A stretch of 17,942 nucleotides of DNA, taken from assembly GCA_964552815.1 (NCBI GenBank), contig CAZKIQ010000067.1, forward strand, positions 1 through 17,942. Reading direction: 5' to 3'. Below are positions 1-17,942 of this stretch, in pieces (positions within the stretch are counted from its first letter, which is position 1; each line of letters starts with the position of its first letter). Both the position numbers and the translations under genes were made by a program. This DNA is from an uncultured Alcaligenaceae bacterium (lineage in GTDB: Bacteria > Planctomycetota > Planctomycetia > Gemmatales > Gemmataceae). Under the pieces are notes generated by a model that saw only the letters and a list, made by a program, of their open reading frames with translations, searched no databases and was not told the DNA's origin.

Positions 1-555
1 GGAGAACTTGGCGTCGTCCTCGTTGGGCGTCAGCTGGCCATCGCGGAGGAACTTGGCGAGGTCGCGAACTCGTTCCGGGTTCTCCGCCATGTTGTCGGCG
101 ATGTCCTTGACGACGACGCGGAACGCCCGGTTTTGCGCTTCTTCTGCGACGGCCCGGGAGAAGCCGACCGGGTCGTCTGGAACGCGCCGGAACCGCGGAA
201 GGTTGGGGTCGGTCCGCTGCAGATCCCGCAGAGCCCGAAGGTCGCGCTCGGCGGGGACGATGTATTCCGCCGCCCGCTCGGCCACCCGGGCATCGATAAA
301 TTTCGGGTCGAGGAGGTGGGCCGCCAGGTAGTCCGCTTTCCCCTTCTCGATCGCGCGGATGACCGAGGAAAGCGCCGTCTTCGGGTTGTTCTGTGGGAAC
401 GCGTCCGGGCTAACGGTGATGCCGTAGCGGACCGGCGGGACGCCGACCACCGGTTGAGCCGGCGGTTGCGATTGCGCCATCATCGACGCCCCGGCCAGCA
501 CAACCAGCGATAGAATCTTCCGCGACAGGAACTTCCGCATCAGAATCTTCCGCAT
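1..555 (-). CDS. Secreted hypothetical protein with N-terminal signal peptide. The 3' end of the gene lies beyond the window start. Start is ATG at 555, with an alternative ATG at 540.
   Basis: An open frame runs on the minus strand from the ATG at 555 through position 1 with no stop. It is missing from the track because no stop codon lies in the window. Translation begins MRKILMRKFLSRKILSLVVLAGASMMAQSQPP..., which is a positively charged N-terminus, a hydrophobic core and an AxA-like cleavage region. Third codon positions are strongly G/C, as expected for coding sequence in this genome. Confidence 0.5.
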   Translation of the reverse strand, partial: MRKILMRKFLSRKILSLVVLAGASMMAQSQPPAQPVVGVPPVRYGITVSPDAFPQNNPKTALSSVIRAIEKGKADYLAAHLLDPKFIDARVAERAAEYIVPAERDLRALRDLQRTDPNLPRFRRVPDDPVGFSRAVAEEAQNRAFRVVVKDIADNMAENPERVRDLAKFLRDGQLTPNEDDAKFS

Positions 556-559
556 GGTA

Positions 560-600
560 GGACCCGTTTCGAGTTCGCGGTGCAGGGTTCGAGTTCCAAC
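560..600. promoter_or_regulatory. Two direct repeats of TTCGAGTTC, about 21 nt centre to centre, in the divergent intergenic region upstream of aroC. Possible regulator binding site.
   Basis: The sequence reads gtTTCGAGTTCgcggtgcagggTTCGAGTTCcaacc. A spacing of roughly two helical turns is typical of a dimeric regulator operator. The region resembles a tRNA T-loop but does not fold as a tRNA. Confidence 0.2.
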
Positions 601-692
601 CGCCCGACCATACCACTAGGGTAATATCGGCGTCGGGTTACCGGAACTCCCGACCCGAAGAACAATTCTCTCCAACTTGAAGCGGCCCCGGC

Positions 693-1769
693 ATGGCAGG
701 CAACACGTTCGGCAAACTCTTCCGCGTCACCACCGCTGGCGTCAGCCACGGGCCCGGCTACCTCTGCATCATCGACGGCTGCCCCGCCGGACTCGAACTG
801 TCCGTCGAAGATCTCCTACCGGACCTGCAACGCCGCAAACCCGGCCAGTCGAAGCTCACGACCCAGCGCGACGAATCCGACACGCCCGAAATCTGGTCCG
901 GCGTTTTCGAGGGGAAAACCGACGGCACCCCGATCGGAATCTCCTTCCGCAACTCCGACCAACGCAGCGGCGACTACGGCGACATCAAAGACAAGTACCG
1001 CCCCGGCCACGCCGACTACACCTTCGACGCCAAGTTCGGGTTCCGCGATTACCGGGGCGGCGGTCGCAGCAGTGCCCGGGAAACCGTCTGCCGGGTCGCC
1101 GCCGGGGCCGTCGCCAAGAAACTCCTCGCCCGGGAAGGGATCCGCGTTCTCGGATATGTCACGCGGGTCGGATCGGTTGCCGCGGAGATTCCGGATCCGA
1201 CGGCCGTGACGATCGAACAGGTCGAAGCGACGCCAGTCCGCTGCCCCGACCCCGGCAGAGCCGCCGAGATGATCGCCCACATCGACGAGGTGCGGAAGAA
1301 TTGCGACTCGATCGGGGGAATCTGCGAACTCGTCGCGGTCGGGGTTCCGCCGGGGCTCGGGGAACCGATCTTCGACAAGCTCAAGGCGGATCTTGGGAAG
1401 GCATTGCTGAGCCTGCCGGCCGTCCTCGGTTTCGAGTACGGAGCGGGCTTCGCCGTCGCCGGGATGCGAGGAAGCGACGCCAACGACGTCTACGAGCCCG
1501 GCTTTCGCACCGCCAGCAACCGGCACGGCGGGATGCTCGGTGGAATCTCGTCCGGGATGCCGATCGTGTGCCGGGTCGCGATCAAACCCACGAGTTCGAT
1601 TCCGCGTTCGCAGAAAACCATCACCCGCACCGGCGAAGCGACAGAAATCCTCGTCCGCGGCCGGCACGACCCCTGCCTCCTCCCCCGCTTCGTGCCAATG
1701 GGGGAAGCGATGGTCGCCCTCGTCCTCGTCGACCACCTCCTCCGAGCAAAATCCTCGCGATTGGGGTAA
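693..1769 (+). CDS. aroC: Chorismate synthase
   Basis: The 358-aa ORF starts MAGNTFGKLFRVTTAGVSHGPG...DGCPAGL and continues GDYGDIKDKYRPGHADYT...RGGGRSSARETV...GGMLGGISSGMPI...RGRHDPC. These are the canonical chorismate synthase signature blocks. ATG start and TAA stop. Confidence 0.95.
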   Translation: MAGNTFGKLFRVTTAGVSHGPGYLCIIDGCPAGLELSVEDLLPDLQRRKPGQSKLTTQRDESDTPEIWSGVFEGKTDGTPIGISFRNSDQRSGDYGDIKDKYRPGHADYTFDAKFGFRDYRGGGRSSARETVCRVAAGAVAKKLLAREGIRVLGYVTRVGSVAAEIPDPTAVTIEQVEATPVRCPDPGRAAEMIAHIDEVRKNCDSIGGICELVAVGVPPGLGEPIFDKLKADLGKALLSLPAVLGFEYGAGFAVAGMRGSDANDVYEPGFRTASNRHGGMLGGISSGMPIVCRVAIKPTSSIPRSQKTITRTGEATEILVRGRHDPCLLPRFVPMGEAMVALVLVDHLLRAKSSRLG

Positions 1770-1780
1770 TTCCGACCTCC

Positions 1781-3052
1781 TCATCGCGGGCTGGGGGTGG
1801 CGGAAGGTTCGGATCGGGGAAGGTACCAACGTGGCGGGTTCTGCGGGTCGACCTCGGCCACGGGCACCCCGGAAGCTCGCAACCCCGCTCCGATCGGGCT
1901 CGCCGGCCGGGTACTGACGACGAGCCGGGCCGTCCGCGTGGCCCCAAATCGGACGGAATTCGGCGCCACCGGCGGAACCACCGGGCTTCCCGCGATGTCC
2001 GCCAGCGACGCGAACGCCTGCCGTACGAAACTCGGCGACGCCCGCGAACTGTGGACTTCCGCCGGTTCCCCGGGCACGACCAGCGTTAGATCCCCCGGCT
2101 CGTCCGCCGTCGCCCACGCCCAGCCGATGCTCACCGTCACCGCCAGCGCCCACTCCAACCGACCGAGATGCTCGCTCGAAACCTCCCCCACAGTCGGCAC
2201 CCAGGGGTCGAGAATCACCACGAGGTTGAGCGGATCCGTCTGGTCGTATTCCCGCACCACGAGTTGGTTGCGGCGGGCCGTCGACTTCCAGTGGATGTCA
2301 CGGGGGCTGTCGCCGAACCGATACGGCCGGACCCCGCGAACATCACCGAGGCCGGGCGTCGGTCGCCGGGACGGTCGGCGATTCCGGCCCTCCCCGCCGC
2401 CCACCCGGATGAGCCAGCGTCGGAGGGATTCCACCCCGACCATCCCAACCGCCGGCAACACCCGCAGGTCCGTGGCCGGTTGCAACGTTCGGGACCACCC
2501 CACCAGCCCGAACGGATACTCCGAACCGACCGTCAGCGGCCCGATTGTGTACCGTCCCCGTTTCGGAAACGACCACGTCACGCGAAGCACCGCCGATTCC
2601 CCGGGCAATAGCGGAGCCAGAAACCACTCCCCCCGCTGACCCGCCGCCGTGTCCGCAATCTTGACCGTCGCCGCCCGCCGGGTCGAGTTCTCCACCTCGA
2701 CCCCGTGGACCACCTCTTCCCCGGCAAAAACCGATGGCGATTCCCGTCGCCGGCCGGTGACACGTCGGATCATCCGCCAGGAGAGGAACCCGTTGACCAC
2801 CACCAACGCGATCATCAGATACCCGAGGAGCAGCAACAGATTGATCGTCTTCGACCACCCGATCGCCGCCATGACAACGGCGACGGGCAGCCAGTGGGCG
2901 AGCGGTTTTCCCGCCCGAAACCGCGGCTTCTCCACCGTGGTCAGCGATGGCTCCTGCTGCATTCCGAACCCCGAAGACGAGGACTGGACCAAGGAACCCG
3001 CCGAAGCCCATCCTATTTCCGAACCGGCGTTGTGCCAGTTTCCCTGCGGCAA
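1781..3052 (-). CDS. DUF58 domain protein (MoxR-associated family; two N-terminal TM helices). The start may be the internal ATG near 2962 (MQQEPSL...).
   Basis: The translation contains a two-TM N-terminus (LPVAVVMAAIGW and INLLLLLGYLMIALVVVNGFL). It then has VFAGEEV..VEN.S and the conserved GDSPRDIHWKSTAR motif typical of DUF58. It is convergent with aroC with an 11-nt gap. Confidence 0.8.
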   Translation of the reverse strand: MPQGNWHNAGSEIGWASAGSLVQSSSSGFGMQQEPSLTTVEKPRFRAGKPLAHWLPVAVVMAAIGWSKTINLLLLLGYLMIALVVVNGFLSWRMIRRVTGRRRESPSVFAGEEVVHGVEVENSTRRAATVKIADTAAGQRGEWFLAPLLPGESAVLRVTWSFPKRGRYTIGPLTVGSEYPFGLVGWSRTLQPATDLRVLPAVGMVGVESLRRWLIRVGGGEGRNRRPSRRPTPGLGDVRGVRPYRFGDSPRDIHWKSTARRNQLVVREYDQTDPLNLVVILDPWVPTVGEVSSEHLGRLEWALAVTVSIGWAWATADEPGDLTLVVPGEPAEVHSSRASPSFVRQAFASLADIAGSPVVPPVAPNSVRFGATRTARLVVSTRPASPIGAGLRASGVPVAEVDPQNPPRWYLPRSEPSATPSPR

Positions 3053-3118
3053 CGCTCCGTTACAGCGCGGTGACAGTGTTCACGCTAGTCTCACAGAAAC
3101 CCTGTTTGGAGACCTCTC

Positions 3119-3652
3119 ATGATCCGCCATGCAACCATCTGCCTCGCCCTTCTGGCCAGTGCGACCGCGGCGAGTTCCACCGCGGTCGCAGACGATGAGA
3201 TCACCCCGGTCCGGCTCCGCCTCACCGTGAGTGCGGAAGAGTATGACCCCATCGCCGGGGGAGCCGGGAAGCTGATTGTCACCTGCCAGAACCGACTGGA
3301 CGAGCCCGTTACCATCCAGCTTGGGCTGCACGCCAACGGCCACCATTGCGGAATCGATCCGGCGAAGACGGCGAAGATCACCATCCCGGCGAAGAAAACC
3401 CTCACGGTTTTTGAAGCGACGTTGGACGAACTCTTCTACGAAGGCTCCGAAGCCAATGACGCAACACCAAGGAAATACGGCTGGAGCTGGTTCCGGCGGT
3501 CCTCCCCGCCTGGCCCACTCCGGAAACAGGGCACACGGGAATTTGTCAAGGAAGTCCGGATCCATGCCGAGGCCACGGTCAAAACGGGAAGTCAAGTCTG
3601 GCAGTCCGAGCTCATTCCCGTGTGGATCAAACCTTCTCTCCCGAAAAAGTGA
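3119..3652 (+). CDS. Secreted hypothetical protein (signal peptide MIRHATICLALLASATAASSTAVA)
   Basis: The 177-aa ORF has a clear Sec signal peptide and AxA cleavage site. It is divergent from the DUF58 gene. I recognise no domain. Confidence 0.55.
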   Translation: MIRHATICLALLASATAASSTAVADDEITPVRLRLTVSAEEYDPIAGGAGKLIVTCQNRLDEPVTIQLGLHANGHHCGIDPAKTAKITIPAKKTLTVFEATLDELFYEGSEANDATPRKYGWSWFRRSSPPGPLRKQGTREFVKEVRIHAEATVKTGSQVWQSELIPVWIKPSLPKK

Positions 3653-3667
3653 TGGGATAAGGTGCCG

Positions 3668-3838
3668 TCACTGCGCGGCGATTTCGATGGCGCTATGCAG
3701 TTCGACGACCGTGCCGCGGCCCACTGCATAGCGGAAGTTGGTTCCGAGGGTGGCCCACCGCTGGGCCGCGTCCACGGCCACGCACCCGACGCTGGCGGTC
3801 AGCGCCAGGGCGACGACCCAGAGCAGCGACCGCCTCAC
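3668..3838 (-). CDS. Possible small exported or lipoprotein-like ORF of about 56 aa with a GTG start. It is not in the track because it is under 60 aa.
   Basis: Minus-strand translation gives VRRSLLWVVALALTASVGCVAVDAAQRWATLGTNFRYAVGRGTVVELHSAIEIAAQ*. It has a signal-like N-terminus with a Cys after the hydrophobic stretch. It is convergent with the 3119-3652 gene. Confidence 0.2.
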   Translation of the reverse strand: MRRSLLWVVALALTASVGCVAVDAAQRWATLGTNFRYAVGRGTVVELHSAIEIAAQ

Positions 3839-4643
3839 GCCGACCCCCTCCGCTGCCGACTATGAGTGTTGGTGTCAAGTCTCCTCAATCATAATCCCTG
3901 CGGCGCGGACCGTCCACGCCGCGGGGGGTGACGCGTTGCCGTTCTTCCGAGCATGGTTTTGCCGACGTCGCTCGCTCACCCTGAGTCAGAGCGGCGGCGG
4001 CAAAACCATGCTGGCTTTCCCTCGCCTCGCGGCCATCAGACGCCAGGCATTTCGTCAGGTGAATCGGGTCGGCGGCGTGTCTCGGGTTCAGCCGCACGAC
4101 CCCAAGTTCGACGTGCGGACCGCCCTGTACCTGGCGACCGGCGTCGACCTCACGGCGGTCGAGGGGATCGACGCGGTCCACGCCCTGACGCTGGTCAGCG
4201 AACTCGGGTGCGACATGACGAAGTGGCCGACGGTCGGCCAGTTCGCGAGTTGGTTGGGGCTGTGCCCGCAGTTCAAGAAGACGGGCGGGAAGGTGCAGTC
4301 GAGCCGGACGCGCAAAGGGAAAGGGCGGGCGGCCCAGGCGTTCCGATTGGCGGCGTGGGGGTTGATGCGGAGCAAGAGTTATCTGGGTGCGTACCTGCGT
4401 CGGCAGCGGAGTCGGTTGGGTGCCCCGAAGGCGATCACGGCAACGGCCCACAAGCTGGCGCGGATCGTGTACCACCTGATGCGGTACGGCGAGGCGTATG
4501 TCAAGAAGGACGAGGAAGCGTATGCCGAGCAGGTGCGGGAGCGGTTGGAGAAGCAGTTGCGTCGGCGAGCGAAAGAGTTGGGGTTCGAGGTGGTGAGGGT
4601 GTCGGCGGAGCCGGACCCGAGTGACACCCCATTGTCAGCGTGA
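3738..4643 (+). pseudogene. 5'-truncated IS110-family transposase. Only the C-terminal Transposase_20-type domain is present, with homology starting near 4090. The N-terminal DEDD catalytic domain is absent.
   Basis: The C-terminal 180 aa read LYLATGVDLTAVEGIDAVHALTLVSELGCDMTKWPTVGQFASWLGLCPQFKKTGGKVQSSRTRKGKGRAAQAFRLAAWGLMRSKSYLGAYLRRQRSRLGAPKAITATAHKLARIVYHLM. This matches the conserved IS110/IS116/IS902 C-terminal domain pattern (L..PG.G...A..L.AE.GD..RF.....A.Y.GL.P...SG......G.I.K.G...LR..L..AA...A.AHKLARI.Y.L). The upstream 100 aa have no DEDD-domain features such as a VGIDVSK-like motif. Confidence 0.7.
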
Positions 4644-4849
4644 CGGCGGTCGGGTTCGGGCCACAACCACAAGGCGGGCGATCCCCGCACCGAGTCCCGC
4701 GGCTCGCGTTCCCGGATGCGAGTATGCCGAAGGACCGCGCCGGTCGTCATCCCGAGGAGCGAAGCTCAAGGGAGCGGGCGATCATCCGCCACCGTCACCC
4801 GAGGAAGTTCCTGGGGCTGGGGCGGCGTCTTGGGTCGTAGGCGTCGGGG
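3944..4849 (+). mobile_element. Remnant of an IS110-family insertion sequence. Boundaries are uncertain. The non-coding 3' flank at 4644-4849 is included.
   Basis: A truncated transposase is followed by about 200 nt of non-coding sequence containing short GC-rich hairpins (gcgggcgatccccgc). The remnant sits at the distal end of the cassette-like array, next to cassette B, whose own attC is not recognisable. Confidence 0.35.
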
Positions 4850-5242
4850 TCATTCCCCGCGGACCAGCAGCCCCTCCGTCCGCCGCCCGTCGGACGTCTC
4901 AAGGACCACGGTGAGGAAGTCGATGCCCGGGCGGGTCTGCTCCTCCCAGTAGACCGTGCCCGCGGCGTCTCGCAGCCGGACGGTGCATGACCCGTGGGGA
5001 CCGGGGTGGTAGTACAGGAACCCCGCCAGCCGCCGGCGGTACGGCCCAGGCAGGTCCGGCGGGTGCTTGACCCGCCAACTGCCCTCGAGGTCCTCGCGGC
5101 AGAGTTCCTCTAGAGTTAGGGTCGGCACCGGCTCGGACTCCGGAGGTCGGGCCTGATCCCGCGGCCACAGCAGGTACGAAATCGCGACCGCCGCAACTGC
5201 CGCGAGCCCCACCAGCCACCACTGCCGACGGAACAATCGCAA
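4850..5242 (-). CDS. Cassette B: small membrane-anchored hypothetical protein of 130 aa, with an N-terminal TM helix and a TTG or GTG start.
   Basis: Translation begins (M)RLFRRQWWLVGLAAVAAVAISYLLW, giving a signal-anchor followed by a soluble domain of about 100 aa with two Cys. The SD-like GGAGGG lies 7-8 nt upstream of the TTG start. GTTCGGC lies about 15 nt upstream of the start, matching the pattern of the other cassettes. Confidence 0.5.
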   Translation of the reverse strand: MRLFRRQWWLVGLAAVAAVAISYLLWPRDQARPPESEPVPTLTLEELCREDLEGSWRVKHPPDLPGPYRRRLAGFLYYHPGPHGSCTVRLRDAAGTVYWEEQTRPGIDFLTVVLETSDGRRTEGLLVRGE

Positions 5243-5257
5243 CCCACGCCCTCCGCC

Positions 5258-5353
5258 GCCGAACGATCGTGCTCACTTGCCGGGGCCGCTGCAAGACTTC
5301 ATACCGCGCGAAACCGTGATGCGGCCCCGGTCAAGTGCAGCACATGGTTAGCG
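5258..5353 (-). repeat. attC-like imperfect palindromic site number 1, of about 96 nt. Read in the gene direction it runs from R'' CGCTAAC to R' GTTCGGC. It sits between cassettes C and B.
   Basis: On the plus strand the arm gccgaacgatcgtgctcacttgccggggccgctgc pairs with gcggccccggtcaagtgcagcacatggttagcgg. Pairing is imperfect, with indels. The element is homologous to the elements at 5831-5928 and 6555-6652. Confidence 0.55.
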
Positions 5354-5376
5354 GTTGGCCCCGCGCGAGGCCGGCA

Positions 5377-5817
5377 TCACAAGCTGGTCCAGATGAGTAG
5401 CGTCTTTTTCTCAAGCTGCGCTGACTCGGCGGTGTCGCCGATGCTGCGCAACAAGTCGAGAACTTCAGATGCGTCCCATCCCTCCAATTCCTCAGTCGCG
5501 CCCCAGCGATCTGCAAGTGATTCGTGCTCGTCTTCTTCCATGCTTGCGATTGAGGCTAGTGCCCCCAGCATTTTTAGTGGAACGATGTCAACCCATGGGC
5601 CTTGATCGCCTTCTGGGATGGTCCGTATCTCGTCGAGCCGTTGTTCGAGTGTGTCTTCCGCCGAGCCAGCCTCAACCAAGGCCCACAGGGTTGCGAGCTT
5701 GATGCGATCCAGCCCACGGTAGAAGAAGCCGTCCCAGGTCTGCGAAGGCTCGTCGGACGCTGCGACTGCGTCAGCTTCCGAGGCATCGGCAACGAGTAAG
5801 TGGTTGAGAACGCCCAT
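5377..5817 (-). CDS. Cassette C: acidic hypothetical protein of 146 aa.
   Basis: ATG start and TGA stop. Translation begins MGVLNHLLVADASEADAVAASDEPSQTWDGFFYRGL.... The protein is strongly acidic, which is typical of immunity-type or antitoxin-type proteins. I recognise no family. Confidence 0.55.
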   Translation of the reverse strand: MGVLNHLLVADASEADAVAASDEPSQTWDGFFYRGLDRIKLATLWALVEAGSAEDTLEQRLDEIRTIPEGDQGPWVDIVPLKMLGALASIASMEEDEHESLADRWGATEELEGWDASEVLDLLRSIGDTAESAQLEKKTLLIWTSL

Positions 5818-5830
5818 GCGAGAACTCTGC

Positions 5831-5928
5831 CGCTAACGCACAAGCTCACCTGCCGGCGGGGCATAGGTGGGCTCCACGTCCCAGAAACCAATGATGCCCC
5901 GCCGGTCAGGTGCAGCGACTGGTTAGCT
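5831..5928 (-). repeat. attC-like imperfect palindromic site number 2, of about 98 nt. Read in the gene direction it runs from R'' AGCTAAC, which overlaps the TAA stop of cassette D, to R' GTTAGCG.
   Basis: On the plus strand the arm cgctaacgcacaagctcacctgccggcggggcat pairs with atgccccgccggtcaggtgcagcgactggttagctg. The central loop is about 27 nt. Confidence 0.55.
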
Positions 5929-6537
5929 GCGGCCGAACACGTCTAACAGGAACTCCCTGCACGAATCGTACAACGGTTGCACCAACGGAGCCAACGCCTC
6001 CCGCCGCCGACAGTTATCCGGACCGAGCGGAATGAGCGATTCGTGATCCATCCACACAACAGGACATTCGCCGTCGGCTCGCCTCTGAACGGCGTCGAAG
6101 CACATCGGCCCCCATCCATCGCCCCATTGTGCCAACGGAACGAAGCCCGCATCGATTAGCGGCCGCCATGCCTTCATTAACTCTCGGAGCGGTTTCAGCG
6201 GCTTCCCTGCCGGCGTGTCCGTCATGAAGATCTGTTGATCATAACGCCGACTCCGCACCTGATCGAACAATTGGAAACGAGCGAGCAAGTACGCCCGAAA
6301 CACCGGCGGGAACTGCACGCCGAACTCGCCTTCGATGACACTCACGTCAGAGTCTTTGAGAGTCGAAGGCAGGACTCGCCATGCAACCCAACCGTCCGCG
6401 TTGACCTCGCCGACTTGCATTTCCGGCGGGACGCCAGCGTCTGCTGGGTCTTCGGCGGCGACGCCCATCCGCCATGCGTCGGTGGCATATGAGTCAAGGA
6501 GCCGGCCGACAAACGCGCTGTCGTCCGCGACGGCCAT
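5923..6537 (-). CDS. Cassette D: SMI1/KNR4 (SUKH-1) family protein, a putative immunity protein. The track ORF extends to 6684, but that extension reads through the attC-like site and overlaps the upstream gene.
   Basis: The block VSVIEGEFGVQFPPVFRAYLL corresponds to the SUKH-1 N-terminal LG..fP.dY..FL block. The block FVPLAQWGDGWGPMCFDAVQRRADGECPVVWMDHESL corresponds to the pFa.d..GN..cfd......p.VvfWDHE block of SMI1/KNR4 proteins. The SD AGGAGG lies 6 nt upstream of the second ATG (MAVADD...). Confidence 0.7.
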   Translation of the reverse strand: MAVADDSAFVGRLLDSYATDAWRMGVAAEDPADAGVPPEMQVGEVNADGWVAWRVLPSTLKDSDVSVIEGEFGVQFPPVFRAYLLARFQLFDQVRSRRYDQQIFMTDTPAGKPLKPLRELMKAWRPLIDAGFVPLAQWGDGWGPMCFDAVQRRADGECPVVWMDHESLIPLGPDNCRRREALAPLVQPLYDSCREFLLDVFGRS

Positions 6538-6554
6538 CGGCATCCTCCTGTAGC

Positions 6555-6652
6555 GGCTAACGCACAAGCTCACCCGCGGCGGCCGCTGATGAGACGTTGA
6601 ACTCTGAAAAACCGTGATGCGGCCGCCGTCGGCGTGCAGCGACTTGTTCGGC
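6555..6652 (-). repeat. attC-like imperfect palindromic site number 3, of about 98 nt. Read in the gene direction it runs from R'' GCCGAAC, 8 nt after the TAA of cassette E, to R' GTTAGCC.
   Basis: On the plus strand the arm ggctaacgcacaagctcacccgcggcggccgctgat pairs with atcacggtt...gcggccgccgtcggcgtgcagcgacttgttcggc. Confidence 0.55.
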
Positions 6653-6659
6653 GAAGACC

Positions 6660-7229
6660 TTAGGATGGGCTGCGTCGCTGCCAACGGAATCCCTTGACAA
6701 ACAGCCTCGATTCAACCGTCCCATCCCATTCGACGTTGAATCCCTCGCGCTCCAATGAGGCACGCAACATTTTTCCGACCTTCACAGCCTTCGCATCGTT
6801 TCCCGAGCGATGCCCAAAACCGATGTAAAGGCCGCTTCCATCTAACGCTCCTTCTTGGTCCTGCTCTGTATAGAAGCAATGGCCAGCGTAGTCGGATTTT
6901 GTGAGACCGGATTCGTGGAAAGCATCCTCGACTTCCTCTATCCCGTCCGATTGGTCGAACCCGGCCCGGTGTAGAGCGATGATTCCTTGGGCTTCAAGCA
7001 TGGTGAATGCCCGATCAAGGCGATCGAAGTCGGTCACCTTCGGCCAGGTCTCTTCCGCCTTCCGCTTGGCCTCGAATTCGCTTCGGATCACTTCAAGCAG
7101 CCATCTCTTGCCAGCGTCGTCGAGTTCGCCGTAATGGTCCCTGATGTAAAGGGCGACGTCTGCCTCGTCGAACTCTCCGCTCCAGAGGAGGGACCGAACG
7201 CAGCTCAGGATGTCCTCGCGAGTCGCCAT
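6660..7229 (-). CDS. Cassette E: hypothetical protein of about 189 aa. ATG at 7229 is the probable start. The GTG at 7241 given in the track overlaps the SD.
   Basis: Translation begins MATREDILSCVRSLLWSGEFDEADVALYIRDHYGELDD.... It continues GIIALHRAGFDQSDGIEEVEDAF...AGHCFYTEQDQE...LYIGFG. The motif pattern resembles, from memory, a family of uncharacterised actinobacterial DUF proteins. The SD GAGGAG lies about 11 nt upstream of the ATG. Confidence 0.6.
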   Translation of the reverse strand: MATREDILSCVRSLLWSGEFDEADVALYIRDHYGELDDAGKRWLLEVIRSEFEAKRKAEETWPKVTDFDRLDRAFTMLEAQGIIALHRAGFDQSDGIEEVEDAFHESGLTKSDYAGHCFYTEQDQEGALDGSGLYIGFGHRSGNDAKAVKVGKMLRASLEREGFNVEWDGTVESRLFVKGFRWQRRSPS

Positions 7230-7246
7230 CGCCCGCACCACTCCTC

Positions 7247-7332
7247 GCCGAACATGGGATTAGATTGCGCCGGCGCAATCTATCACGAACCCGCTCTTAC
7301 GCACCATCTTCAGCCGTAACTCACAGTTCAAG
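7247..7332 (-). repeat. Degenerate fourth attC-like element upstream of cassette E. Its low-coordinate terminal 7-mer is GCCGAAC (GTTCGGC in the gene direction). It contains a perfect 18-nt palindrome, GATTGCGCCGGCGCAATC, at about 7263-7280.
   Basis: The sequence agttcaagctgcggttgtgg at 7325-7344 resembles the R''-proximal ends of sites 1 and 2 (ggttagctgcggccgaac, ggttagcggttggcc). ttgcgccggcgc resembles the arm motif ttgccggggccgc. No minus-strand ORF lies upstream of it. Confidence 0.3.
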
Positions 7333-7577
7333 CTGCGGTTGTGGACGATTTTATGCCACTTACCCGCGCGACCTATCACACTAACGGACCTTGCGCCGAT
7401 TCATACCCGCCCTGAATTTACGTCACCCGTCCAGCGGGCTCTTCACGCCCGCCCGCCCTTGTTCAGCACGTGCGTGTCGATCATCGTGGTACTCACGTCG
7501 TCGTGCCTGAGCAACTCCTGGACCGTGCAAGTGGTGCCGCCGTCGCTCACCGGTCCGTGGGTCGACGGACAGTTTAA

Positions 7578-7895
7578 CCGACGGGAAGACGTTTTGCCAC
7601 CGAAGTCCGCGGCGACATGGTCGCCCCTTCCACTTCGAAACAGGAGATTTTCTTCCGCGGCACCAAGTTTGACATCAAAACGCAGGACGTCAAGAACCTC
7701 AAGGAAGGGGAGTGGAACAGCTTCGAGATCGTCGTGGCCGGCGACCAGGCGGAGTTCTTCGCCAACGGCGAGTCCCTGAAGAAGTTGAAGGTGAAGCCGG
7801 GGAAATCACCGCTGGGAATCCGTGCCGAGTTCGGTCCCATCGAAATCCTCCGAATTCGCGTCAAGGAATCGCCCGCCGTCCCACCAGGCCAGTGA
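7578..7895 (+). pseudogene. C-terminal fragment of about 95-105 aa of a DUF1080 / 3-keto-disaccharide hydrolase (PF06439-like) domain protein. The N-terminal two thirds are absent. An in-frame stop lies at about 7575.
   Basis: The sequence ...QEIFFRGTKFDIKTQDVKNLKEGEWNSFEIVVAGDQAEFFANGESLKKLKVKPGKSPLGIRAEFGPIEILRIRVKE matches the DUF1080 C-terminal pattern (WN...I...G.....NG..V....G.I.LQ.H.....FRNI.IK.L). The upstream frames contain none of the N-terminal part of the domain. Confidence 0.45.
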
Positions 7896-7926
7896 GATCT
7901 CGCCAGATGCCGGGCTCAGCGAAGGG

Positions 7927-9078
7927 TCAGCGGACTTCCGCCCAGCGTTGTTCCCGGTGGCTTCGCAGAATCGCCTCGCAAAGCTGCACCTCGCGGTGGC
8001 CGTCGGCGAAGGTCGGGTAGAGGGGCGTCGCCGATTTGCCATGGTCGATGTCGTGGTAGATCGCCCGGTAGAGTTGCTTGAAGGAATCGGGGAAACCCTC
8101 GGCATGGCCGCCGGGGTAGTCGGCGAATTTCTGGGCGGTCGGGCCGACCAGCCCGGGGTCGCGGGTCAGGGACTCGTTGGGCCGCAACCGGTGGCCGACC
8201 TGCAAGAGATTCGGTTCCTCGCTATCCCAGGCAAGCGAGGTTTTCCCGCCTGCGAGGTCGAATCGGAGGCAGTTCTTCCGGCCCGCGGTCACCTGCGAGA
8301 CGGTCAGACACCCCCGCAACCCGCCTGCAAATCGCAGCAGAATCGAACCATAGTCTTCCGTCTGGATCGGAACCGCCTCCGCGGGTTGGTGCCGATGCCC
8401 CGCCGTGCCGGAGAACGTTTCCGACCCGCCAGACGGGCGGTACCGCGTCTCGTGGACGGTTCGCAAATCCGCGCAGACGGCGGTGATTTCCCGTCCCGTG
8501 ATGAAGCAGACCGTATCGAGCCAGTGGGTCCCGATGTCCGCGATGGCTCGCAATTCCCCGCCATCCGCGGCGAGCACCCGCCAGTTGAAATCGGTGACGT
8601 AGAGGAGCCAGTCTTGCAGGTACGAGCCGGTGACGTGGAAGAGCTCGCCGAGGTCGCCGGCGTGGACCCGGTCGCGGGCTTCGAGGACGAGCGGGTAGAA
8701 GCGGATGTTGTAGTTGACCGCCGTCACCAGGTGGGGGTTGGCGTTGGCGAGAGCCACCAGTTTCGCGGTCTCCGCGGTGGTCATCGCCAGGGGTTTCTCG
8801 CAGACCACGTGCTTCCCCGCGGCGATGGCGGACTCACACTGGGCCAGGTGGTGGCGGTTGGGGGATGCGATGTGGACCACCGTGACGGCCGGGTCCGCGA
8901 GAATCTCGGGGAAGCTGGCATACGCCTTCTCCAGCCCCAGAGATTCCGCGGCCTTGCGAGACTTCTCCGGGCTCGAACCGAGAATCCCGACGACCCGCCG
9001 GCCGAGACGGCGCAATGCCTCGACGTGAACCGGCCCGATAAAGCCTGTGCCAACAATCGCTGTACCGCTTTCCCGCAT
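7927..9078 (-). CDS. Gfo/Idh/MocA family NAD(P)-dependent oxidoreductase. The probable start is [15 protein letters not shown] at 9078. The track ORF extends to 9195.
   Basis: An N-terminal Rossmann motif [12 protein letters not shown] is followed by EKP (CEKPLAMT) and the typical Gfo/Idh/MocA C-terminal alpha/beta domain. G/C third-position bias is strong. Confidence 0.9.
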
Positions 9079-9264
9079 CGGCGTTCCCCGAGAAGACTCG
9101 CCCGACATCTCGAGAAACCGGGCTGGGAGGGGCAGGGATGGTCTCGGTTTCTCATCAAGCTTTCTGTCGCGGCCGAGACACCGCGACCGATACAATCGGA
9201 AGGGTAGGCGGGATTCCCCGGAAAGCTAGCGGGAAATCCGACATCTGGGTCCGGAGTGGGTTCC

Positions 9265-10218
9265 ATGCGGAAAATCGCAGCATCGGCCTGGGCAGCCGCC
9301 ATCGGCCTGACGGTCTCGTCGACCGCTTTCGCGCAAACCACGGGAACCACCGGAACCACCAGCGGAATCAGCTCGGGCGGGGGCGGCGGGCTCAGCGGCA
9401 TCGGGGGGAGCGGCCAACTCGGCGCCGGCGGGCAGACCATCTCCGGATCCACCGCCAACTTCTCGCAAATCACGGGCACCAACACCGGACAGGGAACCCC
9501 CAACAACTCCAGCTCTCTCAACCAGTCGAACATCCTCAGCCCCTACTACGCCAACCCCTACTACCAGGGACGGGCCGGAGCACAATCCACCGACACGCCT
9601 GGCGGCTTTGGCACCGCGCTCTACGGAAACACCAGCGGCACCGGCGGGCTCGGAGGCACCGGAACCTTCGGACGAACCTCCGGAGGGACCACCGGAGCGA
9701 CCGGCCTCGGGACCGGCGGAGCTTCCCGTACCAGCACCGGAACCACCGGCGGCCTGGGCGGGGCCACCACCAACCGCACCGGACTTGGCGGAACCACCGG
9801 GTTCGGCGGTGCGACTGGAACCGGGGGCCTGGGCGGAACCGGGGGATTGGGCGGAGCAGGAGGATTCGGAAACACCGGCCTCGGCGGAACCTCCGGGCTC
9901 GGCGGGACCAACACCACCGGCCAAGGCGTCGGCGGGATCGTCATCCCGCCCGCCCGGGCCATCGCCTACACCTCCACCCTCCGATTCCGCGGCCCAACCC
10001 CCACCCCGGTCCAGCACCACGCGAATCTGCGGGCCGTCCTCGACCGCTCCACCATGCTTTCCAACCCCCGCGGCGTTGAGGTCGCCACCGACGGTAATTT
10101 CGTGGTCCTCCGCGGAGCCGTCCGCGACGAGGACGAGGCCCGGCTCGTCGAGAACATGATCCGCCTCTCCCCCGGCGTTCGCGAAGTCCGCAACGAGTTG
10201 AAATTCCCGCAACCGTAA
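9265..10218 (+). CDS. Secreted Gly/Thr-rich low-complexity protein with a C-terminal BON domain.
   Basis: ATG at 9265 gives MRKIAASAWAAAIGLTVSSTAFA, a signal peptide, with the SD GGAGTGGG upstream. The GTG at 9256 in the track is less likely. About 200 aa follow of TGG(L/F)GG-type repeats. The C-terminus VEVATDGNFVVLRGAVRDEDEARLVENMIRLSPGVREVRNEL fits the BON (OsmY-like) fold pattern. Confidence 0.8.
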   Translation: MRKIAASAWAAAIGLTVSSTAFAQTTGTTGTTSGISSGGGGGLSGIGGSGQLGAGGQTISGSTANFSQITGTNTGQGTPNNSSSLNQSNILSPYYANPYYQGRAGAQSTDTPGGFGTALYGNTSGTGGLGGTGTFGRTSGGTTGATGLGTGGASRTSTGTTGGLGGATTNRTGLGGTTGFGGATGTGGLGGTGGLGGAGGFGNTGLGGTSGLGGTNTTGQGVGGIVIPPARAIAYTSTLRFRGPTPTPVQHHANLRAVLDRSTMLSNPRGVEVATDGNFVVLRGAVRDEDEARLVENMIRLSPGVREVRNELKFPQP

Positions 10219-10303
10219 AATTCGGGAATGACCAAGCAGACGGAATCGGAACTCGACCCAACGAAGTCCGCCCTTCCCAGACTTGCACCGAGGGATTTCC
10301 CCG

Positions 10304-10825
10304 ATGGGACCACGCTACGTTCCGTGTTTCGTCACGTTTGTTGTGGGTCTTTGCGGTTGTGGGAAGCCGATTGGGGCTGACTCATCCAATTCTGTTTCTG
10401 TAACTCCTCCGCCTCGGTCGACGATCTCCACCCCCGTTTCGCCGCCGGAGAAGGTCGCCGAAGTGACGCCGGCGGCGGCTGAGGCGTTTCACAACATTGC
10501 CCGAGAAAACGGGGTCAAAGCTCCCTATCGGATGCGGATCTTCATCGTGCCCGGCTCCTGTCAGGGATATCAGCACAAACTCGATCTCGACCAGGAGCCA
10601 TTGAAGCCGTCGGACCGGACTGTGGGATGCGGCAGCGTGACGGTCGTGTACGACGACGCCCAATATCCGTTCATCCAGGGCTCGAAAATCGATTATGTGC
10701 AAGAGAAGGACGGAAAGACGGGCTTCAAGGTGGAGATGCCGAACAAAACTGCCGCCAACAAGCGCAGGATGTCGGACTGGGTTCAAGCGGAGATCGCCAA
10801 GATTTCGAAAACCGTCCCCCAATGA
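10304..10825 (+). CDS. Putative lipoprotein or exported protein with a Pro/Ser-rich linker and a HesB/IscA-like (A-type carrier fold) domain. It lacks the C-terminal Cys pair.
   Basis: The signal MGPRYVPCFVTFVVGLCGCGK comes from the ATG at 10304; the track start at 10283 is a TTG. The block RMRIFIVPGSCQGYQHKLDLDQE aligns with IscA/ErpA L.V.V.GGGCSGFQY.F.LD. The block ...GSKIDYVQEKDGKTGFKVEMPN aligns with ...GS.VDY.E...GS.F.V.NPNA. The terminal C-G-C motif of true A-type carriers is absent. Confidence 0.7.
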   Translation: MGPRYVPCFVTFVVGLCGCGKPIGADSSNSVSVTPPPRSTISTPVSPPEKVAEVTPAAAEAFHNIARENGVKAPYRMRIFIVPGSCQGYQHKLDLDQEPLKPSDRTVGCGSVTVVYDDAQYPFIQGSKIDYVQEKDGKTGFKVEMPNKTAANKRRMSDWVQAEIAKISKTVPQ

Positions 10826-10971
10826 TGTATTCGCAGCAAATCGACCTCTTTGCGGTCGGGTCATAGAATATCGGGACGTTCTGGGGCGGTGCCGGTAAGC
10901 CGTGAACCGCCCCTGTTCGCCCGCTGGGCGGGTGTGTCGCCCGTCGACTGGTCGGACGTCCGATCCCCACA

Positions 10972-13023
10972 ATGAGCGCCGCCCCCCTTCCCGTCCCGCA
11001 GGGCCCCCACCAGCAGCACCCCCACCACCAGTCGTTCTGGCTCTGGGTCATGTGCCTGACCGGGGTCGATTACTTCTCCACGCTCGGTTACCAGCCTGCG
11101 ATCGCGTTCCAGAACGCGGGGATGCTGGCACCGTTTGCGACCATCGTGCTGGTCGGCGTGACGCTGTTCGGGGCGTTGCCGGTGTACGCGTATGTGGCCG
11201 GGAGATCGTTCAGCGGGCAGGGGTCGATCGGGATGCTTTCCCGGCTGACGTCCGGGTGGAACGGGAAGGTGTTGGTGCTGGTTCTGCTTGGCTTCGCCGC
11301 CACGGGGTTTGTGATCACCAAGACGCTGTCGGCAGCCGACGCCGCCGTGCACCTGATCGAGAACCCGAGTTGGCCCTACAAACCGGAACCGGGTCAGGAG
11401 CCAACCCGGCAACTGGTCGTCGTCACGATGATGCTCCTCGTCCTCCTCGGGGCGATGTTTTTGCGGGGTTTCCGGGAAGTCATCGGTATCGCCTCGCTGA
11501 TCGTCGGTGTTTACCTCGCCCTCAACGCGGTCATTATCGGATACGGCCTGGTGTTCCTGGTGGAGCACCCGGAACGGTGGCACATCTGGTTGCACCGATT
11601 GGCGAACGGGGAGTGGTATCTCTCCCATAACCCGGTGGGGATCGGAGATGCGCTGACGATCTTTGCGGTGAGCTTGCTGCTGTTCCCGAAATTGGCCCTC
11701 GGTTTGAGCGGGTTCGAGACGGGTGTCGCGGTGATTCCGCTGGTGCGGGGAAAATCGGAGGATGACCCGGCCCGGCCGGCGGGGCGGATCCGGAATAGCC
11801 GATTTCTTCTCGGCACCGCCGCGGGGGTGATGTCGGTCTACCTGCTTGGTTCGTCGATCGTGGTGACGACGCTGATCGATCCGTCGGAGATTACCGCGGT
11901 GACGGCGGACGGCCAGGCACCGACCGACGCGAAGGGCAAACCGCTCCCCCAGGAAAGCTGGCCCAAGAAACCGGCAGGCGGTCGGGCGCTGGCGTTTCTG
12001 GCCCACGGCGAAGGGGCGACCGGGAAGGAGATCTGCCCGTTTTTCGGCCCCACGTTTGGGACGATCTACGACCTCAGCACGATCGTGATCCTCTGGTTTG
12101 CCGGCGCCAGCGCGATGGTCGGGCTTTTGAACCTGGTGCCGCAGTACCTCCCGAAGTACGGCATGGCCCCGGAATGGGCCCAGGCATCCCGCCCGCTCGT
12201 GCTCCTCTTCACGATCATCAACCTCTTCGTGACCTGGGTTTTCGAGGCGAACGTCGACGCGCAGGGCGGGGCGTACGCCACCGGGGTCCTCGTGCTCATC
12301 ACCAGTGCCTGCGTCGCCTCTCTCATCGATGTCTACATCGACCGGGAAGGCAAGCCGTGGTATCGGCGGATCTCCGTCCCCTTCGCCATCATCACGGCTG
12401 TCTTCGTGTACACCACGGTGGTCAACGAGGTGGAGAAGGATTTCCGCGGCTTGAAGATTTCCTCGTTCTTCATCGGCACGATCCTCGTCACCTCGTTTGC
12501 CTCTCGCGTCGCACGGAGCCGCGAGCTTCGCTTTGCGGGGTTCCAGATCGCGGACCCGGATTCGAAGTTCCTCTGGGACACGATCCGCCACCTGGAACTG
12601 ACAGTGCTCGTGCCGCACCGACCGGGGCGACGGTCGCTTGCGGAAAAAGAAGCATCGATTCGGCGCGAACACCGCATTCCGCGGGACCTGATGGTCGTCT
12701 TCGTGGAGGTGGAACTGGCGGATGCCTCGGAGTTCGAGCATCAACCGATCATCTCCGTGAAGCAGGAACAGGGGCGGTACATCATCCACATCAAGGGGGC
12801 CGCGTCGATCGCCCACACGCTGGCGGCTCTGGCCCTGGAAATGGCGAAGGTCGGTCGGCCGCCGGAAATCCACTTCGGGTGGACCGACGAAACGCCCTGG
12901 TCCGGGACGCTGGGGTTTCTGCTCTTCGGGGAAGGAAATGTCCCCTGGATGGTGCGAGAACTGATCCGGCGTGCAGAACCCACGGTGGAACGTCGACCGC
13001 TCATCATCATCGCGGGTGTGTGA
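10972..13023 (+). CDS. Integral membrane transporter of 683 aa: about 12 TM helices plus a C-terminal cytoplasmic domain of about 240 aa. Distantly KUP/HAK/KT-like; the family assignment is tentative.
   Basis: The N-terminal motif LTGVDYFSTLGYQP resembles KUP GVVYGDIGTSPLY. AGRSFSGQGSIGMLSRL resembles KUP ADNAGEGGILTLMSLA. ITKTLSAADAAVHLIE resembles KUP ITPAISVMSAIEGLE. Many hydrophobic helices follow, and overall length and architecture are consistent with KUP. Confidence 0.75.
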   Translation: MSAAPLPVPQGPHQQHPHHQSFWLWVMCLTGVDYFSTLGYQPAIAFQNAGMLAPFATIVLVGVTLFGALPVYAYVAGRSFSGQGSIGMLSRLTSGWNGKVLVLVLLGFAATGFVITKTLSAADAAVHLIENPSWPYKPEPGQEPTRQLVVVTMMLLVLLGAMFLRGFREVIGIASLIVGVYLALNAVIIGYGLVFLVEHPERWHIWLHRLANGEWYLSHNPVGIGDALTIFAVSLLLFPKLALGLSGFETGVAVIPLVRGKSEDDPARPAGRIRNSRFLLGTAAGVMSVYLLGSSIVVTTLIDPSEITAVTADGQAPTDAKGKPLPQESWPKKPAGGRALAFLAHGEGATGKEICPFFGPTFGTIYDLSTIVILWFAGASAMVGLLNLVPQYLPKYGMAPEWAQASRPLVLLFTIINLFVTWVFEANVDAQGGAYATGVLVLITSACVASLIDVYIDREGKPWYRRISVPFAIITAVFVYTTVVNEVEKDFRGLKISSFFIGTILVTSFASRVARSRELRFAGFQIADPDSKFLWDTIRHLELTVLVPHRPGRRSLAEKEASIRREHRIPRDLMVVFVEVELADASEFEHQPIISVKQEQGRYIIHIKGAASIAHTLAALALEMAKVGRPPEIHFGWTDETPWSGTLGFLLFGEGNVPWMVRELIRRAEPTVERRPLIIIAGV

Positions 13024-13086
13024 TTGTCGCGGAAACGGGGCGAGCACCGCCGATGTCGAGTCTTCCACCCCCTGGATTGGAAAGAA

Positions 13087-13905
13087 TCAGCGCGGAACGA
13101 ACTTCCGAAAAGTCTCGATCGTTTGCACCGCGGCGGCGTCGGGGGTGGGGTAGGGGAACGCCTCGGCGGAGAGGTAGCCGGTGTAGCCGATCTCCTGCAA
13201 GGCTGCGACGATGGGGGCGAAATCGATGTGCCCCAGACCCGCGGGTCGGCGGTTGGAATCCACGAAATGGATGTGCCCCACCGCCGGGCCCGCCGTCCGC
13301 AAAGCACCGGCGAGGTCTGCCTCCTCGATGTTCATGTGGAACAGATCGTTGAGGAGCTTCACGTTCCCCGAGCTCTGCTGGGCAAGGAGCGTCAGCGATT
13401 GCTCGATCGTCGTGGCGATGTTGGTCTCGTAGCGGTTGAGGGGCTCGTAGAGGAGTGGGACGCCGAACCTGGCGGCGTGGGTTCCGAGATCGTCGAGGGC
13501 GTCGCAGAGGTAGCCGATGGCGGCATCGCGGGTGACACCGTCGCAGTGCCGACCCTGCATGGAACCGATGATGGCGGGTGCTCCGAGTTCGCCGGCGACA
13601 TCGATGATGCTTCGCACGAACTGTCGAGCCCGGGCCCGAATGTCCGCGTCCCCGGAGGTGAGCGTCAGCCGGTGCTTGACCCAACCCGCCCCGGTTCCGA
13701 CGGCCGCCAGGTGGAGTTTGTGCCGGGAAAGCAGCGATTTCAACGGCGAATCGGAGATCGCCTCGGGAGACGGGGGGAAGATCTCGACCGCGTCGAAGCC
13801 GAGTTCCGCCGCCCGCTGACACGCGGTCTCCAGGTCGTGCCAGAACACGAACGGCCCACCGCGGGCTTCCTCGACCAGGCTAATCGTGACGGCAGATCGG
13901 ATCAT
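13087..13905 (-). CDS. Sugar phosphate isomerase/epimerase (xylose isomerase-like TIM barrel).
   Basis: Starts at MIRSAVTISL..., with a strong SD GGGGGAAACC immediately upstream of the ATG at about 13905. The track start at 13959 is further upstream. The translation contains ELGFDAVEIF, HLAAVGTG and EPLNRYETN, the typical AP-endonuclease-2 / xylose-isomerase-like TIM-barrel blocks. Confidence 0.85.
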   Translation of the reverse strand: MIRSAVTISLVEEARGGPFVFWHDLETACQRAAELGFDAVEIFPPSPEAISDSPLKSLLSRHKLHLAAVGTGAGWVKHRLTLTSGDADIRARARQFVRSIIDVAGELGAPAIIGSMQGRHCDGVTRDAAIGYLCDALDDLGTHAARFGVPLLYEPLNRYETNIATTIEQSLTLLAQQSSGNVKLLNDLFHMNIEEADLAGALRTAGPAVGHIHFVDSNRRPAGLGHIDFAPIVAALQEIGYTGYLSAEAFPYPTPDAAAVQTIETFRKFVPR

Positions 13906-13996
13906 GGTTTCCCCCTGATTCCCCTGTTGTATTCGCGAAAGGGAATCCGAAGCGTCCACGTCCGGCTCCTGGACCGGGTTCTGCCAGAACCTCCAC

Positions 13997-15106
13997 TCAC
14001 ACCCGATCGACGGTGAGCCGAGGGGTCCGCACCCATTCTCCGCTGCGAACCGCGAACCCGCGGGCGGTCACCCACGCGAGTTTCGCCACGATTCCCGGGG
14101 TTTTCCACAGGCTCAGAACTTCCGTTGTGCGAAGTCCAACCCGGTGCATCGCCCGGAAATAGACCCACCCCGTCATCGCGAGGAGGGCGAGGGCCCATCC
14201 GAGAAATTCGAGGGATGTGAGCCCCGCGAGGATCAGGGTCAGGCCGAGATGCGCCAGGATCAGCGGCTTGCTGGTGATGACGCGGTCGTACCAGCTCAGC
14301 CCGCCGACAAGGAGGGCGGCTCGCCAGCGTTCCCGCTGCTTGCACAGGTCGGCGACTCCAACGGGTGGGGAGTTCCGCACCCCGGCCGTCGGCACGAACC
14401 GGACAGTGACACCCCCCTGTCGCAGCTTCGCGCCGTACTCCGCGTCTTCCGTTAGCCCGAACGACTGCCAGGGGAAGCGTTCCAGCACCTGCCGGCGGAA
14501 GGCCATGCCGGTTCCCCGCAGCCGGATCGAGCCGCCGAGCCGAGAAATCCCGGCCTGGATTCCGTTCTCGATCTCGGATCCGACCGCCATCACGACCCCC
14601 GCGGGGCCGGAAGTGGGGTCCCCCATGGTGACCGCCGCCTGCACCGCCGCCGCGCCGGCTTGCACTTCCCGGTCGAGTTCCCGAAGCGCCAGCGGGTCGA
14701 GCCGACAGTCCGCGTCGAGAATCATCACTGCGTCTGGGTCTTGATCGAGGGCCCGGGGAATCCCGTGGGCGAGGGCGAACCCCTTCCCGCGGTGGACGGC
14801 ATCGGTGCGCTCGATGCAGCTTGCCCCGAATTCGCGGGCAACCGTGGCGGTGCGATCGGTGCAGTTGTCGGCCACCACCAGAACCTGGACGAGATTCTGC
14901 GGATAGTCCGATTCTCGGATGCTTCGCAGGGTCTGCGGGAGGACGGCTTCCTCGTCGTGGGCGGGGATGACGATCGCAAAGCGGATCTGTGGTGCGAGTG
15001 TGGAAGCGTTCCGTCGTGCGGCTCTCCAACCGATGCCGGTGAGAACCGCGTAGGCCAGGGCAATCGCGGTGGCGGGAATCAGAAAAACGAGGGAAATCGC
15101 GAGCAT
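13997..15106 (-). CDS. Family 2 glycosyltransferase, membrane-bound, with an N-terminal TM helix and C-terminal TM helices.
   Basis: Start at MLAISLVFLIPATAIALAYAV, with a GGAGGTG SD 4 nt upstream of the ATG at about 15106. The translation contains IVIPAHDEEAVLPQTLRSI, VVADNCTDRT and ILDADCRL (the DxD region), a QxxRW-like QRERWRA, and a C-terminal hydrophobic segment. It forms an operon with the downstream isomerase. Confidence 0.85.
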   Translation of the reverse strand: MLAISLVFLIPATAIALAYAVLTGIGWRAARRNASTLAPQIRFAIVIPAHDEEAVLPQTLRSIRESDYPQNLVQVLVVADNCTDRTATVAREFGASCIERTDAVHRGKGFALAHGIPRALDQDPDAVMILDADCRLDPLALRELDREVQAGAAAVQAAVTMGDPTSGPAGVVMAVGSEIENGIQAGISRLGGSIRLRGTGMAFRRQVLERFPWQSFGLTEDAEYGAKLRQGGVTVRFVPTAGVRNSPPVGVADLCKQRERWRAALLVGGLSWYDRVITSKPLILAHLGLTLILAGLTSLEFLGWALALLAMTGWVYFRAMHRVGLRTTEVLSLWKTPGIVAKLAWVTARGFAVRSGEWVRTPRLTVDRV

Positions 15107-15358
15107 GGGGCACCTCCGGGGGGCGAAGTGTACGCGATCCCGCGGAGTCCCGGCGAGGGGAGTTCCCCAGCGGTTCCGGTGCGAAGCCCGAAGCCGCTGC
15201 ATGTTGTCCTTCAAGAACTTCGGTCGAGTGGGGGAAATGTGAAGTTCACGCGGAATCGGGCGAATCTGCTTGCCTGCGAGGGGGATTCTCGAAAATGATC
15301 AATCTTCCATCGCGAACTTCCGGGTAACTCGCTCGAAATCTCCGGTCAAGGGGTCGAC

Positions 15359-15898
15359 ATGGACACCTTCTACCTCGTTTGCTTTGCCATCGGCGGCACG
15401 GTGATGCTGGCTCAGATGGTTCTGACCATCATCGGAATCGGGGAAGCTCACACCGACGCCGACTTCGACGCCCCGGATGACCACGACGCGAGCTGGTTTT
15501 TCGGCGTGCTCAGTATCCGGGCGATGGTCGCATCGCTGACGTTCTTCGGGCTCGGCGGGCTCTCCGCGGGGTACTACCACGCGGAGGAACCGGCCCGATT
15601 CGCCGCCGCTTCCGCTGCCGCCCTGGCGAGCCTCTACGGCGTTTCCCTCGTGATGCGGCAGCTCGGGAAACTCAAGTCGGACGGAACCGCTCGCCTGGCC
15701 AATGCGGTCGGGGGGACGGGGACCGTCTACCTCCGCATTCCCGCCGGCAAAACCGGGCATGGGAAGGTGACCCTGACGATCCAATCGCGATCGGTGGAAG
15801 TCGCCGCCATCACGCTCGGCCCGGAAATCCCGACCGGAACGCCGGTCACCGTCATCGCCGTCCCCTCGCCCGACACCGTGGAAGTGATCGCGGCGTGA
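15359..15898 (+). CDS. NfeD-like (YuaF/YqiJ-type) membrane protein, the flotillin partner.
   Basis: Two N-terminal TM helices plus an acidic linker are followed by a C-terminal OB-fold-like beta domain (GTGTVYLRIPAGKTGHGKVTLTIQSRSVEVAAI...). It lies immediately upstream of the flotillin gene, which is the classical pairing. Confidence 0.75.
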   Translation: MDTFYLVCFAIGGTVMLAQMVLTIIGIGEAHTDADFDAPDDHDASWFFGVLSIRAMVASLTFFGLGGLSAGYYHAEEPARFAAASAAALASLYGVSLVMRQLGKLKSDGTARLANAVGGTGTVYLRIPAGKTGHGKVTLTIQSRSVEVAAITLGPEIPTGTPVTVIAVPSPDTVEVIAA

Positions 15899-15972
15899 TC
15901 GGATTCTGACGGCTCGACTTCGCTCCCGGACGGATCCGCCCGCTCTTCCCGTCCTTTTTTCTGGAGCCCACA

Positions 15973-17766
15973 ATGCCCTCTGCTTCTGGATCTGGCTTTC
16001 CCGTCCCGCTCTTTGCCCAAACCCGGACCAAGGCGGCGACGCCGGAAGCCGGTCCTGCGAAGGAATCGGAATCGAGCTGGATCCCCTGGCCGCTCGTTGC
16101 CGCGGTGATGTTCGCCGCCGTCCTCTTCTCCTTCGTCCTGCTGCTGATCCAGCGGTACAAACGGTGCCCGTCCAACCGGGTGCTCGTCATTTACGGGAAA
16201 ACCGGCGGCGGTAACGCGGCCAAGTGTGTCCACGGCGGCGCCGCATTCGTCCTCCCCCTCGTCCAGGACTACGAGTACCTCAGCCTCGAACCGATCCAGA
16301 TCGAGATTCCCCTCAAGGGGGCACTCTCGATGGAGAACATCCGCGTCAACGTGCCGAGCGTCTTCACCGTCGCCGTCGGCACGGACATGATCACGATGCA
16401 GAACGCGGCCATCCGTCTGCTCGGGCTCACCACCCAGGAAGTGAAGCAGCAGGCCGGCGACATCATTTTCGGCCAGCTTCGCCAGGTCATCGCCTCGATG
16501 AAGATCGAGGACATCAACCGCGACCGGGACAAGTTCCTGGAAAACATCCAGAAGTCGCTCGAACCGGAGTTGCAGAAGATCGGCCTCGTTCTGATCAACG
16601 TCAACATCACAGACATCACCGACGAGTCCGGGTACATCGAGGCGATCGGCCGGAAGGCGGCCTCCACCGCGATCCAGCAGGCGAAGGTCGACGTCGCCGA
16701 GCAGGAGAAACGCGGGCAGATCGGGGTCGCGGAGGCCGAGCGCGAACGGGCCGTCTCCGTCGCAAACGCCACCAAACTGCGGGAAATCGGCACCCGCGAA
16801 GCCACCCGCGAACAGGCCATCCGCGTCGCCCAGCTCGAAAAAGAACGCTCCGTCGGCGAGCAATCCGCACTGCTCGAACAGGAAGCGCTCATCAAGGAAA
16901 CCCAGCGTCAGCAGGCGATCCGCATCGCCGAGCTCGACCGGGACCAGAAAGTCGGGGAGCAACAGGCCGCTTTCGAGCGGGAAGCCCGGATCGCCGAGGC
17001 GGAGCGGGACAAACGGGTCCGACTCGCCGACGCCAACGCAAGTGCAGTGACCGGGGAAGCCGTCGCTCAGGCGACCGTCGCCGACGCCCAGGCCACCCTC
17101 GCCGTCCGCAAAGCGGAGGCGTACCAGGTTTCCGAGACGAAGAAACGCGAGGCGGAAGCCGCCGTGCTGGAGGCCCAGAACAAGGCGATGGCCAAGGCCG
17201 CCCTCGCCGAGGCGGACAAGGTCGAGGCCGAGAAACGGGCGATCCTGGAAGCACCCGCAAAGGCCGAGAAAGCCCGCACCATTGTCGAAGCCGAAGCCGC
17301 CGCCGAGAAAGCCAAGCTCGCCGCCCTGGCCGAGGCCGCAGCCATCTACGCCAAGCTCGAAGCCGAGGCCCGCGGCCAGTACGAGATCCTCGCCAAGAAG
17401 GGGGAGGGTCTCCGCAGCGTCATCGAGGCCTGCGGTTCCCCCCAAGCCGCCTTCCAGCTCCTGATGCTCGAACACCTCGATTCCCTCGCCGAGGCGTCCG
17501 CGAAGGCGATCTCGAACATCAAGTTCGACAAGGTCGTCGTCTGGGACACCGGCGGGAAAGGGGACGGCTCGGGGTCCAACACCGCCGAGTTCCTGCAGAA
17601 CATGGCCCGCGTCATGCCCCCGATGCTGCAGGTCATGAAGGATGTCGGCGGGGTGGAAGTGCCCGATTACTTCGCGAAACTGACCAACTCCGTCCCGGAC
17701 GTGACACCGCCGGCCCACACGAAGGAAACCAACGGAACCGCCCCGTCGCGAACGGGTGGGAGCTGA
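15973..17766 (+). CDS. Flotillin (SPFH/band-7 domain, FloT/YuaG-like) with a long Ala/Glu-rich coiled-coil region.
   Basis: An N-terminal TM helix is followed by an SPFH domain (RVLVIYGKTGGG...VHGGAAFVLPLVQDYEYLSLEPIQIEIPLKGALSMENIRVNVPSVFTVAV...). Extensive EA-repeat heptads follow (AEAERERAVSVANA...AEKAKLAALAEAAAIYAKLEAEARGQ). The SD GGAG sits at -10. Confidence 0.95.
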   Translation: MPSASGSGFPVPLFAQTRTKAATPEAGPAKESESSWIPWPLVAAVMFAAVLFSFVLLLIQRYKRCPSNRVLVIYGKTGGGNAAKCVHGGAAFVLPLVQDYEYLSLEPIQIEIPLKGALSMENIRVNVPSVFTVAVGTDMITMQNAAIRLLGLTTQEVKQQAGDIIFGQLRQVIASMKIEDINRDRDKFLENIQKSLEPELQKIGLVLINVNITDITDESGYIEAIGRKAASTAIQQAKVDVAEQEKRGQIGVAEAERERAVSVANATKLREIGTREATREQAIRVAQLEKERSVGEQSALLEQEALIKETQRQQAIRIAELDRDQKVGEQQAAFEREARIAEAERDKRVRLADANASAVTGEAVAQATVADAQATLAVRKAEAYQVSETKKREAEAAVLEAQNKAMAKAALAEADKVEAEKRAILEAPAKAEKARTIVEAEAAAEKAKLAALAEAAAIYAKLEAEARGQYEILAKKGEGLRSVIEACGSPQAAFQLLMLEHLDSLAEASAKAISNIKFDKVVVWDTGGKGDGSGSNTAEFLQNMARVMPPMLQVMKDVGGVEVPDYFAKLTNSVPDVTPPAHTKETNGTAPSRTGGS

Positions 17767-17796
17767 CGCAGGGCAACCAGTTCCGGGCCGTCCGCC

Positions 17797-17916
17797 TCAG
17801 CGACGGCTCGGAACCGGTGCCGGCCGATCGATGTCCTTGTTCTTCCCCTTCTCGCCGCTCCCGCACCCGAGCAGCAAGCAAACCCCGGCCGCCAGGAGCC
17901 AAGTTCGAATCGCCAT
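17797..17916 (-). CDS. Possible small lipoprotein of 39 aa: MAIRTWLLAAGVCLLLGCGSGEKGKNKDIDRPAPVPSRR.
   Basis: ATG with an upstream GGGGGTG SD. The hydrophobic signal ends in an L-L-G-C lipobox-like motif. It is convergent with the flotillin gene and is not in the track because it is under 60 aa. Confidence 0.3.
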   Translation of the reverse strand: MAIRTWLLAAGVCLLLGCGSGEKGKNKDIDRPAPVPSRR

Positions 17917-17942
17917 TGTGCTGCACCCCCTGGAAAAACCAA

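What the first reader, a model, noticed from the sequence alone, without database searches (positions are those of the whole stretch)
3738..4849. Truncated IS110-family transposase abutting the distal end of the cassette array
Only the C-terminal domain of an IS110-family transposase remains. The DEDD catalytic half is deleted. The remnant lies directly downstream of cassette B. This is the only cassette with no recognisable attC within about 200 nt of its stop. A near-match to the expected inverse core (plus strand gttcggg, about 4655-4661) lies 190 nt away and only 12 nt from the transposase stop. A subgroup of IS110-family elements (IS1111-attC group) is known to insert specifically into attC sites. 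Insertion into the attC of cassette B followed by decay is consistent with that. It also marks 3.7-7.6 kb as a mobile or accessory region. If the element was IS1111-like, the 4644-4849 flank could carry remnants of its 3' non-coding guide/bridge RNA.
Basis: partly seen in the sequence, partly recalled or inferred. Interest (0 to 1): 0.55.

Follow-up and report, generated by a model that had tools for sequence, protein, structure and literature searches.

The report
Dead attC-targeting IS110 element scar
This is the dead right-hand third of an RNA-guided insertion sequence that once jumped into the recombination site of the last gene cassette of a decayed integron; it comes from a different branch of the IS110 family than the known cassette-site hunters, which makes it a modestly interesting case of convergence.

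Summary
Window 4090-4822 (+) is the 3' third of an IS110-family element: 184 C-terminal transposase codons (Pfam Transposase_20 only), a 176-nt 3' non-coding region and an intact right end. The DEDD half is absent from the whole window.

The remnant sits inside the attC of cassette B. Reading on the cassette strand, the order is stop codon, 23 nt, GCCG, then the IS right end. A 75%-identical cassette in a metagenome contig has stop codon, 24 nt, GCCGAAC and a full attC.

Intact relatives in about 15 lineages from Gemmatales MAGs and metagenomes are inserted at this same position (GTT^C^GGC) and in this same orientation.

The element is not an IS1111-attC group member. Its intact relative matches ISKpn4 at only E=0.066. 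Its nearest ISfinder relatives are ISAzo22 and ISCARN20 (43-44% identity), which belong to the IS110 group with a left-end bridge RNA.

The family's 5' non-coding region holds a conserved structured RNA. One 6-nt segment of it matches the attC flank and covaries with it. The 3' region shows no conserved fold.

Caveat: the left junction (3860-4090) is supported by a single assembly only.

The parts
4090..4646 (+). Transposase remnant: the 184 C-terminal codons plus stop (equivalent to aa 335-507 of the 520-aa intact relative). It contains the Transposase_20 domain. The reading frame is still open.
   Evidence: Pfam hit; tblastn; blastn homology to all IS copies starts at 4088-4092
4647..4822 (+). 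3' non-coding region and right end of the IS. Conserved block GGACCGCGCCGG at 4732-4743. Right inverted repeat AAGTTCCTGG at 4805-4814. Terminal CTGGGG is tandemly duplicated (4811-4816 and 4817-4822).
   Evidence: 82.8% identity to L019 over 4090-4817; the right-end motif GAAGTTCCTGGGG|CGGC is conserved in about 25 loci; no conserved fold
4823..4826 (-). All that is left of cassette B's attC: GCCG on the cassette strand, the first 4 nt of the R'' box GCCGAAC. The C at 4823 (G on the cassette strand) could belong to either the IS or the target.
   Evidence: Comparison with the intact homologous cassette in L052; uninterrupted attCs end ...TGGTTCGGC
4827..4849 (-). 23-nt spacer between the cassette B stop codon and its former attC
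   Evidence: Aligns with the 24-nt spacer in L052
4850..5242 (-). Cassette B ORF (130 aa, N-terminal membrane anchor, no Pfam hit). Its attC was destroyed, so it is now immobilised.
3860..4089 (.). Orphan 230-nt segment that replaces the IS left part and the attC body. It contains a 24-nt-arm hairpin (3950-3973 / 3989-4012) and a second GC-rich hairpin near 3895-3927. Its origin is unknown.
   Evidence: No similarity to any IS copy or locus; hairpin; the 98.8%-identical strain contig L057 diverges from the window at 3859
5251..5353 (+). attC of cassette 3. The + strand is the folding (bottom) strand; the cassette ORFs are on the minus strand.
   Evidence: CM R1, 93.8 bits on + against 35.7 on the minus strand. 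This site was in the training set.
5825..5928 (+). attC of cassette 2
   Evidence: CM R1, 82.6 bits
6549..6652 (+). attC of cassette 1 (DUF6891 cassette)
   Evidence: CM R1, 88.9 bits; DUF6891 hit
7247..7282 (+). Candidate attI: GCCGAAC (7247-7253) followed by a perfect 22-bp palindrome TAGATTGCGCCGGCGCAATCTA (7261-7282), at the head of the array
   Evidence: Read from the sequence; 88% match to L001 4254-4295, where GCCGAAC also precedes the palindrome. That this is attI is inferred.
7452..7599 (-). Integron-integrase pseudogene. It covers the equivalent of IntI1 aa 229-320, is frameshifted, and has the catalytic Tyr replaced by Asp. It is in the same orientation as the cassettes and is cut off upstream.
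   Evidence: tblastn with IntI1: aa 296-320 at 76% identity, E=2e-6; aa 229-263 in another frame, E=0.013

Best explanation
An IS110-group insertion sequence, of a lineage common in Gemmatales, inserted into the R'' box of the attC belonging to the last surviving cassette (B) of a chromosomal integron. This IS type has a DEDD/Tnp recombinase and a bridge-type guide RNA encoded in its left end.

The insertion point is GCC^G^AAC on the cassette strand, which is GTT^C^GGC on the window + strand. The transposase is antisense to the cassettes, and the IS right end faces the cassette ORF.

A later deletion or rearrangement removed about 1.3 kb of the IS: the left end, the guide RNA and the DEDD half of the transposase. 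It also removed the body of the attC and whatever lay beyond it.

What is left (4090-4822) is an inert scar. It has no catalytic domain, no guide RNA and no left end. Cassette B can no longer be excised, because its attC is gone.

Shown: the truncation, the right end, the insertion position, the attC specificity of intact relatives, and the family placement. Inferred: RNA-guided target choice through the 5' non-coding RNA, and the order and mechanism of the later deletion.
For: (1) Truncation. Only PF02371 is present and no N-terminal half exists in the window. The intact relative L006 has both PF01548 and PF02371.

(2) Right end. GAAGTTCCTGGGG|CGGC is conserved in about 25 loci, and the flanks diverge immediately after it. 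The window carries it at 4804-4826.

(3) Pre-insertion site. L052 holds a 75%-identical cassette B homologue followed by TGA, 24 nt, then GCCGAAC and an intact attC (CM 86.6 bits). The window has TGA, 23 nt, GCCG, then the IS.

(4) Target specificity of relatives. In L006-L009, L025, L003, L019, L020, L046, L030, L026, L005, L021, L023 and L024 the IS left end abuts ...GCAGCG-NN-(T/G)GGTT|C of an attC. The attCs lie on the same strand as the transposase gene.

(5) Family placement. 44% identity over 439 aa to ISAzo22 (E=1.7e-116) and 43% to ISCARN20. Both are classed IS110 with a left-end bridge RNA.

(6) Guide RNA. The 5' non-coding region folds into a conserved structure (RNAalifold -61 kcal/mol, 49 pairs, 14 with compensatory changes). 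Its segment nnGGTTCGA equals the target's last 5 nt plus C in 13 of 15 lineages. Three of these have variant targets with matching variant guides (GGGTTC twice, TTGTTC once).

(7) Precedent. ISKpn4 on pAR-0405 sits at the same end of an attC, in the same orientation, and at the end of an array.
Against: - The left junction (3860-4090) is backed only by the one assembly the window comes from. Logan contigs of the same strain stop at 3736 and at 4577, and a 98.8%-identical ENA contig diverges at 3859. The truncation could therefore be an assembly join.
- The 230 nt that replace the IS left part have no identifiable origin.
- No donor-binding guides and no right-target guide could be identified in the 5' RNA.
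- Two lineages (L030, L024) have a 1-nt guide/target mismatch.
- RNA guidance was never tested experimentally for this lineage.
Confidence: 0.82

Rival explanations
1. The remnant derives from a member of the IS1111-attC group (ISPa21, ISPst6 or ISKpn4 type), with its guide (seek/bridge) RNA in the 3' non-coding region.
For: It shows the same behaviour as ISKpn4: attC R''-end insertion, transposase antisense to the cassettes, and a position at the end of an array. It has a 10-bp subterminal inverted repeat (CCAGGAACTT / AAGTTCCTGG) and a 175-nt 3' non-coding region.
Against: - BLASTP to ISKpn4 gives E=0.066 and to ISPa25 E=0.003, with no full-length alignment.
- The nearest ISfinder relatives, ISAzo22 and ISCARN20, are only 17-22% identical to IS1111 members. 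They are classed IS110 with a left-end bridge RNA.
- The left terminal extension is 31-35 nt, not 6-7 nt.
- The conserved structured RNA with the target match is in the 5' region. The 3' region has no conserved fold.
- The insertion point is inside the R'' core, not about 7 nt 3' of it as for ISKpn4.
Confidence: 0.03
2. The 'truncation' is an assembly artefact. The genome carries a full-length IS at cassette B's attC, and the assembler joined the IS 3' part to an unrelated contig.
For: Independent assemblies break at 3736 and at 4577, and a near-identical strain diverges at 3859. IS copies are multi-copy repeats that fragment assemblies; most homologues sit on 1-3 kb contigs.
Against: - The join at 4089/4090 is not at a repeat boundary shared with other window sequence.
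- The 230 nt to the left are unique and not IS-like.
- 3' remnants that keep the right end, and that are not at contig ends, recur in other loci (L017, L041, L044, L047, L015). Real decay of this kind is therefore common.
- The right-end CTGGGG duplication also suggests an old, inactive copy.
Confidence: 0.12
3. The IS remnant merely lies next to the array by chance and never interrupted an attC. Cassette B would be an ordinary gene without an attC.
For: No attC body is present anywhere left of the remnant.
Against: - The right end abuts GCCG exactly where the homologous cassette in L052 starts its attC.
- All intact relatives sit at this same position in attCs.
- The spacer length (23 nt against 24 nt) and its sequence are conserved.
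Confidence: 0.02

Closest known systems
IS1111-attC group (ISPa21, ISPst6, ISKpn4, ISPa25, ISUnCu1; Tetu & Holmes 2008; Post & Hall 2009; Siddiquee et al. 2024, PMC11187229)
   Same: - Both are DEDD-transposase ISs of the IS110 superfamily that insert site-specifically at the R''-proximal end of attC sites.
- Both insert in one orientation: the transposase antisense to the cassettes, the right end towards the cassette ORF, and the left end towards the attC body. This was checked here on ISKpn4 in pAR-0405.
- Degenerate footprints at array termini are described for Pseudomonas arrays. That point rests on my recollection of the Tetu & Holmes abstract; the paper was not held.
- Both have subterminal inverted repeats.
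   Different: - The transposases are unrelated beyond the superfamily level (E=0.066; 520 or about 440 aa against 347 aa).
- The guide RNA is in the left end, not the right end.
- The left terminal extension is 31-35 nt with a covarying hairpin, not 6-7 nt.
- The insertion is inside the R'' core (GCC^G^AAC), not about 7 nt downstream of it.
- The hosts are Planctomycetota with an integron integrase in the same orientation as the cassettes, not Pseudomonas or class 1 integrons.
IS110-group bridge-RNA elements (IS621; ISAzo22 / ISCARN20 cluster; Durrant et al. 2024, PMC11208160)
   Same: - The nearest ISfinder relatives are ISAzo22 and ISCARN20 (43-44% identity, full length).
- Both have a long left-end non-coding region (about 294 nt) with a conserved, structured RNA of about 190 nt.
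- A segment identical to the top-strand left target flank plus the junction base covaries with the target, as expected of a left target guide.
- The N-terminal domain matches the IS621 and ISCro4 structures (E=1e-8).
   Different: - It has a 10-bp subterminal inverted repeat and a substantial 3' non-coding region (about 175 nt), features said to typify IS1111.
- Only a single junction base (C) is shared by both junctions, rather than a clear core dinucleotide.
- No right-target guide or donor guides were identified.
- No Rfam match.
- The target is a structured recombination site (attC). I found no report of this for IS110-group elements in the held literature.
Group IIC-attC introns (PMC3001079)
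   Same: They are another mobile-element lineage that evolved specific insertion into attC sites and colonises cassette arrays.
   Different: They are retroelements (ribozyme plus reverse transcriptase) with an unrelated mechanism. Nothing intron-like is present here.

Membership tests
IS110 superfamily (DEDD transposases) | C-terminal Transposase_20 (PF02371) domain | tested here: met
   E=3.8e-12 in the window remnant
IS110 superfamily (DEDD transposases) | N-terminal DEDD/RuvC-like domain (PF01548) | tested here: not met
   Absent from the window copy. Present in the intact relative L006 (E=3.8e-24). The window copy is therefore a truncated derivative, not a functional member.
IS1111 group / IS1111-attC subgroup | Transposase related over its full length to IS1111-type transposases (ISKpn4, ISPst6, ISPa21, ISPa25) | tested here: not met
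   BLASTP E=0.066 (ISKpn4) and 0.003 (ISPa25), local matches only. The closest ISfinder relatives are 17-22% identical to IS1111 members.
IS1111 group / IS1111-attC subgroup | Subterminal inverted repeats of 11-13 bp with terminal extensions of 6-7 bp (left) and 3 bp (right) | tested here: not met
   A 10-bp perfect repeat exists (CCAGGAACTT / AAGTTCCTGG). However, the left extension is 31-35 nt and the right one 2-4 nt. ISKpn4 on L058 shows the canonical 7 and 3.
IS1111 group / IS1111-attC subgroup | Guide (seek/bridge) RNA encoded in the non-coding region downstream of the transposase gene | tested here: not met
   The 3' region has no conserved structure. The structured RNA with the covarying target match is upstream of the gene.
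IS1111 group / IS1111-attC subgroup | Site- and orientation-specific insertion at one end of attC | tested here: met
   About 15 lineages of intact relatives plus the window remnant. This is shared behaviour, not evidence of membership.
IS110 group (bridge RNA in the left end) | Transposase clusters with IS110-group members | tested here: met
   43-44% identity over about 435 aa to ISAzo22 and ISCARN20, which Durrant et al. Suppl. Table 5 lists as IS110/LE. No full phylogeny was built.
IS110 group (bridge RNA in the left end) | Structured non-coding RNA in the left end whose loops base-pair with target and donor | tested here: inconclusive
   Conserved fold with 14 compensatory pairs. A 6-nt left-target match covaries in 3 variant lineages and is exact in 13 of 15. 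The right-target and donor guides were not found. RNA expression and binding cannot be tested here. This part is absent from the window copy.
Integron (context of the remnant) | attC sites with a conserved imperfect-palindrome structure flanking promoterless ORFs in one orientation | tested here: met
   Three attCs. 18 paired positions, 8 with compensatory changes across 14 sites. Extrahelical bases lie on the 3' arm of the + strand.
Integron (context of the remnant) | Functional integron integrase adjacent to attI | tested here: not met
   Only a frameshifted C-terminal pseudogene with Tyr changed to Asp. The array is effectively a degenerate integron or attC cluster.

The most novel reading that the evidence does not exclude
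A lineage of IS110-group elements (left-end bridge RNA, ISAzo22/ISCARN20-like, about 440-520-aa recombinase) that is widespread in Gemmatales has evolved attC targeting independently of the IS1111-attC group. Its guide RNA would read the conserved R'' box (UGGUUC) of the local attC family. The lineage would colonise, and then decay within, the sedentary same-orientation integrons of Planctomycetota. The window holds one of its fossils. This would be a second, convergent origin of integron parasitism within the DEDD/bridge-recombinase superfamily. It would also be a natural bridge RNA aimed at a recombination site that normally acts as folded single-stranded DNA.
Probability: 0.6. Interest if true: 0.6.

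Novelty: new variant of a known kind. Interest (0 to 1): 0.5.

Why it matters
The window copy is a dead scar with no function. Its only local consequence is that cassette B lost its attC and the array ends there.

The value lies in what the scar led to. attC-specific insertion was attributed only to the IS1111 group in the literature I could search. Here it also occurs in an IS110-group lineage with its guide RNA at the other end of the element and an unrelated transposase sequence.

That finding supports three points:
- attC sites act as recurrent 'safe harbours' for RNA-guided ISs.
- The lineage provides a family of natural bridge-RNA and target pairs with visible guide/target covariation.
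- IS invasion followed by decay may help explain why chromosomal integrons in Planctomycetota are often degenerate.

Tried and rejected
- Rfam on window 3000-8500 and on the intact IS in L006: nothing meaningful.
- The hairpin at 3950-4012 as a repeat, MITE or attC: no other copy in the window or in any locus, and no CM hit. It is also 78 nt left of the true homology breakpoint, not at it.
- Apparent half-attC at 676-713: explained by the conserved MAGNTFG start of chorismate synthase. No CM hit.
- Search for donor guides (reverse complement or same sense of the first 16 nt of each left end within its own 5' RNA): own-lineage matches were no better than cross-lineage ones.
- A right-target guide could not be assigned by eye.
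- Looking for the alternative right flank of strain L057 elsewhere in the window, to prove an island indel: not found.
- Looking up the annotated 211-aa protein P0001 for other contigs: not on record.
- Tetu & Holmes 2008 (PMC2447020) is not held. What I say about its content comes from memory of the abstract.
- The apparent bias towards 3' remnants in other loci cannot be interpreted, because every search was seeded with the C-terminal fragment.

Full report
**What is in the window**

The window is about 65% G+C and Gemmataceae-like. Hits are named Urbifossiella, Gemmataceae and Fimbriiglobus.

ORF 3738-4643(+) carries only the C-terminal IS110-family domain, Transposase_20 (E=3.8e-12). Longer homologues, and a 520-aa intact relative, align only to window 4089-4607. 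That stretch corresponds to aa 335-507 of the intact protein. No piece of the DEDD half is found anywhere in the 17.9 kb.

At the nucleotide level, similarity to about 45 related loci begins abruptly at 4088-4092. So 3738-4089 is not IS sequence. The long ORF, and the annotated 211-aa protein starting at 4008, are accidental extensions in GC-rich DNA.

Downstream of the stop codon (4644-4646) the similarity continues. The closest copy, L019, is 82.8% identical over 4090-4817. The similarity ends in a terminal motif, GAAGTTCCTGGGG|CGGC, that is almost invariant in about 25 loci. Flanks diverge immediately after it.

In the window this right end lies at 4803-4816, followed by a 6-nt tandem duplication (CTGGGG) reaching 4822. 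Then come CGGC (4823-4826), 23 nt, and the stop codon of the minus-strand ORF 4850-5242 ('cassette B').

**The surrounding structure is a degenerate integron**

Three sites share one architecture on the + strand: 5251-5353, 5825-5928 and 6549-6652. The pattern is GCCGAAC/GCTAAC-N5-GCTCAsC-stem ... stem-TGCAGCG-NN-TGGTTmGs.

The same family occurs many times in Gemmatales MAG and metagenome loci. It folds as an imperfect hairpin of 18 pairs, 8 of them with compensatory changes. There are two bulged bases on the 3' arm of the + strand.

A covariance model built from 14 sites scores the three window sites at 83-94 bits on the + strand, against 20-36 bits on the minus strand. It finds no further site in the window.

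Each attC follows a minus-strand ORF:
- DUF6891, 6660-7229
- a weak SUKH-like ORF, 5923-6537
- 5377-5817
- cassette B, 4850-5242

At the head of the array there is GCCGAAC followed by a perfect 22-bp palindrome (7247-7282). This arrangement is conserved in locus L001.

Beyond it lies an integron-integrase pseudogene on the same strand as the cassettes. IntI1 aa 296-320 match window 7526-7452 at 76% identity (E=2e-6), with the catalytic Tyr replaced by Asp. IntI1 aa 229-263 match in another frame.

Cassette B is the only cassette without an attC.

**The IS sits inside cassette B's attC**

A metagenome contig (L052) carries a 75%-identical homologue of cassette B. After its stop codon come 24 nt and then GCCGAAC, the start of an intact attC (86.6 bits).

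Read on the cassette strand, the window has the stop codon, a similar 23-nt spacer, GCCG, and then the IS right end. The element therefore interrupted the R'' box, at GCC^G^AAC. Only its first four bases survive.

However, it lies 12 nt after the transposase stop codon, inside the IS. It is conserved in L019 and is not part of any attC.

**Intact relatives do the same thing**

A long-read MAG holds five nearly identical full copies (L006-L009 and L011). Each is about 2.03 kb: a 294-nt 5' non-coding region, a 520-aa transposase with PF01548 and PF02371, and a 175-nt 3' non-coding region.

In four of these copies the left end abuts an attC at ...TGCAGCG-NN-TGGTT|C. The same junction is seen in sequence-distinct lineages: L025, L003, L019, L020, L046, L030, L026/L005, L021, L023 and L024.

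In every case:
- the attCs lie on the same strand as the transposase gene;
- cassette ORFs are antisense to it;
- the right end is followed by CGGC.

Uninterrupted attCs read TGGTTCGGC. The insertion point is therefore GTT^C^GGC, with a single ambiguous base.

**It is not an IS1111-attC element**

BLASTP of the intact transposase against sequences taken from the supplement of Siddiquee et al. 2024 gave:
- ISAzo22: 44% identity over 439 aa (E=1.7e-116)
- ISCARN20: 43% identity
- ISKpn4: E=0.066
- ISPa25: E=0.003

ISAzo22 and ISCARN20 are 17-22% identical to IS1111 members. Durrant et al. 2024 list them as 'IS110, bridge RNA in LE', whereas ISKpn4, ISPa21 and ISPa25 are listed as 'IS1111, RE'. 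The N-terminal domain matches the IS621 and ISCro4 structures.

For a direct comparison I examined ISKpn4 in plasmid pAR-0405. It also sits at the R'' end of an attC (that of qacL). Its transposase is antisense to the cassettes, and it lies at the end of the array. But its insertion point is about 7 nt 3' of the R'' core (TCTAACAATTCAC|IS|TTCAAGCC). It also has the canonical 7-nt and 3-nt terminal extensions around its inverted repeats.

The Gemmatales lineage has a 10-bp inverted repeat (CCAGGAACTT / AAGTTCCTGG). Its left extension is 31-35 nt and contains a hairpin whose stem changes in a compensatory way between lineages. I judged that by eye.

**Where the guide RNA is**

The 5' non-coding region is strongly conserved across 11 lineages. 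It gives a consensus fold of 49 pairs, 14 of them with compensatory changes (-61 kcal/mol).

Within it, the segment CCCG-nnGGTTCGA-yTGGG contains a 6-mer equal to the last five target bases plus the junction C. This matches in 13 of 15 lineages. The three lineages with variant targets carry the matching variant:
- L020 and L046: target GGGTTC, RNA UGGGUUC
- L027: target TTGTTC, RNA UUUGUUC

L030 and L024 each have one mismatch.

This is what a left target guide of a bridge RNA should look like, according to the definitions in Durrant et al.. I could not find the right-target guide or the donor guides. The function of the RNA is inferred, not shown.

The 3' non-coding region is 48% conserved and has no consensus fold. 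A profile of the 5' region finds 27 copies in the loci and none in the window. The window remnant has therefore lost its guide RNA. The 4644-4849 flank holds only the 3' non-coding region, the right end and 27 nt of cassette sequence.

**What happened on the left**

About 1.3 kb of the IS and the attC body are replaced by 230 nt of unique sequence with two strong hairpins (3860-4089).

A 98.8%-identical strain (L057) diverges from the window at 3859. Logan contigs identical to the window stop at 3736 and at 4577. The junction therefore rests on one assembly, and I give about 12% to an assembly artefact.

Against the artefact reading, internal 3' remnants that keep the right end recur in other loci (L017, L041, L044, L047, L015). 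The right end of the window copy also carries a small duplication, as does the remnant in L047.

**Verdict**

The family assignment, the proposed attC core and the idea of 3' guide-RNA remnants are wrong.

In this window the feature is an inert scar. The lineage it belongs to appears to be a second, independent attC-targeting branch of the bridge-recombinase superfamily. I found no report of such a branch in the searchable literature.

Noticed in passing
window 7452-7599 (minus strand): Integron-integrase pseudogene in the same orientation as the cassettes. The IntI-specific patch (DPRTGERRRHH) and the C-terminal box II are in two different frames, and the catalytic Tyr is replaced by Asp. It is cut off upstream by a + strand ORF (7617-7895) with a weak 3-keto-disaccharide hydrolase hit.
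   Followed up: partly
window 7247-7282; L001 4254-4295: GCCGAAC followed by a perfect 22-bp palindrome, TAGATTGCGCCGGCGCAATCTA, at the head of the array. It is conserved at 88% in a Fimbriiglobus MAG contig. This is a candidate attI or integrase-binding site.
   Followed up: partly
window 3860-4089: Orphan 230-nt segment with a 24-nt-arm hairpin (3950-3973 / 3989-4012) and a second GC hairpin (about 3895-3927). A 98.8%-identical strain (L057) diverges exactly at 3859, and four Logan assemblies all stop at 3736. Origin unexplained.
   Followed up: partly
window 4811-4822; L047 about 1204-1217: The terminal CTGGGG of the IS right end is tandemly duplicated in the window remnant. An independent, more truncated remnant (L047) has a 7-nt duplication (CCTGGGG) at the same place.
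   Followed up: no
L006 2706-2745 and the equivalent left ends in L003, L019, L020, L022, L025, L026, L027, L030, L031, L046: Between the left terminus and the left inverted repeat, every lineage has a short hairpin. Its stem sequence differs but stays complementary (for example GGCCAGC/GCTGGCC, GCGGC/GCCGC, GGCTCGC/GCGAGCC). Function unknown.
   Followed up: partly
L027 1706-1790: An IS right end is followed after only 19 nt (CGGCGACCAGCACCTTGTT) by an IS left end. This could be tandem copies separated by a minimal target, or a collapsed or circular assembly. The guide of this lineage (TTTGTTC) matches this unusual TTGTT target.
   Followed up: partly
L017, L041, L044, L047, L015, L016, L043, L045, L046: Many other loci hold internally truncated or deleted copies of the same IS that keep the right end. 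Decay of this element is therefore common. The apparent 3' bias is confounded by the C-terminal search query.
   Followed up: partly
window 5923-6537 and 6660-7229 (minus strand): The cassette ORFs look like immunity-type proteins: DUF6891 (E=8e-51) and a weak SMI1/KNR4 (SUKH) match (E=0.009).
   Followed up: no
L050/L051 3001-3520 (Gemmata obscuriglobus chromosome): A 62%-identical homologue of cassette B occurs in G. obscuriglobus. It is followed by a different palindromic site (GGTTAAC...GGCTAAC) that the attC model does not detect, possibly another attC type.
   Followed up: no
window 676-713: A 38-nt inverted match to the left half of attC3. It overlaps the start of chorismate synthase (MAGNTFG...) and is most likely coincidental.
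   Followed up: yes

What the first reader, a model, noticed from the sequence alone, without database searches (positions are those of the whole stretch)
4850..7340. Integron-like gene-cassette array (CALIN): four co-oriented small unrelated genes separated by homologous ~97-nt attC-like sites
Genes B, C, D and E all read on the minus strand and encode unrelated small proteins. These are a membrane-anchored protein, an acidic protein, a SUKH-1 protein and an unknown. Three of the spacers (5258-5353, 5831-5928, 6555-6652) share a common layout at near-identical length (96-98 nt). Each is an internal imperfect palindrome. Written on the plus strand, the arm is ...aagctcacctgccggcgg... on one side and ...ccgccggtcaggtgcagcgact... 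on the other. Each ends in an AAC-type 7-mer on one side and a GTT-type 7-mer on the other. In every case the start codon with its SD lies 13-24 nt beyond the GTT 7-mer. A stop codon lies within or just before the AAC 7-mer; for cassette D, TAA sits inside AGCTAAC. This is the organisation of integron gene cassettes, each a promoterless ORF plus its attC, carried by homogeneous attC sites as in sedentary chromosomal integrons. Such arrays are poorly documented in Planctomycetota-like genomes. If confirmed, the array points to a cassette-shuffling system and possibly to an undetected integrase elsewhere.
Basis: seen in the sequence. Interest (0 to 1): 0.85.

Follow-up and report, generated by a model that had tools for sequence, protein, structure and literature searches.

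The report
Decayed integron with mobile gene cassettes
This is a genuine but ordinary integron in a Gemmataceae (Planctomycetota) chromosome: four small gene cassettes separated by true attC recombination sites, next to the wreck of the integron's own integrase gene, with the same cassettes found in a different order in another metagenome.

Summary
Three homologous 96-98-nt imperfect palindromes (5258-5353, 5831-5928, 6555-6652) separate four co-oriented minus-strand genes. They behave as integron attC sites:
- AAC/GTT end boxes.
- Two bulged bases on the R''/L'' arm, T-N6-C on the bottom strand.
- Each cassette's leading TTxxxx hexamer is complementary to its own R'' box.
- A covariance model built only from these sites finds the textbook aadA1 attC of plasmid R100.

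It comprises an attI-like site (7247-7284) and a decayed intI remnant (7423-7650, same strand). The remnant has lost its N-terminal ~220 codons and carries an internal deletion, a frameshift and Tyr->Asp at the catalytic residue.

In another sample, cassette E is 100% identical from TTCGGC to GTT but has different neighbours, and an extra cassette sits between E and D. The cassettes therefore move as units at G|TT.

The same attC family forms arrays in many Planctomycetota MAGs, some beside full-length IntI. Integrons, intI pseudogenes and CALINs are already documented in this phylum, so this is a new member of a known kind.

One side observation is unexplained: the catalytic Tyr->Asp change recurs in many unrelated intI genes.

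The parts
7423..7650 (-). intI pseudogene remnant. It keeps the IntI-specific patch ..LRWQNVFPSVKLSVDPRTGERRRHHLH (7650->7525). This is joined across a ~43-codon deletion to TVQELLRHDDVSTTMIDTHVLNKGGRA* (7526->7446). After a frameshift comes GVKSPLDG* (7449->7423). The catalytic Tyr is replaced by Asp (codon 7478-7476). The N-terminal ~220 codons are absent.
   Evidence: Translations. tblastn with IntI1 of R100, a Gemmataceae IntI and a metagenomic IntI. The conceptual translation best matches NCBIfam TIGR02249 integron integrase (E 1.5e-18, against 8.5e-4 for the next-best family, generic tyrosine recombinase NF001399; XerC 8e-3).
7247..7284 (-). attI-like site, GATAGATTGCGCCGGCGCAATCTAATCCCATGTTCGGC. 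It holds a 9-bp inverted repeat (AGATTGCGC/GCGCAATCT) followed by the GTTCGGC core. The inferred crossover is G(7253)|TT(7252).
   Evidence: The site is conserved in two independent loci that carry the same intI lineage (L004, L012). The sequences diverge right after GTTCGGCG, where different first cassettes begin (alignment A4). The 100% identity of L002 to the window starts at 7252.
6561..7252 (-). Cassette E (692 nt). ORF 7229->6660, a 189-aa DUF6891 protein.
   Evidence: Pfam PF21831, E 7.8e-51. The cassette is found 100% identical, from TTCGGC to GTT, between different neighbours in L002.
6555..6652 (-). attC of cassette E (R'' GCCGAAC ... R' GTTAGCC).
   Evidence: CM R1 103.9 bits; fold; box coordinates.
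5837..6560 (-). Cassette D (724 nt). ORF 6537->5923, 204 aa, with a weak SUKH-1/SMI1-KNR4 resemblance. Its stop codon lies inside R'' AGCTAAC.
   Evidence: Pfam PF09346, E 0.009, below the cut-off. In L003 the cassette follows a different cassette, X.
5831..5928 (-). attC of cassette D (R'' AGCTAAC ... R' GTTAGCG).
   Evidence: CM R1 100.8 bits; fold z -5.0.
5264..5836 (-). Cassette C (573 nt). ORF 5817->5377, a 146-aa acidic protein with no family match.
   Evidence: No Pfam hit. Members of its 90% cluster lie in other arrays.
5258..5353 (-). attC of cassette C (R'' CGCTAAC ... R' GTTCGGC).
   Evidence: CM R1 103.6 bits; fold z -5.0.
4850..5263 (-). Last cassette, B. ORF 5242->4850, 130 aa, with an N-terminal membrane anchor and 71% GC. 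It has no attC of its own.
   Evidence: It begins TTCGGCGGCGGAGGG, like cassette X of L002. In L003 other sequence replaces it after attC_C. No attC hit lies downstream.
4040..4849 (+). Truncated IS110/IS1111-family element at the distal end of the array. Only the C-terminal Transposase_20 part of the transposase remains (it ends at 4643). About 200 nt of non-coding DNA follow, up to the stop of gene B.
   Evidence: Pfam PF02371, E 3.8e-12, with no DEDD N-terminal domain. Contigs from other samples break at ~3736 and at 4577.
7617..7895 (+). Fragment of a 3-keto-disaccharide hydrolase (DUF1080-type) gene that abuts the truncated 5' side of the intI remnant. It marks the deletion or rearrangement junction.
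   Evidence: Pfam PF06439, E 6e-5, covering only profile positions 117-157 of 187.

Best explanation
The region 4850-7650 is a small chromosomal integron in a Gemmataceae genome whose own integrase gene has decayed.

**Layout on the minus strand.** intI remnant -> attI -> cassettes E, D, C, B. The integrase reads towards the cassettes, which is the atypical Treponema-type layout. Each of cassettes E, D and C is one promoterless ORF followed by an attC site.

**Inferred mechanism.** The window + strand is the attC bottom strand.
1. Extruded as single-stranded DNA, it folds into an imperfect hairpin with two extrahelical bases (T-N6-C).
2. An integron integrase recognises this hairpin and cleaves between the C and the AA of the bottom-strand ..AA|C box, which is G|TT on the top strand.
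3. Recombination between two attC sites excises a cassette as a circle. Recombination between attC and attI re-inserts it at G|TTCGGC.

**Why the enzyme must act in trans.** The local intI lacks its N-terminal two thirds, the box II His/Arg region and the catalytic Tyr. Any recent movement must therefore have used an integrase encoded elsewhere in the cell or the population.

**Distal end.** The array is truncated by an IS110/IS1111-family element, itself now a remnant. This probably removed the attC of cassette B.

**Shown:**
- the anatomy of the sites;
- their structural conservation and covariation;
- the intI and attI remnants;
- unit-wise presence/absence and re-ordering of identical cassettes at the GTT boundaries.

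**Inferred:**
- single-strand folding in vivo;
- integrase dependence and the identity of the trans-acting enzyme;
- expression of the cassettes;
- the role of the IS.
For: **1. Site anatomy.**
- AAC/GTT end boxes and a hairpin, with conserved bulges G and A (6 nt apart) on the R''/L'' arm of the gene strand. This equals T-N6-C on the bottom strand.
- T-N6-C attCs are efficiently recombined by IntI1, IntI3, IntI2*179E and SonIntIA (PMC3053210, read).

**2. Cassette hallmark.** The hexamer that starts each cassette is complementary to the R'' of that cassette's own attC:
- E: TTCGGC against GCCGAA, 6/6;
- D: TTAGCC against AGCTAA, 5/6;
- C: TTAGCG against CGCTAA, 6/6.

That is 17/18 in total. 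The R''/R' pairs that are merely physical neighbours match at 12/18.

**3. Reciprocal model test.** CM R1, built only from these sites, finds the aadA1 attC of In2 on R100. The hit is on the correct strand, covers the full model, scores 39.6 bits (E 3e-9) and is the only hit in 7 kb. The bulge positions coincide.

**4. Structure across relatives.** On 148 distinct related sites, 93% of cells are paired, against 74% in shuffles and 26-37% when the partners are slid. Cells with changes on both sides number 564, against 202 in shuffles.

**5. Platform.**
- The intI remnant best matches TIGR02249 integron integrase and includes the IntI-specific patch.
- The attI is conserved in L004 and L012 up to GTTCGGCG and diverges after it.

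**6. Mobility.**
- In SRR14143323 cassette E is 100% identical over window 7252->6559. It is preceded by another attC end and followed by a different 130-aa cassette, X.
- Cassettes D and C follow X at 99.85% identity.
- Different sequence follows attC_C.

**7. Family context.**
- An attC-derived pattern hits 76 genome loci, rich in Planctomycetota.
- R1 finds co-oriented arrays in them, with up to ~15 sites per 8 kb.
- A full-length IntI lies next to such a site in Gemmataceae MAG L071.
- An IntI tail with Tyr lies in the same-strand layout in Fimbriiglobus MAG L012.

**8. Composition and flanks.** Cassettes C-E are 56-62% GC, against 65-71% in the flanks. The flanks are housekeeping genes: aroC, DUF58 and a GFO/IDH/MocA oxidoreductase.
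Against: - No integrase activity, folding or excision was or could be measured.
- The curated IntegronFinder attC model could not be run, and Rfam holds no attC family (one search returned nothing).
- The R'' and R' boxes keep only the AAC/GTT triplets. The other four positions depart from the strict RYYYAAC/GTTRRRY consensus.
- attC_E is not significantly more stable than shuffled sequence (z -1.2).
- At the upstream boundary of cassette E in L002 the base before TTCGGC is T, not G (GCGT|TTCGGC). That junction is therefore off by one base or carries an extra T.
- Cassette B has no attC.
- No promoter-like site was found for the array. That scan covers only sigma-70 consensus.
- The pair-count alignment A3 was fitted to the model structure, which inflates the percentage paired.
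Confidence: 0.9

Rival explanations
1. The array is an evolutionary fossil. The cassettes were assembled when the local intI was alive and are now fixed. The different arrangement in the other sample reflects old divergence or homologous recombination between similar attC sequences, not current integrase activity.
For: The local intI is thoroughly dead. No intact intI is present in the 17.9-kb window. The attC sites are ~70-75% identical, so they could in principle support some homologous exchange.
Against: Cassette E is 100% identical over 694 nt, and D-C is 99.85% identical over 1314 nt, between the two arrangements. This argues for a very recent event. The breakpoints fall at the GTT of the R' boxes, not at arbitrary points inside the ~100-nt repeats. 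Cury et al. note that CALIN cassettes can be mobilised by integrases encoded elsewhere (PMC4889954).
Confidence: 0.25
2. The ~97-nt elements are a dispersed REP/MITE-like or intergenic hairpin repeat, for example RNA-stabilising or terminator hairpins, that happens to lie between small genes.
For: They are GC-rich imperfect palindromes between convergent gene ends and starts. IS1111-family elements are known to target both attC sites and REPs (PMC11187229).
Against: No further copy exists in the window with filters off. No T-run follows the stems. The copies are strictly co-oriented with the ORFs. An intI remnant and an attI are adjacent. Units bounded by GTT move between contexts. The model recognises a bona fide attC. 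In other genomes the hits are arrays, sometimes next to IntI.
Confidence: 0.02
3. The locus is primarily an island of orphan immunity genes of polymorphic-toxin systems (SUKH-like D, DUF6891 E). Its repeats mediate ordinary recombination between immunity genes, independently of any integron.
For: D has a sub-threshold SUKH-1/SUKH-5 resemblance. From my own knowledge, not tested here, SUKH proteins often occur in tandem immunity-gene arrays.
Against: The SUKH hit is below Pfam's cut-off. No toxin gene is present in the window. The repeats have every attC feature, and an integron platform is adjacent. The two readings are not exclusive, because immunity-like genes can be cassette cargo.
Confidence: 0.03

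Closest known systems
Chromosomal integrons and CALINs with a neighbouring intI pseudogene (Cury et al. 2016, PMC4889954; Nemergut et al. 2008, PMC2426708)
   Same: A co-oriented array of promoterless cassettes with related attC sites, with cargo of unknown function. intI is inactivated by truncation, deletion and frameshift. Chromosomal housekeeping genes flank the array. An IS lies at the edge. The phylum Planctomycetes is already listed among integron hosts.
   Different: The array is small: 3 attC sites and 4 cassettes. intI reads towards the cassettes. The catalytic Tyr is specifically replaced by Asp.
Treponema denticola-type integrons with intI transcribed towards attI (PMC3607928)
   Same: The integrase and the cassettes are on the same strand, with attI downstream of the 3' end of intI (window 7650->7247; also L012, L004).
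   Different: The phylum and the IntI lineage differ. Here the integrase is a remnant, and the array is far shorter.
attC of the aadA1 cassette in class 1 integron In2 (Tn21, plasmid R100)
   Same: The same architecture. The model built from the window's sites aligns it end to end, with the R'' and R' boxes and both bulge positions in register.
   Different: The aadA1 site is 60 nt with a 3-nt terminal loop, and its bottom-strand bulges are T-N6-G. The window's sites are 96-98 nt with a ~30-nt variable terminal structure and T-N6-C bulges.
IS1111-attC group insertion sequences (ISKpn4, ISPst6, ISPa25; PMC11187229)
   Same: An IS110/IS1111-family transposase remnant with ~200 nt of downstream non-coding DNA sits exactly where the attC of the last cassette should be.
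   Different: Only the C-terminal half of the transposase survives. No subterminal inverted repeats or attC halves could be identified. Insertion into an attC is conjecture.

Membership tests
Integron attC site / gene cassette | Inverse core R'' (RYYYAAC) at the ORF-proximal end and core R' (GTTRRRY) at the distal end | tested here: met
   AAC and GTT are invariant in all three sites and in site X. The remaining four positions deviate from the strict R/Y consensus (GCCGAAC, AGCTAAC, CGCTAAC; GTTAGCC, GTTAGCG, GTTCGGC).
Integron attC site / gene cassette | Imperfect palindrome whose folded bottom strand carries two extrahelical bases on the same arm, typically 6 nt apart | tested here: met
   The folds and the alifold show bulged T and C on the 3' arm of the + strand, separated by 6 nt, in all sites (T-N6-C). 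PMC3053210 shows that this type is recombined.
Integron attC site / gene cassette | Structure conserved rather than sequence (compensatory changes in the stems, variable terminal loop) | tested here: met
   7 of 20 pairs are compensatory among 4 sites. On 148 related sites, 93% of cells are paired against 74% in shuffles, and the covariation score is 0.40 against 0.11. The alignment was fitted to the model.
Integron attC site / gene cassette | One promoterless ORF per unit, with the attC 3' of the ORF and all units co-oriented | tested here: met
   No promoter-like sites lie inside the array.
Integron attC site / gene cassette | The first six bases of a cassette (TTRRRY) are complementary to its own R'', a signature of circularisation at G|TT | tested here: met
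   17 of 18 positions match for cassettes E, D and C, against 12 of 18 for R''/R' of the same physical site (sequence).
Integron attC site / gene cassette | Cassettes are gained, lost or re-ordered as units with the crossover at G|TT | tested here: met
   L002 and L003 from SRR14143323 compared with the window. One junction is off by a single T.
Integron attC site / gene cassette | Detected by the curated IntegronFinder attC covariance model | not testable with these tools
   The model is not in Rfam. The proxy is the reciprocal test: the window-derived CM finds the aadA1 attC of R100 and arrays in other phyla.
Integron attC site / gene cassette | Recombined by an integron integrase | not testable with these tools
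   This needs an in vivo or in vitro assay.
Complete integron (functional platform) | Intact intI with the IntI-specific additional domain and the RKHRH-Y catalytic residues | tested here: not met
   Only ~75 codons remain, in three frames. Box II is deleted and Tyr is replaced by Asp.
Complete integron (functional platform) | attI site next to intI at the head of the array | tested here: met
   A conserved inverted repeat plus GTTCGGC is shared with L004 and L012. The sequences diverge after it.
Complete integron (functional platform) | Pc promoter driving the cassettes | tested here: inconclusive
   No sigma-70-type site lies in 4600-7900. Planctomycete promoters are not covered by that scan.
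CALIN (operational IntegronFinder class) | At least two attC sites within 4 kb and no intact intI nearby | tested here: met
   Three attC sites lie within 1.4 kb, and intI is present only as a pseudogene. Cury et al. found such pseudogenes near 15 of 279 CALINs.
REP/MITE-type dispersed repeat | Many copies in unrelated intergenic contexts and in both orientations | tested here: not met
   Only the three array copies occur in 17.9 kb with filters off. The whole genome is not available.
IS1111-attC insertion | Subterminal inverted repeats and an attC split by the IS at a fixed position | tested here: inconclusive
   Only the Transposase_20 half is present. No attC half was detected at 4640-4850. 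No informative second copy exists among the held loci.

The most novel reading that the evidence does not exclude
The Tyr->Asp change at the catalytic nucleophile of this intI remnant may not be random decay. It may be a recurrent, specific event in integron integrases of many lineages. The most novel reading is that Tyr->Asp is a favoured 'off switch'. It could be selected because a catalytically dead but still folded IntI freezes or protects the resident array, or it could arise at an unrecognised mutational hotspot. The gene then decays after the switch.

What the evidence shows:
- In an unbiased sample of the 117 closest IntI C-terminal tails, 8 carry Asp and none carries any other replacement.
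- The Asp forms are scattered among Tyr forms rather than forming a clade.
- A metagenome scan found at least 120 loci (97 distinct). Ten of these have otherwise full-length open reading frames.
- Closely related Asp-Asp pairs show relaxed selection (omega 0.3-0.8).

The relaxed selection argues against a long-lived functional Asp enzyme. It does not explain why Asp, and only Asp, is seen.
Probability: 0.15. Interest if true: 0.7.

Novelty: new member of a known kind. Interest (0 to 1): 0.35.

Why it matters
The locus is a clean, fully dissected example of integron decay in a Gemmataceae chromosome:
- the integrase is dead;
- attI and the attC sites are intact;
- an IS truncates the array;
- yet identical cassettes are re-ordered in a sister population.

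This supports the published idea that CALIN-like arrays stay in circulation through integrases acting in trans. It also supplies a Planctomycetota attC family (T-N6-C, ~97 nt) and an attI sequence that could be used to mine cassettes from this phylum. It does not change what is known about integrons. The only point that might interest specialists is the recurrent catalytic Tyr->Asp replacement in intI genes, which needs a proper phylogenetic test.

Tried and rejected
- **Rfam scan of the window.** No hits. This is uninformative because Rfam holds no attC family.
- **Search for a fourth attC after gene B.** None was found, either by eye or with the CM and filters off.
- **IS1111-attC hypothesis for the missing attC of B.** The key paper, PMC2447020, is not held. 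No sTIR or attC half was found, and no useful second copy of the IS exists among the loci. It is kept only as conjecture.
- **Promoter and terminator scan.** No promoter was found, and terminator-like sites were at the chance level.
- **P0003.** Not on record.
- **Homologues of C and D in JGI 3300047160.** Gene layouts were returned but no DNA, so attCs there are unverified.
- **Idea that the Asp-type IntI tails form one vertically inherited clade.** Rejected. Their nearest neighbours are often Tyr forms at 85-95% identity, and mean identity is 0.74 for both D-D and D-Y pairs.
- **Idea that Asp-type IntIs are a functional family under purifying selection.** Not supported. Close pairs give omega 0.76, 0.59 and 0.29, or show non-synonymous changes only.
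- **'All hits are short' as a biological signal.** Rejected. The protein search tool lists only short proteins for these queries, so the length bias looks like an artefact of how candidates are chosen.
- **First dN/dS script.** Timed out.
- **One Pfam call.** Failed on a wrong frame.

Full report
**Observation.**

The window carries four co-oriented minus-strand ORFs: B 5242->4850, C 5817->5377, D 6537->5923 and E 7229->6660. Three spacers of 96, 98 and 98 nt separate them at exactly the coordinates given. The spacers are homologous and fold into long imperfect hairpins.

On the gene strand each spacer starts with an xxxxAAC box and ends with a GTTxxxx box:
- attC_C: CGCTAAC at 5353->5347, GTTCGGC at 5264->5258.
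- attC_D: AGCTAAC at 5928->5922, GTTAGCG at 5837->5831.
- attC_E: GCCGAAC at 6652->6646, GTTAGCC at 6561->6555.

A covariance model (R1) was built from the three sites plus one site recovered from a metagenome. It scores 100-104 bits on the three sites. With filters off, nothing else in the window scores above 10.9 bits.

**Are the spacers attC sites?**

Four tests apply.

1. *Bulged bases.* The gene-strand 5' arm (the R''/L'' arm) carries two conserved unpaired bases, G and then A six nucleotides further on, in all four sites. On the complementary + strand this reads T-N6-C on the 3' arm. Larouche and Roy showed that canonical attC bottom strands are T-N6-G. They also showed that T-N6-C sites are recombined at least as well by IntI1, IntI3, IntI2*179E and SonIntIA (PMC3053210).

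2. *Circularisation signature.* The six bases that open each cassette are complementary to the R'' box of that cassette's own attC:
   - E: TTCGGC against GCCGAA, 6/6.
   - D: TTAGCC against AGCTAA, 5/6.
   - C: TTAGCG against CGCTAA, 6/6.

   R'' and R' of the same physical site match at only 12 of 18 positions. This is the classical signature of cassettes that circularise and recombine at G|TT.

3. *Reciprocal model test.* R1 contains no information from known integrons. It nevertheless finds the aadA1 attC of In2 on plasmid R100 as the only significant hit in a 7-kb locus: 39.6 bits, E 3e-9, correct strand, full model length. Both bulge positions are in register.

4. *Covariation.* On 148 distinct related sites, 93% of the stem cells are paired, against 74% in shuffles and 26-37% when the partners are slid. 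Cells with a change on both sides number 564, against 202 in shuffles. The alignment was fitted to the model, which favours the structure.

Rfam has no attC family, and the IntegronFinder model could not be run.

Upstream of cassette E, on the same strand, the window encodes a wrecked integron integrase. It has three pieces:
- ..LRWQNVFPSVKLSVDPRTGERRRHHLH (7650->7525). This is the IntI-specific patch, aligned with IntI1 residues 229-252.
- TVQELLRHDDVSTTMIDTHVLNKGGRA* (7526->7446), joined to the first piece across a deletion of about 43 codons that removed the box II His/Arg region.
- GVKSPLDG* (7449->7423), after a frameshift.

The N-terminal ~220 codons are gone. In their place lies a fragment of a 3-keto-disaccharide hydrolase gene on the other strand (7617-7895). 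The catalytic Tyr is Asp, and the Gly of LLGH is Arg. The conceptual translation best matches NCBIfam TIGR02249 integron integrase (E 1.5e-18, against 8.5e-4 for the next-best family, generic tyrosine recombinase NF001399; XerC 8e-3).

Between this remnant and cassette E lies GATAGATTGCGCCGGCGCAATCTAATCCCATGTTCGGC (7284->7247). The motif is an inverted repeat followed by GTTCGGC. It is conserved in two independent loci of the same intI lineage:
- L004, an ENA metagenome contig, also with an N-terminally missing Asp-type remnant.
- L012, a Fimbriiglobus MAG with a Tyr-type tail.

In both loci the sequences diverge directly after GTTCGGCG, where different first cassettes begin. That is how an attI behaves.

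The integrase therefore reads towards attI and the cassettes. This atypical layout is described for Treponema (PMC3607928). From memory, it was also reported for some Planctomycetes by Boucher et al. 2007; I could not read that paper.

**Mobility.**

An exact-protein look-up of cassette E returned two Logan contigs.
- L001, seen in 6 samples, is identical to the window over 7275->4577.
- L002, from SRR14143323, is 100% identical only over 7252->6559. That span runs from the TTCGGC that opens cassette E to the GTT of its attC.

In L002 the sequence upstream of E is the 3' end of another attC (..CTTTTGCGT|TTCGGC). Downstream is an unrelated 130-aa cassette, X, which starts GTT|CGGCGGCGGAGGG and ends with R'' GCCGAAC.

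L003, from the same sample, overlaps the end of L002. It continues through the attC of X into cassettes D and C at 99.85% identity (6572->5260). It then departs from the window after GTTCG.

The same cassettes therefore occur as intI'-attI-E-D-C-B in the window and as attC-E-X-D-C-other elsewhere, with breakpoints at the R' boxes. One junction has an extra T.

Members of the 90% clusters of C and D also lie in different co-oriented small-gene arrays in JGI sample 3300047160. No DNA was available for those.

**Wider family and host.**

A two-arm pattern taken from the sites hit 76 loci in one-genome-per-species contigs. By my own rough calculation from the pattern's information content and the size of the collection (no tool reported an expectation for this scan), about 30 chance hits would be expected. 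The hits are strongly enriched for Gemmataceae, Fimbriiglobus, Limnoglobus, Isosphaeraceae, Pirellulales and Planctomycetaceae.

R1 finds 151 hits in these loci. They form co-oriented arrays with spacings of about 0.3-1.2 kb, for example:
- 13 sites in L055 (Planctomycetaceae);
- ~15 in L051 (Isosphaeraceae);
- 12 in L038 (Armatimonadales).

A full-length IntI with Tyr lies divergently next to a 98-bit site in Gemmataceae MAG L071.

The window's chorismate synthase is 85-86% identical to those of Urbifossiella, Limnoglobus roseus and Gemmataceae MAGs. The host is therefore a member of the Gemmataceae.

The array is flanked by housekeeping genes: aroC at 693-1769, DUF58, and a GFO/IDH/MocA oxidoreductase at 7927-9195. 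Cassettes C-E are 56-62% GC, against 65-71% in the flanks.

**Distal end.**

Cassette B has no attC. After about 200 nt of non-coding DNA comes the stop of a + strand ORF that retains only the Transposase_20 domain of an IS110/IS1111-family transposase. Contigs from other samples break at ~3736 and at 4577, as expected for a repeated element.

IS1111-family members usually carry their long non-coding region downstream of tnp, and some target attC sites (PMC11187229). An insertion into the attC of B followed by deletion is therefore plausible, but it is unproven.

**Cargo.**

- E is a DUF6891 protein.
- D has a sub-threshold SUKH-1 resemblance.
- C is acidic and has no family match.
- B has an N-terminal membrane anchor.

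No function can be assigned.

**Mechanism.**

Shown:
- attC and attI anatomy;
- structural conservation;
- the decayed platform;
- unit-wise re-ordering at GTT.

Inferred from established integron biology (PMC4889954, PMC3053210):
- The + strand is the recombinogenic bottom strand.
- An integron integrase excises cassettes by attC x attC recombination and inserts them at attI.
- Because the local enzyme is dead, the recent re-ordering needs an integrase supplied in trans.

**Comparison and novelty.**

The locus meets every sequence-level criterion of integron cassettes. It fails the criterion of a complete integron (no intact intI). Operationally it is a CALIN with a neighbouring intI pseudogene, a situation Cury et al. 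found near 15 of 279 CALINs.

About a third of chromosomal intI genes are pseudogenes, and Planctomycetes are listed among integron hosts (PMC2426708; PMC4889954).

**Side observation.**

The first search with the remnant returned almost only IntI tails with the same Tyr->Asp change. That search was biased by shared words.

A second query stopped before the catalytic residue. Among its 117 best tails, 8 carried Asp, about 107 carried Tyr, 2 are frameshifted before the position, and none carried any other replacement. The Asp forms are scattered among Tyr forms. Their nearest neighbours are often Tyr forms at 85-95% identity, and mean identity is 0.74 for both D-D and D-Y pairs.

- Codon contexts are diverse: 58 GAC and 22 GAT among the first 80 loci.
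- Ten loci have full-length open frames with every other IntI motif intact.
- Sixty-five have frames closed within 200 codons upstream of the Asp.

Close Asp-Asp pairs show omega values of 0.76, 0.59 and 0.29, or non-synonymous changes only. Distant pairs are saturated at synonymous sites. This points to repeated independent Tyr->Asp events followed by relaxed selection. Why Asp, and only Asp, is unexplained, and I found no paper that describes the pattern.

Noticed in passing
window 7476-7478 (-), and loci L004, L083-L202: The catalytic Tyr of the intI remnant is Asp. The same replacement recurs in many unrelated integron integrase genes. In an unbiased sample of 117 tails, 8 carry Asp and none carries another residue. 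A JGI metagenome scan found at least 120 loci, ten of them otherwise full-length. Close pairs show relaxed selection. The cause (hotspot or selected off switch) is unknown.
   Followed up: partly
window 3950-4012: A strong hairpin, with 24-nt arms that are 92% complementary and a 15-nt loop. It lies just upstream of the point where the IS110-family transposase remnant begins. It may be part of the IS or of the deletion junction.
   Followed up: no
window ~3736, 4577 and 7275: Contigs from other sequencing runs end at these points: L081 and L082 at ~3736, and L001 at 4577 and 7275. These are the edges of the IS remnant and a point just upstream of attI. This suggests repeats or strain variation there.
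   Followed up: partly
window 7617-7895 (+): A fragment of a 3-keto-disaccharide hydrolase (DUF1080-type) domain, matching only profile positions 117-157 of 187. It abuts the truncated side of the intI remnant, so the deletion that removed the 5' two thirds of intI also cut this gene.
   Followed up: partly
L004 1-780 (ENA ERZ27315166 k141_332991): A second decayed platform of the same lineage. Its intI remnant also starts near LPxALxRKFP and also has Tyr->Asp. It carries the same attI motif and a different first cassette (a small membrane protein). Its flanking genes are unrelated to those of the window.
   Followed up: partly
JGI sample 3300047160 (no DNA held): Proteins at least 90% identical to cassette proteins C and D lie on two different contigs, each inside a run of co-oriented small genes with ~150-190-nt gaps and other neighbours. 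This is consistent with independent assortment of the cassettes.
   Followed up: partly
window 9350-9930: Degenerate tandem and dispersed repeats of a GGCGGAACCACCGG-type unit in a 69-73% GC stretch. They probably encode a low-complexity Gly/Thr/Pro-rich protein segment.
   Followed up: no
window 16790-17400: Imperfect 33-39-nt direct repeats (GCCGAAGCCGCCGCCGAGAAAGCCAAGCTCGCC type) with a very high AT skew. They probably encode an Ala/Glu/Lys-rich coiled-coil segment of the 597-aa + strand ORF.
   Followed up: no

Follow-up and report, generated by a model that had tools for sequence, protein, structure and literature searches.

Evidence for a short chromosomal integron cassette array with a decayed integrase gene and cassette exchange at G↓TT

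Three GC-rich hairpin elements in a 17,942-nt stretch of DNA (the window) raise the question of whether they are a family of palindromic repeats or the attC sites of an integron, at which cassettes are exchanged between G and TT. We conclude that the locus is very probably a short chromosomal array of integron cassettes, comprising an intI pseudogene, a putative attI region and cassettes E, D and C, beside a truncated IS110 element. The host is probably a Gemmataceae-like planctomycete. The array had been correctly recognised from the raw sequence only. The top strand of the array is the minus strand of the window, and the bottom strand of its attC sites is the plus strand. Along the minus strand, the proposed order is intI remnant, attI, E, D, C, a probable fourth cassette without an attC and the truncated IS110. 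The features are as follows, with the arrow marking the crossover point.

7425..7605, minus strand: decayed integron-integrase gene (intI remnant), identified by six-frame translation, TIGR02249, 2A3V and tblastn
7254..7424, minus strand: putative attI region, extending from the stop of intI to the first crossover, conserved in related loci
7247-7253, minus strand: J0, junction of attI and cassette E, G↓TTCGGC; identity with contig L002 starts at TT
6561..7252, minus strand: cassette E, 692 nt, 100% identical over exactly that span in L002
6646-6652, minus strand: inverse core R'' of cassette E, GCCGAAC
6555-6561, minus strand: junction J1, re-extracted 7-mer GTTAGCC
5837..6560, minus strand: cassette D, 724 nt, recurring in contig L086 after a different cassette
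5922-5928, minus strand: inverse core R'' of cassette D, AGCTAAC
5831-5837, minus strand: junction J2, re-extracted 7-mer GTTAGCG
5264..5836, minus strand: cassette C, 573 nt, recurring in L086
5347-5353, minus strand: inverse core R'' of cassette C, CGCTAAC
5258-5264, minus strand: junction J3, re-extracted 7-mer GTTCGGC
4850..5263, minus strand: probably the beginning of a fourth cassette, the leader TTCGGCGGCGGAGGG and its Shine-Dalgarno sequence preceding a 130-aa ORF
4030..4643, plus strand: C-terminal part of an IS110-family transposase (Pfam Transposase_20, E 4e-12)

The sequence-only reading had held that each R'' is complementary to the start of its own cassette rather than to the R' physically next to it. 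Exact re-extraction reproduced all of the 7-mers given for C, D and E. The cassette-wise scores (E 7/7, D 6/7 and C 7/7, or 20/21) and the within-spacer scores (E 5/7, D 6/7 and C 4/7, or 15/21) were likewise unchanged. Three of the seven positions (AAC/GTT) are invariant in the window: both triplets are present in 3/3 window sites and, in the family alignment, AAC is found in 16/17 and GTT in 17/17. Relative to the extended consensus RYYYAAC/GTTRRRY, each window 7-mer deviates at one or two positions; when this consensus was searched as a strict regular expression, zero sites in the window were recovered.

Each cassette consists of a promoterless ORF followed by an attC whose bottom strand is predicted to fold as an imperfect hairpin. 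In the proposed mechanism, an integron integrase would cut that strand between the A and the C that pair with G↓TT. With the crossover on the 3' side of the G, a physical R' would owe its last six bases to the next cassette, and R'' would pair with the first six bases of its own cassette, just as they pair in the excised circle, rather than with those of its neighbour. The G↓TT crossover point has been known since the 1990s. The pairing pattern is the textbook result of this crossover and not a new signature, and the pairing rule therefore adds no new principle.

By themselves, the three window cassettes place the pairing pattern weakly above chance, as 20/21 is reached by 2 of the 24 possible ways of matching three of four junctions with the three R''. 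The suggestion that complementarity across cassette boundaries might continue past the 7-mer was not borne out to any meaningful extent: one or two more bases match, and the site-wise comparison is similar. A wider test used the same attC family in related planctomycete arrays, comprising 21 cassettes, 18 of which permit both comparisons. Cassette-wise complementarity across the 21 cassettes was 144/147. In the 18 doubly comparable cassettes, it was 123/126 versus 94/126 site-wise; at the four variable positions, the corresponding values were 69/72 and 40/72. The cassette-wise score was higher in 14 of these 18, tied in 4 and lower in none. The permutation test named earlier as a possible refutation came out in favour of the pairing claim, as 0/200,000 permutations matched the observed family score and the highest permuted score was 130. 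The L009 array by itself gave 69/70 cassette-wise, a value equalled in 0/200,000 permutations. Together, these data are overwhelming for the cassette-wise rule in related arrays of the same attC family.

Each of cassettes C, D and E has one attC of 96-98 nt, and the three sites lie within 1.4 kb. Attested attC lengths span 57-141 bp (PMC5027507, PMC3518468), and canonical features of these sites include spacer arms of 5 and 6 nt, unpaired bases at positions 16 and 23/24, and a 6-bp separation (PMC5027507). According to folds and alignment, the central spacer arms comprise 5 nt + 6 nt in 17/17 family sites, and the spacing from the first to the last unpaired base is 6 bp in the family. On the R''/L'' arm, the unpaired bottom-strand bases are at positions 16 and 23 in D and C, and at 16, 20 and 24 in E. 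Pairing reaches 98.6% in the inner helix, where 10/13 pairs have changed on both sides. The R-box helix is just 81% paired, its mismatches falling at the outer variable positions. The covariation score was equalled in 0/500 shuffles, for an alignment that had been fitted to the model's structure. A search of Rfam with the sites returned no family and one sub-threshold chance match, and neither intrinsic terminator calls nor T-runs were found at the attC sites.

The window sites resemble attC-aadA7 and VCR sites (PMC5027507, PMC3518468) in their R''-L''...L'-R' order, AAC/GTT triplets and G↓TT crossover, as well as in their spacer arms, their unpaired bases at 16 and 23/24 (one site also has 20) and a length within the range. 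Unlike those sites, they have a C at unpaired position 16 of the bottom strand and cores that depart from RYYYAAC/GTTRRRY. The position-16 base is usually G in published attC sites (PMC5027507) and is C in 17/17 members of the present family. The family thus offers a uniform C at the first unpaired bottom-strand base, experiments so far having dealt with G. Ghaly et al. 2021 (PMC8352920) treat the chromosomal attC sites of Planctomycetes as a structural family that is recognisable and specific to the taxon. The closest arrays that we found are in Planctomycetia and Pirellulaceae MAGs, and the window attC family is probably the same as that Planctomycetes family.

Each cassette contains a single top-strand ORF, with Shine-Dalgarno sequences in E and D. 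The ORF of cassette E (7229-6660, 189 aa) is a DUF6891 protein (Pfam PF21831, E 8e-51), and its attC (6652-6555), which has three unpaired bases, scores 98 bits with attC model R1. Cassette D carries a 204-aa ORF (6537-5923) with weak SUKH-1/SMI1 similarity, whose TAA stop is embedded in the R'' (AGCTAAC) of the attC at 5928-5831. The 146-aa ORF of cassette C (5817-5377) matches no family; the attC of this cassette occupies 5353-5258. Uncharacterised environmental cassettes typically carry cargo of this sort, here DUF6891, a weakly SUKH-like protein of the immunity type and unknowns. A scan limited to sigma-70-type promoters found none in 5200-7650. The inverted repeat I2 (676-713 versus 5258-5295) was considered as a distant attC half-site or inversion partner and rejected: it overlaps the start of chorismate synthase, and the attC model is silent there.

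A search for the same cassettes in other contexts, as had been proposed, found E, D and C with different neighbours in sample SRR14143323. Two contigs of this sample, L002 and L086, have a 30-nt overlap and together read upstream-E-X-D-C-other. Cassette E is 100% identical between the window and L002 within unrelated flanks, and D plus C is 99.85% identical between the window and the SRR14143323 array. Cassette X, of 512 nt, sits between E and D in the latter. Deletion of X (TT...G) in silico yielded the E-D junction of the window without a single mismatch in 1,400 nt, and differences in the flanks narrow the crossover to the four bases C-G-T-T. In L086, the DNA 3' of cassette C differs from the window after G↓TTCG, and the E...C block common to both arrays is bounded by G↓TT on either side. 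The upstream edge of E in L002 reads GTTT, not GTT, which fixes that boundary only to within one base. The window form probably arose via excision of X. A circular or tandem junction of E (expected as GGTGAGCTTGTGCG↓TTCGGCGAGGAGTGG) was not found in JGI metagenome contigs, and a metagenome scan for the loop of cassette E's attC returned nothing. The locus provides an unusually clean natural case of cassette gain or loss at G↓TT, from an environmental and probably planctomycete lineage.

The intI remnant upstream of cassette E consists of two pieces in different frames, corresponding to IntI residues ~205-238 and ~266-310, with residues 1-204 missing. Its lesions include an internal deletion across box II (HxxR) and a frameshift before the terminal ...GVKSPLDG-stop; in addition, it has Asp at the catalytic Tyr (MIDTHV) and LLRH for LLGH. 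The remnant matched TIGR02249 at positions 274-313 with an E of 1e-10, compared with just ~1e-3 for XerC/D, and at positions 212-239, where no other families matched. It also matches residues 281-317 of VchIntIA (2A3V). The tblastn queries were the intact IntI of L009 and L007. Judged by the TIGR02249 matches, what is left of the gene is specific to IntI. On this model, intact relatives reach 443-461 bits (cut-off 265), and in L007, L009 and L012 an intact intI precedes attC sites of this family, co-oriented with the cassettes. A second or functional intI was not found anywhere in the 17.9-kb window.

The putative attI region contains the GATAGRTYGCGC box twice in direct orientation (7377-7366 and 7284-7273), and the second copy forms a perfect 20-nt palindrome, AGATTGCGCCGGCGCAATCT (7281-7262), 8 nt ahead of G↓TT. 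This region is kept in L005, L006, L087, L089 and L007, in the same position relative to intI and G↓TT. Moreover, the palindrome arms co-vary among loci, and in six loci the region runs up to G↓TT of the first cassette. The region may act as an attI. The flanks of the window, L005 and L006 have no homology beyond the remnant and attI. In L007, a match at 10693 (E 3.3) was rejected as a spurious attC, the actual attI junction being G↓TTAGGC. The platform represents a co-oriented integron with a definable putative attI, marked by direct boxes and a co-varying palindrome, beyond the proteobacterial models.

Asp replaces the catalytic tyrosine in the window remnant and in at least five related loci (L005, L006, L087, L088 and L089). 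The secondary lesion differs in each of the Asp-type loci, and L087 is full length save for one stop codon. Over the C-terminal 81 codons, these loci have a dN/dS of 0.14-0.36 at a dS of 0.6-1.7. Asp-type matches constituted 27/120 of the search list, a share inflated by ascertainment because the queries themselves carried Asp. The hypothesis of one Asp-type integrase clade was rejected, as the nearest neighbour was Tyr-type in 16/25, mean identities were equal and even the planctomycete Asp loci fail to group exclusively. A word-index protein search gave entries of at most 97 aa, and an exhaustive one, with about 50,000 IntI homologues at E<1e-3, yielded no full-length Asp-type representative. 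We consider it improbable that a non-catalytic IntI or its C-terminal fragment has been repeatedly favoured or retained, such that the Asp alleles are not mere debris. If this were true, Asp-type IntI might bind attC, attI or other IntI subunits and thereby protect the array from trans-acting integrases; the array would then be stabilised, yet its cassettes exchanged now and then.

Site-specific exchange between G and TT, as originally proposed for this locus, is supported by the edges of the polymorphism, the attC geometry, the compensatory changes, and the intI remnant with its attI. We weighed this against the hypothesis that the elements are REP/BIME-like palindromes or terminator hairpins that spread without an integrase, the cross-element 7-mer matches being due to chance. 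Intergenic GC-rich hairpins located right behind stop codons would fit such a hypothesis, as would the 2/24 reached by window-only pairing. It is extremely improbable, however, in light of the permutations over 21 cassettes, none of 200,000 being as high, and of outer complementarity that is cassette-wise. Moreover, the inner stem of each site pairs excellently, pairing being lost just in the outer R box, a whole cassette is gained or lost with exact G↓TT edges, an integrase remnant and putative attI lie upstream, and the sites have no T-run, terminator call or Rfam family.

The presence or absence of X could also be attributed to RecA-dependent or slipped-strand recombination between similar attC 3' ends, again without an integrase. 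We regard this as very unlikely. Short homology is on hand, attC_E and attC_X having the common 3' ends ...TGAGCTTGT.CGTT, but the exchange interval is the 4 bases CGTT, coinciding with the integrase crossover, and G↓TT is also where the shared E...C block begins and ends. In addition, the cassette-wise pairing in 21 cassettes requires that cassettes were originally assembled by exchange exactly there. It is scarcely credible, finally, that the locus is a complete, presently active integron in which the local integrase mobilises the cassettes: residues 1-204 are gone, box II is deleted, the frame is shifted, Asp stands for the catalytic Tyr and the window has no second intI. These lesions contrast with what would suggest activity, namely an integrase-like coding sequence and an attI-like region directly upstream, and cassettes near-identical in another array, suggestive of recent movement. 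Because the local integrase gene is dead, we describe the locus as a cassette array accompanied by an intI pseudogene, which makes it a CALIN as defined by Cury et al. 2016. Its rearrangements would have been catalysed by an integrase encoded elsewhere or active before the local gene decayed.

CALIN are attC clusters without an integron integrase; an intI pseudogene occurs near 15/279 of them, and 38% are reported with an adjacent IS (Cury et al. 2016, PMC4889954). The window falls within this class, defined by at least two attC within 4 kb and no functional intI near. Like sedentary chromosomal integron arrays and CALIN, it has promoterless one-ORF cassettes, homogeneous attC sites, a nearby IS and an intI pseudogene. 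Unlike the CALIN of Cury et al. 2016, it retains an attI recognisable by homology, and its remnant is co-oriented with the cassettes. The latter arrangement, also found in the intact L007, L009 and L012, is that of the Treponema integrons (PMC3607928), first described in T. denticola. By contrast with those, the present loci are from planctomycete MAGs, not spirochaetes, and the window intI is a pseudogene. The occurrence of near-identical cassettes in two arrays, one of them beside a long-dead integrase, bears on the dynamics of CALIN-type arrays.

At the distal end of the array, a fourth cassette without an attC probably begins after J3. Its 15-nt leader, TTCGGCGGCGGAGGG, also opens cassette X and the first cassette of L089, and the first 12 nt of the leader, TTCGGCGGCGGA, come after the last junction of L007. 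The 130-aa ORF that follows (5242-4850) has a GC content of 70.5% and encodes a hydrophobic segment at the N-terminus; no other genomic context is on record for this protein. An attC behind the ORF, or one split by the IS110 remnant, was sought and rejected, there being none at E<10 with filters off. The IS110 transposase fragment lacks the DEDD N-terminal domain. With this truncated IS110, which is accompanied by a 24-bp inverted repeat at 3950-4012, the array comes to its disrupted distal end.

We re-extracted the terminal 7-mers of cassettes E, D and C at the four G|TT junctions, of which J0 joins attI to cassette E, and at the inverse core (R'') of each attC site:

7247-7253, minus strand: J0, GTTCGGC
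6555-6561, minus strand: J1, GTTAGCC
5831-5837, minus strand: J2, GTTAGCG
5258-5264, minus strand: J3, GTTCGGC
6646-6652, minus strand: R'' of E, GCCGAAC
5922-5928, minus strand: R'' of D, AGCTAAC
5347-5353, minus strand: R'' of C, CGCTAAC

The sequence-only reading had claimed that each R'' pairs with G plus the first 6 nt of its own cassette (cassette-wise) rather than with the physically adjacent core, R' (site-wise). Upon re-extraction, complementarity for E, D and C was 7/7, 6/7 and 7/7 cassette-wise and 5/7, 6/7 and 4/7 site-wise, in agreement with that reading on both counts. Alone, these cassettes are thin evidence for a pairing rule, because there are three of them, 3/7 of the 7-mer positions are invariant and the cassette-wise total of 20/21 is reached by two of the 24 possible assignments. 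Extending the comparison past the 7-mer across the boundaries of the three cassettes, a check proposed in the same reading, yielded no useful complementarity.

We then considered related arrays. In locus L009, each R'' was the reverse complement of the preceding site's R', attI junction included (69/70). Cassette-wise complementarity was 144/147 over 21 cassettes, taking in those of L009, L006, L007, L012, L087 and L089 together with cassette X, described below. The 18 cassettes that allowed both comparisons scored 123/126 cassette-wise versus 94/126 site-wise (69/72 versus 40/72 at the four variable positions), and none of the 18 scored higher site-wise. The observed cassette-wise score was reached in 0 of 200,000 permutations. 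An internal control pointed the same way: in 17 aligned sites, pairing was 98.6% in the inner helix, where 10 of 13 pairs showed compensatory changes, versus 81% in the physically adjacent R''/R' helix. A caveat is that the sites were aligned by fitting them to the model. The mismatches of the R''/R' helix occurred at outer variable positions, whose bases are owned by the next cassette.

The three attC sites of the window have a common top-strand layout. The first arm comprises R''(7), 5 nt, GCT[G]CAC, 3 bp, [A] and a GC-rich stem; a ~30-nt loop is followed by the stem's other arm, 3 bp, GTGAGC, 6 nt and R'(7). The bracketed bases are unpaired, and E has one further unpaired G. On the bottom (plus) strand, the unpaired bases, all on the arm that faces the AAC triplet, are at positions 16 and 23 (16, 20 and 24 in E), the first and last being separated by 6 bp. 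In the central spacer, the arms measure 5 and 6 nt. This geometry of unpaired bases and spacer is that of canonical attC sites (Nivina et al., PMC5027507). By contrast, position 16, usually G in canonical sites (PMC5027507), is C in the window:

5338, 5913 and 6637, plus strand: position-16 C of the three attC sites

Position 16 was C in 17/17 members of the attC family (alignment A3), which were gathered with a model trained on three C16 sites, such that selection bias on C16 is possible. The second unpaired base was the canonical T (PMC5027507) in 16/17 sites. When searched with a covariance model of its three attC sites, the window yielded exactly those three, and an Rfam search of the sites returned no match.

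The same cassettes were found in a different arrangement, as the sequence-only reading had proposed to look for, in sample SRR14143323. Two of its contigs, L002 and L086, overlap by 30 nt and together have the order upstream-E-X-D-C-other. Their E is 100% identical to that of the window from the first TT through the terminal G, and D and C together are 99.85% identical, differing by one mismatch and one indel. Cassette X, of 512 nt, has an ORF and an attC of its own, and its R'', GCCGAAC, is complementary at 7/7 positions to its start, G+TTCGGC. Removing X in silico yielded the window's E-D junction with 0 mismatches over 1,400 nt. Flanking differences bound the exchange interval to four bases, C-G-T-T; it is already established that crossing over occurs between G and TT (PMC3518468). 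Both outer edges of the common E...C block fall at the core, the upstream one to within one base (L002 reads GTTT). The window form is also supported by a contig present in six samples. Its most economical origin would be excision of X by attC × attC recombination.

Two further observations concern cassette contents and order. At L086 ~915 (window ~5720), a 1-nt insertion (ttctacCcgtggg) in cassette C shifts the frame, the called product being 162 aa in L086 and 146 aa in the window; in at least one lineage, therefore, the cargo gene of C is not strongly constrained. In L009, the attC sites at 6090-6190 and 10040-10140 seem identical at their ends, over the 35 nt that run inward from R'' and the 22 nt that lead up to R', and GTTCGTCgaacag precedes each of them; this array therefore appears to contain two copies of one cassette. 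Their downstream neighbours differ (GTTAGCC versus GTTATGC).

Directly upstream of the array lie an integrase remnant and a presumed attI:

7605-7425, minus strand (as the cassettes): decayed integron-integrase gene (intI)
7476-7474, minus strand: codon GAC in ATGATCGACACGCAC, Asp for the catalytic Tyr
7262-7284 and 7366-7377 in the window, 6370-6450 in L087, ~663-700 in L089, ~10390-10440 in L007: presumed attI boxes and palindrome

One piece of the remnant matched TIGR02249 positions 212-239, in the IntI-specific region, and no other family; a second matched positions 274-313 (E 1e-10 versus ~1e-3 for XerC/D). The remnant also matched residues 281-317 of VchIntIA (2A3V). It lacks residues 1-204, has a deletion of the box II region and carries a frameshift. 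A short DUF1080-like fragment (7617-7895, plus strand), resembling the middle of a 3-keto-disaccharide hydrolase domain (E 6e-5, under the Pfam cut-off), adjoins the 5' truncation point, which suggests a deletion or rearrangement boundary at ~7605-7620.

The stretch from the remnant to J0, presumably attI, is conserved at five other loci. Its direct GATAGRTYGCGC boxes number one to three, depending on the locus. The last box forms a palindrome 5-8 nt before G|TT, whose arms co-vary between loci (AGATTGCGCC/GGCGCAATCT, AGGTCGCGCC/GGCGCGACCT, TTATTTTGCGCC/GGCGCAAGATAA). These paired changes suggest a conserved, putative dimeric protein-binding site or hairpin. Intact relatives of the integrase scored 443 bits (L009) and 461 bits (L007) against TIGR02249 (cut-off 265). 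In L007, L009 and L012, the integrase precedes attC sites of the same family and shares their strand, a co-oriented layout in common with that described for Treponema integrons (PMC3607928). The nearest relatives are Planctomycetota MAGs (Fimbriiglobus, Planctomycetia, Pirellulaceae), which makes a planctomycete host probable.

The remnant's closest database relatives likewise have Asp for the catalytic Tyr. Asp occurred in 27 of the best 120 word-index matches, an abundance that is partly ascertainment as the queries themselves carried Asp. A single clade of Asp-type integrases was considered and rejected: the Asp types do not form one. The six examined loci with Asp (window, L005 at 556-558, L006, L087, L088 and L089) each have a different secondary lesion. 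The L087 integrase is full length but for one TAG codon, and the L005 gene is far more decayed in its upstream part than at its C-terminus. Over the C-terminal 81 codons, dN/dS was 0.14-0.36 (dS 0.6-1.7) for Asp-type genes and 0.10-0.19 for pairs with a Tyr-type gene. Most simply, the Tyr-to-Asp change would have occurred late and more than once, in genes functional during most of their divergence. A retained non-catalytic role for Asp-type integrases is possible but unlikely.

Overall, the related arrays and the SRR14143323 polymorphism support the sequence-only reading's interpretation of integron cassettes exchanged at G|TT. The locus is best explained as an ordinary array of integron cassettes that has lost its own integrase to decay. 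Three other explanations fit much less well. A REP-like repeat family or terminator hairpins would have to accommodate the permutation result and the failure of the outer helix, and no terminator-like features were found at the attC sites. Homologous recombination between attC arms might also have generated the X polymorphism, but the exchange is confined to C-G-T-T. An active local integron is at odds with the lesions of the local intI, from the missing N-terminal residues to the Tyr-to-Asp change.

The array is classed as a CALIN that has an intI pseudogene and an IS beside it, features it shares with the class catalogued by Cury et al. (PMC4889954). It is of a well-known kind, and its cassette-wise pairing is not a new signature. 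The common cassettes are nearly identical whereas the local intI is heavily decayed, which implies that exchange would have been catalysed in trans or have taken place in another genome. What gives the locus modest specialist interest is a clean excision/insertion polymorphism found in nature, an attI that can be defined and an attC position 16 that is uniformly C.

Cassettes E, D and C each contain one top-strand ORF, preceded in E and D by a Shine-Dalgarno sequence; the stop codon of D's ORF falls within its own R''. E encodes a DUF6891 protein (E 8e-51), the D product has weak SUKH-1/SMI1 similarity, under the Pfam cut-off, and the C product had no family match. The GC content of the three (5264-7252) is 58-62%, lower than the window mean of 64.6%. 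Further features lie beyond J3:

5242-4850, minus strand: 130-aa ORF, after J3 and the leader TTCGGCGGCGGAGGG
~4030-4643, plus strand: IS110-family transposase, C-terminal Transposase_20 part only, DEDD domain missing
3950-3973/3989-4012: 24-bp inverted repeat, 92% complementary, beside the IS110 remnant

The 15-nt leader also opens cassette X and the first cassette of L089, which are unrelated, and its first 12 nt follow the last junction of L007. The 130-aa ORF is therefore probably a fourth cassette. The covariance model found no attC downstream of it in the window, and the database search recorded no other genomic context for it. The ORF (4850-5242) and cassette X both have ~70.6% GC, and their proteins are unrelated despite the common leader.

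The array is disrupted at its distal end. Short-read assemblies of the locus break at the IS110 region, two contigs (L003 and L004) ending near position 3700. A complete IS110 element occurs near L088.

Other repeats were noted in the window. An inverted match between 676-713 and 5258-5295 (38 nt, 74% complementary, including GTTCGGC) joins the start of a chorismate synthase gene and the R'-proximal half of the attC of C; it was judged to be chance because the attC model had no match there and the sequence is coding. Direct repeats of GC-rich, ~30-40-nt units of the CGGCGGAACC type (9350-9910) and of 39-nt units (17285-17394) probably lie inside repetitive coding regions with no relation to the integron.

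Follow-up and report, generated by a model that had tools for sequence, protein, structure and literature searches.

Polyimmunity loci are toxin-free arrays of immunity genes that lie next to XerC/D (PMC3482391), and the orphan-immunity clusters of Bacteroidales known as rAID-1 were described as "reminiscent of integrons" (Ross et al. 2019, bioRxiv 10.1101/471110). Bacterial SUKH proteins are predicted to be immunity proteins (PMC3113570). Precedents also exist for integron cassettes, for decayed integrons, and for integrons with an inverted integrase (PMC4889954, PMC8352920). In particular, the IntegronFinder paper describes an inverted-integrase group (the Treponema/Planctomycetes type) and reports that intI pseudogenes and IS elements adjoin integrase-less attC clusters (PMC4889954). 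In the literature that was searchable to us, no paper connects integron cassettes to SMI1/KNR4 or SUKH genes. The combination may be undescribed, though it is to be expected.

We analyzed a 17,942-nucleotide stretch of DNA (the window) that contains this combination. ORF D (5923-6537 on the minus strand) encodes a protein of the SUKH superfamily, and it is carried on a discrete integron gene cassette. Like polyimmunity loci and rAID-1 clusters, the locus has small genes in a common orientation, no toxin genes, a neighboring tyrosine recombinase, intergenic sequences that recur, and content that varies from strain to strain. It differs in that it relies on IntI and attC, the machinery of a true integron, instead of being XerD-like, and in that only one of the four genes (D) belongs to a recognized immunity superfamily; the immunity role of D is itself predicted.

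As in sedentary chromosomal integrons and CALINs (PMC4889954), D is in a promoterless single-ORF unit with R''/L''-L'/R' pairing, bulged bases, and a G|TT crossover. The array adjoins an intI pseudogene and an IS element, as CALINs do, and the integrase is oriented in the same direction as the cassettes, as in the inverted-integrase group (PMC4889954). In contrast to the known inverted-integrase integrons (PMC4889954), the integrase is inactive and is reduced to ~35 codons, the short array contains three attC sites, and attI and Pc are undefined.

The D cassette and its decayed integron

ORF D begins with an ATG at 6537, and a ribosome-binding site (AGGAGG) lies 6 nt upstream. It encodes a SUKH-1-like protein of 204 amino acids, with a pI of 4.6 and without an evident signal peptide. 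We found 207 homologs in the databases, and most of these are 204 amino acids long as well. The first-pass annotation had proposed a gene at this position, and our analysis confirms that the ORF exists. The TAA stop codon sits inside the R'' box (AGCTAAC, 5928-5922) of an attC site at 5828-5931.

Three sequences on the minus strand, each ~100 nt long, are related to each other: the attC of cassette E, which is upstream of D (6552-6655), the attC of cassette D (5828-5931), and the attC of cassette C (5255-5356). Each folds into an R''-L''/L'-R' hairpin whose R''-L'' arm carries two bulged bases. In the hairpin, which is formed by single-stranded DNA, terminal pairing of R'' with R' (xxCTAAC ... 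GTTAGxx) is followed by an unpaired spacer, then by the L''/L' stem, which the bulged bases interrupt, and then by a variable loop. Two of the three sites fold far better than shuffled sequences do (z of -4.1 to -5.0), including the attC of cassette D (-30.9 kcal/mol, z = -4.6). The site at 6552-6655 did not fold much better than shuffled sequences (z of about -1.5).

To the window sites we added sites from related loci, for a total of nine aligned sites, and we imposed a 19-pair structure on the alignment. 77.8% of the cells were paired, versus 29-38% when the partners were slid. In nine pairs both partners had changed, and covariation scored 0.247, compared with 0.125 for shuffles. The L''/L' helix was 89.6% paired and included six of the pairs with changes on both sides. 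Our final covariance model, with a hand-specified structure of 19 pairs, matched the window sites, including the attC of cassette C, at 83-91 bits (83.3 bits for the attC of cassette D and 90.6 bits for that of cassette E). It replaced a model from three sites, which was too specific, and a second model from RNAalifold, which had only 8 pairs. A finder that combined a regular expression with folding was too crude, as it missed some sites and gave false positives, and the covariance model was used instead. Given the hairpin folds, the covariation, and the model matches, the flanks of D that had been called "attC-like" are real attC sites. A marginal match of the model at 7532-7628 (minus strand; 11.6 bits, E = 0.06) adjoins the intI remnant discussed below on its upstream side and is probably due to chance.

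Cassette D (5837-6560, minus strand) is 724 bp long; it starts with the TT in the upstream R' (6560) and ends with the G in its own R' (5837). The upstream R' (6563-6555), which is part of the attC of cassette E, is the 5' edge of cassette D, and its own R' reads GCG|TTAGCG (5839-5831, minus strand). The spacing of the direct repeats is 723-724 nt. The cassette contains the ribosome-binding site, the SUKH ORF, and its own attC. As in other integron cassettes, a single ORF is oriented toward the attC, and the 3' attC is an imperfect palindrome in which the R''/R' and L''/L' boxes are accompanied by an unpaired spacer and, on one arm, by extrahelical bases. We found no sigma-70-like promoter in a scan of 4600-7700, which may not cover planctomycete promoters.

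On the minus strand, the order of the array is the presumed attI, E, D, C, B, and then a fragment of an IS110-family transposase. The GC content of the cassette region (5200-7600) is 57-62%, versus about 65-70% in the flanking housekeeping genes. Cassette E (6561-7252, minus strand) contains ORF 6660-7229, whose product (189 amino acids) belongs to DUF6891 (Pfam PF21831, E = 7.8e-51). Cassette C (5264-5836, minus strand) contains ORF 5377-5817, which encodes an acidic protein of 146 amino acids (pI 4.1). Unit B (4850-5263, minus strand; ORF 4850-5242, 130 amino acids) starts right after the R' of the attC at 5255-5356. Even with the filters off, neither unit B nor the surroundings of the IS110 fragment gave an attC match. 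The IS110 fragment (3738-4643, plus strand; Transposase_20 in Pfam, E = 3.8e-12) sits at the distal end of the array; it is truncated at the 5' end and lacks the N-terminal DEDD domain. Between this fragment and a DUF58 gene is an ORF of 177 amino acids (3119-3652, plus strand) with a signal-peptide-like N terminus and no family match.

The intI remnant (7426-7529, minus strand) has the same orientation as the cassettes. It has about 35 codons, which correspond to the C-terminal box II, and everything N-terminal of this is missing. It reads CTVQELLRHDDVSTTMIDTHVLNKGGRA, then has a frameshift, and then reads GVKSPLDG followed by a stop. Also, the catalytic tyrosine is replaced by aspartate (IDTHV). 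The remnant matches positions 275-313 (of 315) of the model for integron integrases (TIGR02249, E = 1.1e-10), and its matches to XerC/D models are weaker (E = 2e-3 to 4e-3). Its best match in PDB is VchIntIA (2a3v, E = 3.5e-5). A short ORF (7617-7895, plus strand) with a sub-threshold match to 3-keto-disaccharide hydrolases (DUF1080-like) looks like a gene fragment that abuts the truncated intI, in place of its N-terminal part. Between the remnant and the first crossover (ATG|TTCGGC, 7253|7252) is the presumed attI region (7243-7425, minus strand), in which we detected no attC. Overall, the locus is a decayed "inverted integrase" integron, in which intI and the cassettes share one orientation. 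What is left of a complete integron is a frameshifted piece of intI and an inferred attI; Pc was not found.

Cassette order in natural samples

Using look-ups of exact proteins, we found short metagenomic contigs to compare to the array. Contig L001, from sample SRR12816584, is 100% identical to positions 7275-4577 of the window; it stops inside the IS110 fragment. In sample SRR14143323, the array is different. Contig L054 is 100% identical to 7252-6559 (cassette E) and differs from the window on both sides. Its homology starts exactly at 7252, at the edge of the presumed attI region. Right after the GCGTT of the attC at 6552-6655, L054 diverges into another cassette, X (L054:741-1133), which lies between the DUF6891 and SUKH cassettes in this sample and encodes a protein of 130 amino acids. 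Neither this protein nor the protein of unit B has a family match. L054 ends with the same 30 nt with which contig L002 from this sample begins, and the attC of X overlaps the beginning of L002. L002 continues, via a different attC, into D and C, with 99.85% identity to positions 6572-5260. After the GATCGTT of the attC at 5255-5356, it has a different sequence (Y) instead of unit B. The copy of cassette C in L002 has a 1-nt indel.

The array is attI-E-D-C-B in one population and ?-E-X-D-C-Y in another. The positions at which L054 and L002 lose homology to the window are 7253|7252, 6561|6560, and the point after 5264, and every one of these breakpoints is at a predicted G|TT crossover. This shows that the cassettes have really been shuffled, and the pattern is what integrase-mediated insertion or excision produces. 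The reordered arrays also make the cassette reading much stronger than it would be from the sequence of the window alone. D and C stay together in both versions of the array, and we considered whether they are a functional pair, but their homologs are not adjacent at any other locus, and we rejected this idea.

Fold and family of the D protein

The window protein has a sub-threshold match to SMI1_KNR4 in Pfam (PF09346; 17.0 bits, E = 0.009), as the gathering threshold is 25.4 bits. But all 37 of the homologs that we aligned match PF09346 with E ≤ 0.01 (the best at 7e-7), and more remote members of the HMM-defined family score 31-73 bits, which is over the cut-off. Some of the 37 also match SUKH_5 (20/37) or SUKH_6 (4/37). 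Searches of the window protein against NCBIfam, PADLOC, PHROGs, and the sequences in PDB gave nothing useful; the sole match in PDB, to a fragment of GyrB (E = 0.1-0.24), is due to chance.

The AlphaFold2 model of D is confident (pLDDT 93.6, pTM 0.89). Its best structural match is to Syd, followed by the solved immunity proteins Tdi1 (6.8), RhsPI (6.6), and Atu4351 (5.3), and Foldseek agrees with the other structure comparison. The model has the alpha+beta fold that is common to Syd, YobK, Knr4, 2icg, 2pag, and 3d5p. D's membership in the SUKH superfamily is established, and at the family level, sequence matches make its assignment to the SUKH-1 (SMI1/KNR4) group well supported. The first-pass annotation had called D a SUKH-1 protein, and our results support a SUKH-fold, SUKH-1-like protein; it had suggested a search for PF09346, which the 37 homologs match with E ≤ 0.01 and for which the window protein by itself is under the cut-off.

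Both of the SUKH-1 motifs that had been pointed out in D are present, and they are in the most conserved blocks of the 37-sequence alignment: EFGVQFPPVFRAYLL and WGDGWGPMCFD...VVWMDHE. Identities within the family are 60-89% across phyla, and 28 columns are invariant. When we compared the profile of the family to 1.84 billion representatives, we found 483 clusters (at 50% identity) with E ≤ 1e-3 and 64 clusters with E ≤ 1e-30, and nearly all of the members are single-domain proteins of ~200 amino acids. This is a compact family. Four members (P0093, P0102, P0110, and P0114) share a C-terminal extension (…NKSTGANAGGPQQPPVRKSWAARIAQF…), of the kind that read-through of the ORF into a conserved attC-type repeat would give.

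D differs from Syd of E. coli (SUKH-2) in that there is no match to the Syd family at the sequence level: none of the 37 members has a Pfam match to Syd, and there is no sequence match to Syd in PDB. So the likeness is structural only. Syd is a SecY-interacting protein of E. coli and not an immunity protein, and other non-immunity roles also occur among SUKH members. Syd is mostly limited to gammaproteobacteria and firmicutes (PMC3113570). D also differs from the SUKH-1 immunity proteins, such as YobK of B. subtilis and RhsPI (PMC3113570). An additional ~55 residues at the N terminus (a helix and strands) precede the core that matches Pfam (residues 63-168), the window protein is under the Pfam threshold, the family is unusually conserved, and no toxin gene lies upstream of D at any of the loci that we examined.

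Genomic context and candidate functions

We scanned every substantial ORF in the window with Pfam and found no toxin domain. Besides the IS110 transposase fragment, we identified chorismate synthase, DUF58, a Gfo/Idh/MocA oxidoreductase, BON, an Fe-S biosynthesis protein, a xylose-isomerase-like protein, GT2, and SPFH/flotillin. It had been stated that there is no toxin gene within 10 kb on either side of D; none is present in the window, but the window extends for just 5.9 kb to the left.

To see if D is linked to toxins elsewhere, we collected 16 genomic loci, 31 metagenomic loci, and several long contigs that contain homologs, or ~40 loci after removing duplicates. Most of these are from Planctomycetota (Pirellulaceae, Gemmataceae, Tepidisphaeraceae, Rhodopirellula, and Blastopirellula), while Myxococcota contribute two and Acidobacteria one. 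A MAG from Pirellulaceae contains the closest genomic relative, and the host of the window locus is probably a planctomycete. We examined the neighbors at ~20 of the ~40 loci, including long contigs from Planctomycetota and Myxococcota, and no recognizable toxin gene was beside any of the homologs. This means that the defining contextual evidence for immunity is missing in the D subfamily. The upstream neighbors are not conserved either. A 726-amino-acid ORF upstream of the homolog in L007 has no toxin domain from Pfam. In Myxococcota, a gene of ~200 amino acids abuts the homolog on its upstream side, and we considered it as a conserved partner, but the genes in L020 (weakly AbiEii-like) and L022 show no relationship to one another or to DUF6891. 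The homologs in the myxococcal contigs L020, L021, and L022 lie in TA/defense-like islands (HEPN-NTase, GIY-YIG, PD-(D/E)XK, and UPF0175/DUF3368). In a 49.9-kb contig (JGI 3300047160), the homolog P0003, which is 85% identical to D, is at the edge of a block of phage structural genes (portal, capsid, and HCP-like).

At six or more other loci, the homolog lies between attC-type repeats: these are of the same type as in the window in L003, L029/L030, L033, and L049, and of other types in L012 and L031. At many other loci (L004, L005, L009, L011, L014-L016, L019, and others), we did not detect attC, which implies that the gene is not exclusively cassette-borne. In L024 (1417-1445), the stop codon of the homolog is inside GGCTAAC, with GTTCGCC 6 nt further on, so that R'' and R' are almost back to back. 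This may be a collapsed, fossil attC; we found no attC upstream of this homolog. In L035 (2540-3420), the homolog is between inverted repeats of ~110 nt, each with GTTAGCC/GGCTAAC.

The other cassettes do not look like a set of immunity genes. The first-pass annotation had described C and E as immunity-like or antitoxin-like and had suggested comparing B, C, and E to profiles of immunity families. Our results do not support this description of C and E. E belongs to DUF6891, and in Zavarzinella formosa and another complete genome, homologs of E are solitary among housekeeping genes. The proteins of B and C match no family; for C, we searched Pfam, NCBIfam, PADLOC, and PHROGs. The AlphaFold2 model of C (pLDDT 90) has a sole and weak match (E = 3.7e-3) to YfbM of E. 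coli (1ryl). YfbM has no known function. The family of C is small (49 homologs, mostly on short contigs), and we found nothing relevant in the literature about DUF6891 or about YfbM and immunity. At other loci, the products of the cassettes adjacent to homologs of D are Macro, zinc-ribbon, GNAT, methyltransferase, DUF6348-like, and 2OG-Fe(II) oxygenase proteins, which is the usual miscellany of cassettes. Thus, of the proposed mobile pool of immunity genes, the mobile cassette pool is supported, as the cassettes are reordered between samples, while a dedicated pool of immunity genes is not, given their mixed content.

That D is cassette cargo and has a SUKH fold seems nearly certain to us. For its function, we rely on its membership in the superfamily, as the genomic context does not show immunity. 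We predict an immunity function on this basis, tentatively and with slightly less than even confidence. Some distant relatives of D are tandem SUKH-SUKH proteins or SUKH-ankyrin fusions. These architectures were described as polyimmunity proteins (Zhang et al. 2012, PMC3482391), and together with the general prediction for SUKH proteins, they give modest support to immunity. Several observations count against it. No toxin gene was beside the homologs at the ~20 examined loci, identities of 60-89% across phyla are atypical of fast-evolving immunity proteins, and in the structural comparison of the predicted model, the best match is to Syd. The sub-threshold Pfam score of the window protein, the many homologs for which we detected no attC, and the failure of our scan to find a promoter also weigh against the explanation that follows.

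The whole explanation that we favor, with somewhat more confidence than not, is that D is the cargo of a cassette in a decayed integron, that it is a SUKH protein, and that it is most likely an orphan immunity protein. D is carried by a promoterless cassette of 724 bp, which stands second in the short array E-D-C-B of a decayed chromosomal integron, and it would be expressed from a promoter upstream of the array. Because the local integrase is dead, any movement of the cassette would have to rely on IntI supplied from elsewhere. This IntI would act on the folded, single-stranded attC sites, with strand exchange at G|TT. The product is a soluble, acidic, single-domain SUKH-fold protein, closest in sequence to SUKH-1 (SMI1/KNR4), and by analogy to other bacterial SUKH proteins, it probably binds a partner protein in its cleft. 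Most likely, with the chances about evenly balanced, D would be an "orphan" immunity protein against a toxin that is delivered by other bacteria.

Alternatively, D could be a SUKH-fold protein with another cellular role, such as a regulatory adaptor or a Syd-like protein that binds a membrane or secretion component, and its capture by cassettes would be merely incidental in some lineages. The strong conservation across phyla and the lack of a toxin partner, both in the window and at the ~20 examined loci, fit with this, as does the finding that most homologs are solitary among ordinary genes without attC. But the family falls in SUKH-1 by sequence, without a Pfam match to Syd, its 483 clusters have a patchy spread (Planctomycetota, Myxococcota, and Acidobacteria), and the gene occurs in cassettes and in variable TA/defense-like islands. 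This distribution and setting imply that D is accessory and horizontally traded, instead of housekeeping, so we consider this alternative to be rather unlikely. If D were instead part of a conventional toxin-immunity pair, then the toxin gene would have to be just outside of the examined DNA. The short left flank leaves some room for it, but the 17.9-kb window has no toxin domain, both of the immediate neighbors of D are separate cassettes bounded by attC, and the upstream neighbor differs between samples. This explanation is largely refuted, and we consider it extremely improbable.

D might also act in conflicts between phages and their hosts, as a component of defense or anti-defense, instead of in immunity to toxins from other bacteria. 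According to a preprint, the cassettes of chromosomal integrons are rich in anti-phage systems (bioRxiv 10.1101/2024.07.02.601686), and SUKH domains are found in DNA viruses (PMC3113570). Also, the 85%-identical homolog adjoins phage portal and capsid genes, and the homologs from Myxococcota are amid HEPN/NTase, AbiEii-like, and PD-(D/E)XK genes. But we saw the adjacency to phage genes just once, there were no matches in PADLOC or PHROGs, and D is a single small binding domain without an enzymatic or sensor module. Overall, a role in phage-host conflict seems improbable.

Returning to orphan immunity, D is an ordinary cassette whose predicted immunity role is plausible. The locus is a clean and well-delimited case of cassette mobility and a testable candidate, and it involves no new principle. 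Most cassettes of chromosomal integrons have no known function, whereas the D cassette has a confidently assigned fold, and the shuffling of the array that bears it is documented between natural samples. More speculatively, and with considerable doubt, the IntI/attC integrons of Planctomycetota and their neighbors might trade orphan immunity genes, as a counterpart of the rAID-1 arrays of "acquired interbacterial defense" in Bacteroidales, with D protecting its host from a widespread toxin of other bacteria. If D does neutralize a toxin, then integrons could be added to polyimmunity loci and rAID-1 clusters as carriers of pre-emptive defense against interbacterial toxins. The idea would then extend to Planctomycetota, from which no extended polyimmunity loci have been reported so far.
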